A DNA stretch of 64,000 nucleotides from Promethearchaeia archaeon. Its GTDB lineage: Archaea > Asgardarchaeota > Lokiarchaeia > Sigyniarchaeales > SOKP01. Position 1 is the stretch's first letter, and each line of letters begins with the position of its first letter. Below, piece by piece: positions 1 through 64,000 of the stretch. Both the position numbers and the translations under genes were made by a program. Under the pieces are notes generated by a model. The model made no database searches. It was not told the DNA's origin and saw only the letters and a list, made by a program, of their open reading frames with translations. The stretch is from contig JAHQWK010000002.1 in the NCBI GenBank assembly GCA_029856145.1, forward strand, positions 128,001 through 192,000, given 5' to 3'.

Positions 1-4
1 TTAT

Positions 5-2428
5 ATGTTAATGTTAGGTATGGTTTCAATTAGTTCTTTTATGTCAGGTAATGCTTTCAAGTGGTTGCAGACTCTTCCTTTTTCTAAAAAAAGCTTAAAA
101 AAATTAGGTTTAATGACAATTTTTCGCACTTTAGATATCCCTTTAATTATACTCATTGTAGGATTTCCAATAATTACATTTATCGCTACTCAGAATATAA
201 TTACATTTTTAATATCTATACCTGCTTCAATAGTGAGTGTTGTTTTCAGTTTTAGCATTCTTGTTATTGTCGGAGAAAAGATGAGTTATCTTTTTTCAGA
301 ATCAAAAACAAAGTCAAAAAGAGCGACTCTAGTGAGAACTATAACAATGATAGGGTACTTCATTATGATGTTTACTACAGGACTTATTTTTAGTATGGGA
401 ATAAATGCTGTTGAGGGGCTTTTTGATATTTTTAGTGCCACTGAGCCTCCTTTTGTTTTAATACTAATTTTAAGTCTAATTCCTTTCCTATTTGCCCCTG
501 CATTTCTAGTGTCATTACCAACTTTGCAATTTCAAGTACATCCAATTTTAATCCTTACCACTATTACAGGATTTGCATTAAATATTATATTTACATGGGT
601 TTTGTTTAAAACAGCACAAAAAGCTTTACACAGTGCGATTTCAACAGAAATCAAAACTGAAAAGATTGAAGAGAGAGAAATCAAATTTGAAGTATTGTCA
701 ACATCGCCAATTAAAGCGTATATTCGTAAAGATCTAGTCTCATCAACAAGAGATATTCAATCTTTTATGTTTGTATTTTTCCCTCTATTTTATCCATTGA
801 TATTGATTTTTTCAATGATAGGAATGTTCAATGAATTAACTTTTTCAACGGAAGTAATAGTGATAGTATGGTTTGTTCTACTTCTTTTATATGTAATTAT
901 TCCAATAATGCTAGTAGTAGGTTTTTTTAATATTGAGGAATCAGGGAGCTCAACATCGGCGTCTTTACCGATAATTCCACGAGATCAAGCAAAGGCGAAA
1001 TTAATACTTATGTTGTCAATTCAAGGAGCCTCATTGATTATAACTTCGATAATTCTTACAATCTTAATAAATTCCTTTATGATAGTATTATTGCTGCTTG
1101 TATCCCTTCCAATTGCGTGGACGTTTCTAATACTTATGTTTTTAATGAAAATCAAATTATTTGGTCAAATGAAATATAAGTACGTAATTGAGGAAATTGA
1201 TAAGAAAAATAAACCCTTAAAGTGGGTTGCAATGATCTCATCTGAAATTGGATTATTTCTGACAATTTTGATAACTGGAGTTATTTTATTGTTTATGTAT
1301 GACATTGTTATATTATTAATAGTTTTAGGTGCAATAGGTCTCCTTGGATTAGCAATATTGATATTTGCTTTTATCAGGATGTTTCCAAGAATAGAGAGAA
1401 TGTCTTACTATAAAACTGGGGGATTTCTAAGAGAACATCCAAATATTACGACTCTCGTCCTTTTAATATTATATTTCATCTTTCTATATCTTTCAAATTT
1501 TGTAGTATACCTACTATTGCTGTTAAATCCTGGTCTACCATCTATATGGATTAATTTTATAATATTCTTTATAAGCGTCGGTTTTTTAATTCTATTATGG
1601 CAAATCATTGTTCCGTTTGGACTGAAGCTTCCTAATGGCAAACAAGATTTTGTTGAGTACTCTCGATCAATAAGGTTAAGTAATGTCAAGCCACTATGGA
1701 GAAATATTATGATTGGTTTAGGAGCAATAGTAATGTATGGTTTTTCAACAGTACTGATGGGTGAAATCCTTGGTGATTACATTTTTGTCCCAAATCTTTA
1801 TCTTCTAGGATTAAATTGGTTTTTATTTGTTTTAATGCTAATTCCTGGAATTTGGGAAGAGATATCATTTAGAGGAGTAATATTACAATTAGAATTAAAA
1901 AAATATAGTTATACAACAGTAATCCTACTTAATGGGATAATATTTGGCCTATTCCATTTTGTAAATGTTATTTTTGGACAAAATCTTCTATCGACTATTT
2001 ACCAAGTCATATTTGCTGTTTCAATGGGAATTTCTTTTACTTATATGGTCATTAAAACTAAGAGCTTGCTACCTTCCATAATTACTCATTATTTAATTAA
2101 TTCATTAGGGCAAATTTTTCTAACTACAATAATTACAGATGAAGTGAACCGTGCTTTATTCTTAATTTTCGCTGTTGGAGTTCTTCCTATGATTTTAACC
2201 CTTATAATAGTAAAACTACTTGTAAATGATGATCAGAAGCACCTAAAGAGAGTATTTTATGGATTATGGTTTATCGCAGTAGTATTATTATGGTTGCTAT
2301 TTATGATGTTTGATGGTCCAATAGACTTGATTTTATTTAATGGTCCACTCAGTCTTCTTATTATAACGATAATAACAATTATTGTAGGTCCTATTTTGAT
2401 TGAAATATTTATAAAAAAGGATATTTAA
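5..2428 (+). CDS. Multi-pass membrane protein (ABC-2 permease-like N-terminal part) fused to a C-terminal CPBP/Abi (CAAX protease type II) intramembrane metalloprotease domain; probably 5'-truncated by the window edge
   Basis: Many TM segments; CPBP motifs WEEISFRG, FGLFH, HYLIN; frame is open back to the window start. Confidence 0.75.
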   Translation: MLMLGMVSISSFMSGNAFKWLQTLPFSKKSLKKLGLMTIFRTLDIPLIILIVGFPIITFIATQNIITFLISIPASIVSVVFSFSILVIVGEKMSYLFSESKTKSKRATLVRTITMIGYFIMMFTTGLIFSMGINAVEGLFDIFSATEPPFVLILILSLIPFLFAPAFLVSLPTLQFQVHPILILTTITGFALNIIFTWVLFKTAQKALHSAISTEIKTEKIEEREIKFEVLSTSPIKAYIRKDLVSSTRDIQSFMFVFFPLFYPLILIFSMIGMFNELTFSTEVIVIVWFVLLLLYVIIPIMLVVGFFNIEESGSSTSASLPIIPRDQAKAKLILMLSIQGASLIITSIILTILINSFMIVLLLLVSLPIAWTFLILMFLMKIKLFGQMKYKYVIEEIDKKNKPLKWVAMISSEIGLFLTILITGVILLFMYDIVILLIVLGAIGLLGLAILIFAFIRMFPRIERMSYYKTGGFLREHPNITTLVLLILYFIFLYLSNFVVYLLLLLNPGLPSIWINFIIFFISVGFLILLWQIIVPFGLKLPNGKQDFVEYSRSIRLSNVKPLWRNIMIGLGAIVMYGFSTVLMGEILGDYIFVPNLYLLGLNWFLFVLMLIPGIWEEISFRGVILQLELKKYSYTTVILLNGIIFGLFHFVNVIFGQNLLSTIYQVIFAVSMGISFTYMVIKTKSLLPSIITHYLINSLGQIFLTTIITDEVNRALFLIFAVGVLPMILTLIIVKLLVNDDQKHLKRVFYGLWFIAVVLLWLLFMMFDGPIDLILFNGPLSLLIITIITIIVGPILIEIFIKKDI

Positions 2429-2549
2429 AAAAATTAAATATTCTACTTTTTTTTATTATTTATCCTTATAAAAAAAGAATAAAAAAAGAATCCTAATTAG
2501 TTTTTGATTCATTTATTACATGTCCTATACATATTTTTAAGTAGAAAAG

Positions 2550-3416
2550 ATGGCAATCTATAAAATTGGAGGTTTTTTAAGAGAACATGTAAATACGGGA
2601 ATTTTAGTGTTATTGATTCTTTATACTATTTTTCTGTTTTTGCCTATTATTATAATAGATCTTTTAAGACCTCTACTCTTCAATTTACCGATAATATGGT
2701 TTTTATTTATAAGGTTCTTCATAGAAGTAGGATTTTTAATTCTATTATGGCAAATAATAGTTCCTTTGGGTTTAAAGCTTCCAAATGGTAAACAAACATT
2801 TAGGCAACATTCTTTTTCAATTGGTTTAACTAGAGTAAAACCTTTATGGAAAAACTTGATTATTGGAATAGGTAGTTTTATTATACTTGGATTTTCAGCT
2901 TTGTTAATCGGAGAGATATTTGGTAATTATATATTTATTCCAGAAATATTAATTGCTGATTATAATTGGATGATATTATTTGTTTTTATGCTCATACCAG
3001 GTATTTGGGAAGAAATTGCTTTTAGAGGAGTTATATTGAATTTACAAGTGCGAAAATATAGTAAAACTACAGTTATATTACTTAATGGGATATTGTTTGG
3101 TCTATTTCACTTCATTAATATTCTATTTGGACAATCATTTGGCCAAACCCTAATACAAGTGATATCAGGTTCTTGTATAGGGATCTCATTTGCGTATATG
3201 TATATTAAGACAAATAGTTTATTACCAAGTATTATACTGCATTACTTGATCGATGCAGTGGGATCAATATTCCAAACATTCGTTTTTCCAAACAGTGTAA
3301 ATTTAGTTTTATTTAAAATCCTCGGATTTGGAGTTTTTCCCATGATATTAATAGTCTTCTTCGTATTTCTCCTTACCAGAGAAAAAGTTGATTTAATTTC
3401 AAGAAAAGTTAAATAA
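2550..3416 (+). CDS. CPBP family intramembrane glutamic endopeptidase (tandem paralog of the C-terminal domain of the upstream gene)
   Basis: WEEIAFRG, FGLFH, HYLID motifs; collinear with the C-terminal half of 5..2428. Confidence 0.85.
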   Translation: MAIYKIGGFLREHVNTGILVLLILYTIFLFLPIIIIDLLRPLLFNLPIIWFLFIRFFIEVGFLILLWQIIVPLGLKLPNGKQTFRQHSFSIGLTRVKPLWKNLIIGIGSFIILGFSALLIGEIFGNYIFIPEILIADYNWMILFVFMLIPGIWEEIAFRGVILNLQVRKYSKTTVILLNGILFGLFHFINILFGQSFGQTLIQVISGSCIGISFAYMYIKTNSLLPSIILHYLIDAVGSIFQTFVFPNSVNLVLFKILGFGVFPMILIVFFVFLLTREKVDLISRKVK

Positions 3417-3419
3417 GTA

Positions 3420-4727
3420 CTAATTTTTCTTTTTTTTGTCATTTATTATATACCCAACGCATATCTTTAGAGTATTTTCTAATACTCCTTTTTCAATTTT
3501 ATCTGGAGTATCTGTCTCTTGATGGTAAAAGTGGACCATCTTTAATAAACTCAAACCTGTAATAGTACTGGCTTTTATATTTGATTTTGAAAAAGCAGCA
3601 GCATCAGTACCACCCCCCATTAAACCTACAATCTTTTCAAGAAAACTTCCTCCTCCTAAGCTAGCAATCTTTGCTTTAACACCAACTAACTTAGCGGCCT
3701 TAATGAGTTTTTGAACTACTTCTTCACTATGGATAGTTCTAGTTGTGGGTTCTTTATCTGAAAAGGAAATGTTATCTTTACTTTGGATTGCATCTAAATT
3801 TATACATTCTGTATCATATTTTTGTAATTCTTCTAAGTGAGCTTCTACATAACGGTAAGCACCCCTTAAAAAAGCTTCTTCAGATCCAAATGAAATTATT
3901 CTTATTTCTGTGTTTTCAAGTATTATTTCTTTATAATTTTTCAGATATCTTCCAATACCTAATATTACTGCGATTGCACTTAAGTTGTCAACTGCACCAG
4001 GAACCTTGTTTGCTCTTTTGCCTGGAGTTACGAAGAAAAATAAGGTTAATAGCGGTATTGCTCCAATTATTAATAACCAAATTACTAAATTAAAAAAAAT
4101 TTGATATATCAAAGTAAGATCTAGTAAGAATGTGAATATGGAAAGAATTATGAATAATACAGATGCAAAAAACCAAAAAAACAGAATTCCAAGACCCAAA
4201 AAAATAATTACTGCATAACCATACTTTAGATATCTTAGAAGATTAAATTGTAAAGCGCTATCATGATGTCCAGAAAAAATTATGATTTTTTTAATTTCAC
4301 CTTTAGGTTTTATCTTACCTATAACATTTTGAGAGTCCTTTTTCTTAAAAATTGGATCAATAAATTCTTTATAACAAAAAAATTCCTCCCAAGCGATTAA
4401 TAATGCTAAAAATATTAATAATGTTGATAAGATTGATAAAATGTATACCCAATATGAATCTATAAATAATTGGATTAAAAGAAATAAGCTGAATGATAGC
4501 AAACCCATTAATAGGTCTATTCTTATCCAACCTAATGCAGCTCTTGGATGACAAGTAAAAGGTTCAATAGTTACCTCATCACAAGTCTCTTCAAGTTCTT
4601 CTTTTATAATTTCAGCACCTTTAGCCTCTTGAGGACTACATGGCATTCGAGGACCACATTTATCAATTATCTGTTGTATGATATCATACATATAATCAGA
4701 ATCTTCTTTTGAAATTTCAATTTCTAT
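3420..4727 (-). CDS. M28/M20 family Zn metallopeptidase with membrane segments (start ATA 4727 or ATG 4691)
   Basis: GHHDS, GAVDNLSA, GSEEAFLRG, GGGTD, YHQETD motifs; GGTGA SD 6 nt upstream of an in-frame ATA. Confidence 0.8.
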   Translation of the reverse strand: MEIEISKEDSDYMYDIIQQIIDKCGPRMPCSPQEAKGAEIIKEELEETCDEVTIEPFTCHPRAALGWIRIDLLMGLLSFSLFLLIQLFIDSYWVYILSILSTLLIFLALLIAWEEFFCYKEFIDPIFKKKDSQNVIGKIKPKGEIKKIIIFSGHHDSALQFNLLRYLKYGYAVIIFLGLGILFFWFFASVLFIILSIFTFLLDLTLIYQIFFNLVIWLLIIGAIPLLTLFFFVTPGKRANKVPGAVDNLSAIAVILGIGRYLKNYKEIILENTEIRIISFGSEEAFLRGAYRYVEAHLEELQKYDTECINLDAIQSKDNISFSDKEPTTRTIHSEEVVQKLIKAAKLVGVKAKIASLGGGSFLEKIVGLMGGGTDAAAFSKSNIKASTITGLSLLKMVHFYHQETDTPDKIEKGVLENTLKICVGYIINDKKKKN

Positions 4728-4799
4728 TTAACTCACCTTAAGTATAAATTAAATGATAAAAATTTTAAAATCTTAAAAACCTAATCATGAATTAATGAA

Positions 4800-5519
4800 A
4801 TGAAGATGTTGGAAGAACAATATGTTTGCTTGAAATGTGGATATAATGTAATAAATTTTTATCCAGAACTCTGTCCATTTTGCGGAGCACCTAATGATAA
4901 TTTTATTACGGCAGAAGAAGGTACTCGAAAATATAGAATTGTAAGTTCTAAAGTCAATGATAAAATAATTCGTTTGATATCTTATCCAAGCTTAGGTCTT
5001 AAACATTCAGCATATTGTTTAAAAGTTGAAGGTAAAAATATATGGATCGATTGCCCTTCTATTTTTAGTAAAGATTTAGAACCAATGGATAAAATCATTT
5101 TTACCCACAATCATTTCTTGGGAGCGTCTAATTTATATAGAAGTTACTATACAGCATTTATTTGGATCCATAAGAAAGATTCGGAACATCCACTTACTGC
5201 TCATCATCCATTTGATAAAAAATTTGAACAAGAATTTAAAATTATGGGGATTCAAGCTTTTCATATTGATGGCCATACACCAGGATTTACAATTTATATT
5301 TTTGAAAAAACTCTTTTTATTTGTGATTATGTGCTATTAAGAAATCAGAAATTTATATTAAATCCTTATGGTCCATCTAAACCAACTATGGAAGGCGCAA
5401 AAGAATTAAATAATTTTATTAAAAATAAGGATATAAATGAAGTTTGTGGATTTAACTATGTAATGGATTATCAAAAATGGGAAACAAGATTTCTTAAGCT
5501 TATTTCTTACGGATATTAA
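4800..5519 (+). CDS. Rubredoxin-like domain fused to a metallo-beta-lactamase-fold protein
   Basis: CLKCG...CPFCG; THNH, GHTPG motifs. Confidence 0.7.
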   Translation: MKMLEEQYVCLKCGYNVINFYPELCPFCGAPNDNFITAEEGTRKYRIVSSKVNDKIIRLISYPSLGLKHSAYCLKVEGKNIWIDCPSIFSKDLEPMDKIIFTHNHFLGASNLYRSYYTAFIWIHKKDSEHPLTAHHPFDKKFEQEFKIMGIQAFHIDGHTPGFTIYIFEKTLFICDYVLLRNQKFILNPYGPSKPTMEGAKELNNFIKNKDINEVCGFNYVMDYQKWETRFLKLISYGY

Positions 5520-5728
5520 TATTCATTCTAAAGTGTTATATATTTGATTTTTGATTAAAAATTGTTGAAAAAATCAAGAATAGAGTTGGAGAATTCTTAA
5601 GCGTTATTTAATTCTTTTACGTAGACTTTACTTTTTTATATTTTTTCGAAAAAGTAAAATAAAGATCATTAATTATTTTAATAAACTAATCTTAAATTAT
5701 ATTCAAATTATTAAAAAGGGAAGAAAAA

Positions 5729-6523
5729 ATGGTTGTAGTAGGTGATTGGGGCTTTCAAAACAGATTAAATAGAATCATCAAGCCAAAATCTGGACGTTGC
5801 GTTATGTTGGCTATTGATCACGGTTATTTTGGAAATATACCAGGTCAATTAAAATGCTTTACAGATATGAAACCTTTATTTGAATACGCTGATGCATTAA
5901 TGCTTACACGAGGAATGCTGAGGAACTGTGTTCCTGCGGAACTTGATGTGCCCATAGTTTTGAGAGTATCAGCTGGAGCTTCAATGTTAAAGGAGCTTTC
6001 TAATGAAGATATTAATGTAGCTGTGGATGATGCATTGAGACTAAATGTTTCTGCCATTACTTGCTCGATTTTTGTTGGCGGAGAATACGAGAAAAATTCT
6101 TTAATGAATTTGTCCAAGTTAGTCAACTGGGGGCAACAATATGGCATTCCTACTTTAGCTGTTACTGCAGTAGGAAGAGAGATGGTAAGAGATGCACGAT
6201 ATTTGGGGATGGCAAGTAGAATGGCTGCGGAAATGGGCTCTACTTTTGTAAAGACTTATTATTGTGAAAATTTTGAGGAAGTCACAAGTATTTGCCCAGC
6301 ACCAGTAGTAATTGCAGGGGGAAAGAAAATTGAAGAAAGAGATGCATTACAGATGTCAAGGAATGCAATTGATAAAGGAGCTGTCGGTGTTGATATGGGA
6401 AGGAACATCTTTCAAAGTGATTCTCCCCTTGGAATGATTAAAGCAGTTCGAGCTATTGTTCATGATAATATTTCAGTAGATGAAGCCTATGAAATTTATA
6501 AACAAGGCCCTAAAGGCTTGTAA
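5729..6523 (+). CDS. lsrF: LsrF/DhnA-family class I aldolase/thiolase
   Basis: MLAIDHGY, VKTYY Schiff-base Lys, VVIAGG, GVDMGRNIFQS. Confidence 0.85.
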   Translation: MVVVGDWGFQNRLNRIIKPKSGRCVMLAIDHGYFGNIPGQLKCFTDMKPLFEYADALMLTRGMLRNCVPAELDVPIVLRVSAGASMLKELSNEDINVAVDDALRLNVSAITCSIFVGGEYEKNSLMNLSKLVNWGQQYGIPTLAVTAVGREMVRDARYLGMASRMAAEMGSTFVKTYYCENFEEVTSICPAPVVIAGGKKIEERDALQMSRNAIDKGAVGVDMGRNIFQSDSPLGMIKAVRAIVHDNISVDEAYEIYKQGPKGL

Positions 6524-6668
6524 TTATTTTTCTATATACTTTTTTTTATATTAGAACTTAGAGATTGTTAAAGGTCAGTAGGAACTAATTTTCTATTAAA
6601 GTCAACTTATTAAAGATTCATTTATTATCTAATGCAATTGGGTTAATTTATCAACATATAATACTTCG

Positions 6669-7628
6669 ATGTCTCTTCCAAAAATAGATAACCTTGAACT
6701 CAGGAAAGTAACAGAAGATATTTTGCTTGTTCATCAAATAAAACCCCCATATTACTTTTCTTGTTGCGATGGGCTTATTATTCTTCCCAAAAAAGGGAGA
6801 AATTCAAAAACAATTATCTTAGACTTAAACATAGAACCCGACTTAATAGATCAAATTGATTATCTTTATGGTCCAATATCGAACTATGTCTGTACACATG
6901 CACATATGGATCATATGGCTCATATACATAAATGGGAATCTTTAGGTGCTGTAATCCATGCTCCGATTCCAGAACACACATATTTATTGGATCTTTATAA
7001 TTTTTATGAAGGGTTTGGATTCAATAAAGCCATGGATTTTTCAGTTGTAAAGAAGTTTGGTGAATTAAATGGATATCAGAAATGTGATAATATTAGTCCT
7101 TTTAATCCAGGTGATATATTAGAGTTTGAAAATTCTATTATTGAAACGATTCCTTTTCTTGGGCACTCTAAAGCACATATTGGTCTTTTCCTCCCAAAAG
7201 AGAGAATTATTCATATTAGTTGCTTAGGTTTTGATCAACGTAAACCAGGACAAGATGGATTTGGTCCATGGTATGGTTTTGATGAGTGTTCTATAGATCA
7301 ATATTTAAAGGATATCGATCTTGCTGAATCTATTTTTCTTGAAAAAACTGATTTTTTAACTTCAAGCCATTCTTATATCGTAAAAAGTCCTGATATAATT
7401 CCATTTACGTATATACGAGAGAAAATAGCGAAAAACCAAACTATGGTGGATCAAGCAATAATGTCGCTTAATCCATCTAATAAACCTGAAATTACTATTC
7501 ATGATCTCCTTGAATTAGATATATTCTTCCCAAAAAGCAAAATGAAAGGATTTATGTTAGAAATCTATAATTATTGGGAATCTGGAATAATAAGTAAACA
7601 TATAGAAAGGAGTGAATATCTAAAATAA
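6669..7628 (+). CDS. MBL-fold metallo-hydrolase
   Basis: THAHMDH, GHSKAH motifs. Confidence 0.75.
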   Translation: MSLPKIDNLELRKVTEDILLVHQIKPPYYFSCCDGLIILPKKGRNSKTIILDLNIEPDLIDQIDYLYGPISNYVCTHAHMDHMAHIHKWESLGAVIHAPIPEHTYLLDLYNFYEGFGFNKAMDFSVVKKFGELNGYQKCDNISPFNPGDILEFENSIIETIPFLGHSKAHIGLFLPKERIIHISCLGFDQRKPGQDGFGPWYGFDECSIDQYLKDIDLAESIFLEKTDFLTSSHSYIVKSPDIIPFTYIREKIAKNQTMVDQAIMSLNPSNKPEITIHDLLELDIFFPKSKMKGFMLEIYNYWESGIISKHIERSEYLK

Positions 7629-7643
7629 ATTACAAACTCTTTG

Positions 7644-8693
7644 TTATTCTTTGTCTAGTTCCAAAATTACTTTAATAGATTCGCCAGCATCACATACAAC
7701 TTTAAAAGCTTCTTCAGCTTTACTAAGTGGGAATCTGTGAGTGATTAACTCTGTTACATTTATTCGCTTTGAAAGGATCCAATTATATGCTTCATCGAGA
7801 TCCTCCGGAGCAGCGCCATAAGAAGTCATAATAGTAATTTCATTTCTCCAATATTTATTTATAGGGACATTAAGGAAAATCCATGGCTCTGGAACCGCAA
7901 AAAAAATAATTTTACTTCCGGGAGATGTACATTCTAAAGCTTGATTTGCTGCTGATACAGCTCCAGTACATACTATAACAACATCAGCTAATCTATAGTT
8001 GTTGATCTTTTTTATTTCCTCTGGTAAATCTTTACTCGCGTGAAAAATAAAATCAGCTCCCAACTCTTTTGCTTTTTGTAAGCGAAATTCATTGATATCT
8101 GTTGCAATAACCTTTTTTGCCCCCCTTAGTTTTGCTAATTTGATATGTAATAATCCAGATGCACCGCATCCTAAAATTAAGACAGTTAATCCTTTTTTAA
8201 TATTTGCTAAACGTTGTGCACGACACACACACCCAAGGGGTTCGATGAAAACCGCTTCTTCATAAGAGACATTTTTATCTAAAACATATACTCCTTTTTT
8301 TTCAATATTGATTTTTGGGACTCTCACATATTCAGCAAAACCTCCAGGATCAAAATTTGTATTATGAAGTAGATTACAAGCAGTTTGATGCCCTTGCTTA
8401 CAATAATGACACTCAAAACAAGGTACATGGTGCGATACAAATACACGATCTCCTATTCTAAGATGTTTTATAGTATCACTTTTCTCTACTATTTCTCCGG
8501 CAATCTCATGGCCTAAAATTAAAGAATCAACGCCCAACTTTTTCATCTTAGCTTTTCTATAATATTCTAAAATATCTGAGCCACAGATGCCAGACTTTTT
8601 TACCTTAACCAAGAACTCTCCTTCACCAATTATGGGTTTAAGCATTTCATCAGTTCTTATATCATCATTACTATAATATCTAACAACTCTCAT
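7644..8693 (-). CDS. Zn-dependent alcohol/polyol dehydrogenase (L-iditol 2-dehydrogenase-like)
   Basis: GICGSD, LGHE, CFECHYC..C structural Zn site, GCGASG. Confidence 0.85.
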   Translation of the reverse strand: MRVVRYYSNDDIRTDEMLKPIIGEGEFLVKVKKSGICGSDILEYYRKAKMKKLGVDSLILGHEIAGEIVEKSDTIKHLRIGDRVFVSHHVPCFECHYCKQGHQTACNLLHNTNFDPGGFAEYVRVPKINIEKKGVYVLDKNVSYEEAVFIEPLGCVCRAQRLANIKKGLTVLILGCGASGLLHIKLAKLRGAKKVIATDINEFRLQKAKELGADFIFHASKDLPEEIKKINNYRLADVVIVCTGAVSAANQALECTSPGSKIIFFAVPEPWIFLNVPINKYWRNEITIMTSYGAAPEDLDEAYNWILSKRINVTELITHRFPLSKAEEAFKVVCDAGESIKVILELDKE

Positions 8694-8857
8694 TTTTCAA
8701 ATACTCAAAATGAATAATTAAAATATATTTTATGAGTGATTATTTGTAACTTTTAAATTAAATCTATTTTATAGATTTATGTATTAAATGAAGTGAAAAG
8801 CAAATAACAATGCTTAAAGATTAAAGAGAAAAAAGAAAAATAATAAAATTAAATTAA

Positions 8858-9499
8858 TTATTTCGCTTTTCTCCGTCGTAATAGTTTAAAGGCAATATCA
8901 GTTCCCATTCCTCGCTTATATGCTAATTCAATCCAGAGCATTGCCAGAGGTTCAATAAGTCTAGCATTTGTGAGTGGTCCAGCATCGATAACTTCAAAAC
9001 CAAGATCGAGTCCTAATTGTTTCACTTTTGATTTTGCGTCTAAACTATCCCCACAAATAAATAAACTTGCTTGTTGGGAACCAAATTGTAATTTAGTTAA
9101 ACTTTCTACTCCAATAGTATGAACTGCTTTTATTACTTTAGCCCCTACTGCCCATTTTGCGACTTTTTCTGCTGCAGATGGAGTAACTCCTATCAAAGTT
9201 CCTCCCAAATGGGGTGCAGCAGTAGTAGTAGAATCTACAATAATCTTACCATCTAAATCTCCTGCTGCTTTAATTGATTCTTTTGCTCCTGACCATGGAA
9301 CTGCAAGAATGATAATATCACCAAATTTTGCGGCTTCTTCATATGATCCACCACTTGCATTAGATCCGATTGAAATAGCAAACTTTTTAGCTTTCTGAGG
9401 ATCCCGAGAGCCAAACATAATCTGATAACCCTTTTCAGCCCAAATTTTACCTAGAGTACTCCCTAATCTTCCTGTTCCCCCAATTATGCCAATTTTCAT
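8858..9499 (-). CDS. F420H2:NADP+ oxidoreductase family (Fno/NpdG-like)
   Basis: IIGGTGRLG, GSRDP, LAVPW, DAGPL..AR.IEP motifs. Confidence 0.8.
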   Translation of the reverse strand: MKIGIIGGTGRLGSTLGKIWAEKGYQIMFGSRDPQKAKKFAISIGSNASGGSYEEAAKFGDIIILAVPWSGAKESIKAAGDLDGKIIVDSTTTAAPHLGGTLIGVTPSAAEKVAKWAVGAKVIKAVHTIGVESLTKLQFGSQQASLFICGDSLDAKSKVKQLGLDLGFEVIDAGPLTNARLIEPLAMLWIELAYKRGMGTDIAFKLLRRRKAK

Positions 9500-9712
9500 A
9501 AAAATTCACGCCACATGAAATATTTAAAAAATTAGTAAATGAATTTTATATTTAACTACAGTATTTGTTTCACTGAATAAAATATATCTTTAGATATTTA
9601 AATCTTAGTTTGAGGTTTTATTTGCAAATAATCTTTGCCAATTAAATAATTTAAAAAGTAAGCACTCAATTCTGGAAAATGTAGAAAATAAAATTAATAA
9701 AAAAAAGATATA

Positions 9713-9916
9713 TTAGTTGTTTTTGTTAGATTTGCTTCTGATGAGCATTTTAAAGCTTTCTTCATCAAGATCTTTGAACATTTTTAATTCTTTTGTTAAA
9801 AATTCACGCAAGGCATTTCTTATCGCCTCACTTCGAGAAGGATAAACACCCATATCATTTAAAATTTGAATTGCTTGTAAGTATTTCTCTGGTAAGTTTA
9901 TTGTAATAATCTTCAT
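9713..9916 (-). CDS. Ribbon-helix-helix (CopG/Arc/MetJ) transcriptional regulator
   Basis: MKIITINLP...YPSRSEAIRNALREF; likely ATG at 9916. Confidence 0.85.
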   Translation of the reverse strand: MKIITINLPEKYLQAIQILNDMGVYPSRSEAIRNALREFLTKELKMFKDLDEESFKMLIRSKSNKNN

Positions 9917-9930
9917 TTTACACAACCCTT

Positions 9931-9947
9931 TTTACAAAAAATGTAAA
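9931..9947. promoter_or_regulatory. Inverted repeat TTTACA-N5-TGTAAA just upstream of the RHH gene; candidate autoregulatory operator
   Basis: Perfect 6-bp inverted repeat about 15 nt upstream of the start codon. Confidence 0.4.
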
Positions 9948-10141
9948 TTTTTTGTGATTACTCAATTTATACTTTATATATTTAGTCGGATGGTTTATAA
10001 ATGGATTATATTAATCCTTTAATTGTATTAATCGCTTAATCGCTAACGAATATGCTTTTATCAAACATCTATTAAATGCGTAATAGTATTAACGCCCTAA
10101 TATGCATCTTTAAAAATGAAATTGAAAAAGAAAATGAGTAA

Positions 10142-10903
10142 TTATTCTGGTTTTGAGAATGATTTCACATGCAGAATTAATGAAAATGCGGATGTATACA
10201 ATTCTGCATGCCCTACTTCTTTAATATCCTTCAAATAATTTATTGTATAATCTTCTACCCGTCTTAGATACGTTTTATCTCTTGCTTCATGATCTTGATC
10301 AAAAAATACATCAATTTTTAAAACTTTTTGATCGAAGCGACTAGGCATCTGAGGCATCATATTAAATGCAAAGACTAAATCTGGTTCTGATTCATTAGTA
10401 GAATCTACAACAAAGAGTACGTTTGGTTCTGCGACTGCTAGGAAACTTTCTAATGAGTGAAATATATCATCCACTTTAATAGTTAAATTTAAATTTCCAT
10501 CGATGTCAAAAGCACTACAATCACTAATTTTAGGTAGAAGAAATTTTTCTTTACCTCGAAAAGCAAGACTCATTTCATTGGGATTTAGGAAATTTTTAAT
10601 AATTGGATCATCTTTTTCTAGGGTAAATTTATCCGTAATAGCCTCCTGTTTCACATAAATAATTAGAGATCCTGCTGAGATTAAATTAATTTTCTGATAA
10701 TATATATTGAAGATAGGATTGTAGGGTAAATTTATAACTTCTTTATTGCCACCTAACCCAATTTGAGCTAAAATGTTAGTTGGAACCTGACTAGTCAAGG
10801 TAAACAATAAGAAAGATCTAAAATCTTTCAATTCAATATAATTAGAAAAATTTTCAAAAATGTTTTTTATTTTATTTATTTTTTGCGTTAATTCATTAGA
10901 CAT
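10142..10903 (-). CDS. Hypothetical protein
   Basis: Long ORF, no recognised motif; likely start MSNELTQ. Confidence 0.6.
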   Translation of the reverse strand: MSNELTQKINKIKNIFENFSNYIELKDFRSFLLFTLTSQVPTNILAQIGLGGNKEVINLPYNPIFNIYYQKINLISAGSLIIYVKQEAITDKFTLEKDDPIIKNFLNPNEMSLAFRGKEKFLLPKISDCSAFDIDGNLNLTIKVDDIFHSLESFLAVAEPNVLFVVDSTNESEPDLVFAFNMMPQMPSRFDQKVLKIDVFFDQDHEARDKTYLRRVEDYTINYLKDIKEVGHAELYTSAFSLILHVKSFSKPE

Positions 10904-10968
10904 TTTTATTACTTTTAAGGACACAATTTAGGTTAGTTGTATCATGGAATTAAAGATAATAATTAAAT

Positions 10969-11391
10969 CTAATCATCTATATATTTTGAAAGAAATTCTT
11001 CTAATGAATTCTTGACATCTCGAGTGATATGATGCTCTATTTCACAAGATAGCTTCTCAATAGTATCTTTATCTTCTATTTTCAAAACTTTTGAGAAAAA
11101 TTGGTAAAGAAGGGTGTGAATTTCATTTAATTGTCTGGCAATTTTTTTACCTTCTTCAGTTAACCTTATGGCTTTTCTAGGTTCCCACTTAATTAATCCT
11201 TTCTTCTTTAATTTTTCCAACATACCCGTTACAGAAGCAGGTTCTACATGAAGACTTTCTGCTATCTCTCTATTAGATACCCATCCACCTTTTTTAGATC
11301 GTGAGATTAAGTGGATTTCGTCTATGTATCTTTGATAACTTTCGGGAATATCAGATATTTTTGAATTTAATTTTAAACTTTTTTTCGCCAT
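10969..11391 (-). CDS. DtxR/MntR family metal-dependent transcriptional regulator
   Basis: IAESLHVEPASVTGMLEKL HTH, LTEEG, CEIEHH. Confidence 0.9.
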   Translation of the reverse strand: MAKKSLKLNSKISDIPESYQRYIDEIHLISRSKKGGWVSNREIAESLHVEPASVTGMLEKLKKKGLIKWEPRKAIRLTEEGKKIARQLNEIHTLLYQFFSKVLKIEDKDTIEKLSCEIEHHITRDVKNSLEEFLSKYIDD

Positions 11392-11569
11392 CTCTAAGTT
11401 ATAAAATTGAGTATTTTCAACATAGATTTATTTTTATTTCAAAATTGTTAATACTAATTATTCTTTTTAATTTTTCTTTTTTTTTCTTTTTTCTTTCTAA
11501 TAAAGATTTTATATTTTAGTTGTCCTTTTTATGATTATAATTCATTTAATTTTTCAATATATTGAGTAA

Positions 11570-12154
11570 ATGGTAAAAAAATTCCCTGGTATATTATTTT
11601 TAGTAGTTGGAAATTCTGGTTCTGGCAAAGATTCAATAATTTCAGGATTAGTTAAAAAATTTCCTTCTAATTTGAAAAATATTTATGTTCCAAAAAGATT
11701 TATAACAAGATCACCATCTAAATTTGAAGAAAACATTTCAATATCAACTCAAGAATTCATAAAAATGGATAAGAAAGAAAAATTTGCATTAAAATGGCAT
11801 GTTTATGAATTAGATTATGGAATTTCTAAAGAAATTGAGGATTATCTCAAAAATGGACACCCGGTTATAATTAATGTTAGCCGTACAATTGTAAAGCAAG
11901 CGAGAGAAATATATGCAAATATCAAGGTAATTTTTATCGAAGTCCCTTTCAAAATCACTTATCAAAGGATAAAAGATCGAAAAAGAGAAAGTGAAGATTT
12001 GTTAAAACAAAGAATCGAACGGGCAAGAAAAAACCAAAATTTTCCAGAAGCAGATTTTATTATAGATAACTCTGGAGATTTGGATAATGCGATTAATCTA
12101 TTTCTAAATTATCTGTTAAATGTTATAAATAAGAAAGAAAAAGAGAAAAATTAG
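11570..12154 (+). CDS. phnN: Ribose 1,5-bisphosphate phosphokinase PhnN-like (guanylate kinase fold)
   Basis: VVGNSGSGKDS, RFITR, FALKW..Y...YGI, INVSR, IDNSG. Confidence 0.8.
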   Translation: MVKKFPGILFLVVGNSGSGKDSIISGLVKKFPSNLKNIYVPKRFITRSPSKFEENISISTQEFIKMDKKEKFALKWHVYELDYGISKEIEDYLKNGHPVIINVSRTIVKQAREIYANIKVIFIEVPFKITYQRIKDRKRESEDLLKQRIERARKNQNFPEADFIIDNSGDLDNAINLFLNYLLNVINKKEKEKN

Positions 12155-12212
12155 ATAAAATTTTTTTAGAAACTAATATTAGATTTTATTATTATATCAT
12201 AAAACCATTTAT

Positions 12213-12345
12213 GGCTCGGTTTGTATAGTGGTTAGTATTGGGGACTGTGAATCCCTAGAAGTGTAAGAATATTCTTACTACTGGGGAAAGACGGGTTCAA
12301 ACGGAAAGAATACTCTTCTTTTCGGAATAATTCCCGTACCGAGCC
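12213..12345 (+). tRNA. tRNA-His(GUG) with encoded G-1 and two BHB-type introns (12259-12288 in the variable region; 12301-12330 in the T-loop, 58/59)
   Basis: Acceptor GCTCGGT/ACCGAGC, anticodon arm GGGGA-CTGTGAA-TCCCT, T-arm ACGGG-TTCAA|TT-CCCGT after splicing; no CCA encoded. Confidence 0.9.
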
Positions 12346-12382
12346 CTCCTCATTTTTTTAATAAATTAGGCAGTGCAAAAAC

Positions 12383-12838
12383 TTGGCAGATAAAGAACCA
12401 GACAAACTTAGAGACCTTCCAGGATGGGAGAAAGTAGCGCCAATACCCTTATGTATGGGAGGAGACTATCGTGCGTTAACGTTTTGTTGTAAGCCGGGTT
12501 ACTCATTGGCATTTGCCTTTAAATGCAGAAGAGATGAAATATTAAGCGAACTAGGCCTCAGTCCAGAGGAATTTATCAAAATTAAGGAGGAATTTTCAAA
12601 AGAAAACAATTGGGATTCTGAATTAGTTTGTTTTGGATCTCTCTCTTATTGCTGTATGAGACGAAATGGTTGTTCAAGAAGAGATCTTGCGTTAATAGAA
12701 AGATATCCTAGTATAACTTCAGAGGATATAATGAGAACTTATTTTAAGAAAAAAAAGGAATTATCAAAGAGAATTTTAGAAAATGTTAAGAATATTGAAG
12801 GAAAAAAGAAGATTAAACCATTATTAGATTTTTTTTGA
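12383..12838 (+). CDS. Methanogenesis marker 9-like Cys-rich domain protein
   Basis: PLCMGGDYRALTFCCKPG, CFGSLSYCC motifs. Confidence 0.75.
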   Translation: MADKEPDKLRDLPGWEKVAPIPLCMGGDYRALTFCCKPGYSLAFAFKCRRDEILSELGLSPEEFIKIKEEFSKENNWDSELVCFGSLSYCCMRRNGCSRRDLALIERYPSITSEDIMRTYFKKKKELSKRILENVKNIEGKKKIKPLLDFF

Positions 12839-12895
12839 AAATTAATTATCTTTAGGATCATTTTTTTAACCATCATCTAAAGCAAAATAGAAAAA

Positions 12896-13861
12896 ATGAT
12901 TGTCTCTATCACTCATGAGTTAGACCTTGACGGGTTAGGTTCACAAGCAATAGTTAAAAGATATTTCACTAATTTCAATAAAATTAATTCACATGAAATT
13001 CTATGCTATTATGCTCATTATACGAATTTCATAGAGATCACAAGAAATGTTTTAAGTAAAATCCCCTCTGAAGGACAGCTTATTATTTCTGACATTGGAT
13101 TTAATGATGATTTTAGACAATTATTTCCTCTTTTTGAGAAATGTAAGAAAAAAAAATGTAAAATATTCTGGTTTGATCACCATATAGTAGATAAGGAAAT
13201 TAAAAGAGAGCTCAAAGAAATTTTAGAAGTGTATATAAATGACCCCAATAGATGCGCTGCTGAAATTATCAAAGATTATTATTTACCAAATGATTCTATT
13301 GCCATAAAAATAGCATCATTTTCAAGGGATATTGATTTTCAAATTAAGAAATATATCAATGCAACAAAAATTCAGTCCATCATCGCATTCAACAGAGGAA
13401 ATGAGTTAAATAAGAATAAAGAAAAAGTAGTTAATTTATTGGCAGATGGGACTTTTGAAAATGAATGGTATGACGAACAGTTAATAAAGATTAAGGAATG
13501 GGAAGAAGAACAAACTAAATTTGCTCTTACTCATATAAAAATAATAGAAATCGAAGAATTTGGTAAAATTTCAGTTTCTTATGCAAATCTCGGTGGAGGA
13601 AAAATAGTTTCAATATTAAAAGATCACTTTCCTGAGATAAAATTATATATTGGGATTGACTTCCGATATAATGAAATAATTATACATAGTGATTATGTTG
13701 ATTGTGGAGAATTTGCTAGAAATTTTAAAGGTGGGGGTCATAGAAATAGAGCTGGCTTTGAAATTGATAAAATTTTTACTGAAAATAATGAATTCAGCGT
13801 TGCTTTTTTACGAAATATAATAGAAAATATTCTTAAATTTAAAATTAAAAAAGCTCAATGA
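12896..13861 (+). CDS. DHH/DHHA1 family phosphoesterase
   Basis: HELDLDG, ISDIG, FDHH, GGGHRNRAG. Confidence 0.85.
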   Translation: MIVSITHELDLDGLGSQAIVKRYFTNFNKINSHEILCYYAHYTNFIEITRNVLSKIPSEGQLIISDIGFNDDFRQLFPLFEKCKKKKCKIFWFDHHIVDKEIKRELKEILEVYINDPNRCAAEIIKDYYLPNDSIAIKIASFSRDIDFQIKKYINATKIQSIIAFNRGNELNKNKEKVVNLLADGTFENEWYDEQLIKIKEWEEEQTKFALTHIKIIEIEEFGKISVSYANLGGGKIVSILKDHFPEIKLYIGIDFRYNEIIIHSDYVDCGEFARNFKGGGHRNRAGFEIDKIFTENNEFSVAFLRNIIENILKFKIKKAQ

Positions 13862-13937
13862 AGAAATTTTGAATATTCCTTTGTTTTAGATGATAATAGG
13901 AAATTTTATAAATCACTATTTTTTTCACTTACTTAAG

Positions 13938-14096
13938 ATGCTTCTTGAACAGGTTCTGCCTCATCCTCATCGGGATGATATATATATCAATGAGATAATA
14001 ACTCCTCACGATAAGGTTACACATAGTGACAAACAAATGGTAAATCGCCTTCTTTTAAAGGAATTCGCAAGGAGAGGGGTAGAAATATCTGCTTAG
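13938..14096 (+). CDS. Small (52 aa) hypothetical protein, probably leaderless
   Basis: GC-richer ORF in AT-rich surroundings; TTTATAAA box about 25 nt upstream of ATG 13938; T-tract after stop. Confidence 0.5.
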   Translation: MLLEQVLPHPHRDDIYINEIITPHDKVTHSDKQMVNRLLLKEFARRGVEISA

Positions 14097-14148
14097 AGTT
14101 ATTTTTTCTTTTTACATTTAGAAAATTAAAAAAAAAAGATTAAGAATT

Positions 14149-15165
14149 TTATTTATTGATTTTTGTGCATATTAATGGAACTATATAGCCTAATATAAAT
14201 GTAGCAAAAGCATATCTAGCAAATCGATAATAAACACTATCAATTGTTAAAATATATTCAAATGGCACGTAGACGACTAGCAAAACAACCATACCTATTA
14301 CAATATTAATTATTTTCTTTTTGTTTGATAATTGTGAGGGATCATATTTAACATATTTTTGCTCCAATAGATATCCTACACCAAAACCTAATAATGCCCC
14401 TCCTACTTGAGCATAAGCACCATCATCAGCATAAAGGACAGGTGGTACAACTAATCCTAAACCAGCATTAGGAAATAATATAGTTCCAATAAAAAATAAT
14501 ATAATAGCGACTGCGGCTGTTAAAATTATCTTTGCAATAAAATTTAATTTGTTGAACTGCTCAGAGAGAAATGGTTCTGTGTATATAAATAATAATAAGA
14601 CTCCAATACCAATTAAGGATCCTCCAATTATATCTTGAAGATCGTGTACTCCAATGATTATTCTTGAAATTGCAATAAGGAATATTATAACTGAGAAAAT
14701 GATTGGAATAATTGGTAAATTATTATATTTATATTTATCCTTAAAATCCTTAGCTGAATATCCCCAAAAAGCAGTTGAGTTTTGCGTGTGCCCGGAAGGA
14801 AATCCGTAAGATGGTTCAGCAAAACCATACTCATCACCAACATTTGTTGCTACTGGTCGAGGATCTTGAAATATTGATTTGCACAATTGATTAAGATATT
14901 GAGAGAATAACAAAATTACAGCTAAATTTTTAGCATATTTCTTATTGTAGGCTAAATACAATATTGCTACGATAATTATAAAAACAATGGGTTCGCCAAG
15001 ATAAGTTATTGCTTTGAATATAGCTTGAACAGTAGAGCTCGAACTATAGAAGGCTTCGTTAAGTCCACTGTAATAAAAAATTAATCCAACGACTAAGATA
15101 GCTAAAGAAGTAATTCCAATAATTAATAAAGCTCTTTTTGATAAATATTCTGTTTTTTCAGACAT
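14149..15165 (-). CDS. PAP2 family membrane phosphatase
   Basis: K......RP, FPSGH, SRIIIGVH...D motifs. Confidence 0.9.
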   Translation of the reverse strand: MSEKTEYLSKRALLIIGITSLAILVVGLIFYYSGLNEAFYSSSSTVQAIFKAITYLGEPIVFIIIVAILYLAYNKKYAKNLAVILLFSQYLNQLCKSIFQDPRPVATNVGDEYGFAEPSYGFPSGHTQNSTAFWGYSAKDFKDKYKYNNLPIIPIIFSVIIFLIAISRIIIGVHDLQDIIGGSLIGIGVLLLFIYTEPFLSEQFNKLNFIAKIILTAAVAIILFFIGTILFPNAGLGLVVPPVLYADDGAYAQVGGALLGFGVGYLLEQKYVKYDPSQLSNKKKIINIVIGMVVLLVVYVPFEYILTIDSVYYRFARYAFATFILGYIVPLICTKINK

Positions 15166-15302
15166 TTTTTTAAACCAATTTAAACTGATTAAAATCTTAA
15201 TATGTTAAAGAAATTAATAAAGATTTGTATAAAATCGAATTTATCTGCTTTTAAAAATAGAACTAAATTCTTTAATGAAAAACCATATTAAATGAGGAAA
15301 AT

Positions 15303-15968
15303 TCAATCAATCTTAATATCTGTTTGTTTTTCATCAAGTTTTTTAAGTTTAACTTCCAAAATACCATTAGTATACCTTGCTCGTGCATAATCTGAATTGA
15401 TTGCTGAAGGTAACTTAACTTCTTTATAATAGCTCCAACCTTTAACCTTAGATTTCGAGGATATTGTTAAGGAATCTCTGGAAGCTTTTAATTCAATCTC
15501 CTCTTTCGTAACACCAGGCATTTCGCAAATAACTATAATTTGATCACCTTGTTCATTTACTTCTGTCAAAGGTTGTCTAACTTTTTTAACATCTGGTTCT
15601 CCAGAATATGGTTTTGCTTTAAGATTACCGAAAGAATCGATAATTGGTTTACCGTCAGGGCCAATATTAATATTAAATCCATACATTATTGGAAAACCAA
15701 ATTTACCCTTATTTTTAGTAAATTCTTTCATAATATCTTCTGGTGAGAGATTCTGTAACTCAGGGGGCAAATTATCCATAATTTTTTCAAAAATATCTTT
15801 AAAAAGGTGTCGAAAATCTTTAGATCTAAATAATTTAGTTGGATCTATTGAAAATTTATTGGGATCACTGAAAAACTTGTTCGGGTCTTCAAAGAATTTA
15901 GAAAAATCAAAAGGTTCCCTTTTTTCCTCATCCTCATCTTCATCGTTATCTCTATTTTTTTTAGGCAA
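15303..15968 (-). CDS. hsp20: Archaeal small heat shock protein Hsp20
   Basis: YGFNINIGPDGKP..FGN, EMPGV, ARYTNGILEV. Confidence 0.9.
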   Translation of the reverse strand: MPKKNRDNDEDEDEEKREPFDFSKFFEDPNKFFSDPNKFSIDPTKLFRSKDFRHLFKDIFEKIMDNLPPELQNLSPEDIMKEFTKNKGKFGFPIMYGFNINIGPDGKPIIDSFGNLKAKPYSGEPDVKKVRQPLTEVNEQGDQIIVICEMPGVTKEEIELKASRDSLTISSKSKVKGWSYYKEVKLPSAINSDYARARYTNGILEVKLKKLDEKQTDIKID

Positions 15969-16162
15969 GTTTATTCCTCTCTACTATAAATACGAATTAT
16001 TAATTATCAATTAAATTTAATAAGCAAAATTTTTAATTAAATATTATAATAGCTAAAAACTAATTAGCTTATAATCTAGAAAAATTGTTTGGATTAATAA
16101 ATTTATTCTACTTATAAACTAAGTTAGAGTTAATTAAATTAAAAATATTGATTTGAGGTCTT

Positions 16163-17989
16163 ATGTATAGTGAGCTGAGTGACGATGACAAGAATATGTA
16201 TCTCGATGTCTTGAGTCAAGCACCAATAATGCCATTTTCAAATTTTGTCTCAAGAGGAGATATCGTAGATCCCATCGATATATCACGTCCTCGTGCTTTC
16301 ATAGATCGAGAAGTGTATAGACTCGTGCAACAAACTTCTAGAGATAGATCTAGTAGATTAATTCCAATTTTGGGTTCAGCTGGGACTGGAAAAACACATG
16401 CTTATCATTCGTTCAAAGATAAAGAACGTGAAAATAGGAGAAGATTAGAAGGTGCTGAAGAATTAGAAGAAGTAGACGCTAGTAAATTTGCTACATCTTC
16501 TGATTGGACTATAGTATATGTTCCAAGTCCTCCCGCAAGTATTCGTGTTTTACTCCATGTATATACATGTATAATTGAAGAACTTGGAGCAGAACTAATT
16601 GATATCGTATCTGAAAAACTAGTTAAAAAATGGGGGGGAACCAAAAAGGGGATTTTCCAAAAACCTAAATTAGATGAAGTGATTCAATTAGGGATCAGAG
16701 AATTCCCCGGTGTATTTGCTGATTGTGTTAAAGCTTTAGTAACTTATCAGTTAGACAAAAACAAAAAACCACTTGCAGAAAGATGGCTTCTTGGAGAAAG
16801 TTTAGAAGATGAGGAATTAAGCGACTTAGGGATTAATTCAGTCCTCGAAGATGATGACATCTGCCTTAGTATGATTAAGATAATTACAGAGAATTTAGAC
16901 AGAGTGCTTATCCTTTATTTTGACGAGTTAGAGAGCCCATATAGGATGTTAGGCGAAACTGCAGAAATAAAACTCCTTGAGATTCTAAAGAGATTATATA
17001 ATGAAGTTAAAGGATTAGTTATAACAATAGCAGTATTGAAAGAAATATGGCCAAGAATTATCGAAATTGCTGATGCCCCATTGAGATCACGAATGGAACC
17101 TGAGCAAGAATTGAAACCATTTAGCTTAAATGATTTAAAAATCTTTTTCTCAAAATCAATGGAAGCATTCTGGGAAGATAATAACTTAAATCCTCCTTTA
17201 TATCCATTATTCCCCTTAAATGAAAAATTAATCGAAATGATATATGAGAAAACAAAAGGGAACCCAAGAAATTCTATTAAACTTTGCAGAAGATTTATCG
17301 ATAAAATAGTTATGGAAGAAATGACAGTCGATCAATTGTTGCAAGTTGGCGCAGAGATTGTTGCAACAGCAAAACCCAAAGCAAAAATTGAAGAAGAAGA
17401 AGTGATTGATTTTTCCAAACCAAGAGAAGTAATTAAAAAAACAATTGAGGAAATTTTAGCTGAGGAAGAATATTCAATAGATGTGAATCCACAATCTGTT
17501 GCCGGAGCTGCTTTAAAATGCATAAATATGGTAGGAGAAGAAAAAGGAAGGAAATTTAAAACGGAAATGGAGTTTAAATTCAAACTTGGAAAAAGAGTAC
17601 AAACTCTAGCAGCTTTAATTCAAGCTGAAGGCAATAAATGGGGTTTAGAGATACCATCTATAAAAACTTTCGATAGAAGTGCTGGAGTAGCAGGATATTA
17701 TGCTGCTAAAAGATTAAAAGATGCAATTGATGAGAAAGCAATTGATAAAGCTTTGTTAATTGTGCCTACTGGCAGTCGTGGGGCAAAATTTGAAAGTATT
17801 TTACAAAATAACCCAGACATCCACAAGGTTGAGTTAAATAATGAAATTGGAGAGAAACTAATTGCGAATGCGCTGAAATATCCTACATTAGAAGGTTGGC
17901 AAATTGCAAAAATAATTTTTCCTGATATTGGAGAATATCAACCTCCTCTAGTTGAAGAGACTCCATCTGATGAAGAAAATACTGAATAA
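16163..17989 (+). CDS. AAA+/P-loop ATPase with a C-terminal alpha/beta domain
   Basis: Walker A GSAGTGKT, Walker B LYFDE, LRSR arginine finger, GNPR sensor-2-like motif. Confidence 0.75.
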   Translation: MYSELSDDDKNMYLDVLSQAPIMPFSNFVSRGDIVDPIDISRPRAFIDREVYRLVQQTSRDRSSRLIPILGSAGTGKTHAYHSFKDKERENRRRLEGAEELEEVDASKFATSSDWTIVYVPSPPASIRVLLHVYTCIIEELGAELIDIVSEKLVKKWGGTKKGIFQKPKLDEVIQLGIREFPGVFADCVKALVTYQLDKNKKPLAERWLLGESLEDEELSDLGINSVLEDDDICLSMIKIITENLDRVLILYFDELESPYRMLGETAEIKLLEILKRLYNEVKGLVITIAVLKEIWPRIIEIADAPLRSRMEPEQELKPFSLNDLKIFFSKSMEAFWEDNNLNPPLYPLFPLNEKLIEMIYEKTKGNPRNSIKLCRRFIDKIVMEEMTVDQLLQVGAEIVATAKPKAKIEEEEVIDFSKPREVIKKTIEEILAEEEYSIDVNPQSVAGAALKCINMVGEEKGRKFKTEMEFKFKLGKRVQTLAALIQAEGNKWGLEIPSIKTFDRSAGVAGYYAAKRLKDAIDEKAIDKALLIVPTGSRGAKFESILQNNPDIHKVELNNEIGEKLIANALKYPTLEGWQIAKIIFPDIGEYQPPLVEETPSDEENTE

Positions 17990-17999
17990 ATTTGATTTT

Positions 18000-18923
18000 T
18001 TAAATTTTTTTTAAAAGCTCTCTAATTTTTTCATCTATTCCATTTAATTCATTTGCTAATCTAGAAGCCCTTTGCGTGTTGTTTTTTAATTTTATCAAGA
18101 TATCGACTAACTCATGGTCTTCAAATGTGAGTGAAATTTCAATTAATCTATCTATTGGCTCAGCAAAATTATTATATAAAGGTAATTGATTTACTTCTAA
18201 ATTAGTTATTATTTTATCAACTTCCTTGTAAAGATTTTCACGTTCCTTTATTAAATCAGGGAAAAAACCTACTTGTTCCCCTTTATTTTCTAAAAATGAA
18301 GCGATCTCTTCTTCTTGTACGAATTCAGCTAATTCAGCGGCTTTTAGAAAACTTTTCTTTGCTTTTCTATAGAATTCTTGATTTAGTAAATCATCAGCAA
18401 GTTTTACTTCAGCTGCGAGCTTTTCAGGAATTTCTTCTCCAAGATCTATCAATTCGCGTGCTTCTGAAAGTTTTCCATCATCAAGCATTTTCTTTGTTCT
18501 ATCATTGATGGTTTCTTTAATAATTTTCGGCTCTTGTAATTTCTCCATTAAGCTTAAAATTGAATTTATTGCATTATTTAGAATTTGTGTCATCTTACTT
18601 TTATCACTAGTATAATTTTGAACAACTTTTTCCTCAACGTTATTAAAAATACTTTTTAATGAGACCAGATCTTCTCCTTCTTGCAAGATAAAGCTCAGAT
18701 AAAGATTTTCTTTTTCTAATGATTCAGCATTGATTTTCTTCGAAAAATATCGATTATTTCCTTCACGGATTGTTATATCTACCAATTCTTTTTTATCATG
18801 TTTTTCTGAAAATTCTTTTAAGATTGTTGGTGATATTTTATCATCTTGTTTTAAATAATATTCTGCGATAATATTGGGACCAAATGAAGGGTCGATTTCG
18901 TATAAAATTATTGCTCTTGGCAT
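18000..18923 (-). CDS. Protein with N-terminal uDENN/longin-like domain and C-terminal helical (TPR/MIT-like) region
   Basis: N-terminal IILYEIDPSFGPNI resembles the hFD..GP motif of uDENN/NPR2-type longin domains. Confidence 0.5.
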   Translation of the reverse strand: MPRAIILYEIDPSFGPNIIAEYYLKQDDKISPTILKEFSEKHDKKELVDITIREGNNRYFSKKINAESLEKENLYLSFILQEGEDLVSLKSIFNNVEEKVVQNYTSDKSKMTQILNNAINSILSLMEKLQEPKIIKETINDRTKKMLDDGKLSEARELIDLGEEIPEKLAAEVKLADDLLNQEFYRKAKKSFLKAAELAEFVQEEEIASFLENKGEQVGFFPDLIKERENLYKEVDKIITNLEVNQLPLYNNFAEPIDRLIEISLTFEDHELVDILIKLKNNTQRASRLANELNGIDEKIRELLKKI

Positions 18924-19040
18924 TTTATCAAATCTTTGATAATATTATTTTAGTGATTTAATATATTTTTTAGACTTAATAAGTAAATAGGATAATATTA
19001 GGTATTTATCTTTTAAGTAAAAATATAGATGGGATAAATT

Positions 19041-19958
19041 GTGGCTATTATAGATGATACGTATTGTGAAGCTTTTGAGGGACTTTGTTGCCAATTAATG
19101 GTAACAGCTCAAGATCAAGAGTTTTTGTATAGGGCAGCTACCTCTTTTACTTCATTACCTTCAACAGTTTTTGGAGATGCTGAAGGTGGTATCGTTAGAT
19201 GGCTTTCCGAGAAAGAGACAATTGATGGAAGATTGGGTGCAATTGTCCAATTATGGGTAACTGGGACAGGAAAGAAAGCTACAGCTAAATTTTATGAACA
19301 ATTAGGTAAGCGAATCAGACAAGGTATTTTAATAGTTCCAACTACTGCGGTCTTCAATTATTATCCAAGTAAAACTGATATGCAATTTAACATGATGAAT
19401 AATGTGGGTCATTGTGGTGATGGTTGTGAGGAAATTATTAATAAATTTGGAAGAAATATGATTTCTGTTCCAATTATGATGGGATATGACTTTTTAATCG
19501 AAGAAGAACTCTCTTATGCTAAAGGCGTAATGGGAGGAAATATTTGGTTATTTTGTGATTCTGTGTATTCAGGAATAAAAGTAGGACGGGAAGCTGTTAA
19601 AATCATAGCTGAAATTGATAATGTGTGTACTACATTTGATGTATGTTCAGCTGGTTCTAAATTAGAAACAAATTTCCCTGAAATTGGGCCAACAACAAAT
19701 CATCTGTACTGTCCTACATTAAAAGAGAGGTTACCTTCAGGAGAATGTAAAGTTCCTAAAGGTGTAAATTCAATTCCAGAAATTGTTTTTAATGCTTTAG
19801 CTATTGATACTATTGAGAAGACAATGTCAAATGTTATTGAAGGGCTCATAAACATGGAAGGGCTTATTAAAATTTCTGCTGGTAATTATGGGGGAAAATT
19901 AGGAACATATAAAATATATTTAAGAGAATTAAGATTGAAAGAAAGCTATTTTTCTTGA
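19041..19958 (+). CDS. ftr: Formylmethanofuran:tetrahydromethanopterin formyltransferase
   Basis: IDDTYCEAF, PTTAVFN, GVMGGN, SAGSK, PTTNHLYCPTL, ISAGNYGGKLG. Confidence 0.92.
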   Translation: MAIIDDTYCEAFEGLCCQLMVTAQDQEFLYRAATSFTSLPSTVFGDAEGGIVRWLSEKETIDGRLGAIVQLWVTGTGKKATAKFYEQLGKRIRQGILIVPTTAVFNYYPSKTDMQFNMMNNVGHCGDGCEEIINKFGRNMISVPIMMGYDFLIEEELSYAKGVMGGNIWLFCDSVYSGIKVGREAVKIIAEIDNVCTTFDVCSAGSKLETNFPEIGPTTNHLYCPTLKERLPSGECKVPKGVNSIPEIVFNALAIDTIEKTMSNVIEGLINMEGLIKISAGNYGGKLGTYKIYLRELRLKESYFS

Positions 19959-19985
19959 ACTTTTTTATCAATTTTTTAGTTTGTT

Positions 19986-20666
19986 TTATTTATCCAGAGA
20001 TAAGGGTTCTTTTTTTATTGGTTTTAAAGGAAGATCTGACAAATTATTATACCACTTCGGATATTTTTCTGAAAATATTTGATCAATCTTCTTAAGGGGC
20101 ACATCTGCATAAGTCCCCCAGTCTCCTATATATTCTACAAAGATATTCCCTTCTGTATCATATGGTGCAAATAAAGCATCATTTTCTCCATCGAACTCGA
20201 CCATAGGAAAAAATCCACCCTTAATACAAGTCTTTTTATCAAAAATGGGTGCAGCTTTTATCCATTTATCGTTTAAGTATAACTCACTATATGCATGGCA
20301 ATGAAAGGCGTTTGTACCCATTAGATCAGCAAGTCTTTTAGATATTTTATGATTAATAATGTCAACCATGTGAATACGGGCAGGAATCCCTATAGCTCGT
20401 GCAAAAGTTGATAATAATGTAGCTTTAGACATACAAAAGCCATATTTTCTTCGCATTGTAACTGAAGCTTTAAGATTTGCTTTAACTTTTGGATAATATG
20501 AAAATGCATTATACTTTATCTTATCTCTAACCCAATAAAATAACGCTATTGCTTTTTCCTTATCATTTTTTAACCTTTCAGTAATTTCAACAGCTTTATT
20601 TTTCACTTGTTTTCTATGGAAATTAAGGAATTCAGTCGGTTGTAGATATATATTCAAATCCTCCAT
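19986..20666 (-). CDS. Transglutaminase-like domain protein
   Basis: YWVRDKIKY, GFCMSKA, GIPAR, HAYSELY...W. Confidence 0.85.
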   Translation of the reverse strand: MEDLNIYLQPTEFLNFHRKQVKNKAVEITERLKNDKEKAIALFYWVRDKIKYNAFSYYPKVKANLKASVTMRRKYGFCMSKATLLSTFARAIGIPARIHMVDIINHKISKRLADLMGTNAFHCHAYSELYLNDKWIKAAPIFDKKTCIKGGFFPMVEFDGENDALFAPYDTEGNIFVEYIGDWGTYADVPLKKIDQIFSEKYPKWYNNLSDLPLKPIKKEPLSLDK

Positions 20667-20921
20667 GATAATGAAAAAAATTAATCCTTTTAGAATTTTA
20701 CTCTATAAATTTATAATAGTAGATCTATTGGTTTAAGACGGAGTAATGTTGAAATTAAAAAAACACCTCAACTATGAGGATTTATTTCTTTAGTATGTTT
20801 TATAACAATAATAGGATGACTTAATGTAAGCATTATTTTAAAATAGATTTATATCAATAAATTTTTATAATTCTATTATTACTTTAAAGTCGTGATTATA
20901 ACAATAAACTTGTGAAATTTA

Positions 20922-22580
20922 TTGATTGGTTTACTCCTCGTACGGTTTGATCCTCTGTTTGGACCAAACATATTTTTAAAGGCACCAGAATCTTTAGATG
21001 AGGAACTTATACAAGATATTCCCTCATTAATAGAACTCCCTACAAAAGGAGTATTTATTCACATATTTAAGGAGATTAAAACAGCTAATTTATTCTTTAA
21101 ACAACCTAATAAGTTTGCTCGAGGAGGATATGAAAGTTTTTTAATCACAATTATTACCGATAGTAAAACTCAAATTAGTTTAATGCTCGCAAATAAGCTT
21201 CTTGAAGGTTTTGCTAATTATCTTATAAATCTTAAAGATGCTTACCTTGCCTTTGATTATGAACCTAAAGATCATAAAGCAGATCTGGATAAAATGAAGG
21301 TAATTGAGAGCTTCTTTTTTTCTTATTTTGAGTCTATTAAACCGGTGATTAAAACTTTAGAAATGGCAGAACAACGATATCAAACTCTATTTCAAGCAGC
21401 CCGGGATGCCATTTTCATAGTAAAACGTGATACAGGAGTTATTGTTGATGTTAATTTAGAAGCAGAAAGATTAGTGGAAAAAACTAAAGATGAAATTGTC
21501 GGTAATAAAGCATTAGAACTTGACTTATTTGATGAGGGATTAGTAGATCCAGACATGGTCCAACATTTAGTTAATCAACCACCGCCTATTATTTCAAGAA
21601 TGAAGAAATCAAGTAGAAAGCAATTATATTTAGAAGTTAATATAAATGAGATTGAGCTAGGAGATGATTTTTTTATCCAATATCTTTTTCATGATCTATC
21701 TGATATTCATGTAGTAGAAGAGAAACTTAAAGAACATGCAAGAAAAATAGAAACGTTAAATAAATTCATTAGTATCGCGAATCAAGCCAATGATCTTAAA
21801 GATCTATTGAAAAAAACTGTAGATTATTTCATTGATTTTTTAAGCTTAAAGGGATGTTGTATATATCTAGTTGATAAGACACAAAATATTGCTAGAATTA
21901 AGGCCCATAAAGACCTTCCACAATTCTTTTTTGAACAAAATGATAATTTAAGGGCTACTGAAAATCCTTATGATATTGTTTTTACAAAAGGAGTAGCGCT
22001 TTTTAATGAAAATTTTCCAGAAATCATCAGAAAATTCTTTAAAGGGATTGAATCTATTTCTGGCGCTGTAATCCCCTTATTTTCAAAATTCGAGATAATC
22101 GGCTCGATAAATATGATTTTAAATCGAAAAAAACCCCTATCTGTCGAAGAAATGGAATTAATAATTACAATTGCCCTGGAAATCGGAGCAGCCATCGAAA
22201 AAATGCAAAATCAAGAAAATTTGAAACTTAGTGAAGCAAAAAATACAATTTTACTTAATCATATCCCCTTCTCTATTTTTAGAATCTCTATAGATGGGAT
22301 TTTTCAAGATATAAAGTTGGATAAAAAAATTAAGAAAGTATTTGAGATAAGTACATATCCTCGGAATCTCATCGGAAGAAGTATAAATGAGATTTTATCT
22401 GATGAAATTGCTGAAGAGGCACTAAATAATATAGAAAAAGCTTTAGAAACTCAAAAATCAGTAGAAATGAGATTTATTATACCCTATCAAGATAATCAGA
22501 TAATATTTCGTTCTGATATTATTCCTATTGGGAAAAATGAGGTATTAGTATTTCTACAAAATTTAACTAGAACCTGGTAA
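20922..22580 (+). CDS. uDENN/longin-like N-terminal domain + PAS + GAF + PAS sensor protein with no kinase output domain
   Basis: LVRFDPLFGP N-terminus; RYQTLFQAARDAIF..IVDVN (PAS); VIPLFSKFEIIGSIN (GAF); ILLNHIPFSIFRISIDG...QNLT (PAS); no HisKA H-box or HATPase boxes. Confidence 0.7.
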   Translation: MIGLLLVRFDPLFGPNIFLKAPESLDEELIQDIPSLIELPTKGVFIHIFKEIKTANLFFKQPNKFARGGYESFLITIITDSKTQISLMLANKLLEGFANYLINLKDAYLAFDYEPKDHKADLDKMKVIESFFFSYFESIKPVIKTLEMAEQRYQTLFQAARDAIFIVKRDTGVIVDVNLEAERLVEKTKDEIVGNKALELDLFDEGLVDPDMVQHLVNQPPPIISRMKKSSRKQLYLEVNINEIELGDDFFIQYLFHDLSDIHVVEEKLKEHARKIETLNKFISIANQANDLKDLLKKTVDYFIDFLSLKGCCIYLVDKTQNIARIKAHKDLPQFFFEQNDNLRATENPYDIVFTKGVALFNENFPEIIRKFFKGIESISGAVIPLFSKFEIIGSINMILNRKKPLSVEEMELIITIALEIGAAIEKMQNQENLKLSEAKNTILLNHIPFSIFRISIDGIFQDIKLDKKIKKVFEISTYPRNLIGRSINEILSDEIAEEALNNIEKALETQKSVEMRFIIPYQDNQIIFRSDIIPIGKNEVLVFLQNLTRTW

Positions 22581-23618
22581 TTAACTTAAAATCGTTCGTA
22601 ATTTTTCAGCTTTCTCTAGTAATTCTATTGAAAGTGAATCATCTCCTAATTCAAGACAAATATTACTTATTTTTTCGAAAAGATTAATAGTTTCACTAAA
22701 TTCGCCCTGTTCCAAAGCTTTCTGAGCTTTATCCATTAAAATGTCTCTATCAAAAATTGGTTTTAGTAAGGGTGAGACTTGTGTATCCATATCTAAAAGA
22801 TCAGCTATAATACGGATCATTTTTGGTCTATTATTTGGGTCAATAGCTATGAAAGAGTAAGTTTTTTGACCCATTAATCGCTCAATATCCTCAATTTTCA
22901 TAGCGCTAGACAAATCTTGCTTGTTTGCGATAACTGCTAACCGAGCATAAGGTACTACTTTATTCACTAATTCAAAAAAGTATCTACTCTTTTCGAGATT
23001 TTCTAAAGTTGAATCCGTCATTAAAAGAACAGCATCACTACCTCTTATAAATTTCTCCCAAAGAAAGTCAAATTGGTCTTGTCCTGCAAAATCCCATAAA
23101 TAGAAGTGTAATTTTCCAATTTTTATAGTTGCAACTTCACCTGTAATCGTAGGTATATGTTGCATTGGAATTTCCTCTGATTTTATTAGTTTGGTGGTGG
23201 TTGTCTTTCCAACTCCAGAAAATCCAATAATTGATAGTTTTGCTTTTAAATTTCTATGAATTGTATCGACTATAGGATCAAACACATCATGTATTATATT
23301 AATGTTGCTTTCTTTGAGGATATCACCATAGATATCGAGAAATTTTTTTTTAAAGCTATGTAATTGTAGTTCAATATTCTTAAATTCGTCTCCTAGTCCA
23401 GTTACAAAAAGAAATATAATACTTAAATCTTTATCCACAATATATGAAAGTTTAAGCTTAAAAAAATCGTAAGATGCAGTTTCTTCAGCAAATTTTGAAA
23501 AAGCTGACTTTTTTACATTTAAATAGACATTCGTAAAGAGAGAATCATCTAAACCTTTAGCATAGTTCCGTTGGTAAATAATAATATCATTTAAAATTAT
23601 ATAGACTTGTCTAAGCAT
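22581..23618 (-). CDS. Arf/Rab-like small GTPase with N-terminal longin-like domain and C-terminal helical bundle
   Basis: G1 GFSGVGKTT, G2 PTI, G3 WDFAGQ, G4 NKQD. Confidence 0.85.
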   Translation of the reverse strand: MLRQVYIILNDIIIYQRNYAKGLDDSLFTNVYLNVKKSAFSKFAEETASYDFFKLKLSYIVDKDLSIIFLFVTGLGDEFKNIELQLHSFKKKFLDIYGDILKESNINIIHDVFDPIVDTIHRNLKAKLSIIGFSGVGKTTTTKLIKSEEIPMQHIPTITGEVATIKIGKLHFYLWDFAGQDQFDFLWEKFIRGSDAVLLMTDSTLENLEKSRYFFELVNKVVPYARLAVIANKQDLSSAMKIEDIERLMGQKTYSFIAIDPNNRPKMIRIIADLLDMDTQVSPLLKPIFDRDILMDKAQKALEQGEFSETINLFEKISNICLELGDDSLSIELLEKAEKLRTILS

Positions 23619-23644
23619 ATCTATTTTCTAAGATTTTATTTTTA

Positions 23645-24559
23645 TTAAGTATAATATTGACCTAATTCTTCTTTTACCTCATCGATCAACTTATTTAGGT
23701 CCTTCTCCTCTAAAGTTTCAGAAAAAAAGAGAATATCTTTAAAATTTGAATGGTAGTTACTGATATTCTCCCCTAACATATATAATATTTTAGACCCTGC
23801 GTTTATAAACTTACTTTTTGAAAGGGGTTCTTCAGGTGATTTACTTAATTTATAGATTGCTTCATATAAATAGTAAAGGATACTTGTATCAAAATCAGAA
23901 GAACTAACTTGAATAATGAGGTTGTTATCTTGATTAGAAACAACACAGATCGTTTTAGATAAACCATTAATAATCTTTTTAATAAGTTTCTTTAAATTTG
24001 AAGAATCTCTTGAATAATTACTGAAAATATCTGAAATAGCATTATAAACAGTGAATATTAAATTAGGATGTAAACTAGTAAAATAAATCGGTAATTCTTC
24101 AGAAAGATTTAATTGTCTTATTACTTGTCTTTTAATTAGCGCGAGCATGCTACCGATTTTTTTATTAATTAAAAGATCTATTTTATGAAGAAATAGGATA
24201 ATTTTGGCATCAAATTCTTGTTTTTTCTTAATTTCATATATTTTTTTAATATCATCAATAATATCTTGAGAATTTTCAATCCAGCTAGGATAATCGAATA
24301 TATATATAATAGCGCTAGTATCTCCAAATGTTAAGATTTGTCTTTGTTCATCTTCCAATAATAAAGGAAGGGATTGACCTGGTGAATCTAATAAACTAAT
24401 TTTTAGATTCATAAAGTCAGGTACAGAATACTTAATTCCTATTGTAGCCTCGAGAGGAAATATTACTAACTCATTCGGGTCTTCTCCTTCAAAAATTACT
24501 TTTTTAATCGTGGTTTTACCTACTTCCGGTTTTCCTACCATTGAGATTTTAGTTGCCAT
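23645..24559 (-). CDS. Rag/Gtr-like small GTPase with C-terminal roadblock/longin-like domain
   Basis: G1 GKPEVGKTT then IKKVIF, LEATI, DSPGQ, IIYIFD, HKID, TS; GGAGGT SD upstream. Confidence 0.8.
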   Translation of the reverse strand: MATKISMVGKPEVGKTTIKKVIFEGEDPNELVIFPLEATIGIKYSVPDFMNLKISLLDSPGQSLPLLLEDEQRQILTFGDTSAIIYIFDYPSWIENSQDIIDDIKKIYEIKKKQEFDAKIILFLHKIDLLINKKIGSMLALIKRQVIRQLNLSEELPIYFTSLHPNLIFTVYNAISDIFSNYSRDSSNLKKLIKKIINGLSKTICVVSNQDNNLIIQVSSSDFDTSILYYLYEAIYKLSKSPEEPLSKSKFINAGSKILYMLGENISNYHSNFKDILFFSETLEEKDLNKLIDEVKEELGQYYT

Positions 24560-24679
24560 AGTGATACCTCCTTTTTTTTAAATAAATAAACAGTTCTTTT
24601 TATAATCAAATAAAAAAAAATATATTTAAACTTGAGTGTATGAAAAAACTAAAGCCTTATTTTTAATAGAATTTGTCAT

Positions 24680-25112
24680 TTATATCCTAAAGGCTATTAA
24701 ATCGATAATATCAATTAATTTTATTTTTTCTTGAATCTCTGATCCTATTTCTTTATATGCATCACTTAAATTTCCTATGCAGAAAGGACAACTAGTGGTT
24801 AATATCTCAGCTCCCGATTCTACTGCTTCTCTAATTCTCTCTTTTGAAATCTCTATCGCTAAATCTGCAAATTGGCTTAGCACCACTAAATTCTCCAGCA
24901 CCTCCACCTCGAGGAATAACAGGGATATTTTCTTGGTTTGCTACTTTGAGAATCTCGGAGATTTCTTGTGCATCCTTGGGACGAATAACTATCTCGGGAA
25001 CACCTTGTAGAAGAGGGTCAACAGTTCTCGAATAAGCATGACGAACATAAATATCATTGGAAATAAATTTATCTGAAACAATTTTTTCTAATTTGTTATA
25101 GATATCTGACAT
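24680..25112 (-). pseudogene. Chimeric remnant: N-terminal ~80 aa of a GlcD-like FAD-linked oxidase joined out of frame to the C-terminal ~64 aa of a CCG-domain (GlcF/HdrD-like) Fe-S protein
   Basis: PEIVIRPK...IPVIPRGGG in one frame; GAEILTTSCPFC..NL in another; junction near 24870-24875. Confidence 0.8.
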
Positions 25113-25256
25113 TTCTGTATTATCTCATCAAATTTTTATTAAAACAATTTATAATAGAAACATTGAAGTACTTAAATATATTCCAAGATAAAGTAAAGTT
25201 ATAAATTTAAAAGAAAACCGTAAATCTAAACAAATATGCAGTTAAAGGTGTAAGAA

Positions 25257-25541
25257 ATTTATTACCGAGGGTACATTTTAATTCGGTTGAAAGCAATTGG
25301 TACTGAATGGAAAGTTGTAGATAAATTAACTAATTTAAAATCTGCAGAACCAGACGAGGATTGGAAAATTACGTATGTCACTCCAATTTATGGAGGTTGG
25401 GACGTTATGGTTGAATGCTCTTTTTCTAAACTAAGAGATATAGATAAAATTGTCACTTACTGTAGAATGGATAAAGATTTATCCCAGTGGATTGAAGAAA
25501 CTACTACTCTTATGGGCTCCAAAAATGATTACCCTGGCTGA
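25257..25541 (+). CDS. Lrp/AsnC ligand-binding-domain-like small protein (start ATT 25257 or TTG 25287)
   Basis: YRGYILIRL first strand, IYGGWDVMVE, IEETTTL motifs; AGGTG SD upstream of ATT. Confidence 0.65.
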   Translation: MYYRGYILIRLKAIGTEWKVVDKLTNLKSAEPDEDWKITYVTPIYGGWDVMVECSFSKLRDIDKIVTYCRMDKDLSQWIEETTTLMGSKNDYPG

Positions 25542-25676
25542 GTTTCCTTCTTGATGTAATTTGAAATAAAAAGTAAATTTTTTATAAATAGAATCTTTTC
25601 ATATTCAATTTGGTATTGAATGTAATTCAAACTCTAACTTTTAAATAATAATATAGGAAATTAGGTTAGTAGGTCA

Positions 25677-26264
25677 TTGGAAAATTCAAATAAATACATA
25701 ATTATTGGAGTCATATCTACATTTTTATTTATCCCAATACTTTTTGGAGTTTATGTTCAATATATTTTTGTTAGAGAATTTGATCCTTTCTTAATTCTTT
25801 TTTTTTTATTTGGTCTACTTATACTTTTAACTATAGGAAAGTTAATTGAAATTTTTATTTTTAATAATGATAGCATTGAACTGATGCGAAAACACGATGT
25901 TATGAACGCATTAATTAACAGAAATAATAGAATAGTTATATGGTTATTTTTTCCTTTAACAATGATAATGGAAGAATTGATTTTTAGGTACTATTTAATT
26001 GGTTTCTTGAGTGATTCATTAAATTTAGACGTTATTTCTGTTATATTTATTTCAAGCTTAATTTTTTCATTATATCATATCCACACATGGTTTTCATTTA
26101 AAAATTTAACATTTTTACTAATAAACTTGGTATATCCATTCTTAATGGGATTATACATCGGTTATATATTCTTAAATTTAGGGATTATACCTTGTATACT
26201 AATCCATTATATTTTATCGTTCTATTTATACTATAATATATACAGAAGATACTTTAGAACTTAA
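25677..26264 (+). CDS. CPBP family intramembrane metalloprotease
   Basis: MEELIFR, FSLYH, ILIH motifs. Confidence 0.8.
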   Translation: MENSNKYIIIGVISTFLFIPILFGVYVQYIFVREFDPFLILFFLFGLLILLTIGKLIEIFIFNNDSIELMRKHDVMNALINRNNRIVIWLFFPLTMIMEELIFRYYLIGFLSDSLNLDVISVIFISSLIFSLYHIHTWFSFKNLTFLLINLVYPFLMGLYIGYIFLNLGIIPCILIHYILSFYLYYNIYRRYFRT

Positions 26265-26284
26265 AATAAAAAAGAGTTATTAAA

Positions 26285-28012
26285 TTACATTTTTCTTAGG
26301 GCTTTTTTATCGATTTTACCAACCGCAGTCAATGGTAACTGATCTGAAATTTCAATAAATTTAGGCACCTTATATTTCGCAAGGCTTTCTTGAGCATACT
26401 TTAAAATATCTTCTTTTATTTCTTCATTTGCCTCATATCCCTTTTTCAAAAGCACGTGTAATTTAACTAATTCAGATCCTGGACGATCTGGGTCAGGAAT
26501 TCCGATACACGAACATAGCTCAATTGCAGGATGTTTATTCATTTTATTATCGACTTCAACGCTAAACACTTTATAGCCTGAGACGATTATCATATCTTTT
26601 GTACGATCTACGATTTTTATATAGCCATCCTCGTCCATTATTCCTACATCTCCCGAATAAAACCATTCATCTTTAAGGGCTTTATTAGTTTCTTCTGTTT
26701 TTTTCCAATATCCCTTAAATATTTGAGGACCTTTAATAACAACCTCACCGGGTTCGTTAATAGGGGCTTCTTTACTTTTATCTGAGACATTTACAATTTT
26801 AACCTCAGTGTTTGAAACAGGGAGTCCCACCGTGCCTATTTTTCTTGTTCCCAGATATGGATTAAGGGTTACAATAGGAGATGCTTCTGTCATACCATAT
26901 ACCTCTAATAATTTATGTTTACCTACGACATCTTCAAATTCTCTTATACTTTCAGCAGGAAAAGGTGCTGCTCCTGAAACATAGAGTTTGAAAGAACTTA
27001 AATCTGCTTTTTTAAATTTTCGATTTTTTAGAAGCATTAAATAAAGAGTAGGAACATTTGCCATAAAGCTTGGATGATATTCAATAATTTTATTCGCAAT
27101 ATAATTTACATCTCTAGGATCTGGAATTAAAAGTTGAGTAGCACCATAGTGTACTGCGCCAAGATTGAAAAACATACCTGCTAAATGGAATAAAGGAAAT
27201 CCTGAAATGAATATCTCCTTTCCTTTTATGAAATCAATTTCCCATTGGTGTACTACTTGTTGGAGGTTAATTATCTCATTCGCATGAGTCAATATAGCAC
27301 CCTTTGGAGGTCCAGTAGTGCCACCAGTATATTGAAGAAACGCAAAATCTTCATGAGGATCTATTTTAACATTAGGAGATTTATCATCTGGATAGTTTGA
27401 TAATAATTCTTTAAATGTAAAGAATTTTATTCCATCTAATGGAATTACCTCTCCAAAAGGTACTTTTCCTATTTTTATTAATTGTTCTTTCATAGAAGGA
27501 TCTATATCTAAGGTATCAGCAACATTAGTGGTTATTACGATTTTAATGTCAGTTTTACCAGAAGAGAGAGCTTTTCGGACGCTTTGTTCATAGAAAGAAT
27601 CTAACGTTACTAAAGCAACAGCTCCGCTATCTTTCAATTGATATATTATCTCATTAGGTTGTAATAGAAAATTCATTCCTGTGGAGGTACAACCAGCATA
27701 AAATGTTCCATATAACGCAATAATATACTGAGGAATGTTAGGTAAATGAATAGCAATTCTATCTCCCTTTTTCAAGCCATTCTGAAGAAAAAAGTTAGCA
27801 AAACAATTTATTCTTTTTTCTATTTCTTTAAAAGTATAGATAGTTCCTTGAAGATCGCAACATATATTATCTGGAAAATCATTTACAGATCTTTTCATCG
27901 AATCTGCTAAAGATATTATCTCGAAGTCAATCTCTGGCGTTACATGATCATCATATGATTTTTTCCAAATTTTAGACGAATAAGGGCTGCTTTCCATCCA
28001 TTTTTCTGTCAT
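26285..28012 (-). CDS. Long-chain fatty acid--CoA ligase (AMP-binding)
   Basis: YTGGTTGPPKG, YGMTE, SGDVG, DRTKD, GKIDKK. Confidence 0.92.
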   Translation of the reverse strand: MTEKWMESSPYSSKIWKKSYDDHVTPEIDFEIISLADSMKRSVNDFPDNICCDLQGTIYTFKEIEKRINCFANFFLQNGLKKGDRIAIHLPNIPQYIIALYGTFYAGCTSTGMNFLLQPNEIIYQLKDSGAVALVTLDSFYEQSVRKALSSGKTDIKIVITTNVADTLDIDPSMKEQLIKIGKVPFGEVIPLDGIKFFTFKELLSNYPDDKSPNVKIDPHEDFAFLQYTGGTTGPPKGAILTHANEIINLQQVVHQWEIDFIKGKEIFISGFPLFHLAGMFFNLGAVHYGATQLLIPDPRDVNYIANKIIEYHPSFMANVPTLYLMLLKNRKFKKADLSSFKLYVSGAAPFPAESIREFEDVVGKHKLLEVYGMTEASPIVTLNPYLGTRKIGTVGLPVSNTEVKIVNVSDKSKEAPINEPGEVVIKGPQIFKGYWKKTEETNKALKDEWFYSGDVGIMDEDGYIKIVDRTKDMIIVSGYKVFSVEVDNKMNKHPAIELCSCIGIPDPDRPGSELVKLHVLLKKGYEANEEIKEDILKYAQESLAKYKVPKFIEISDQLPLTAVGKIDKKALRKM

Positions 28013-28189
28013 ATTTGATCAAATTAAAGATTTTTTAATCAGATTTAACTAATTTTAATAGTATTCTTATTGTCAGATCTATATTTAAAATTAATTTTTT
28101 AATTTTGAATGGAATTTAAGAAAAGATATATTTTTTTACAGTTTTTTATTAAATAGATTTCATTATTCAGTTGTCTTGAAAGAATTTTT

Positions 28190-29056
28190 ATGAAAGTTTA
28201 TTTCCGAGAACTAACCGTTGAAGACATTCCTGCTATTAAAGATATTAGCAAAGACATTTGGGATGGAGATGATTATATCCCGTATGTTATAGATGAGTGG
28301 CTCCAAGATAAAAATAGCATGAATTATGGAACTTTTAAAGATGAAAATAAAACAAAATTAATTGGATTCGGAAGAGTGAAGATATTTAATAATGATCTTG
28401 CATGGTTGGAAGGAGGAAGAATAAAAGCATCTTATCAAGGCAAGGGCATTGGCAAATTACAGCTGGGATATGCGGTGGAATATGCTAGTAAAATAGGGGT
28501 TAAAGTAGCTCAGTATGATACAGCATCCGATAATTTCGCCTCAATTTCTCTTGCAAAATATTACGGTTTTAAACATAAAAAATGCATGGATCTCGTTATA
28601 GTGAATTCAGATGAGATAAAATTTATTAAAAAAATATCTCCTAAAGTTGATAAACTAGCGGCGAAAGATGTAAAAGATATCTATAAGAAATTTGATATTG
28701 GCCCTGGAGACGAAATCTGTATAGGGTGGTCTTATATTCCATTAAAATATATAACTGATGATCATGGCTCATGGATATACAATAGAGATGCTATTTTACA
28801 AAAAATTGAATTTGGAAAATCTCATGATTACGAACTTCCATCAGAAAAAGAAGTTTGGATGATTGTCTATGGAAAACCAAAGGCAGCATATGAATTAATT
28901 CAATATACAATTCAAAAAGAGCTTGAATCTAAAGAGACTAAAAATTTTGAGGTTTTTTGTAGACCTGAATTAGTAGATCTCATAAAAGAAATGGGATTTA
29001 AATATTATGAAGATGAACGTTTTGGTGTCATCTTATTTGAAAAAGCATTTAGTTGA
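28190..29056 (+). CDS. GNAT family N-acetyltransferase
   Basis: AWLEGGRI..SYQGKGIG, N..S..LA. Confidence 0.85.
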   Translation: MKVYFRELTVEDIPAIKDISKDIWDGDDYIPYVIDEWLQDKNSMNYGTFKDENKTKLIGFGRVKIFNNDLAWLEGGRIKASYQGKGIGKLQLGYAVEYASKIGVKVAQYDTASDNFASISLAKYYGFKHKKCMDLVIVNSDEIKFIKKISPKVDKLAAKDVKDIYKKFDIGPGDEICIGWSYIPLKYITDDHGSWIYNRDAILQKIEFGKSHDYELPSEKEVWMIVYGKPKAAYELIQYTIQKELESKETKNFEVFCRPELVDLIKEMGFKYYEDERFGVILFEKAFS

Positions 29057-29880
29057 GAATATTCTTTCAATATTTCATCTGGCGGAATATATCCTCTAAT
29101 TGTTTTTGGACCTTTAAAATATTTTACCTTTGGCAATAATTTAAAATAGAGTGCATTATTAGGACAATTTCTTAAACACCGAAAACATAAAATGCATTTC
29201 TTATGATTAATAACAGGGATAGTCTTGAAAAATATAGCATTTGTAGGACAACCTTTTTCACATGCTTTACAGGCTATACATTCACTACGATTATAACCAA
29301 TTAAATAACTTGCATATTTATAAAATAGTTTTTCTAATTTTTGAAAATAAGCTCTAATGACTGAGCCAAATAATGTTGAGTTAGACCAATCTAAAACTCC
29401 TTCCTCAGTTTTAATTGTTATTGCTAGCTTAATTCCAAATTGAAAAATTTTATCTATTTTTTTTCTCGACCACTTAACATATTTAAAATATTTTGACTCG
29501 AACACTGAATCTCTTGTTGGAACAATGACCTCAATTGCACCTATAAATTTAAAATTCTTTTTTTCTAAAATTTTCTTAATTTGCTTGATAGATGGCCCAG
29601 GTAACCCTGCATTAGTATCAAATAAGAAGAATTTAACCTTTTTTTTTACCATAGGTAGTTTTTTAATCCACTCAAGCATATTTAAAGTAAAGGTCATAAC
29701 ATAAATAGGAGCTCCAATACCTAAAACTTCAATCTCTTCAAAGTTTAAATTATTTCGTTTAAGAGAATTAAAAGGGACCAATTCAGGTTCAAGATTAGCA
29801 CATATTAACCCATTTTTAATTAGTTGTGCTACATACTTGGTGTTTCCAGAAGAAGAGAAATAAATTATAGGGATTTTCAT
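29005..29880 (-). CDS. EFR1-type flavodoxin-ferredoxin fusion
   Basis: YFSSSGNT FMN loop; two CxxCxxCxxxCP motifs. Confidence 0.85.
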   Translation of the reverse strand: MKIPIIYFSSSGNTKYVAQLIKNGLICANLEPELVPFNSLKRNNLNFEEIEVLGIGAPIYVMTFTLNMLEWIKKLPMVKKKVKFFLFDTNAGLPGPSIKQIKKILEKKNFKFIGAIEVIVPTRDSVFESKYFKYVKWSRKKIDKIFQFGIKLAITIKTEEGVLDWSNSTLFGSVIRAYFQKLEKLFYKYASYLIGYNRSECIACKACEKGCPTNAIFFKTIPVINHKKCILCFRCLRNCPNNALYFKLLPKVKYFKGPKTIRGYIPPDEILKEYSQLNAFSNKMTPKRSSS

Positions 29881-30014
29881 AGTCTAAATAGAAAAGTATA
29901 GAAATCTATAAATTTTTTTTGGAAAATCCTATAATGCAGTATAAAACACAGGAAATAGTATTTATTCCTAAAGATTTAGGTTATAATAAAAATAAAAAAG
30001 AATAAAAAAAATTA

Positions 30015-30533
30015 TTAACTTTCAATACTCATTTGGTATTCTTGAGTCTTCTTGCTCCCGCAATGAATACAGTAAGCAACTCCTGTTTCTGTTAACGAAT
30101 GAAGCATCGTATCTGTAAATCTGCTTCCACATTCACTACAAAAAGTAACTTCAGGCCGAACTAATTGAGAGCTTTTTTGAATTGGTACTATTGGCTCTTC
30201 TTCTTTAACTTGAGGTGCTTGTTGCTGTTGCGGTGCTTGTTGTGGTGTTTCCGTATTAGATTGAGGTTTAGGTTTTCCCGAAATTGCGTAATATAATCCT
30301 TCAAACAATTTGTAAAATAGAAGGCCAATTCCTTTTAAAAGGTAATATACTCCTTTAAGTAAATAGTAAACTAAGTAACCTACACCTTTCAAGATGTAAT
30401 AAACTAAAATTACAGCAAGAACTAGTACTGCAAAAACACCAATCAAGACAAGAACTTGCGCAAAGATTGGTTGTGCTAAAAACCAATTAACAATTTCTTG
30501 CCAAGCTATACCAAAAACATTAATATCTACCAT
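30015..30533 (-). CDS. Membrane protein with Q/P-rich linker and C-terminal zinc ribbon
   Basis: TM/amphipathic LKG repeats, QQAPQQQQAPQ, CSECG...CIHCG. Confidence 0.65.
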   Translation of the reverse strand: MVDINVFGIAWQEIVNWFLAQPIFAQVLVLIGVFAVLVLAVILVYYILKGVGYLVYYLLKGVYYLLKGIGLLFYKLFEGLYYAISGKPKPQSNTETPQQAPQQQQAPQVKEEEPIVPIQKSSQLVRPEVTFCSECGSRFTDTMLHSLTETGVAYCIHCGSKKTQEYQMSIES

Positions 30534-30680
30534 ATTTTTATCACTCTAATTGTATTATTTTTACTTAATTATGGGGAGATTTTACTCGAATTAAAAAAAT
30601 TTGGAGTCCAATTTTTAAAGTTAGTAACTAACAATTTCTTAAAAATTGATATGAAATGGGATAACACACAAAACAGAAAA

Positions 30681-32102
30681 TTATTGTAAATCTTTATTCA
30701 ATTTTTGATTGAATTCATACATCATTTTAAATGCAATTATTGCATGTTTTATTCTGCTCATTATTGGAATGTTAACTTCTGAATTAGATAAAGATGCCGC
30801 TTTTCTAAGAAAATCAAAGGTCCATCCCGAACCAAAGCATACACAAACGCAGGGTTTATTAAATTTCTGTGTTAATTCTTTAATTAGATCAAATTGGTGC
30901 TTTGCCCATTTTGTAGCCATTGAACCCATCATTTGGAGTGGCCATCGAGGAACTGAAAAAATATATAAAAGAGAATCTACATTTTTGTCTTCAAAAATTA
31001 CTTTTATTGATGGTTCAAACGTTTCAAATAAAGAAGGTCCTAAATCGATAGTACCTCCAATTGACACCCAATTAGGAATTGTAGATTTGATAAGAGAAAT
31101 GGTATGTTCACTTAATTTTGCAAGATTTAAACCTTGTTTTTCAATCTCATCACAAGCTAAAGCACCTAAACTTCCCGAACCCGTAATAACTGCAATATTT
31201 TTTCCTTTAGGTAAAGGTTGAGTGGCAAAGACCTGAGCAATATTAAACATTTCATAAAAATTTTTAACTCGAAAGATTCCAGGAGTTTGCTTAATGACAG
31301 CATCATAAATTTTATCATTTCCTGCCATCGAGCCTGTGTGACTATTAACTGCTTTTGACCCTATTTCACTTTTTCCATTTTTAAGAATTAATACTGGTTT
31401 TTCCATTTTTTTAAGCATTTTTATAAACTGTTTCCCTCGTTTTGTAGCTTCTAAATAAAGACTAATAACTGCTGTTTCAGGATCTTTATTCAAATATTCA
31501 AGAAGATCAATCTCATCAACATCTACTTTATTTCCTATCGTAATTGTTTTTGAGAATCCAATTCCTTTATCAGTTGCCCAATCAACAAATATATTTCCAA
31601 GTACTCCTGATTGAGCAATAATAGCAATCCTTCCTTTAATCGCTTTATCAAAATCCATATCTGCTGATGAAAATTGATTATTAAAATCAGTCACTCCAAT
31701 GCAATTTGGACCTATAATCCGGATACCAGCCTCTTTAGCAATTTGTGCAATTTCCTTTTCAATAGTAATATATTTTTCTACTCCGGTCTCAGCAAAACCC
31801 GCTGCTTCTATTATTATACCTTTTACACCCTTTTTAACACAATCCTTTACCGCCTGAAGAACGTATTCATTTCCAATGAGTATTATTGCTAATTCAATTT
31901 CTTCAGGAATATCTTTAATGTTTTTATATGCTTTATGGCCATGAATTTCTTTCTTCTTTATATTAACTGGAAAAGTTTTAAATTTAGAATCTAATAGATA
32001 TTTTGTTGTAGCAAATCCAAATTTCAAAGTATCTGAGGCCCCAATTATTGCAATTGATTTAGGGTGAAAGAAAACATCCAATTCTGACATAAAATCAACC
32101 AT
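30681..32102 (-). CDS. acdA: Acyl-CoA synthetase (NDP-forming) alpha subunit-like
   Basis: PKSIAIIGAS, GPNCIG, AQSG, GNKVD, SHTGS phospho-His. Confidence 0.85.
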   Translation of the reverse strand: MVDFMSELDVFFHPKSIAIIGASDTLKFGFATTKYLLDSKFKTFPVNIKKKEIHGHKAYKNIKDIPEEIELAIILIGNEYVLQAVKDCVKKGVKGIIIEAAGFAETGVEKYITIEKEIAQIAKEAGIRIIGPNCIGVTDFNNQFSSADMDFDKAIKGRIAIIAQSGVLGNIFVDWATDKGIGFSKTITIGNKVDVDEIDLLEYLNKDPETAVISLYLEATKRGKQFIKMLKKMEKPVLILKNGKSEIGSKAVNSHTGSMAGNDKIYDAVIKQTPGIFRVKNFYEMFNIAQVFATQPLPKGKNIAVITGSGSLGALACDEIEKQGLNLAKLSEHTISLIKSTIPNWVSIGGTIDLGPSLFETFEPSIKVIFEDKNVDSLLYIFSVPRWPLQMMGSMATKWAKHQFDLIKELTQKFNKPCVCVCFGSGWTFDFLRKAASLSNSEVNIPIMSRIKHAIIAFKMMYEFNQKLNKDLQ

Positions 32103-32255
32103 TATAAAATGAGATTTGAATTAATAAGTATAATTGGAATAAATGATTATTGAACTTAAAGATTCGGTCATAACCAATAAAATAACTAAGTTTAAATATA
32201 ACATTTTAGAGAAGGTAATAATACCAAAATTTAAATTTTTGAGATAGGGATTCTA

Positions 32256-32795
32256 ATGCCAAATTTTATTAGGACAAATAAGATTCAAGTTATCTGTCCA
32301 ATTTGTAAGACGAGAGATATTGTCGGTATACCTCCTTCAAGATTAAATAACAAATCTCAATTAACTACAATTTCAGTCCATAAAGGGTTAATTTGCCCTC
32401 ATCACTTTCAATTTTTTATGGATAAAAATTTTCAAATTCGAGGATATCAAAAAGTGGATTTGGAATTAAATCAAGAAAACTCAAGAAATTTAAGGAATGG
32501 TGTAAAAGCGTTTAATCTATCTGAGAAGAGTAGTAATGATCTTTTTGAAAAGCTAATACTTGATGGAGATAGAGTTAAATTTCACCCTCTTAATAGCGAT
32601 AAAAACATGGAAGCAAGGAGTTCAAAACAAAATATTATCTCAAAAAGGAAAAAGATGACTTCAAAAGAAATTTATGAAGAATTTTGGGAATTTATTGACG
32701 ATGATAATGAAAATTTTCTTGAATTTATTATGAATGATAAAAGACGGACAAAAGCTCGAATCAATTCTAATATAAGTGAATGTATAACCATATAG
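32256..32795 (+). CDS. Hypothetical protein with N-terminal Zn-binding motif
   Basis: CPIC...CPHHF...DKNFQIRGYQ. Confidence 0.6.
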   Translation: MPNFIRTNKIQVICPICKTRDIVGIPPSRLNNKSQLTTISVHKGLICPHHFQFFMDKNFQIRGYQKVDLELNQENSRNLRNGVKAFNLSEKSSNDLFEKLILDGDRVKFHPLNSDKNMEARSSKQNIISKRKKMTSKEIYEEFWEFIDDDNENFLEFIMNDKRRTKARINSNISECITI

Positions 32796-33026
32796 AATTA
32801 GAATCCTGAAATTCAATATGAGAATTCTCTTTAATTTATTGATTTTTACATCTATTCTAAAATATTATTTCAACCTTTAGAAATGAAACATAATTTCTAT
32901 AAGAAAAAATCATCGTTTGTATGAAAAGGATATAAGAAAATTTAAAATTCAGTACTTAATTTTCCAAAATAATAATTTTAAATATAAAAATCAAAAATTT
33001 GAAGATTAATTAAGAGGTTGGAAATT

Positions 33027-34540
33027 ATGAGTTATAAACTTCCTACAGAGAAGGACCTTGATGCTATGATCGGCATTGTGGGTAAAGAATACGCTACAAA
33101 TAACAAAGCGATTACTGCGTCTTACCTGGCGAAATCAGTAATGGGTTTAGAAATCTTTTATTCAAAATCGGATAATGACTAAAGAGCCAAATCCCTGATA
33201 TCGTCATTCGACCTAAATTCGTTGAAGAGATTCGCAAAATCTTAATATATTGTTCCGCGGAGAAAATTGCAGTAAGTCCGGTCTCGGGGGGATTGTCTGG
33301 TGGGTTTTCGTGCCCAACAATCAAACCTGGCGGAGTGCTCCTTGATTTAGGAAGAATGAATAGAATTATTGAAATTGACGAGGAAAATCGATATTGTATC
33401 ATAGAACCAGGGGTTACAAACGGTGAACTTTGGGCTTATATGCACAAAAACCACCCAGATTGGGCCCCTCCTATTCCTGATGGTGCTCCTCCTGCAGCAA
33501 CCGTTATGGGAGACGCAATAGATCGTGGATTTTCATTGTATACATCTTCAGTAGGTCCACAAGGAGATAATTTTATGTGTGGAGAAATTGTTTTTCCAAA
33601 TGGAGATGTGGTACGAACTGGTTCATGGGCGCTTCCTTTTGCAAAACCTTTCTATAAGTATGGACTAGGGCCTGATATGTGGTCATTTCTAATGGGCAGT
33701 CAAGGTGCACTTGGAGTAGTTACTAAAGCGGCTGTTAAAATATATCCTCACCCCAAATATAAAACAGTTGTAGTGTGGGGGATGTCAAATCCTTATGATA
33801 TGCAAGATTTAACTCTTGAAATTGCAAAACAAGAATTCGGAATTTCTCATAACACAGTAATGGTTCAAGGAGGGAATTATCCTTTAGTAATGGCTCGTTG
33901 GCCTAAAGATAAAGTTCCCCATGATTATAAGTTCTTTGAAGGTTTAGGAATTCCAGAATGGTGGATGAATTGGGAATGTTGGGCTCAAACTCAAGAAGAG
34001 TTGGACTATGTAGTTAATAGAATTAATAGTATGGCAGAAGATTTTAAAAAAAGAGCAAAAGATCCTGATGCTATAAAACCTCAAGAACTTCATCCTAAGC
34101 AAATCGCAAGCAGAATGAAAAAACCAAACAAAATCGCAATTCCTTACAGTTTTTGGGAAGCTGGCTTTTTATTTATCACATGGTATACTCCATGGCCGGA
34201 ATGTGGACACTTTGCTGATATGTATTGTAAAGCTATGGAAAAGTATGGATTTCCACCAGTTATGTGGATAGCAAGTATTGAACGGTGTAGACAAGCAATT
34301 TGTATGCCAATCGTCTGTTTTGATTCCACTAAGCAATCAGATTTAGAAAAGGTTCAAGAGATGAATAGAGAAACAACTGAATATGCTCTTAAGCAAGGTT
34401 GGTTAAATTACAGACCAGATCCATACATTCATATCCAAGCTTATTATCAAGCGGGGATGTATTGGAAATATTTAAGAGCCTTTAAGAAACTCGTAGATCC
34501 TAATATGATAATGCATCCAGGAAGACTAGCTCTTCCATAA
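33027..34540 (+). CDS. FAD-linked oxidase (GlcD/D-lactate dehydrogenase/VAO family), split by a 32-nt BHB intron: join(33027..33152,33185..34540), 493 aa
   Basis: GAGG SD then ATG 33027; exon 1 MSYKLP...SVMGLE; exon 2 SQIPDIVIRP...LDLGRMNRI...EPGVT...GSQGALGVVT...KKLVDPNMIMHPG. Confidence 0.85.
33153..33184 (+). other. Candidate archaeal-type (bulge-helix-bulge) mRNA intron, 32 nt
   Basis: Central helix UUAG(33147-50)/CUAA(33179-82), bulges AA|A and AG|A, flanking exon and intron helices; removal restores the frame. Confidence 0.85.
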
Positions 34541-34560
34541 ATAAAGGAGGTTAATAAAAA

Positions 34561-35982
34561 ATGGCTAAAACAGGAATGGAAAGATTAGAAGAATTGAAAA
34601 AAGATATTTATAAATGTATTCACTGTAAGGCATGCAGATTCGCTTATTCTGGCGAACCTGACAGAGAGGGAATAGGAGAATATGCAGGAAAGCAAAGTAC
34701 TGTACTTTACGAAGGAATGGTAGACGCTTGTCCGGCAGGTATTGAGTATGGATGGGAAGCTTTCTGGAATGCAGGTAAAATGTGGATTGCCCGATCAATT
34801 TTAAGCGGGGACTTAGAATTTAGTGATGAAGTTAGGGATGTCATTCTACCATGCATTACGTGTGGTCAATGTTCAGCTCAATGTGATAATAAAATTCGTA
34901 CTGTTGATATTATAGAGTCTTTAAGAGCAGCATGTATAGAATCTGGAGTGCCAATGATAGAAAAACATGAATTAGTAGACAAACTAGTGAAAGAGCGAAA
35001 TAACCCATACGGTGGTGCTGCTGCTGATAGATTTAAATGGGCTAAAGATGCCGGCCTGGAGAAATTTATCAATAATAAAGATGCGAAAATTGCATATTAT
35101 GTAGGATGTACTGCAAGTTACCGTCAAATAGAGGTTGCTGTTGCGACTGCCAAATTATTCGAGCTATTAGGCATGAATTTCACGCTAGTTGCAGACGAAG
35201 TATGTTGTGGAAGCCCATTTTTCAGGATAGGAGCAGTTGATACCGCACAGGGATTAATGAGGAAAAATCTTGAAGCTTTCAAGAATATGGAAATGGTATA
35301 TTTCAGCTGTGCTGGGTGTTATAGAACGATTACCATTGATTACCCAAAATGGATGGCTGAAGACGAAGAACTTCCTTTTAAAACACAGCATGCATTTGAA
35401 CTAGTAACAAGGTTAGTCCAACAAGAGAAAATCAAATTCAAACCAAATAAGGAATTAAAAGGAAAGGTGGTTACCTATCATGATCCCTGTCATACTGGTA
35501 GACATTTTGCTGTTGATATGGAACAAGATATTATCGCAAAATCTAAGAACCTTTTGATGGATAGCCGTAAAATCAAGAAAGCAATTGAAGAGTGGTATGA
35601 AGTTCCACGTGTCATTCTAAGAAAACTTGAAGAGGACGTAGGAATTAAATTTAATGAGATGTACCGTATAAAGCTTGATAGTATGTGTTGTGGTGCTGGT
35701 GGAGGAGTAAGAGCAGGATATCCAGAATTTTCTCTCAGAACCGCCAGTTTGCGATGTGACGAGGCAAATGCTGTTGGAGCAGACATTTTAACAACCGAAT
35801 GTCCCTTCTGTTGGAGAAATCTCTACGATGCCAATGAAATGTACAATCACGGTATGGTTGTTATGGGTGTTCTTCAAATGATTACAGAATATAATCTTTT
35901 GGATATTTTAGAGAAGCCCAAAGAAGAAGATTTCTTAACACCATCTATTAGAGAGGCAATGGAAGAAGAACCTAAAAAATGA
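34561..35982 (+). CDS. Fe-S oxidoreductase with ferredoxin-like motifs and two CCG domains (HdrD/GlpC/GlcF-like)
   Basis: CIHCKAC...CP, CITCGQC..QC, VCCG, YHDPCH, MCCGAGGG, CPFC; GGAGG SD; in an operon with the FAD oxidase. Confidence 0.9.
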   Translation: MAKTGMERLEELKKDIYKCIHCKACRFAYSGEPDREGIGEYAGKQSTVLYEGMVDACPAGIEYGWEAFWNAGKMWIARSILSGDLEFSDEVRDVILPCITCGQCSAQCDNKIRTVDIIESLRAACIESGVPMIEKHELVDKLVKERNNPYGGAAADRFKWAKDAGLEKFINNKDAKIAYYVGCTASYRQIEVAVATAKLFELLGMNFTLVADEVCCGSPFFRIGAVDTAQGLMRKNLEAFKNMEMVYFSCAGCYRTITIDYPKWMAEDEELPFKTQHAFELVTRLVQQEKIKFKPNKELKGKVVTYHDPCHTGRHFAVDMEQDIIAKSKNLLMDSRKIKKAIEEWYEVPRVILRKLEEDVGIKFNEMYRIKLDSMCCGAGGGVRAGYPEFSLRTASLRCDEANAVGADILTTECPFCWRNLYDANEMYNHGMVVMGVLQMITEYNLLDILEKPKEEDFLTPSIREAMEEEPKK

Positions 35983-36016
35983 GCGAATTGCTCGTTTAAA
36001 CTTTATTTTTTTTTTT
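35977..36016 (+). terminator. Hairpin plus U-tract at the end of the FAD oxidase/Fe-S operon
   Basis: AAATGAGCG-AAT-TGCTCGTTT 9-bp stem (2 G-U pairs) followed by a long T run. Confidence 0.5.
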
Positions 36017-36177
36017 GATTTTTGCTATTACAGAATTTTAGTTTCTGAATAAATTAATTTTTATTAAAGAAGAGAAGTAAGATATATATGAGAAACACGT
36101 GTTATTCTACTTTATAGATATTAATTACTTAAAACTTATCATATAAATAGAAACTAATTAACATTAAGTGAAATCAC

Positions 36178-37683
36178 ATGGATTTGAGAAGTAATCTAAG
36201 AAAATATCTTCCTCTAATTGGATTCATTTTACTTATAGGACTCGTTCTTTCGTCGTGGATAATATATCTTCCGAATATTCCTGAAAAAACACCAAGGCTT
36301 GCAAAAAGAAAAGCAATTATCCTATGTAGCGCAAATGATTTTTATGGTAGTGAATCTGAAGATGAATTTAATGGGAGCCCAGATGCTAATTTTACAACAA
36401 ACACAGGTAATTGGTTTTTTACAGACAGTGAGACAAATAGTTTTCATGAATGGACTTCATTTGGAAATGAAACTTTAGGATCTTTATATATCAAACCTAT
36501 AGGACCTGGTTTGATTAATGCTAGTCTAACATATAATTGGACTTATCCTTTATATGAATACGCGCTCTATAACATCTCTGTAAGTGTCCAAATTAATGAA
36601 ACAGGGAATTTTGTAGGAAAAGGTGCTCGTATTGGCATACAATGGTTAGATTCAAGTGATATCCTAGTTAGAACTGATTGGTCGACTTATCTTAATGCTA
36701 CAGGAAATAAATGGAGGAATATTAACATGGGTGGAGTATGCAACAATGAAACGGAAAATGAGTTATTTAAAATGAAGTTGATATTAGCTTTTGAAGGTGA
36801 TTTTGTAGGAGCTGGTCCAACAGATAGTGTGCATTATGATGATGTTATAGTCGATCGATTAATACAAGTCAATTTAACTGATCCAACCGATCCGCCTCCA
36901 GATGGAAAAATAAATTCAGATGGATTTCCTGCTCAGGCACTTCAAGTTTATTGGATTTTAAAAGATCATGGATATACAGATGATAATATATTTTTAATGC
37001 TTTACCATACTGGAGACGATGTAATAGATATCGATGTGTTTGATATTTACACTAATGATTTAAATAGATCTGGAGTTCTTGCTGATATTGATGTTGAAAA
37101 TGACGATGTGAATGCAAGTAGGTTTAAACAAGAATTGGATATATCTAATCCAGAGTCATTTGCCTCAAGTATTCGTGCTAAAGATCAATTGATAATTTTC
37201 ATGACAGATCATGGGTCAAACGCAGTTCTTCCGGACAAAAACGCTACATTCCATTTCGAGGCAGATAATAGTTATATTAACGAAACAGAATTTTACGATT
37301 TAGTGAAAGAAATAACTTGCGAGAGAATGTTGATTTGTGTGGATTGCTGTTTTAGTGGTAATTTCCTAAATGAAAATAAAAACATTGGGCAAAGTTGGTA
37401 TGATTTACCTAATTGTATTCTGATCAGCGCAGCATCAAATGTTTTATCTTGGTATTGGATTAACAATAAGAATCCAGATGGTTTCGCGGGATCATGGTTT
37501 TTTCATCCATTTTGGGAACAATTAGATTTGAATCAAACTATAATGTCAGCTTATAATTTTGCATTAGGATTTATTCCTAGTATTAATTTTCCAAAACCTG
37601 TTGCCATTATTCAGAATCCATTGATGAAAGATAATTTAGGAATAAATGATACATGGAGTTTTGATAGCGATCCTCAATTATAA
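36178..37683 (+). CDS. Membrane-anchored C13-family (legumain/GPI8-like, clan CD) cysteine peptidase with an inserted beta-sandwich domain
   Basis: N-terminal TM; KAIIL; GYTDDNIFLM; TDHG and VDCCFSG catalytic dyad motifs. Confidence 0.7.
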   Translation: MDLRSNLRKYLPLIGFILLIGLVLSSWIIYLPNIPEKTPRLAKRKAIILCSANDFYGSESEDEFNGSPDANFTTNTGNWFFTDSETNSFHEWTSFGNETLGSLYIKPIGPGLINASLTYNWTYPLYEYALYNISVSVQINETGNFVGKGARIGIQWLDSSDILVRTDWSTYLNATGNKWRNINMGGVCNNETENELFKMKLILAFEGDFVGAGPTDSVHYDDVIVDRLIQVNLTDPTDPPPDGKINSDGFPAQALQVYWILKDHGYTDDNIFLMLYHTGDDVIDIDVFDIYTNDLNRSGVLADIDVENDDVNASRFKQELDISNPESFASSIRAKDQLIIFMTDHGSNAVLPDKNATFHFEADNSYINETEFYDLVKEITCERMLICVDCCFSGNFLNENKNIGQSWYDLPNCILISAASNVLSWYWINNKNPDGFAGSWFFHPFWEQLDLNQTIMSAYNFALGFIPSINFPKPVAIIQNPLMKDNLGINDTWSFDSDPQL

Positions 37684-37830
37684 ATCTATTTTTTTAATCC
37701 TTTTTTGTTAATTTAGTAGTGAACTCTTTGATTATATTGAGTTTTTTAGATATTTACTATTTTCTTCACTTAAATTTATATTACAATTAGAATTTATTCT
37801 AAAATAATAATGTACAAATAAAAGGTCATA

Positions 37831-38475
37831 ATGAAAGTAGTGTTTAAAAGACATAACAATGGACTAGTTTTTAATTTAATTATCTTCATAACACTTCTTT
37901 TAATAGGTGTAAATTCTCAAGTTTACAATGATTTAGGTAATCAAGAAGATAAAGGGGATACTATTAGCAATAAAGAAGCATTATTTATTACTCAGGGTCC
38001 TACTAATGATACTACCGCTCCAGTTATTACATTCATTCAACCAGACATGAATAATACTATAATAAGGATAAAATCTTACACAATAAAAGTAAATATCACC
38101 GATGAGAATCCACCACTTTTTGGGAATGTAACTTTTCAGATCTCAAATTTTACAAACTTTTTATTTAATGCCACAATGAATTACGACGGAGGAAATCAAT
38201 GGAGTTTTAATTGGGATAATATTAGTTTATATCCAAATCGATTTTATAAAGGGTATATAATCCAAATTCTAGCTAAAGATTCCTCATCAGATGAAAATCT
38301 TGGAATGACGGGAGATTTTTATATTTATCTAAATGTACCTGGAGTAACTCCAGGGATATTAAATTTATTTATCTATATTTCAGTAGTTTGTTTTACCCTT
38401 GCTGCAATAATAGTCTACTTAAACAGAAAGGTTCTTCGTAAAATTTCAGACAAAAAAACAGGAGATACTAAATGA
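37831..38475 (+). CDS. Secreted Ig-like domain protein with C-terminal TM anchor and basic tail
   Basis: Signal peptide, DTTAPVITFIQP, many N-x-S/T sequons, VPGVTPG + TM + RKVLRK. Confidence 0.7.
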   Translation: MKVVFKRHNNGLVFNLIIFITLLLIGVNSQVYNDLGNQEDKGDTISNKEALFITQGPTNDTTAPVITFIQPDMNNTIIRIKSYTIKVNITDENPPLFGNVTFQISNFTNFLFNATMNYDGGNQWSFNWDNISLYPNRFYKGYIIQILAKDSSSDENLGMTGDFYIYLNVPGVTPGILNLFIYISVVCFTLAAIIVYLNRKVLRKISDKKTGDTK

Positions 38476-38679
38476 ATCTATGAATATTAAATATTGTTTC
38501 TTTAATCTATATTTTGAATAATATACGATATTTAAGCTAAACAAAAATCCGAGAAATTTCTGTAAATTCTTTAATTATAAATATTTCTAAATATAAGATT
38601 TTCAATTCCAAAAAAATAAATGCTAAAATTTTCATTAATAACAAAACATAAAATAACGATTTTAGGAGTATTTTAAATA

Positions 38680-41600
38680 TTGATTAATGTGGACGATAAA
38701 TCTGCTTATCCTTATATAACGAAATTTAAAAAAGAGCCTTTTAAATCATTTATAAATATTAAAAGGAAAGACATTAAAAGTTTTTACTATAGAAATTATG
38801 ATAAATTGATTGAATTCTATCAACACTTTAATCAAAACCTATTAAGAGTTCCCCAATTAAATTTGGAAGTTGTTCATTGGTTCTTATTACTTAGGAAATA
38901 TCTCAAAGAAGATAAAAGAGTAAATAGAGAAGAAATATTTAAATTTATAAAGAAATGTGAAGTTCATCAATACGAAAGCGTAGGATTCAAATTTTCTCCT
39001 TACTCTGATAAAATTCCTGACATTTATTCTACTTATTTAGCTTTATCTTGTCTTAAAAATCTAGGACTTTTAAAAGAATATCTAACTTCTGAGAAACAAA
39101 CCCAAATTAAAGGAGAAATTAAAAATTTCGTCTTGGCACACAAGAAAGGTAATAATTTTTTACATTGCCAAGATAAGGAATGTGAAACGTGTAAAAATTG
39201 TCAACCTGCTAGAATATTGTATTATGTATTGGAAATCTTCTCACTTTTAGGTGTTGATGTTCGTACTAATAGAGATAAATTTCGTTCATATCTCAGTGAT
39301 AGAAAAAAAGACTCTTCATTAATTTTTAGACTTTTATGCCTTAAACACTTAGATCTTGATTCCGAAGTTAAAGACAAAGAATTACAATTCCTTCAACAGC
39401 AGCAAAAAGAAAGTGGCGGATTTGGGTTTAATCAAGAAGCTAATATTAGTATCACTTTCTGGCTAGTTTACATTCTTGAATCATACTCATGGTTATTAGA
39501 CTATAATACCACAGGTATATATTCTTATATAAATCAGAAATTAGAAGAAAACTTAACTGTTCAAGAACAATGGAATTATGTTAAATTAATAGAAGTTTCA
39601 AGATTAGTTGTTCTTTTATCTTTGATTTGGCAGAAGTTTGTTGATGAAATTGAGAGGGTAGTATTTAAGCAATTAGAAAAAGAAAATTATATTGATATTA
39701 TTCAACTAAAGACTACTTTTGGTTTTGCAGAATATATTGAAGATATAATTTCATATATTAATCTTAACTATAATTTTAATTTAGAGATTATAGATAACGA
39801 GGCTGAATTCAAGAATTATCTTAGTGATCTTAGCCAAGGAAAAAAAAAATACTTCCAAATTTTTTATGACAAACTTAAGAATAATAGTATAATTTCTCTT
39901 ACAGATCTTCTAAAAAAGTACAAAACGTTTAATTATGAACCATTGAGATTAAGGGAAGATGTCTTCCCAATAATCAAAGAAATGGTCGATAGAAGGTTTT
40001 TTATTGGAAATATCAGAACAAAAAAAATTTTCTTAGGTTTTAAGACAAAACACTTATTTTATTTGAATTATCTTCTGAAGAAAATCATATTATCTGATAT
40101 GGATTTGAATACAGAAAGATTATATGAAGAAAAGGAAAAACTTGAAGATATTAAGAATGATATTTATAACATGACTTTAAAATTACAGCAGGTCACCTCC
40201 CAGATACGAGAAGAGATTGAAAGTTATCTTTTAATTGATGAGATTGATTATGCAAGAGAGAGGTTAAAATATATATTAAGAAATGCTTTAATGGAAGCTG
40301 ATTTTTTAAATGAAAATATAGAAAGTTCTTTTAATGAAATTCTTAAATATGTTAACATACAAGCAAGTTTAGGAGCAGAAATCTCTCAATGGAATAAATT
40401 ATATTCTGTTTTACAAAAGAGACTATCAGATGTAGGCGCTTATCTTCAAAGTAAAATTCAAGAAAAAGAAAATTTAAGAAATTTAAATAGTTTATTAGAA
40501 AATCTAAAAGAAAAAGTTGGTATTATAGAAGAAGATTTGAAAAAAAGATTAGATTCTTTCAGAACGCTTTTTTGTGATACTTTTGAGAAGGAATATGATA
40601 ATGAAAAATTAAATCTTATTATCCAAGATTTGGATAAAATGACTCAAAATGTAAGAAAATATGATGAAATAATATTTAACGTATCTCAACAGGTCACTAC
40701 TACGGAAAAGAAAATTGTTAAGAAACATAAAAAGACTATTGATAATTGGATAAAGGTCAAAGATTTTTTCAATGCTGAATTCAATTATTATATTGATGGA
40801 TTCCAACTTTTCAACATTAACTTACAAAAATTTGAGGAAATAAATAAACAAATAAGAACTGATATTAGTGAAATCGGTAAGAAGGCAAAAAGTAAAATAA
40901 TGGCAAATGAATTTCAGGAAGCCTTTAATATTACAAAGAAAGAAACTGATCTCTTATTAAATAAGAGATTAGATGAAATTAAGAAAGTTCAATTAATATT
41001 AAAACAAGAAATAAAAAAAAAGCAAAAGCTCTATATACTTTATCGGCACTTACAAGACAAATTGGAAGTTTTAGAATCCAATGTAATCGAATTATTTACA
41101 AATCATGTAAAGGTTTTAAAGAATAAAATCATAGAAGAAAGAAATCGAAGTAAATTAGAAGATTTTGATAATTTTGTGTCTCAAGAAAGTTCTGATCTCA
41201 AATCTCAATTGAAAACTATAAAAAATAATTTAAACCTTTCTCCTAATTCAACAATTGAGGAAGTTATAAAGACATTCAATACGTTTAATAGCAATTATGA
41301 AAAAATAAATAAGATCTATATAAAAAAATTAAATGATTGTAGTAAAAATATAGACAATTTTAAAGAAAAATCAGAATTAAACATAATTCAATGGGATAAA
41401 TTCAGTGATTTCTTAATCAACGAAATATCAGTTTTAAAAGATGAATATATTAACAATATTATTTCAAGTAAATTAAACATAATGGCTGTTGAGAAAAAAA
41501 CAGATAATATTAAATTAGTTGATTTAAAGGATGAGGTAAAATTATCTTGTAAAGTTCTCATCAATAGATTAAAAGATATGATTGATATTTCAAAAATCAA

Positions 41601-43089
41601 TGCCGAGCTTGATGAGGAAGAAAAATCTATTTTAGTATACACAAATTATTATTATTTAAATAAAGAACTTAAGAATTATATTGATAATAATTTATTAAAA
41701 TTAAATCGGGAGAGAATTGGCAAAATTTTAGCTTTATATGACTCAAGCATTAGAAATCGGACTTTGAACATAAATATGTTAGAGCTCCAAAATAGAATCA
41801 AGGATTTAAGAATATTTAAAGATGTTCTTCCAAAACAGTTCTATGAAAAGGTTAGAGAGCTTCAAATCAATCAAGAAAGAGAAGAATTTATTGAAACCAA
41901 AAATAATTTTGAATCAATTTTAGAAAATGAAAGAGTAGCTATAAAGAATATAAAACAAAGTCTAAAGTTATTTAATAAGATGCAGAGTTTTATCAGTCAA
42001 CAATTCAATACTCTTAACATTGGATTGAAAGCGTATACTAATAAAGTCTTCAAAGAAACAGAAAGTTATGATATTTATTTAAAAACCCAAGAAACTTTTG
42101 AGAACAATAGGCATAAAATTAACGAGGAATTGAAACAATCTCAAGATAAAATTGAAAAACAAATAAATTTAGTAGTCAACAAATCAGGTGATTCAAGTAA
42201 ATTAGTCCCTGAGATTAGAGAGTTATATGTGAAAATAAAAAATGATTTTTTAAATGATTATAACAGCAAAATTCAAAAAATTAATGATCATTTAAACATG
42301 ATGAAGATTGAGTCATTTCGTGAGCAGTTATTAACTCTTATTAATAAGAAAAAGATTCATTTAAGTCAATTACTTGGTAATTTAGAAAGAAAAGTAGAAG
42401 ATAATATAGAAATTAAAGAATTCAAGAGGAGTAACTTTTTAATTCAAAAGAGAGCAAAAAGTATTGAATTGGAGATCAAGGAGATCACCAAATCCATCGA
42501 TAATACAACAAAAGAATTTACTAAACAATCAAAAAATTTTAGACGAACATCTAAATTTATACTAGAAGATTTCAATAAATTCATTGACGAATATTCGGAA
42601 ATTTTAACTGAAAAAGTTAAAGCTTTGGAACGTTTAATATTAAAATCATATATAAATATGGCTCTTAAAGCAGTAGCAAATGAATATTTAACAATTGGGT
42701 TTTTAAACAATGAATTAAAAATAAAAAAGCAAAATCTACAAGACCATCTATTATTTCTAATTAGTAGTGGAGAACTAAATGGTAAATATGACCCAAGATT
42801 TACTATATACTATGAAAATCCAGAAATACTAGAAGATTTAGATGAAACTGAACTAGAAGTCATAAAAAACACTAATTTTAAAATAAATATGATGTTACGT
42901 CATCTAAAAAATTTTGCGAGCCAATATGGTAGTATTATAGCTTTTTTTGCTTCAGTTGTAACAATTTCATATTATTTGTTTCTTTTTAGTGGAGGTAATC
43001 CTGCCGTAATCGCTTTACCTATAGTAATTACAGTGCTTCTTATAGTATTTTATTTTTTAAGAAAAGACAAAGAAGAAAAAATTAAGTAG
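38680..43089 (+). CDS. Large protein: prenyltransferase/squalene-cyclase-type repeats, long coiled coils, PCI-like winged helices, two C-terminal TM helices
   Basis: GFKFSP...DIYSTYLAL and QQKESGGFG...TFW repeats; LLFLISSGELNGKYD and LKDMIDISKINAELD PCI-like motifs. Confidence 0.6.
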   Translation: MINVDDKSAYPYITKFKKEPFKSFINIKRKDIKSFYYRNYDKLIEFYQHFNQNLLRVPQLNLEVVHWFLLLRKYLKEDKRVNREEIFKFIKKCEVHQYESVGFKFSPYSDKIPDIYSTYLALSCLKNLGLLKEYLTSEKQTQIKGEIKNFVLAHKKGNNFLHCQDKECETCKNCQPARILYYVLEIFSLLGVDVRTNRDKFRSYLSDRKKDSSLIFRLLCLKHLDLDSEVKDKELQFLQQQQKESGGFGFNQEANISITFWLVYILESYSWLLDYNTTGIYSYINQKLEENLTVQEQWNYVKLIEVSRLVVLLSLIWQKFVDEIERVVFKQLEKENYIDIIQLKTTFGFAEYIEDIISYINLNYNFNLEIIDNEAEFKNYLSDLSQGKKKYFQIFYDKLKNNSIISLTDLLKKYKTFNYEPLRLREDVFPIIKEMVDRRFFIGNIRTKKIFLGFKTKHLFYLNYLLKKIILSDMDLNTERLYEEKEKLEDIKNDIYNMTLKLQQVTSQIREEIESYLLIDEIDYARERLKYILRNALMEADFLNENIESSFNEILKYVNIQASLGAEISQWNKLYSVLQKRLSDVGAYLQSKIQEKENLRNLNSLLENLKEKVGIIEEDLKKRLDSFRTLFCDTFEKEYDNEKLNLIIQDLDKMTQNVRKYDEIIFNVSQQVTTTEKKIVKKHKKTIDNWIKVKDFFNAEFNYYIDGFQLFNINLQKFEEINKQIRTDISEIGKKAKSKIMANEFQEAFNITKKETDLLLNKRLDEIKKVQLILKQEIKKKQKLYILYRHLQDKLEVLESNVIELFTNHVKVLKNKIIEERNRSKLEDFDNFVSQESSDLKSQLKTIKNNLNLSPNSTIEEVIKTFNTFNSNYEKINKIYIKKLNDCSKNIDNFKEKSELNIIQWDKFSDFLINEISVLKDEYINNIISSKLNIMAVEKKTDNIKLVDLKDEVKLSCKVLINRLKDMIDISKINAELDEEEKSILVYTNYYYLNKELKNYIDNNLLKLNRERIGKILALYDSSIRNRTLNINMLELQNRIKDLRIFKDVLPKQFYEKVRELQINQEREEFIETKNNFESILENERVAIKNIKQSLKLFNKMQSFISQQFNTLNIGLKAYTNKVFKETESYDIYLKTQETFENNRHKINEELKQSQDKIEKQINLVVNKSGDSSKLVPEIRELYVKIKNDFLNDYNSKIQKINDHLNMMKIESFREQLLTLINKKKIHLSQLLGNLERKVEDNIEIKEFKRSNFLIQKRAKSIELEIKEITKSIDNTTKEFTKQSKNFRRTSKFILEDFNKFIDEYSEILTEKVKALERLILKSYINMALKAVANEYLTIGFLNNELKIKKQNLQDHLLFLISSGELNGKYDPRFTIYYENPEILEDLDETELEVIKNTNFKINMMLRHLKNFASQYGSIIAFFASVVTISYYLFLFSGGNPAVIALPIVITVLLIVFYFLRKDKEEKIK

Positions 43090-43133
43090 CCATGGATTTT
43101 ACTTATTTTATTTTTTAATTTATTTATTACAGA

Positions 43134-45287
43134 TTAATCATAATCCATAACAAAATGTACTTGATTATCTAGTTTTTTAAGATATCCTAAAAAACACGCT
43201 TGATTAAAATGAATATGGAATTTACGATCAATGATCTCTTCATCGTGAGCAAGTTCTTGAAATTTATTGTAATCTAATGCCCTATCTATGCCATAAGTTT
43301 TAACAATATTTATTAATGATTTTATATTTTGATTTAAATAAATTTTTTGTTTATTACTTTGCTTAATTTTTTTTGATTTTAGTTTAATTATTTTTTCTCG
43401 AAGGTTTGATTCAGTAAATTTTATAAAATCGGAGTAAAATGTTACACCACACTGTTTAAGGTGGTTATATTCTTTGGTATCACAGAAATCATCTAATTGT
43501 GTGATAATTTCTTCTATAGATCGATTGGCTAAATGTTTTTGTTCTAATTTTTTTCTGTCTCTAAAATTTTTAAGAATCTCAAATCCCGAGCTTTGAACTC
43601 TTTGCTCAGGAAATTTAATGTTCTTACGTTCTAAAGATTTTGCTAATCTCAATTGCATAGGATCAGAAAGAACCGCGTTCATTGATTTTTCTTTTCTTCG
43701 AGCAACAATGTAAAAAGGAATGTCAACTGTTTCTTCAGTTACAAGTATATAGCATCTTCCTGGAGCATTTCTACCAGTTCTTCCCCGTCTTTGAATTAAC
43801 CTGATTTCTGAAGGAACAGGTTCAAAAAAGATGATAGCATCTACATTTGGAATATCTAAACCTTCCTCAGCAACACTTGTGGCGACTAAAATGTTTATCA
43901 ATCCTTCTCTAAACTTTTCTAAGATTTCTATTTGTATTCGTTGGGGAAATCCAATATCATTCATTTTAGTTGCTTGACCAATGAATTTTTCAATTTTCAG
44001 TTGTTCATTAAATTCAGTTTGTAATATATTTTTAAGAAATTCTGCCATTTCCCGGAATTGGGTGAAAATTAGTATTTTTTTATTTTTAAATTCTTCAATC
44101 TCCTCTTTAATAATTGATATAATCTTTTTTAATTTAGGATGGGATAGGTTTATATGATCTTCACTTTCAATTACGGAATTTATATAGTTAAAATGTTCTG
44201 AATTGGCAATTCTTTTGGCAGATAAGATATCCTTGTTTGCTTTGTAATTAATTTTATCTAAAAATGATTTAAAAAGAGAGATATCCTGTGTCTCTAATAA
44301 ATCTTTAGCATGAAGTATAGATATACAACTTGAACAATATGAATATATAGAAGGGATATCAAGTTGGTTTTCTTTAACTATATCTATGATCCTTGGAGAA
44401 ACATAATACAAAGACTCTAAATATTCATCTTCGGATAATTCTATTCCTTCCCCTTTTTCATATTGTATAGATAATGTTAAATCTCGAGCGATTCCTAGGA
44501 AATCCAATTTAGAGTAGTATGGCTTATTTGGAGCTATAAGATTATTTTTGACAAACCATTTCAAATAGATTTCGAATAAATTATACCAAACTGTACTTAG
44601 CTCTCTCAATTCAATAGGTAAATCTATTAAATTAATAAAAGTATCGATATCATGGATATAATCTTTTAAATCTTTATCTTCATAATTTTTAAAGACAATA
44701 TTTTCAGTATATAAATTATCGCAGATTTGCTGAATGCGTTCATAATTCTTTCCGGGTGAAGCTGTTAGCCCAAATATTAAGGGATCCGTGCATGTGTTAA
44801 TATATTCTTTTGAAATTAAGTTATACGCATAATTACCTTTAGTTTTATGAGCCTCATCGAAAATAATTAGTGAAACTTGTGCTAAATTATATCTACCTCT
44901 CATTAAATCATTTTTTATTACTTGGGGTGTAGAAACTATAATTTTTGAATTTTGAAATAATAAAATTCTTTTTTCTGGAGGGATTTTCCCTGTAAATAAA
45001 GTAATTTCATTTACATCAATATCAAGAAACTTTTCACAAGAAGTTTTATGCTGTGCAACTAATGGTCGTGTAGGAGCAAGGATTATTATTTTTGCTCTTG
45101 AATATTTTTTCAAACGATTAGCTATTAATAAAATACCAATTATAGTTTTTCCTAACCCAGTTGGTAAAACTACTAATGAATTCTTATTTTTACAGCTGTT
45201 TACTATATTTTTTTGATATTCTCTATATAAAATTTGGTTCTTTTTCAAGAATGGTCCATTTAAATATAGATTAGGTTCATCTTTCAT
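43134..45287 (-). CDS. hef: Hef/FANCM/Mph1-like SF2 DNA helicase lacking the ERCC4 nuclease domain
   Basis: LPTGLGKT, APTRPL, DEAH, LTASPG, ATSVAEEGLDIP, QRRGRTGR; no ERK nuclease motif. Confidence 0.85.
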   Translation of the reverse strand: MKDEPNLYLNGPFLKKNQILYREYQKNIVNSCKNKNSLVVLPTGLGKTIIGILLIANRLKKYSRAKIIILAPTRPLVAQHKTSCEKFLDIDVNEITLFTGKIPPEKRILLFQNSKIIVSTPQVIKNDLMRGRYNLAQVSLIIFDEAHKTKGNYAYNLISKEYINTCTDPLIFGLTASPGKNYERIQQICDNLYTENIVFKNYEDKDLKDYIHDIDTFINLIDLPIELRELSTVWYNLFEIYLKWFVKNNLIAPNKPYYSKLDFLGIARDLTLSIQYEKGEGIELSEDEYLESLYYVSPRIIDIVKENQLDIPSIYSYCSSCISILHAKDLLETQDISLFKSFLDKINYKANKDILSAKRIANSEHFNYINSVIESEDHINLSHPKLKKIISIIKEEIEEFKNKKILIFTQFREMAEFLKNILQTEFNEQLKIEKFIGQATKMNDIGFPQRIQIEILEKFREGLINILVATSVAEEGLDIPNVDAIIFFEPVPSEIRLIQRRGRTGRNAPGRCYILVTEETVDIPFYIVARRKEKSMNAVLSDPMQLRLAKSLERKNIKFPEQRVQSSGFEILKNFRDRKKLEQKHLANRSIEEIITQLDDFCDTKEYNHLKQCGVTFYSDFIKFTESNLREKIIKLKSKKIKQSNKQKIYLNQNIKSLINIVKTYGIDRALDYNKFQELAHDEEIIDRKFHIHFNQACFLGYLKKLDNQVHFVMDYD

Positions 45288-45434
45288 ATTTAAAATTACT
45301 GAAGATTATTTCCTTTTAAAAATAACATCGCTGTAAGATTTTTATAATATTAAAATGACTTCTACCTAATAGAAGCTAATTATTAATTTAGAAATAAGTT
45401 AATAAATTCCTTATATTTATAGAAAATAATATAA

Positions 45435-46448
45435 TTAGTCTTTCTTAGTAGGAAAAAATATAATCTTCTTTTTTGTATCTACTCGTCTTATTAGGTTCTT
45501 ATTTTCGAGCAGTTTTAATGTTAAAACAACCCAACCTCTAGCTACTTGACGGAGAAATCTACTATTATTGGAATAAATAGCTCTAATTATCTCTTTTGGA
45601 GAAATTCCATTCTCTGAATTATTATAAATTATATCCAATACTTGCTTTTCCCGGTCTTTTCTATGTCTTAATATATCTGCTATTCTTTCTCTAGGATTTT
45701 CTATTGGGCTCCCATGAGCGGCAAGAATTAATTTAAGATTAGATAATTTCTCAATTTTTTTAATAGTTTCTACATATTCTGCTATATCAGAATTTGGAGG
45801 TCCAAGCCAAGTAGTTATAGACCTTAAAATATTATCTCCCGAAAATAATATTCCTTTATCCTCGTTGTAAAGAGAAATATGGTCTATAGCATGTCCGGGG
45901 GAAGGGAAAACTTTCCAAGATTCTCCATTAATTAAGATCTCTGAGTTATCTTCAATAACATCCTCCGGATCATCTATATAAGATGCCCCAAATATCCTTT
46001 GATAAAACACTCTTGAACCAACGTTTCTTAAAAAATTGAGGATTTTACTGGTTGCTTTTTTTCGAATTCTCAAATAATCTTCGTAAGCATCTGTTTCAAA
46101 AGTTTCTATAAAACTTCTTTTATCTTTAATAATTTCCTGGCTTTTTTTCGTTAAAACTATATTTATTCCTAAAGCCTTTCTTATTCGTTTTAAACCGCTA
46201 AAATGATCAGGATGACAATGAGATACAAGAATTCGTGTGAGTTTGAACTCTTTGTTTTGCTCTTCAAAATAATTCTCAATTTCTTTCAACTCTTTAATTA
46301 AATATTTTACAACTCTTTTTGATCCATAACCCGCATCATAAATAATTCCATCTGAACCAGCTAAAACATAAATATTTTCTGGGGGTTTAATTACTCCAAA
46401 GGTCCCTTTTTCCTTTATTAAAAAAATACCCGGATATACTTCTCTCAT
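45435..46448 (-). CDS. MBL-fold metallo-hydrolase (LACTB2-like) with C-terminal winged helix
   Basis: SHCHPDH, PGHAIDH, FSGD, AHG. Confidence 0.85.
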   Translation of the reverse strand: MREVYPGIFLIKEKGTFGVIKPPENIYVLAGSDGIIYDAGYGSKRVVKYLIKELKEIENYFEEQNKEFKLTRILVSHCHPDHFSGLKRIRKALGINIVLTKKSQEIIKDKRSFIETFETDAYEDYLRIRKKATSKILNFLRNVGSRVFYQRIFGASYIDDPEDVIEDNSEILINGESWKVFPSPGHAIDHISLYNEDKGILFSGDNILRSITTWLGPPNSDIAEYVETIKKIEKLSNLKLILAAHGSPIENPRERIADILRHRKDREKQVLDIIYNNSENGISPKEIIRAIYSNNSRFLRQVARGWVVLTLKLLENKNLIRRVDTKKKIIFFPTKKD

Positions 46449-46504
46449 TCAATTTTTATAAATTTCCAAAATATTTATTACTTGGTCTTATAAAGATAAT
46501 AATT

Positions 46505-47053
46505 ATGACATATGCAATTGTACTGTCATTTGATGATGATAGCTCTTTCCCCATAAAACAGGTGTTTAAAAAATTTTGCGAAGAAAAGATTAGTTCTATA
46601 CTTTACGAGATAAATATGAAACCACATATTACTTTAAGTATTTATGAAAGTATTGATGCTCAAACTGCAAAAGATAGATTGTTCCTCTTTTGTATTGAAA
46701 ATAAACCATTAAAAATTCAAATTAGTAGTATTGGATATTTTCCCTCAGAAGAAAGCGTACTTTTTTTAAATCCTAAAGCAACTAACGAGCTGCTTAACAT
46801 TCAACAGAAGATTTTTAGCCTTTTTAAAGATTTTGAAGCTGAAATCTCTCCGATAACATGGGTTCCTCACTGTACACTCGGGATTAATCTTCAAAAGGAA
46901 GCTATTGCTAAAGCTATTGATATTATCAAAGAAGATATACTTATGACAAAAGAAAAACCATTTTACATCCAAGCTACAACAATTTCGTTAGTTAAATTTG
47001 AACGAGAAACATTAAAGATTGATTATTGGATAGATTATCCACTTAAGGGATGA
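46505..47053 (+). CDS. 2H phosphoesterase (2'-5' RNA ligase-like family)
   Basis: PHITL and PHCTL HxT motifs. Confidence 0.85.
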   Translation: MTYAIVLSFDDDSSFPIKQVFKKFCEEKISSILYEINMKPHITLSIYESIDAQTAKDRLFLFCIENKPLKIQISSIGYFPSEESVLFLNPKATNELLNIQQKIFSLFKDFEAEISPITWVPHCTLGINLQKEAIAKAIDIIKEDILMTKEKPFYIQATTISLVKFERETLKIDYWIDYPLKG

Positions 47054-47323
47054 AGATATTCATAAAAAAAGAAATTAGCAAAAAAATTGAAATGAGAATT
47101 TAATTATTATTTATTCATCTTTTTCAATTACAGTATTTATTCCTAAGTTTCTCAATTGGTGCTCTAGATCTGTTGTACTAAGAAATCCATTTTTTTGCCA
47201 AACTAAATATTATGACTAATTATTAATACGATTTAATTGATTGAAAAAGGACTTTCTATTTATTAATTAATCTTCATTCTTGGTATAGAATCAAATACTA
47301 TTATGGATATAATATATTAAAAA

Positions 47324-47860
47324 ATGAATGGTCAAAGGAAAATTGATGGAAATGATTTATATTTCTTTCCTAAATATGTGTCAAAGATAGAGGAAAAAGA
47401 AAAGAATTATGAAAAAATCGTTCAAAAGAATTTAGCTATTTTAGAACTTGATAAGGAAACCTATGAAAAACATGAATCTTTTGGGGATTATATTTACCAA
47501 TATGGTACATCTCTTCTGAATAATGGTTTCCTTGTAGAAGCTGGATTAATATTGAGTGGCGTTTATGGATCTGAAAATTGGGATAATATGTTTCCTTACG
47601 CTTTATTGGAAAAAGCTCGAATAGCTGCAATTTTAGAAGAGGAAGAATTTTTATTTGATTTTCTAAGATGGACATTTGCAGCAGAAGCTTATTTTAAAGA
47701 TTCAGTCGGGGGAAAAAAAGTATATCTTAAGAGAAGGATATTAATTTATTCAGCATTTGAGAAATACAGAGATTTACCTCGTTTTAGACAAATTATTGAC
47801 CATAATTATACTGAGGAAGAATTAGACGAATTTTATAAGGAATTAGATGACTTCTTATGA
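47324..47860 (+). CDS. Hypothetical helical (TPR-like) protein
   Basis: 178-aa ORF with helical pattern. Confidence 0.5.
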   Translation: MNGQRKIDGNDLYFFPKYVSKIEEKEKNYEKIVQKNLAILELDKETYEKHESFGDYIYQYGTSLLNNGFLVEAGLILSGVYGSENWDNMFPYALLEKARIAAILEEEEFLFDFLRWTFAAEAYFKDSVGGKKVYLKRRILIYSAFEKYRDLPRFRQIIDHNYTEEELDEFYKELDDFL

Positions 47861-47966
47861 AAGAGTTCAAGGATAACGAGTTCATTACTCTCTAACTAGA
47901 AAATAACAACAACATCCTGAATTTATTATCATAAATTTGATATTCTTCTTAAGTATTAAGTTTTAT

Positions 47967-49007
47967 CTAATTAAAATTTGAGTATTTTGTACTTTTTATT
48001 ATTTTTACTCCTTTTTTTTTAAGGACAAGTAGTTTTTCAAGTATTTCTTTATTAATGCAATTATTAAATTCAAAAATCTCTAATTTTTTCAAAGAGATAA
48101 TAGGGAAGGCATCTCCTAAACTGTTTTTAGATGAACTATAGATTTTCAAATATTGCAGATTTGGGAAAATGTTGAAGATTTTAGAAGGAATTTCTAATAG
48201 AGATTGATGATAGATTTCTAATCCAACTATCGATTCAAGTTTAACTTTTGAAAAATCTATTGTAAGTTCTTCTAAATCACCTAAATAAATTATCAAATTT
48301 CTTAGACCTTTAAAAGCTGAGAATTTCATAAAAAAATGATAAGATTCTGCAGACATATCAAATTCAAAAACGTAAACGTGTCCATTTTCTATTGTTAAAT
48401 ATCGTTCCGAGGGGCTTAATCTGTGGCGGACTTTATCTTCATCAAATGATAACACAATATCATAAGTTATTCCTAAACGTTTCATATATTCAATAATATC
48501 TAATAAAAGAGAGCTTTCCTCAAAATTTAAACCCCCGACTATTAACTCCTCCATAGTTAAATAGTTGAGAAAGCCCTCATATTCTAAATAGTGTTTAGTA
48601 TTATATGAACCATATACATACCTATGAGCAATTTCATCTATCAACTTTCTTTTAGCTTTTATATCACCTACTTCCGAAAGACGCTTTAATAGAGGGAACG
48701 CCAAATTAGTTTCTAAAAAATTCGCGTTATAATCATTCTCAGCCCAAACTTGAAGATTGGAACAGTGAACCCAGAATTCTGTTAACGGAGTTATACCATA
48801 TTTTTCTAGATCCTCTCCTTCAATAATCTCAGACGATTCAATTATTTCATCCATAGTTTCTACTTCATTGACCTTGTTTTTTGGGAAATTTAGAATTGCT
48901 GTTTTACAAATAAGGAATTCTTCTCCACCAATGTAAATTTTAGTTTTTCCATTCTCCAACCTAAGTGTCAAATGACTATTTATTTCAAATTCTTTTTCGT
49001 CAATCAT
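47967..49007 (-). CDS. Lokiarchaeal LRR-associated family protein with degenerate C-terminal LRRs
   Basis: EFEINSHLTLRLENGKT, EFWVHCSNLQVWAENDY, LAFPLLKRL; FPNLQYLKI, LKKLEIFEF. Confidence 0.65.
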   Translation of the reverse strand: MIDEKEFEINSHLTLRLENGKTKIYIGGEEFLICKTAILNFPKNKVNEVETMDEIIESSEIIEGEDLEKYGITPLTEFWVHCSNLQVWAENDYNANFLETNLAFPLLKRLSEVGDIKAKRKLIDEIAHRYVYGSYNTKHYLEYEGFLNYLTMEELIVGGLNFEESSLLLDIIEYMKRLGITYDIVLSFDEDKVRHRLSPSERYLTIENGHVYVFEFDMSAESYHFFMKFSAFKGLRNLIIYLGDLEELTIDFSKVKLESIVGLEIYHQSLLEIPSKIFNIFPNLQYLKIYSSSKNSLGDAFPIISLKKLEIFEFNNCINKEILEKLLVLKKKGVKIIKSTKYSNFN

Positions 49008-49214
49008 TCCTAATTTTAAAATATCAATTTCTTAAAATATATTTTCACTCTCTATGTGCAAAGTAAACTTCTATGTAAAAAAAATTTTATAATTTAATTA
49101 TAAAAAGTGATATTCTTATAAACTAGATTGACTAAATTTATTAGAAAAATATAAAAAGAGATAAAGAAAAAAAAAAGAAAAGATATATTTTATCCAATTG
49201 GATTTTCAAGAAAA

Positions 49215-49424
49215 CTAAAAGTACTTGATTGCTAATAAGATGTCGTCCCGAGTTACTTTCTTTCTTTTGGAATGTTTGGTTAATGATAAAGCAGTTTTTG
49301 TGATTTTTTCTGCTGATTGACCCATCCAATCAACTAATTCATTTACTGCATCGCGAGCAACAATAACTGCACCATTGTGTTTCATTAATCTTCTAATAGG
49401 ACTCCAACTAATATATTCGGACAT
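49215..49424 (-). CDS. Archaeal histone
   Basis: SPIRRLMK, VARDA, HSKRKKVTRDDI histone fold; GGAGG SD before ATG 49424. Confidence 0.9.
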   Translation of the reverse strand: MSEYISWSPIRRLMKHNGAVIVARDAVNELVDWMGQSAEKITKTALSLTKHSKRKKVTRDDILLAIKYF

Positions 49425-50039
49425 TTTATATTCCTCCACTATATTATTAATTTTTGTAATTTTTATTGAAATTTGTTATTTTTTAAGAGTTTGTTATATA
49501 GATATACATCTTTTAGATATTTAAAGATTTTTATTCAAGCTTAGTTTTATGGAGAAAAAAATGAAAAAAATACAACGACAAAATTCCAAAATAGGAAGTT
49601 GATCAATCTCGTGAAAGTTAAGATAATTTTATGGAATCTTCATATGTGTCGAAGTTTGAGAGTTTTATATATATTTTCACTTCTAATTTCTATTAAATAA
49701 ATAAAGTGATTAATTTAAAAAAAAATAAAGAAAAAATAATCAAATTCTGAAACGCTGCATACATAATTTTTTTAAGATTTGTAACATAAACTTTTTTGAA
49801 ATTTATTTCACTTAGAGCCTTCTATATAAAATCTCTAAGACTTTTTGATAATCAAGTAGCGGAAAAAGAAGTAAAACATATTTTAGGGTTAGGATTTCGA
49901 TCTAATATATCATTAAGTTTAAATATTGATTGTTTTTAGATGAAAAAATATTTCAATATTTCAATCATCTAACAATAATGATCAAATATCAGTAAGTTAA
50001 TTATTAACATTAATATATTCTATTTCAGAATCTACTATT

Positions 50040-50750
50040 ATGAAATTTAAAAAAATCATTACAATCTTAATTTTAACTAGTTTGATTATTCCTTGCATCT
50101 TAATTCCATTTAGTAATGCAGAAATTGAGTGGCAAGTTAGTGAAGGTGATGAATTTACTTGGGTTGTCAAAGAAACCAATGAATCTTTAGGTTTTCTCCC
50201 GGTAAACTCACGTTATGAAATGACAATCACTTCAATCAAGTCAGTATCAAGCATGGGTGTAGGGGAAGCAACTGAATTATATGTGGATCTCTCAGAATAT
50301 AATAGTGATACAGAACTTACAACTTCAATATTAACAAACCAGACATTTAGTACTTTCGATTCAGGAACAAATATCACTACACTTCATACCCCAATTGATG
50401 ATCATTGTTTCTTTATCCCTCCTGCTTATCGTGATGGGTTTGTAGTAGGGCTATTAAGTTTTTATGGAGGGTTTTTTGATTCAGCATATTCATTAACCAC
50501 ACAAGGGGTATTTACTTTTTTTGGATGGGTAAGTTCAACTGATTTATTATATATGTGGATGTTTAACAATAAGTTAGTATCTGATAATTTAGCAGTCGTT
50601 TTCCTAGATAAAGCAGATGAATTTCAGTACTGGCTTCAATTAAAGACTATTCCATCAATCTCAGCCGGAAATATCTTTTGGATTTTATTAGGAGTCACAA
50701 CTGTTTCATTGATTTATATTTATAGAAAGAAATTAAAAAATAACCACTAA
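50040..50750 (+). CDS. Secreted/surface protein with C-terminal sorting-type TM and basic tail
   Basis: Signal peptide, WQVSEGDEFTW, PSISAG + TM + RKKLK. Confidence 0.7.
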   Translation: MKFKKIITILILTSLIIPCILIPFSNAEIEWQVSEGDEFTWVVKETNESLGFLPVNSRYEMTITSIKSVSSMGVGEATELYVDLSEYNSDTELTTSILTNQTFSTFDSGTNITTLHTPIDDHCFFIPPAYRDGFVVGLLSFYGGFFDSAYSLTTQGVFTFFGWVSSTDLLYMWMFNNKLVSDNLAVVFLDKADEFQYWLQLKTIPSISAGNIFWILLGVTTVSLIYIYRKKLKNNH

Positions 50751-50784
50751 ACTATAACTTTTTTTTTAATAACTTTGATAATTT

Positions 50785-51774
50785 TTACCAAATGACCTGT
50801 TCATAATTACAATTTTTACATTCAATAGTTTTCCTCCTTTGAGGAAAATATGGAAAAATCGCACCACAGTTTTTACATTCTAAATCATAGACATCGTCTT
50901 TAGATTTTACAATCCCATTTGAGATAAGATGGTTTTTGAAATCATTTGAAATTTGCGTTAAAAGTGAGATTAATAGATAATGATTTGGTGATGAAGCAAT
51001 TATTTCAATTTTATTTGATATAATTTGACCTATTACTAAAATATCTTCTTTAATCATGGATTCTGTTCCGTAATACCATAAGATTCTTTTTTTAAGGTCT
51101 TTAGCGACTAACTGAAAATTACTGATAAAGAAAAGTTGTTCTAAAATCTCAAAAAATATTTCAGGATCTATTTGACGTTTGATTCCTACACCCATACTTT
51201 TTATTACTTTTTTAATTCCTGGTTGTTGAGCAAACTCTCTAATGAAACTTGAAGGAACAACTTTAGGTTCGATGGTTATTCTATCAACGGTTATCTCTGC
51301 AGGTCTTGAGTCCAGTACTCTAATTGTATCTTTATTATTCACATAAGTCACAATTGTCCTTATTTCTCCTATATTATCTAGAGAATTTGGCGTAAAATGA
51401 AGATGAATCTGTTTATTGCTTTTTTCATTTAATTCATCGAATTCGAGATTTATTTGTTTTATATTTGTCTCAGTCTTTATATTTGGAATATTTATCGTAG
51501 GGGGAAAACACCTTGAAAATGTGAAAAATTCAGGAAATTTTATTTTAATTTTCATTTCAGTAATAGGTGCTGAACTTTGGTTATCGATGAGAATCGAGTA
51601 TTGAAAATGACTGCCGAATGGTCTATAATCAGTCGCTAGTTTGATTTTGTCTTCTTGTTCAACTTTTTCAAACGAGTATGTATCGATTTCCTTAGCTCGA
51701 GTATCATCCTTAGTTTTAAAAAAAACTAAATCATGTACCTTAAGAGGGTTTTTGTCATTCTCTTTTTTCGCCAT
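50785..51774 (-). CDS. Hypothetical protein: beta-sandwich plus alpha/beta platform-like domain and C-terminal zinc ribbon
   Basis: ILIDNQSSAPITEMKIKIKFP; CKNCG...CKNC. Confidence 0.55.
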   Translation of the reverse strand: MAKKENDKNPLKVHDLVFFKTKDDTRAKEIDTYSFEKVEQEDKIKLATDYRPFGSHFQYSILIDNQSSAPITEMKIKIKFPEFFTFSRCFPPTINIPNIKTETNIKQINLEFDELNEKSNKQIHLHFTPNSLDNIGEIRTIVTYVNNKDTIRVLDSRPAEITVDRITIEPKVVPSSFIREFAQQPGIKKVIKSMGVGIKRQIDPEIFFEILEQLFFISNFQLVAKDLKKRILWYYGTESMIKEDILVIGQIISNKIEIIASSPNHYLLISLLTQISNDFKNHLISNGIVKSKDDVYDLECKNCGAIFPYFPQRRKTIECKNCNYEQVIW

Positions 51775-51902
51775 TTTTTTTTACATAAATAACAATTTTT
51801 TAAAGTCTAATATGAATTTTCGGAACCTTGATAATTAATTAAATTGTAATCTGATTTATATTTTTTTATAACTTTTATTAATTAATTATACTTGAATGTA
51901 AT

Positions 51903-52577
51903 ATGTTTGAAGAATTAGACACTTTATGGAGTTCGCCAACAATTAAACCTTCTTTTGAGTTAGTCCATGTTATTTTAGCGCTTTTTATATTTGAAGAAAA
52001 AAAGGAAGGAATTGGGAGATATCGTTTACAAAAAGAACTATCAATTGGTTCTGGGACAGCAAAATCTCTTATCAAAAAATTGAATGAGGACTTGAATTTT
52101 ATAAAAGTTTTTACTGATGAAAATGTAATAAAAGGCCATATTCTCACGAAAATTGGCTTAGAATTTGTAAAAAAAATTAAGCAGAAATTTCCATTAATAG
52201 AGGCGGGAGACTCTTCGGTAATGAAAGATATTGTCATTAAGTCAGAAGGTAAGAATTCTTATTTTTGTTTCGTAAGAAATGCAATTGATAGAATAACAAA
52301 TGGCATTGAACAAAGAGATGCTGCTATTAAAATTGGAGGTGTTGGAGCAACATGCCTATTTTATAATGGTAAAGATTTAATTTTTCCATCTTACTCCCTT
52401 TCTGAAAACGATAAAGAACAAATAGTAGTTGAAGATAATGTTTTTGAGTATATTTACTCTGTTATCCAAAAAAAAGGATCTCAATTAAAAGAAAATGATG
52501 TTATCATTATAGGGCTAGGTGACAATCTAGAAAGCGCAAGATTAGCTGCTTTAAATGCTGCTTTAACATTAACATAG
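51903..52577 (+). CDS. Archaeal winged-HTH protein (DUF2111/DUF4443-like)
   Basis: IGRYRL..EL.IG.G, GHILT..G, QRDAAIKIG..GATC. Confidence 0.7.
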   Translation: MFEELDTLWSSPTIKPSFELVHVILALFIFEEKKEGIGRYRLQKELSIGSGTAKSLIKKLNEDLNFIKVFTDENVIKGHILTKIGLEFVKKIKQKFPLIEAGDSSVMKDIVIKSEGKNSYFCFVRNAIDRITNGIEQRDAAIKIGGVGATCLFYNGKDLIFPSYSLSENDKEQIVVEDNVFEYIYSVIQKKGSQLKENDVIIIGLGDNLESARLAALNAALTLT

Positions 52578-52601
52578 TATAGGGGGTTAGATATCTCTTA
52601 A

Positions 52602-53093
52602 TTGAAGTATGAAAAAGATATTATTCTATTTATTGATAAAGAAATTATTAAACACATGATACAATGTATTGAGAAAGCTTCTCCTAATGAAGCTTGTGGC
52701 TTAATTTTTGGTAAAATAAAAGAACAAAAAAAACCTAATAGTGAAAAAGATTATTCTTATTACTACAATGCCTATAAGTTTGAGTGTATTGAATCTTCAC
52801 ACAAAAGTCCAGTTGCTTTCTTAATGGATGATTATGAGAAATTAATAAACCTCTCTAGTTCATATTCTAAAGATTTTAATTATCAATTACTCAGTATATT
52901 TCATTCTCATCCAGGAAGTGCTTATCCAAGTGGCGTAGATCTCCCCTACATAGAAAGTTATTATAAAAGTAATATAACTAAATTTAAGCATTTAATTTGG
53001 ACAATTATGAGTGCTGAAAGTAAAGAACTGAATGGATTTATCTATATTTTTAATGGACTTAAACAAATTTTAGTCCAAATTAGAAAGAAGTAA
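52602..53093 (+). CDS. JAB/MPN+ (JAMM) metalloprotease
   Basis: PNEACG, FHSHP..AYPS..D. Confidence 0.88.
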   Translation: MKYEKDIILFIDKEIIKHMIQCIEKASPNEACGLIFGKIKEQKKPNSEKDYSYYYNAYKFECIESSHKSPVAFLMDDYEKLINLSSSYSKDFNYQLLSIFHSHPGSAYPSGVDLPYIESYYKSNITKFKHLIWTIMSAESKELNGFIYIFNGLKQILVQIRKK

Positions 53094-53113
53094 TTTAACG
53101 CAATGAAAAGTTA

Positions 53114-53752
53114 TTAAACTTGTTTGAAACCGTTTTTATCAATGGAACAAATTTGAAGCTCAAACCCAGAACCGGCATCCCTCTCACGAGAGGCACTTAT
53201 TGCTGTTTTTATAAGTTCAATACCCTTAGCTTTAGTCAGGTTTGCTTTCCAATCTGATTCTAAAACACCCAGAGAGAACGGTGAACCTGAACCAAAGGAT
53301 AGATATTCGTTTTCTTCATATAATGTGCCCAAAAGGTCAATTCCGTAAAGTTTCCCAGATTTTTCACCCAATGAATAACCACCTACAATCATCAATGCAA
53401 GAAAATAAGTACGCCCACTGAATAATATATTCCGACAAGTGCTAGCCACATACTTTGGGTCGGGAACTATTCCCTCTTCAACTTCCTTTAATCGCGATAA
53501 AGCTTTTAATTGGTTAACAACATACTGACAATCTGCTACACCACCGGCAATTGTGGCAGCAGTATATTTATTTATTTCAAATAATTTTTGGGCTTGTTTG
53601 GAGATCACGACTGTTCCGCCAATCGCTTGTGATTCTGTGCCAATCACTACTCCGTCTTTTATAATTATTCCTACTGTCGTAGTGCCTGTTTGAAGTATTT
53701 TTTCAATTTGTTTTTGATCCAATTGCCTAAGATTATTGTTATTTTCCATCAT
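53114..53752 (-). CDS. psmB: Proteasome subunit beta
   Basis: Propeptide then G|TTTVG catalytic Thr, AGGVAD, GSGS, RDAGSG. Confidence 0.93.
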   Translation of the reverse strand: MMENNNNLRQLDQKQIEKILQTGTTTVGIIIKDGVVIGTESQAIGGTVVISKQAQKLFEINKYTAATIAGGVADCQYVVNQLKALSRLKEVEEGIVPDPKYVASTCRNILFSGRTYFLALMIVGGYSLGEKSGKLYGIDLLGTLYEENEYLSFGSGSPFSLGVLESDWKANLTKAKGIELIKTAISASRERDAGSGFELQICSIDKNGFKQV

Positions 53753-53932
53753 TTTGCGGTAAAGTAGAATCTTTTATCAATTATAGCTAAGTTAATGTTA
53801 TATAGTAAATAAAAATTTTGTCTATATTTATTTTGCTTTAATAAATCATAATTAAGTGGAATTTTAAAAAAATTTTAAAGAAATACTTCCTTATCTTATC
53901 TATTAAATTGGATTAAATTTGGTAAATGCTTT

Positions 53933-54310
53933 ATGGCACGTAGTCAAAGGAGAAGCAAAAGGAAATACACCGGAAAAAAGTATAAACACTTCAGAAAGAA
54001 GCGAAAAAGAGAACTTGAAGGTCCTCGAATTGATACAGCAATAGCTACAGAAAAGAAGAAAAAACAACGAGCAATGGGAGGTAATTTTAAACTTAAATTA
54101 TTCGCTACGCAATTCATTAACGTTACCGATCCAGGCACCAATAAAACTCAAAAAGTTAGAATATTAGGTTTTGAAGAGAATATTGCTTCAAAAGATTTGA
54201 ATCGACGGCATGTTCTAACAAAAGGAGCTGTTGTTGAAACAGAACTGGGAAATGTGAGAATTTCCAGCCGTCCTGGTCAACATGGAGTTCTTAATGGAGT
54301 TTTAGTTTAA
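53933..54310 (+). CDS. rps8e: 30S ribosomal protein S8e
   Basis: RKKRKRELEG, GGNFKLK, LTKGAVVET, SRPGQHGVLNG. Confidence 0.95.
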   Translation: MARSQRRSKRKYTGKKYKHFRKKRKRELEGPRIDTAIATEKKKKQRAMGGNFKLKLFATQFINVTDPGTNKTQKVRILGFEENIASKDLNRRHVLTKGAVVETELGNVRISSRPGQHGVLNGVLV

Positions 54311-54318
54311 ATTTAACC

Positions 54319-54690
54319 TTATTCTTGAATTTTAATATTTTTTACATTAGCTTTTTTACCTTCAATTATTTCAGTATTATTACTTCCACAATTAGAGCAT
54401 TTAAATAATTGAAGTCCTGTAAGTTGTGATTCTCGAGTTAAAGAAACTTCTGAGATTTTATTGCATTCTCGACATTTAATTTTACCGGGAGTAATTTTAA
54501 TATTCAATTTGGCACCTTCTGCTATTGACCCCTTAGTGGCCATCTCAAAAGAACGTTGAAGAAGTTCAGGAACAATAAGAGTTAATTCTCCAATTTCTAG
54601 TATTACCTCAGTAATTTTTTTAGCATTATATTTGAGTGCTGTAGCTTCAGCTACTTTAAAAATATTATAAGCAAAAGCAAATTCGTGCAT
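54319..54690 (-). CDS. hypA: Hydrogenase nickel metallochaperone HypA
   Basis: MHE, IGELT, CREC...CSNCGS. Confidence 0.92.
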   Translation of the reverse strand: MHEFAFAYNIFKVAEATALKYNAKKITEVILEIGELTLIVPELLQRSFEMATKGSIAEGAKLNIKITPGKIKCRECNKISEVSLTRESQLTGLQLFKCSNCGSNNTEIIEGKKANVKNIKIQE

Positions 54691-54700
54691 AATAGGAAAT

Positions 54701-54997
54701 CTAGGTTTTTGATTGTAATTTTCTTATTTCTTTAGCAATTTCAAGCATTACCTTACTTTTTTTCTTCCCTTTCGCGTTTATTATAACTCTTCCAGGTTCT
54801 TCCCACCATGATTTGGGGTATTTATAACTTCTTTCAATTTCAGCATGATAACCTAAATTTGTGGCAGCTTTTACTATCTCTTCTAGATTAACTTTATCTA
54901 TAGTGAATTTCCTTGGAAGTCGTCTACCATTACTCCGACTTCTTTTTGCATCAAAATATTGTGGCCAAAAAATTAAAAAAGGTTTTCTAGTCCTCAT
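54701..54997 (-). CDS. srp19: Signal recognition particle protein SRP19
   Basis: IFWPQYFD..RSRSNGRR, YPKSWW..GRV; start ATG 54997. Confidence 0.92.
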   Translation of the reverse strand: MRTRKPFLIFWPQYFDAKRSRSNGRRLPRKFTIDKVNLEEIVKAATNLGYHAEIERSYKYPKSWWEEPGRVIINAKGKKKSKVMLEIAKEIRKLQSKT

Positions 54998-55207
54998 TAA
55001 GTCGTTAAATAAATAAGTTTTTGATGAGAATAATAAGAAGTAAAACTTTTTAAGTAATTTAAAAATTATTGGTTTAAGATTTAAGATTAAGTACAAAAAA
55101 GATTTAATTACCAGTTTTCACTATTCTTTACATACTATATTAAACATGTCTCTTTATTAAAAGAGATAATTTATGAAATCATTAAATAGAAACACCCGTT
55201 TAGTAAA

Positions 55208-55312
55208 GGGAGGGTGGTCTAGATTGGTATGATACTCGGCTGGGGGCCGAGTGGCCGGGGAAAGACCAAACGTTTCGGTGGTCTTCCGGAAGTTCAAATC
55301 CCCCCTCTCCCA
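55208..55312 (+). tRNA. tRNA-Pro(GGG) with a 31-nt BHB-type intron in the T-stem (55261-55291, position 52/53)
   Basis: Acceptor GGGAGGG/CTCTCCC, anticodon arm CTCGG-CTGGGGG-CCGAG, central helix CCGG/CCGG, bulges GG|A and AA|G. Confidence 0.9.
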
Positions 55313-55407
55313 TTTATTAATCTACAGTTTTTTATTTTGTTAAAATTTATAAGTGGATCTAATCTATTTTTTGATAAAAAATAAAAATAAAAAAAGTTGA
55401 GTTAAAA

Positions 55408-55710
55408 GTGCCATGGAGTAAGTTGCAAGAATCTGATATGTTTATGCGTGTTGTGGCAATTGGTGGAGGAATTATTGCCCTAATAGAATCGTTATTGCAT
55501 TTGATAGGAATTCTCGAATTTTGGAGTTTTGGATGGATTATTGAGGTAATTGCTATTGGCCTCGCAATACTTCCTATTTTATTAGGATTAAAGCCAATTC
55601 ATTATACCCCTACATTCTTAGGCGTTTTTGGTATTCTTTTGATAATATTTTCAGTTTTCATTGGGGGACTAATCGTGTTTCTCGCAGCAATTATTGGAGC
55701 TATTACTTAA
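55408..55710 (+). CDS. Small membrane protein
   Basis: 100 aa, 3-4 hydrophobic segments. Confidence 0.6.
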   Translation: MPWSKLQESDMFMRVVAIGGGIIALIESLLHLIGILEFWSFGWIIEVIAIGLAILPILLGLKPIHYTPTFLGVFGILLIIFSVFIGGLIVFLAAIIGAIT

Positions 55711-55891
55711 TCCTATAAATATTTTTTTTTTATTTATTTTAAGAATCTTTACCTAATTTTTAAAAATTTTCAAATTAACCACTTTGAATTTATATAAATG
55801 CTTCGGATGAAGAATATGATTTTTCAACTTTAATTAAGAGTTTTGAAAATATTCTCTGATGGCATTAATATTCAAAAATGAAAAAATTGAA

Positions 55892-56761
55892 CTATTTACT
55901 TAGCGCAAGTGCTAAAACTAAAGCACCATAGAATTCAGAATGATCTCCGACTCTAGAAGTATCAATAATAGTTTTATCAATACCCATATAAATGGCTCCG
56001 TATGCCTTACCTCCACCTAAATGAACTAATGTACGATATATTAAATTTCCCGAAATCCCATCAGGTGCGATAATTAGATTCGATTTATTTTCAACAGCAT
56101 TTTCTATTAATATTTCATCATGAGTAATCCTTAAATTTGGGTATTTTTTCTTCATTACTTTAACAATTTTATCTGCATCTTGTATTGTTTGGTTAACTTT
56201 GTCTTCTCTTCCGATATCACCTAATCTTCCTCCACTTAAAATACTTATTTTAGGAACAATCTCGATTTCCTGCAATTCTTTAAGCGCTGATTCTATAAAG
56301 ATAATTTTGTTTTCTATGTTATTACATTCATCAATACCAACCGGACCATAGAAGAATTGATGCTCTTTAAAAGTTTCCAATATTGCTAGTCTATTAAATT
56401 CTTGACCATTAAGATTTTGTTTAAGATTTTTTAGAAATTTACTTGAGCTTAGTGATCCTCTAATAATAGCTTGAATGGAATTGCTCATTAAAAAATCAAT
56501 AATAGATTTTTCAGGATCTTGACATTCAACAAACTTTAATTGTGAATTTATTTTATTTTGTGGAGTATGTGGAAGAGATCTATTTAAATAATCCTTTTTT
56601 CCGAAAAAAGAAATGGTAGATTTAAAATTTTTTAAAAAATTTAAACTTGCTGTTAAGATTTTCTGATTGTGGTATTTAGAATCTCCTAATCCTATTCCAA
56701 TATTTATAGATTTTTTCTCTTTAGCCACTAATTCATATTTTTGTAATAAATTCATAATCAA
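55892..56761 (-). CDS. mtxX: MtxX / methanogenesis marker 4 family protein (phosphotransacetylase-like fold)
   Basis: IIRGSL, PVGIDE, LSGGRLGDIGR, APDGISGNLIYR, DTSR. Confidence 0.85.
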   Translation of the reverse strand: MIMNLLQKYELVAKEKKSINIGIGLGDSKYHNQKILTASLNFLKNFKSTISFFGKKDYLNRSLPHTPQNKINSQLKFVECQDPEKSIIDFLMSNSIQAIIRGSLSSSKFLKNLKQNLNGQEFNRLAILETFKEHQFFYGPVGIDECNNIENKIIFIESALKELQEIEIVPKISILSGGRLGDIGREDKVNQTIQDADKIVKVMKKKYPNLRITHDEILIENAVENKSNLIIAPDGISGNLIYRTLVHLGGGKAYGAIYMGIDKTIIDTSRVGDHSEFYGALVLALALSK

Positions 56762-56773
56762 TGGTTTTGTGTT

Positions 56774-57916
56774 TTAGAAAGCATAATAAAAAATATATAC
56801 TACTATTATTGTTAATGCATCATAAACCCCATGAGTTAAAATTACTGCTATTAAATTCTCATTTCTCCAATAATAAATTAATCCTAAAAATAATGATATT
56901 ATAAAGTAAGGAATAAATGATAGAACAAATGAAATAAGCAAGAGTATTGGTGTATCTAAAAACAAAATAACTATTCCCAATACATGAATCATTGCGAAAA
57001 CGAATGCTGTTATCAATATTCCTCCCATATTTCCTAAATTCCGCGTTAATCCTTTTTGCATAAATCCTCTAAATAATATTTCTTCAGAAGTTCCTATAAT
57101 TAATATCATTATTAAAGATAAGAGAATTAAGCTGAGAATATCTCCTTCTGAGATGATTATTTCAACATCACTGGTAGTACTACTGAGATCCCTTATAATC
57201 TCAACTCCAAAAAAAAACTCCAATGTTATCTCAGTTAAAAATGAAACCATATAAACTAATAATACTCCTGCCACAGCAAATCCCAATCCTATTAAAATTT
57301 CTTTAAATAATCCTTTTCTAGTTAATCCTTTTAGAGTAAATCCTAATAATCCTAATCTATTTTTCAAAGAAGGATTTTTGAGATATTTCCCTACATATAA
57401 TACAGGAACTAGTACAAAAATCAATTCGAAGAAAGAACTAAATATTATGAAATACGGATTTGCTATAAAATCAAATAAAGACTCTAAATTGAAAGAAAAA
57501 AAAATCATTATAGCAACGAGCCCAGCAATAATAAAATCCATTAGAAGAAAAGCCCCCAGGGATACTCCAATAGACGGCATTGTCCCCCATAATTCAAGAT
57601 TTTTTGTATTAATTATATCATCATCAGAAATTTTTTTCGACTTATAAGAAACTGAAGGTACGTAAGGTTGGGGATATTTTTTTGGCAGAATATAAGGATT
57701 TATCGATTTCGTTGGTTTTAATTGTTTATATTCTTTGAGATAATTAAGATCCGTCCCACAATTAATGCAAAATTTAAGTTTCTGAATTTTTGGAATTTTA
57801 TTACCACAAACAGGACAAAAAGCCCAAAATTTATCATTTAACTCTTTTCTATTATTAGAATTGGAGAATTTTTGCTCATTGTTAGGATCTTGAATTTCTT
57901 TATCAGTCATTATCAA
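56774..57916 (-). CDS. CPBP intramembrane protease with N-terminal zinc ribbon
   Basis: CPVCG...CINCG; SEEILFRG, FAMIH, HGVYD. Confidence 0.85.
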   Translation of the reverse strand: MIMTDKEIQDPNNEQKFSNSNNRKELNDKFWAFCPVCGNKIPKIQKLKFCINCGTDLNYLKEYKQLKPTKSINPYILPKKYPQPYVPSVSYKSKKISDDDIINTKNLELWGTMPSIGVSLGAFLLMDFIIAGLVAIMIFFSFNLESLFDFIANPYFIIFSSFFELIFVLVPVLYVGKYLKNPSLKNRLGLLGFTLKGLTRKGLFKEILIGLGFAVAGVLLVYMVSFLTEITLEFFFGVEIIRDLSSTTSDVEIIISEGDILSLILLSLIMILIIGTSEEILFRGFMQKGLTRNLGNMGGILITAFVFAMIHVLGIVILFLDTPILLLISFVLSFIPYFIISLFLGLIYYWRNENLIAVILTHGVYDALTIIVVYIFYYAF

Positions 57917-57995
57917 TTTACAGAAAGATATTTAATTACTAAAAGCTTTACATTTCAAATTAAAAATTACTAAAAGAAGTCTTCAAAATTGACTT

Positions 57996-59909
57996 TTAAA
58001 TTCCAATTCTCATAAATTTAAAAATCCTATTAATTTCAATGTCACTTTGAAAAATTCCTGAATTTAATACTGGATGATGGCTGTATTTAGCAAGTTCTTC
58101 ATCCCTTTCAACTTCTAATTCAAGTTTTATTGAGGGCATCCAAAATGTTTTATTACTATGTTGGTATTCAACCATTACCATATAAAGAAAGTTCCCTATT
58201 TTTTTCGGAATAATTTTAGTTTTGATTTTTGTTATTTCATTAGCTTTTAACCGTTTAATGCTTGTATACTCTAACTTAGATTCAAATGAATCAGACATAA
58301 AAAAGTAAATCTTTATATCCTTAATTTCACTAAAGTTAGGATTCTCAATGGAAACTGTTATGATTTCTGATTGATCTAACTTTAATTTTTTATTTTGTAC
58401 TTTGAGATCTATAAAAAGAGGGTATGCTACAACTTTTTCTTCTAAATTAAAACTTAAATTAATAAGTTTTTTAAGATTGGGTTTTAACTTTAAACTAAAT
58501 TGATTTTTTTGTTCTTCTAAAGAAAGAACTTGTTTACTTCTCGATTCTTCAAACTGTTGAAACATGTGATTAATATACTTTAAGATATATTTATCAAATT
58601 CTGAGTGTTTGTTTGATATTAACGAAATTAATTTCTTGTAATATTCTGCTTCAAGATCTCGAAGCAAAGGTTTCTCGAAAATATCCTTGATAAAATTTTT
58701 TAAGAGCTCATCTAATTGGATTAAACCATTATATTCAATTTCAAATTTCTCAATTTTCTTTCCATTCAACTTATTATCTTGCAAAATATCACTTATTGAA
58801 TTCAATACTTCAACAGATTCAGAGTTATAGGCATCAAGAGCCTTTAATATCATTTTTTCTAAGAGATTATTGAATTTTTGAACATTTTTATTTTTGTACC
58901 TGATGAATTCTGTACGGTAAGATTCTAAATATTTAACTAATTTTCCAGAATGCAGTTTTAAAAGGCTTCTTTGATATCTTTGATATCTTTCAGAAACATT
59001 TTTAATCCAATTTCGAACACTATTTAGTTTCTCCATATTTTCTTCAGTATTAAATATAAGATTCTCTTCCAAATTATCTGTAGATAACAATGGGCAATCA
59101 ATTTTTACTTTCTCTAATACTACACATGTATCGCGCTCTAACTGATATATGTTTTCAATTTGATTATATAAATTAAATTTCTGAAAATCATCTGCTTTGA
59201 TTTTAATTAGCTTATCAAGTAAATCTTCTAATTTATCGGAATAAAATTTCGGATTCTTGTTTAAGATTCTTCTTAATATTGAGGCAAATTCAGAAAGAAT
59301 AACATACATATCTTTTTTCTTATAAATATTGGAACTTGTATTTTCCAATTTAATGATATTACAAAAATCCACGATATTTTGATAGTTTTTCTCGGCAAGT
59401 TGATAGTATTTCGCACAATTCTCAAGATATAATGAGTTTTTTGCCAAATAACTATAATATAATCCTAGTAATGATTTATTGATAATAAAGGAATAATCTC
59501 TGAACTCTTCATATTTCTTTCTATTTTCATCATTTTTTATATGGGGTAATATGAATTCCTCAATAATTATCTCAAAATTACCCGCAGAACGAATTGTATA
59601 GAATAATTTTAATGGATCAACATTTATATTATCTAATTTAGTAATTATTAAATGCCTATATTCATTAAAATCAGATTTAAGATTATAGAAAAAGGTTTCA
59701 ATTAGAGATTTTCTTCTCTCGAGTTCTGAATCTTTAACTATTTTTACAGTTTTAGATAATTTAAGATTTAATATTTCTGCTAAATAATATTTAAAAGAAT
59801 AGATTGATTCCATATATAAAGTTTTTGCCTCACAATAAGGACACTGGGCAACAGATCCTTTTAAAATCGCTAAACTAGACCCACATTTCTTGCAAGGCAA
59901 ATACCGCAT
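57996..59909 (-). CDS. Hypothetical protein: zinc ribbon, helical middle, C-terminal Ig-like domain
   Basis: CKKCG...CPYC; ITVSIENPN..IKDIKI...IIPKKIG. Confidence 0.55.
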   Translation of the reverse strand: MRYLPCKKCGSSLAILKGSVAQCPYCEAKTLYMESIYSFKYYLAEILNLKLSKTVKIVKDSELERRKSLIETFFYNLKSDFNEYRHLIITKLDNINVDPLKLFYTIRSAGNFEIIIEEFILPHIKNDENRKKYEEFRDYSFIINKSLLGLYYSYLAKNSLYLENCAKYYQLAEKNYQNIVDFCNIIKLENTSSNIYKKKDMYVILSEFASILRRILNKNPKFYSDKLEDLLDKLIKIKADDFQKFNLYNQIENIYQLERDTCVVLEKVKIDCPLLSTDNLEENLIFNTEENMEKLNSVRNWIKNVSERYQRYQRSLLKLHSGKLVKYLESYRTEFIRYKNKNVQKFNNLLEKMILKALDAYNSESVEVLNSISDILQDNKLNGKKIEKFEIEYNGLIQLDELLKNFIKDIFEKPLLRDLEAEYYKKLISLISNKHSEFDKYILKYINHMFQQFEESRSKQVLSLEEQKNQFSLKLKPNLKKLINLSFNLEEKVVAYPLFIDLKVQNKKLKLDQSEIITVSIENPNFSEIKDIKIYFFMSDSFESKLEYTSIKRLKANEITKIKTKIIPKKIGNFLYMVMVEYQHSNKTFWMPSIKLELEVERDEELAKYSHHPVLNSGIFQSDIEINRIFKFMRIGI

Positions 59910-60091
59910 GAAAACTATTGTTCAAACTTAAATTAATTTATAATTATTCTTACAGAGTTATAAATTGCTAATTATTTATTAAAATTTTATCCTCAAAGTC
60001 TAGATTATCACAATATCTTGATGTGTTTTTTTACAAATTTGATCAAATAATTCAATAAAAATAGGTTCTAGTTTCTTATAAAAATAAATAA

Positions 60092-61852
60092 TCAATGAGT
60101 AAAATAACAATAGAGATGATCATCTTCACACTTTATAGGGTTAACAAATCCGAACCGTTCGAATTGAATTGTTTGGTTCATAGGTATTTCTAAAAGATTT
60201 AATTCCCCCTTTCCTTTTGATAAAATCCCGTCGGGATTTAAAATTGAAACATTAATATTTTCATCTTTGGGAACCCATTGTATAATTGAAAACTCTCGAT
60301 CTAATTCCTTACTATGATATGATGCAAAGATTGTATTTTTATTCAAATCAACGGAATTAATCTTGATATTCATCAAATCTTTTAACCGAACAACCTGATC
60401 CTTTTTAAAATTTTTCGCATCAGATAAAGCAATTAATATATTCGATTGGTTGTTTTTTATAATGCATCTTATGCTTCTTTTTCCTTTTTTTGGTTCAGTC
60501 GGATGTAAGAGTGGCTCTGCAATATATTCTTTTTCGGGAATGTTATCAATAATAGTTAATATTGGATTTTCAACATAAAAATATCTATTAGAGATTTCAT
60601 CTATAATATCTTGATTTTTCGAATACAACCAATTTACAGAAAATGTTATTCCTGATTGAGACATGCCCAGTTCTAATAAGGTTTGTCTTAAAGCTTCTGG
60701 TCTTATCCCACGTTTTTTAAGAGATTGTAAACTCCATGTCCTGGGGTCTTCCCATCCTTCATATTTTCCATTCTGAATATTATTTCTTGATTTTGTTTTA
60801 CTTAATTTCATATCAGCAAAATTAAGTCTTCCATAATAAAGTAATTCAGCTTTTCTCCAACCAAAATGATCCCAAATAAATTCCTCTATAATACCTTCTT
60901 TGACTAAATCGATACCTCTCAATATGTGAGTTGCACCTATTAAATAATCGTCAATTGCCCAGGAATATTCTAACATTGGCCACACAACATATTTATTACC
61001 TACTCTTGGATGTTCTGCTTCAGAAATCCTCATTATGATTTGATCTCTTAAAGCGGGATCTTTTTGATCCATTCCCGTTTTTAATCTTACTACAACATCA
61101 CCTTCAGAGTATTTTCTATTGAGCATAGCTTTCCATTCTTCTAAGTTTTTTTCAATCGTTTGATCCCGATGAGGGCAATTTATCTTTTGTTTCTTATATT
61201 TTTCCCGAAATTCGTCAGCAGAACAAAAACAAACATAAGTAATATTATCTTTAATTAATCTTTCGCAATAATCATAAAAAATATCTAATCTATCACTTTT
61301 ATAGAATATTTTGCTATATTTTACACCTAACCATTCTAAACCGTCTTTTATTAATTCATAAGCTTCTGGTAAAACATATTTAGCTTTAGGACTATCCCGT
61401 AATGATTTAGGACTCCCAATTGTATCATCATAAAAAAGAATAAGTTCACCATTATATTTTTTAATATACTCATGGTTTAATATGATCATTCTAGCATTTC
61501 CTATGTGTAATGCACCACTCGGGTAAGGGGCTAAACGCATAATAATTTTTTCAAATTTAGTAAGGTTATGTAATTCTGGTAATTCTTTTTTTTCTTCTAA
61601 CTTTTCTTTTCTATCCAAGGCGTGAGGATCCAACTTTAATAACTGTTTTTTTTGTTCCTCAACTGTTAATTTTAAAATTTCATCTATAACTTGATCCAGT
61701 ATGGGTTTAATACCTTTAGTTTGGGTTCTTAAATCAGGTCTAGAAGCGATTATTTTTTTCATAATTGCCTTTTTGTCTGGGTGTCCATTAAATTCTACAG
61801 CATTTTTCAAACTATATAACCAAACCATTTGCTTAATATCTCTATCAGACAT
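60092..61852 (-). CDS. gltX: Glutamate--tRNA ligase (archaeal type)
   Basis: RLAPYPSGALHIGN, THILRG, LSKT, QFERFGF. Confidence 0.95.
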   Translation of the reverse strand: MSDRDIKQMVWLYSLKNAVEFNGHPDKKAIMKKIIASRPDLRTQTKGIKPILDQVIDEILKLTVEEQKKQLLKLDPHALDRKEKLEEKKELPELHNLTKFEKIIMRLAPYPSGALHIGNARMIILNHEYIKKYNGELILFYDDTIGSPKSLRDSPKAKYVLPEAYELIKDGLEWLGVKYSKIFYKSDRLDIFYDYCERLIKDNITYVCFCSADEFREKYKKQKINCPHRDQTIEKNLEEWKAMLNRKYSEGDVVVRLKTGMDQKDPALRDQIIMRISEAEHPRVGNKYVVWPMLEYSWAIDDYLIGATHILRGIDLVKEGIIEEFIWDHFGWRKAELLYYGRLNFADMKLSKTKSRNNIQNGKYEGWEDPRTWSLQSLKKRGIRPEALRQTLLELGMSQSGITFSVNWLYSKNQDIIDEISNRYFYVENPILTIIDNIPEKEYIAEPLLHPTEPKKGKRSIRCIIKNNQSNILIALSDAKNFKKDQVVRLKDLMNIKINSVDLNKNTIFASYHSKELDREFSIIQWVPKDENINVSILNPDGILSKGKGELNLLEIPMNQTIQFERFGFVNPIKCEDDHLYCYFTH

Positions 61853-61920
61853 CTATGGTAATCATCTAATTTTGTTTCTTCTAAAAATATTAAATATTAA
61901 AAATTAATTTAAAATAAATT

Positions 61921-62886
61921 TCATAATTTAGAAAGGTTTTGAATGATTTCATTAGTTTCTTTCATGATTCGTTCAATTAAATCTTTAACTGTAGGTATAT
62001 CGTGAATAAGACCTACACCCTGACCAACAGAAACTACACCAACATCTAAATTGCCTTCATCATACATTAACCTTGATTTAGCTCCAGCAGCAGCATTAAA
62101 TATTTCCATTTGGTCACTTTTTGAAGTTTCTAATTCGAGAACTTTTTGTGCTGCTTGATTATTCCATACTCGATGAGTAGCATTAAGCGAACGCATAATA
62201 ATTATTGTATCATAGATTGTAGCATTTAAAAGAGCTTGTTTTAAGTTCTCATGAATGGGACATTCTTGTGTAGCTAAAAGACGAGTACCTATTAGTGCAG
62301 CTCCCGCTCCTAACGCTAATACTGCAGCTATACCTCTTCCATCCGAGATACCCCCTCCAGCTACAACAGGGATATCTAAAGCATCAATAGTAGCAGGTGT
62401 TAATACGAGTGTTCCAATATCAAAACGTCCTGTAGCACCCCCATTTTCCCAACCAACTACTTCTACAATATCAGCTCCTAATGAAGCGGCTTTTTTCGCA
62501 TATCTCACACCAGCACATTTGTGAATCCAAATTATATCATTTTTTTTGAATAAAGGAATATATTTATCCGGAGCTTGATGACCAGAAGTTTCAATAATCT
62601 TGACTCCTTCATCAATCATCACTTTAACTAAATCAATTTGCTTTATTGGTCTTAGCATAGGAAATAAATTTACATTTACTGCAACTGGTTTATCTGTTAA
62701 ATCTTTTAATTCGTTTAATGCTTGACGTAATGGTTCGGGTTTACGAAACATCACGGAAGCCAGAATTCCAAGGGCACCAGCATTTGAACAAGCAGCGGCA
62801 AATGAGGGATAACTAATATTCATCATATTTCCACAGAAAATTGGATATTTTATACCTAACATTTCTGTTACTTTTGTTTTTAACAT
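61921..62886 (-). CDS. Nitronate monooxygenase / FabK-like flavoprotein
   Basis: NAGALG, IHKC, VAGGGISDGRG, GTR. Confidence 0.85.
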   Translation of the reverse strand: MLKTKVTEMLGIKYPIFCGNMMNISYPSFAAACSNAGALGILASVMFRKPEPLRQALNELKDLTDKPVAVNVNLFPMLRPIKQIDLVKVMIDEGVKIIETSGHQAPDKYIPLFKKNDIIWIHKCAGVRYAKKAASLGADIVEVVGWENGGATGRFDIGTLVLTPATIDALDIPVVAGGGISDGRGIAAVLALGAGAALIGTRLLATQECPIHENLKQALLNATIYDTIIIMRSLNATHRVWNNQAAQKVLELETSKSDQMEIFNAAAGAKSRLMYDEGNLDVGVVSVGQGVGLIHDIPTVKDLIERIMKETNEIIQNLSKL

Positions 62887-62988
62887 AAATCTACCACTTT
62901 TTTTAGAACATGTTATAAGAAATTAATATAATTAATAGAACTATTATTATAAAAAATATAAAATTTCATTTTATCAGATATCGCAATT

Positions 62989-63645
62989 TTACGCAAATAG
63001 ACTTATAATATCGGCGACGTTAATCTCTGTTAGATCTTTAATAATTAATTGAGCACCAAGAAGTTCTTCTTTATCATGTGTCGTTGTAAGGGCAATCGAA
63101 ATCATTCCCGCTCGTTTAGCTGCTTCTATACCAACTGGAGCATCTTCAATAACTAAACAATTTTTTGGATTGATGTTTAGGATTTTAGCAGCATTTAGAA
63201 ACACATCTGGTTCAGGCTTCCCATTCTTAACATCAGCTGCTGTAATAATAACGTCAAAATAAGCTTTGATTTTTAGCTGAGATAATAATAACTCCACATT
63301 TTCAGGTGGCCCACTTGAACCTACAGCCAATTTGAAGCCCTCTGATTCTAATTCTTTTATAATTCTTAATACCCCCGGCAAAGGTGTTAACTTTTCTCTT
63401 ACCATTTCCCGATAATATTGCTCTTTAAGACTAGCCCATTTTTCAACAATAACTTTATCTACTTCTGGACCTAATAATTTTCGAGTAATTGTGGGTGATT
63501 GTTGACCAAAGGTTTGTTCAAACATATCTCTTGTAAAATTTACACCAATTTCTGCTGCCATTTTAACCCAGCTTTCAAAATGAATGGGTCCAGTATCTGC
63601 TAGAACTCCATCCATATCGAAAATAACACAATAATCACTAAACAT
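62989..63645 (-). CDS. HAD family phosphatase (beta-PGM/CbbY-like)
   Basis: FDMDGV, GKPEPD, VIEDAPVG. Confidence 0.9.
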   Translation of the reverse strand: MFSDYCVIFDMDGVLADTGPIHFESWVKMAAEIGVNFTRDMFEQTFGQQSPTITRKLLGPEVDKVIVEKWASLKEQYYREMVREKLTPLPGVLRIIKELESEGFKLAVGSSGPPENVELLLSQLKIKAYFDVIITAADVKNGKPEPDVFLNAAKILNINPKNCLVIEDAPVGIEAAKRAGMISIALTTTHDKEELLGAQLIIKDLTEINVADIISLFA

Positions 63646-63725
63646 AGTTTTAACTATAAAGAACAATTAGATAATTTTTATAGAGAATCATTAATTTTTA
63701 AGAATTACAAATAGAAAATTATAAT

Positions 63726-63830
63726 AGTCCGGTAGTCTAGTATGGATAGGGCGCTGGCTTGCGGAGCCAGATATCGAGGGTTCAAACCTCTTAGCATATA
63801 GCAAGGAGGGAATATATCCCCCCCGGGCTA
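63726..63830 (+). tRNA. tRNA-Arg(GCG) with a 30-nt BHB-type intron in the T-loop (63786-63815, position 58/59)
   Basis: Acceptor AGTCCGG/CCGGGCT, anticodon arm CTGGC-TTGCGGA-GCCAG, central helix GTTC/GAAT, intron stem CCTCTT/AGGAGG. Confidence 0.88.
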
Positions 63831-63855
63831 CTAACTTTTAAATTACTTGGTTAAT

Positions 63856-64000
63856 ATTTAATTTAATTTACTCAATAATATCTAAGATTTCTAAAATATT
63901 ATTGATTTTTCGTAGATTTGATACATTAATTTCCTTTTCAAAGGGGAATTTATATTTTCTTTCAAGTAAAATTGATTGTATATTGGCTCTTTTGGCACCA
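63856..64000 (-). CDS. C-terminal fragment of a probable HAD hydrolase (gene continues beyond the window)
   Basis: GAKRANIQSILL...KINNILEILDIL* reading from 63999. Confidence 0.55.

What the first reader, a model, noticed from the sequence alone, without database searches (positions are those of the whole stretch)
33027..34540. Bulge-helix-bulge intron in a protein-coding metabolic gene of an Asgard archaeon
Seen in sequence: an SD-preceded ORF starts at 33027 (MSYKLPTEKDL...SVMGLE-IFYSKSDND*, stop at 33182), and the rest of an FAD-linked oxidase continues in another frame (SQIPDIVIRPK...). The 32-nt segment 33153-33184 (ATCTTTTATTCAAAATCGGATAATGACTAAAG) folds into a strict BHB. The exon helix is GGU(33144-46)/GCC(33186-88) and the central 4-bp helix is UUAG(33147-50)/CUAA(33179-82). 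The 3-nt bulges are AAA(33151-53) and AGA(33183-85). The intron helix is UC/GA plus UUAUUC(33158-63)/GGAUAA(33170-75). Cutting after the second nucleotide of each bulge, which is the established rule for the archaeal splicing endonuclease EndA, removes exactly 32 nt and joins GAA|AGC in frame, giving ...MGLE-SQIPDIVIRP..., 493 aa. The spliced junction aligns to within one residue with the uninterrupted paralog remnant in this window (YSRTVDPLLQGVPEIVIRPK, 24870-25112). Its length and 5' A match the four tRNA introns here (30-31 nt). Established: BHB introns are typical of archaeal tRNA/rRNA, and the classic mRNA example is crenarchaeal cbf5. Inference: this lineage splices mRNA with the tRNA machinery (EndA plus an RtcB-type ligase), and such genes are being mis-annotated as frameshifted or N-truncated.
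Basis: partly seen in the sequence, partly recalled or inferred. Interest (0 to 1): 0.95.

Follow-up and report, generated by a model that had tools for sequence, protein, structure and literature searches.

The report
tRNA-type intron in Asgard enzyme gene
A 32-base insert that seems to break an FAD-dependent oxidoreductase gene of a Loki-type Asgard archaeon is very probably a true intron of the kind normally cut out of tRNAs; in the papers I could search, such splicing of a protein-coding message was confirmed in archaea only for the gene cbf5.

Summary
An ATG at 33027 opens 42 codons, 32 nt (33153-33184) follow with an in-frame TAA and a frame change, and the rest of a GlcD-like FAD oxidase runs to 34540. 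Removing exactly these 32 nt gives ...SVMGLE|SQIPDIV..., the uninterrupted sequence of ~495-aa orthologs. The insert forms a strict bulge-helix-bulge (BHB) motif.

- The same site carries 29-, 31-, 32- or 36-nt inserts in at least 10 species of the genus and in other MAGs and metagenome contigs.
- All 14 distinct sequences keep every core pair, with compensatory changes.
- Both exons are under strong purifying selection (dN/dS about 0.05).
- The four lengths give all three phase relations, so no single frameshift or readthrough can serve them all.
- The genome encodes a two-subunit EndA and RtcB.
- One contig from a library labelled metatranscriptomic skips exactly 33153-33184. The library may be DNA, so splicing is supported but not shown.

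The intron is patchy in the genus. This genome appears to have acquired it with about 280 nt of flanking exon by recombination. The single-copy aIF2-gamma gene of the same genome is interrupted in the same way.

This scan has noted similar mRNA introns on other DNA. The literature I could search confirms only cbf5.

The parts
33014..33017 (+). Shine-Dalgarno-like GAGG, 9 nt before the start codon
   Evidence: Read directly from the sequence.
33027..33152 (+). Exon 1: 42 codons, MSYKLPTEKDL...SVMGLE
   Evidence: Translation. It matches residues 1-42 of the uninterrupted ~495-aa orthologs. dN/dS is 0.04 among intron-bearing species.
33144..33146 (+). Outer (exon) helix h, 5' strand GGU
   Evidence: Pairs with 33186-88. 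100% of cells are paired in 14 distinct sequences.
33147..33150 (+). Central 4-bp helix H, 5' strand UUAG (exon 1)
   Evidence: Pairs with 33179-82. Compensatory changes are UA>CG and AU>GU>GC.
33151..33153 (+). 5' bulge AA|A; predicted cut after 33152
   Evidence: BHB geometry. The contig joint runs 33152->33185.
33153..33184 (+). 32-nt BHB intron. It holds the inner helix h' (33154-55/33177-78), a hairpin (33158-63/33170-75) and the in-frame TAA at 33180-82.
   Evidence: It is absent from intron-less orthologs at exactly this point. Variants of 29, 31, 32 and 36 nt sit at the same site. One contig skips it.
33179..33182 (+). Central helix H, 3' strand CUAA (intron)
33183..33185 (+). 3' bulge AG|A; predicted cut after 33184
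33186..33188 (+). Outer helix h, 3' strand GCC (exon 2; part of Ser AGC and Gln CAA codons)
   Evidence: All intron-bearing alleles use AGC or AGU for this Ser. All but one intron-less allele listed use TCN.
33185..34540 (+). Exon 2: 451 codons plus stop, SQIPDIVIRPK...; FAD_binding_4, GlcD-like
   Evidence: The first possible internal start is TTG 33293, 36 codons inside the conserved domain. These 36 codons have dN/dS 0.045.
33048..33358 (+). Approximate recombination tract (CDS nt 22-300) in which this genome resembles the intron-bearing allele of a more distant species (G061)
   Evidence: 51 against 5 informative sites inside the tract, 81 against 170 outside it, Fisher p = 1e-16. In the tree of the 5' region, own plus G061 are sisters with support 95.
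34561..35982 (+). Downstream partner gene: CCG-domain / 4Fe-4S protein (GlcF/HdrD/TfrB-like), 20 nt after the oxidase stop
   Evidence: The same neighbour stands in the related locus L036.

Best explanation
The 32 nt at 33153-33184 are an archaeal bulge-helix-bulge intron in the pre-mRNA of a GlcD-like FAD-binding oxidoreductase.

Proposed mechanism:
- The last codons of exon 1 (GGU UUA GAA) pair with the 3' end of the intron (CUAA) and the first bases of exon 2 (A GCC). This forms a canonical hBHBh' motif that mimics an intron-bearing anticodon arm.
- The two-subunit (alpha-beta)2-type splicing endonuclease EndA cuts after the second base of each 3-nt bulge.
- RtcB joins the exons (GAA|AGC) and probably circularises the intron.
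- The spliced message encodes a 493-aa enzyme. The unspliced message would give only a 51-aa peptide.

The intron is one of a population of 28-36-nt micro-introns in this genus. They are present or absent at given sites among species, and at this site the intron reached this genome by homologous recombination together with about 280 nt of flanking exon.

Shown: the anatomy, conservation, covariation, selection on both exons, presence of the enzymes, and the mosaic. Supported but not proven: removal at the RNA level. Inferred: that EndA and RtcB are the acting enzymes, and that the intron is circularised.
For: 1. Exact junction. Removing 33153-33184 gives SVMGLE|SQIPDIV, which is identical to the uninterrupted orthologs P0003-P0013 and to about 28 intron-less genomes of the genus.
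2. Conservation. The same site is interrupted in G000, G004, G013, G017, G024, G026, G061, G063, G064 and G076. It is also interrupted in a more distant MAG (L036, 36 nt) and in metagenome contigs with 29- and 31-nt variants. All score 9/9 for a strict BHB, and every spliced CDS is intact.
3. Covariation. On 14 distinct sequences the three core helices are 100% paired, and 8 pairs show changes on both sides. Examples are H pair 1 UA>CG and H pair 3 AU>GU>GC, where a synonymous exon change is matched by an intron change. No shuffle of 500 reached the observed values, and partners slid by 1-3 columns pair in only 18-50% of cells.
4. Selection. dN/dS is 0.04 for exon 1, 0.045 for the first 36 codons of exon 2 (which lie upstream of any start codon) and 0.07 for the rest, with dS 0.5-0.8, among eight intron-bearing species.
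5. Phases. Lengths of 29, 31, 32 and 36 nt give all three phase relations, so only excision explains all variants.
6. Machinery. There are two ~200-aa EndA proteins above the TIGR00324 cut-off. They match the N- and C-terminal halves of the fused alpha'2 model. There is one RtcB. An (alpha-beta)2 EndA with the L1 loop is reported for Asgard archaea (PMC5829648).
7. tRNA introns of this genome are 21-30 nt with the same geometry, for example tRNA-Ser GGC UUCG AG|U...CAAG AA|A GCC.
8. Run X2 (library source METATRANSCRIPTOMIC) holds a 248-nt contig lying on 33057-33152 and then 33185-33336, with 1 mismatch. It skips exactly the 32 nt, and no contig in that run holds the intron.
9. The single-copy essential aIF2-gamma gene of this genome carries a 30-nt insert in its P-loop, so the cell must remove such inserts.
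Against: - The only transcript-level evidence is one low-depth contig (depth 3.55) from a library that the tool flags as 'RNA? (probably DNA)'. If it is DNA, the contig shows an intron-less allele of the same species, not splicing.
- The true RNA-seq runs laid (X5, X6) cover only the 3' end of the gene.
- The BHB is not the minimum-free-energy fold, and the region folds no better than shuffles (z = -0.79).
- Strict BHB motifs are common by chance in this 30% GC genome.
- Much of the double-sided covariation comes from a few divergent sequences (L036, L057, L115).
- No enzyme assay, circular intron or peptide evidence exists.
Confidence: 0.85

Rival explanations
1. The insert is removed from the RNA, but not by the EndA/RtcB pathway acting on the BHB. 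Another nuclease-ligase pair or another structure would do it, and the BHB would be incidental.
For: No enzymology is available. The MFE fold differs from the BHB.
Against: The BHB core is kept by compensatory changes in every variant, and the cut rule for EndA gives the exact junction. In the aIF2-gamma gene of G071 only the BHB register restores GHVDHGKT. No group I or II features can fit in 29-36 nt.
Confidence: 0.06
2. The insert stays in the mRNA and the ribosome deals with it, either by programmed bypassing (as in T4 gene 60 or the mitochondrial 'byps' of Magnusiomyces; recalled from my own knowledge) or by frameshifting.
For: The inserts are short, carry hairpins and hold an in-frame stop, which resembles bypass elements superficially.
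Against: There is no matching take-off and landing codon: GAA before the insert, AAG, AAU or GUU before exon 2. What co-varies is complementarity, not direct repetition. Lengths of 29, 31, 32 and 36 nt give three different phases. One contig lacks the 32 nt. The same kind of insert sits in tRNA genes, where translation plays no part.
Confidence: 0.03
3. The gene is broken in this genome (a pseudogene or a recent insertion mutation), or the insert is an assembly artefact. The intron-less contig would then be simply the functional DNA allele of a sister strain.
For: The run with the intron-less contig may be DNA. Intron-less alleles are common in the genus. A truncated paralog remnant elsewhere in the window shows that gene decay does occur here.
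Against: The insert is present in independent assemblies of at least 10 species and in metagenome contigs. All interrupted genes keep intact exons, with dN/dS about 0.05 at dS 0.5-0.8. An intron-less strain carrying the same co-converted flanks and the AGC codon would need a precise deletion at the BHB cut sites.
Confidence: 0.04

Closest known systems
BHB intron in the cbf5 (aCBF5 pseudouridine synthase) pre-mRNA of Crenarchaeota (Watanabe 2002; Yoshinari 2006; Yokobori 2009, PMC2738675)
   Same: Both are short introns inside an archaeal protein-coding sequence, bounded by a bulge-helix-bulge motif and cut between the second and third bulge residues. Both occur in hosts with a hetero-oligomeric splicing endonuclease, show lineage-specific presence and absence, and are mis-annotated as frameshifted or truncated genes.
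   Different: The gene (a metabolic FAD oxidoreductase), the phylum (Lokiarchaeia / Asgard) and the insertion site all differ, and the two introns are not homologous. The motif here is a strict canonical hBHBh', whereas most cbf5 motifs are relaxed. Here the intron varies among species of one genus, occurs in four length variants at one site, shows recombination with flanking exon sequence, and is accompanied by similar inserts in other genes of the same genome.
Archaeal tRNA BHB introns, including non-canonical positions (Marck and Grosjean 2003; high intron load in Asgard tRNAs, PMC11291895)
   Same: The geometry, the size range (21-30 nt in this genome's tRNAs) and the presumed enzymes are the same. 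The exon context GGY-NNNN-AA|A...|A-GCC imitates an anticodon stem.
   Different: The host RNA is an mRNA, so the exon helices must be built from codons (the Ser codon is AGC or AGU in all intron-bearing alleles). Splicing also has to compete with translation.
Unconventional cytoplasmic splicing of HAC1/XBP1/bZIP60 mRNA in eukaryotes (Ire1 cut; ligation by RtcB in animals, Trl1 in yeast; from my own knowledge, XBP1-RtcB also named in PMC8718801)
   Same: A short intron (26 nt in XBP1) is removed from an mRNA by an endonuclease that makes 2',3'-cyclic phosphate ends and by a tRNA ligase. Removal shifts the reading frame.
   Different: The eukaryotic endonuclease is Ire1, which recognises two stem-loops rather than a BHB, and the event is a regulated stress switch. 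No regulation is shown here.
EndA-dependent BHB in the 5' UTR of a Haloferax volcanii mRNA (PMC7714728, listed; its UTR content rests on my recollection and an unverified scan note)
   Same: It is a BHB processed in an mRNA outside cbf5.
   Different: It lies in an untranslated region, so it does not interrupt a coding sequence.

Membership tests
Archaeal bulge-helix-bulge (hBHBh') intron | Two 3-nt bulges on opposite strands separated by a 4-bp helix | tested here: met
   UUAG/CUAA lies between AAA and AGA. This is kept in all 14 distinct orthologous sequences.
Archaeal bulge-helix-bulge (hBHBh') intron | Flanking helices h (exon-exon) and h' (intron-intron) of at least 2-3 bp | tested here: met
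   h is GGU/GCC and h' is UC/GA plus a 6-bp hairpin. 100% of h, H and h' cells are paired.
Archaeal bulge-helix-bulge (hBHBh') intron | Cutting after the second bulge nucleotide on each side gives the functional product | tested here: met
   The junction GAA|AGC gives MGLE|SQIP, identical to intron-less orthologs. The rule is stated in PMC2738675.
Archaeal bulge-helix-bulge (hBHBh') intron | Pairs maintained by compensatory substitutions | tested here: met
   8 pairs show changes on both sides, no shuffle of 500 reached the observed values, and slid controls pair in 18-50% of cells.
Archaeal bulge-helix-bulge (hBHBh') intron | The host encodes the splicing endonuclease EndA and an RtcB-type ligase | tested here: met
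   Two EndA subunits (112 and 84 bits against a cut-off of 59.6) and one RtcB (568 bits) are present.
Archaeal bulge-helix-bulge (hBHBh') intron | Present in DNA and absent from the mature RNA | tested here: inconclusive
   One contig of a library labelled metatranscriptomic skips exactly 33153-33184, but the library may be DNA.
Archaeal bulge-helix-bulge (hBHBh') intron | Cleavage by EndA in vitro and a circular intron product | not testable with these tools
   This needs recombinant enzyme or circRNA-seq.
cbf5 pre-mRNA intron family | Located in cbf5 at the catalytic Asp codon | tested here: not met
   The host gene is a PF01565 FAD-binding oxidoreductase. This intron works like the cbf5 intron but is not a member of that family.
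Programmed translational bypass element | Matching take-off and landing codons flanking the bypassed segment | tested here: not met
   GAA stands before the insert and AAG, AAU or GUU before exon 2. The covariation seen is complementary, not a direct repeat.
Programmed ribosomal frameshift or stop-codon readthrough | One fixed frame relation and a conserved slippery or recoding site | tested here: not met
   Variants of 29, 31, 32 and 36 nt give phases 2, 1, 2 and 0, and a read-through product would carry 10-12 extra residues that no ortholog has.

The most novel reading that the evidence does not exclude
In this Lokiarchaeial genus, 28-36-nt BHB micro-introns form a dynamic, genome-wide population. 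They sit in tRNAs and in many protein-coding genes, including essential single-copy ones (aIF2-gamma P-loop, probably rps3, mvk, uppS, NifU). They are gained and lost between species, and they spread by homologous recombination with co-conversion of flanking exons. Routine splicing of mRNA by the tRNA machinery would then be part of normal gene expression in close archaeal relatives of eukaryotes, and many 'frameshifted' or N-truncated Asgard genes in databases would be intron-bearing genes.
Probability: 0.55. Interest if true: 0.9.

Novelty: new member of a known kind. Interest (0 to 1): 0.78.

Why it matters
In the papers I could search, only one archaeal coding sequence (cbf5, Crenarchaeota) is confirmed to be spliced by the tRNA machinery. 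Three points follow.

1. This case extends mRNA BHB splicing to Asgard archaea and to an ordinary metabolic gene. It comes with unusually clear comparative evidence: four length variants at one site, compensatory changes that link a synonymous codon choice to the intron, and strong selection on both exons.
2. Such introns move. The intron differs in presence among species of one genus, and here it arrived with a ~280-nt recombination tract. That makes intron gain and loss in archaea testable.
3. Gene callers truncate these genes. P0015 is annotated from an internal Met, and an essential gene such as aIF2-gamma looks broken. This affects metabolic reconstructions and completeness estimates for Asgard MAGs.

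It also raises the question of how splicing competes with coupled translation in a cell without a nucleus.

Tried and rejected
- Single-sequence thermodynamics. The MFE fold of 33135-33200 is not the BHB and is no better than shuffles (z = -0.79), so it is uninformative.
- tRNA finders. ARAGORN without the intron option finds no tRNA in the window, and Rfam finds one weak hit. With -i, ARAGORN finds one in the window and 27 in the genome.
- Genome-wide census of mRNA introns. I tried a strict or relaxed BHB plus open-frame criteria, and then added a codon-usage score. Real and decoy (parallel-pairing) scans gave equal counts: 1274 against 1322, and 75 against 81 at the strictest setting. Structure alone cannot count these introns, so I give no number.
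- Read laying. X1 has no contig over the junction. The RNA-seq runs X5 and X6 cover only 34295-34600. The upstream intergenic region is uncovered in all runs. Nothing there says whether X2 is RNA or DNA.
- Database proteins near-identical to the spliced products of intron-bearing species. There were none among the 120 representatives returned.
- AU test for the mosaic. Forcing the own sequence into the intron clade on CDS nt 301-end costs 27.8 lnL, but p-AU is 0.10. The site-count test is what carries the recombination claim.
- The second apparent break in G021 (near residue 265) is a run of N, not an insert.
- The inserts in G027 (residue 14) and G034 (residue ~205) could not be drawn as strict BHBs by hand.
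- Most hits of the degenerate DNA pattern in bacteria are chance matches.
Full report
**1. The observation**

- GAGG lies at 33014-33017 and the ATG at 33027.
- There are 42 codons (MSYKLPTEKDL...SVMGLE) up to GAA at 33150-33152.
- If read on, the frame stops at TAA 33180-33182.
- A second frame runs from AGC at 33185 to the stop at 34538-34540.
- Pfam's FAD_binding_4 domain starts at residue 4 of this second part, at profile position 1. NCBIfam places it nearest GlcD, far below the equivalog cut-off, so I call it a GlcD-like FAD-binding oxidoreductase.
- The next gene (34561-35982) is a CCG-domain / 4Fe-4S protein, the usual partner of such enzymes.

My own scanner for a strict hBHBh' motif requires a 3-bp outer helix, a 4-bp central helix, two 3-nt bulges and at least 2 bp of inner helix, with G-U pairs allowed. 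It finds (33152, L = 32) and no other candidate between 33100 and 33200. The orientation is that of pre-tRNA, with each bulge 3' of its central-helix strand. The cut after the second bulge residue is the rule stated for cbf5 (PMC2738675).

**2. Is it more than chance?**

On its own, not by much.
- Strict motifs occur at 3e-4 of all position-length pairs in this 30% GC DNA.
- The local fold is not unusual (z = -0.79).

The weight comes from comparison. A search with exon 2 found about 495-aa orthologs that read ...SKSVMGLESQIPDIVVRPK... without interruption. The BHB cut therefore restores the conserved protein with no residue gained or lost.

**3. The same site in other genomes**

Among 54 species-level genomes of the genus, 45 have the gene.
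- Ten are interrupted at this codon boundary by 32 nt: G000, G004, G013, G017, G024, G026, G061, G063, G064 and G076.
- The others whose sequence I read across the site are continuous.
- A more distant MAG (L036, which encodes the N-truncated database protein P0015) has a 36-nt insert of unrelated sequence at the same place.
- A degenerate pattern scan of metagenome and genome contigs added 29-nt (L074, L089) and 31-nt (L057, L115) variants.
- Record titles name these MAGs Promethearchaeota, for example Loki_b32, which supports 'Asgard'.

Every variant scores 9/9 on the strict motif, and every spliced CDS is intact at 493-496 aa.

**4. Covariation**

I tested 14 distinct sequences (alignment A2).
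- All cells of the outer, central and inner helices are paired.
- Eight pairs show changes on both sides.
- No shuffle of 500 reached the observed values.
- Sliding the 3' partners by 1-3 columns drops pairing to 18-50%.

The telling cases link codon choice to the intron.
- Leu UUA>UUG in exon 1 is matched by U>C in the intron (AU>GC). L115 holds the G-U intermediate.
- UUA>CUA is matched by A>G.
- The Ser codon after the junction is AGC (once AGU) in all intron-bearing alleles, as the outer helix needs. It is TCN in all but one of the intron-less alleles listed.

**5. The interrupted gene is functional**

Among eight species that share the intron, dN/dS values are as follows:

| Region | dN/dS |
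|---|---|
| Exon 1 | 0.04 |
| First 36 codons of exon 2 | 0.045 |
| Rest of the gene | 0.07 |

dS is 0.5-0.8. The first 36 codons of exon 2 lie upstream of any possible start codon, since the first candidate is TTG at 33293. Both parts are therefore translated as one protein.

The variants are 29, 31, 32 and 36 nt long, giving phases 2, 1, 2 and 0 (the last with an in-frame stop). No single frameshift, hop or readthrough can serve them all, whereas excision at the BHB serves all. There are no matching take-off and landing codons for bypassing.

**6. Machinery**

- The genome has two ~200-aa EndA proteins, both above the TIGR00324 cut-off. One matches the N-terminal half and the other the C-terminal (catalytic) half of the fused alpha'2 model. 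This is the (alpha-beta)2 arrangement reported for Asgard and TACK archaea and linked to broad substrate range and to cbf5 splicing (PMC5829648; PMC2738675).
- One RtcB is present.
- tRNA introns that ARAGORN can parse in this genome are 21-30 nt with the same geometry.
- Only 11 tRNAs are found without intron search and 27 with it, in a genome that is 97% complete. This fits a heavy load of non-canonical tRNA introns.

**7. Transcript evidence**

I laid four runs on the stretch. Run X2 (marine sediment, library source METATRANSCRIPTOMIC, strategy WGS) holds a 248-nt contig. It lies on 33057-33152 with no mismatch and then on 33185-33336 with one mismatch, skipping exactly the predicted 32 nt. 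No contig in X2 carries the intron.

The tool flags this library as 'RNA? (probably DNA)', and nothing in the output settles its nature. If it is DNA, it shows an intron-less allele of the same species. That allele would have to retain the AGC codon and the flanks typical of intron-bearing alleles, which would need a precise deletion at the BHB cut sites. I consider spliced RNA the more economical reading, and I count this as support, not proof.

**8. Evolution**

- On a tree of CDS nt 301-end, eight intron-bearing species fall in one well-supported clade that also holds two intron-less species. G063, the own genome and L036 lie elsewhere.
- Well-supported branches force at least three changes of intron state, and parsimony needs six.
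- The own gene is a mosaic. In CDS nt 22-300, 51 informative sites agree with the intron-bearing G061 and 5 with the intron-less G006. In the rest of the gene the counts are 81 and 170 (Fisher p = 1e-16).
- In the tree of the 5' region, the own sequence and G061 are sisters with support 95.
- The AU test on the remainder is not significant (p = 0.10).

I read this as acquisition of the intron by homologous recombination with co-conversion of about 280 nt of exon.

**9. Other interrupted genes**

Notes of this scan pointed to other interrupted genes in this genome, and I checked them in the sequence.
- 30-31-nt inserts split the GEH motif of mevalonate kinase, DGNRRW of UppS, GHVDHG|KT of aIF2-gamma, rps3 and a NifU-like gene. 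The NifU insert is a strict 9/9 BHB.
- aIF2-gamma is single-copy here. It is interrupted at the same point in 6 of the 52 genus genomes that have a match and continuous in the others.
- In G071 only the BHB register restores GHVDHGKT. An essential gene in this state means that the cell must remove such inserts.
- Other species carry inserts at other positions of the FAD oxidase gene: a 29-nt insert at residues 233/234 in G021 and G027, plus inserts near residue 14 (G027) and near residue 205 (G034).
- My structure-based genome scans could not count such introns, because decoys scored as often.

**10. Known or new**

Six full-text searches found no report of BHB introns in Asgard protein-coding genes. 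Reviews and recent structural papers still cite only cbf5. Yokobori et al. state that no gene other than cbf5 had been confirmed.

Other agents of this scan have reported similar mRNA introns in DPANN and Asgard genomes. Those are unchecked notes, not independent evidence. They do mean that this is not the first sighting within the scan.

I class it as a new member of a known kind. Its interest is high because of the lineage, the quality of the comparative evidence and the signs of mobility.

Noticed in passing
G000 contig C5, about 34198-34228 (locus L123/L124); not in the window: The single-copy aIF2-gamma gene is split inside its P-loop (GHVDHG|KTT) by a 30-nt hairpin insert with a relaxed BHB (7/9). 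Six of the 52 genus genomes with a match are interrupted there and the rest are continuous. In G071 only the BHB register restores the motif.
   Followed up: yes
G000 contigs C3 (+, ~203064; -, ~49022 on the reverse strand), C8 (-, ~11010) and C10 (+, 33333-33362): 30-31-nt inserts interrupt mevalonate kinase (GE|H), UppS (DG|NRRW), rps3 and a NifU-like gene (strict 9/9 BHB). I confirmed the inserts in the sequence only and did not compare orthologs.
   Followed up: partly
Loci L045 (G021), L047 (G027) and L046 (G034): orthologs of the same FAD oxidase gene: Other species of the genus lack the site-42 intron but carry short inserts elsewhere in the gene. A 29-nt insert sits between residues 233/234 in G021 and G027 (central helix CCGA/GCGG with one mismatch, correct cut register). 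A 31-nt insert sits near residue 14 in G027 and a 28-nt insert near residue 205 in G034. The last two could not be drawn as a strict BHB.
   Followed up: partly
window 33048-33358: This tract of the own gene is 94% identical to the intron-bearing allele of G061, while the rest of the gene is 78% identical to it and closer to intron-less species. That is a recombination mosaic centred on the intron.
   Followed up: yes
window 55208-55312 and about 63725-63830: Two tRNA genes (Pro-GGG, and one with a GCG anticodon loop) each carry a ~30-nt insert outside the anticodon loop, in the T-arm or 3' region. Standard tRNA finders miss or misparse them. Genome-wide, only 11 tRNAs are found without intron search.
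   Followed up: partly
window 24680-25112, minus strand: A decayed second copy of the operon. A 93-aa N-terminal piece of a GlcD-like protein (FAD_binding_4 positions 1-35 only) overlaps the C-terminal end of a CCG-domain protein, as if an internal deletion had joined the two genes.
   Followed up: partly
proteins P0040 and P0046-P0048, from contigs of up to 120 kb: Several database orthologs start at MC[GA]E[IV]VFPNGD (about residue 170 of the full protein) although their contigs are long. Another interruption may lie upstream in those genomes.
   Followed up: no
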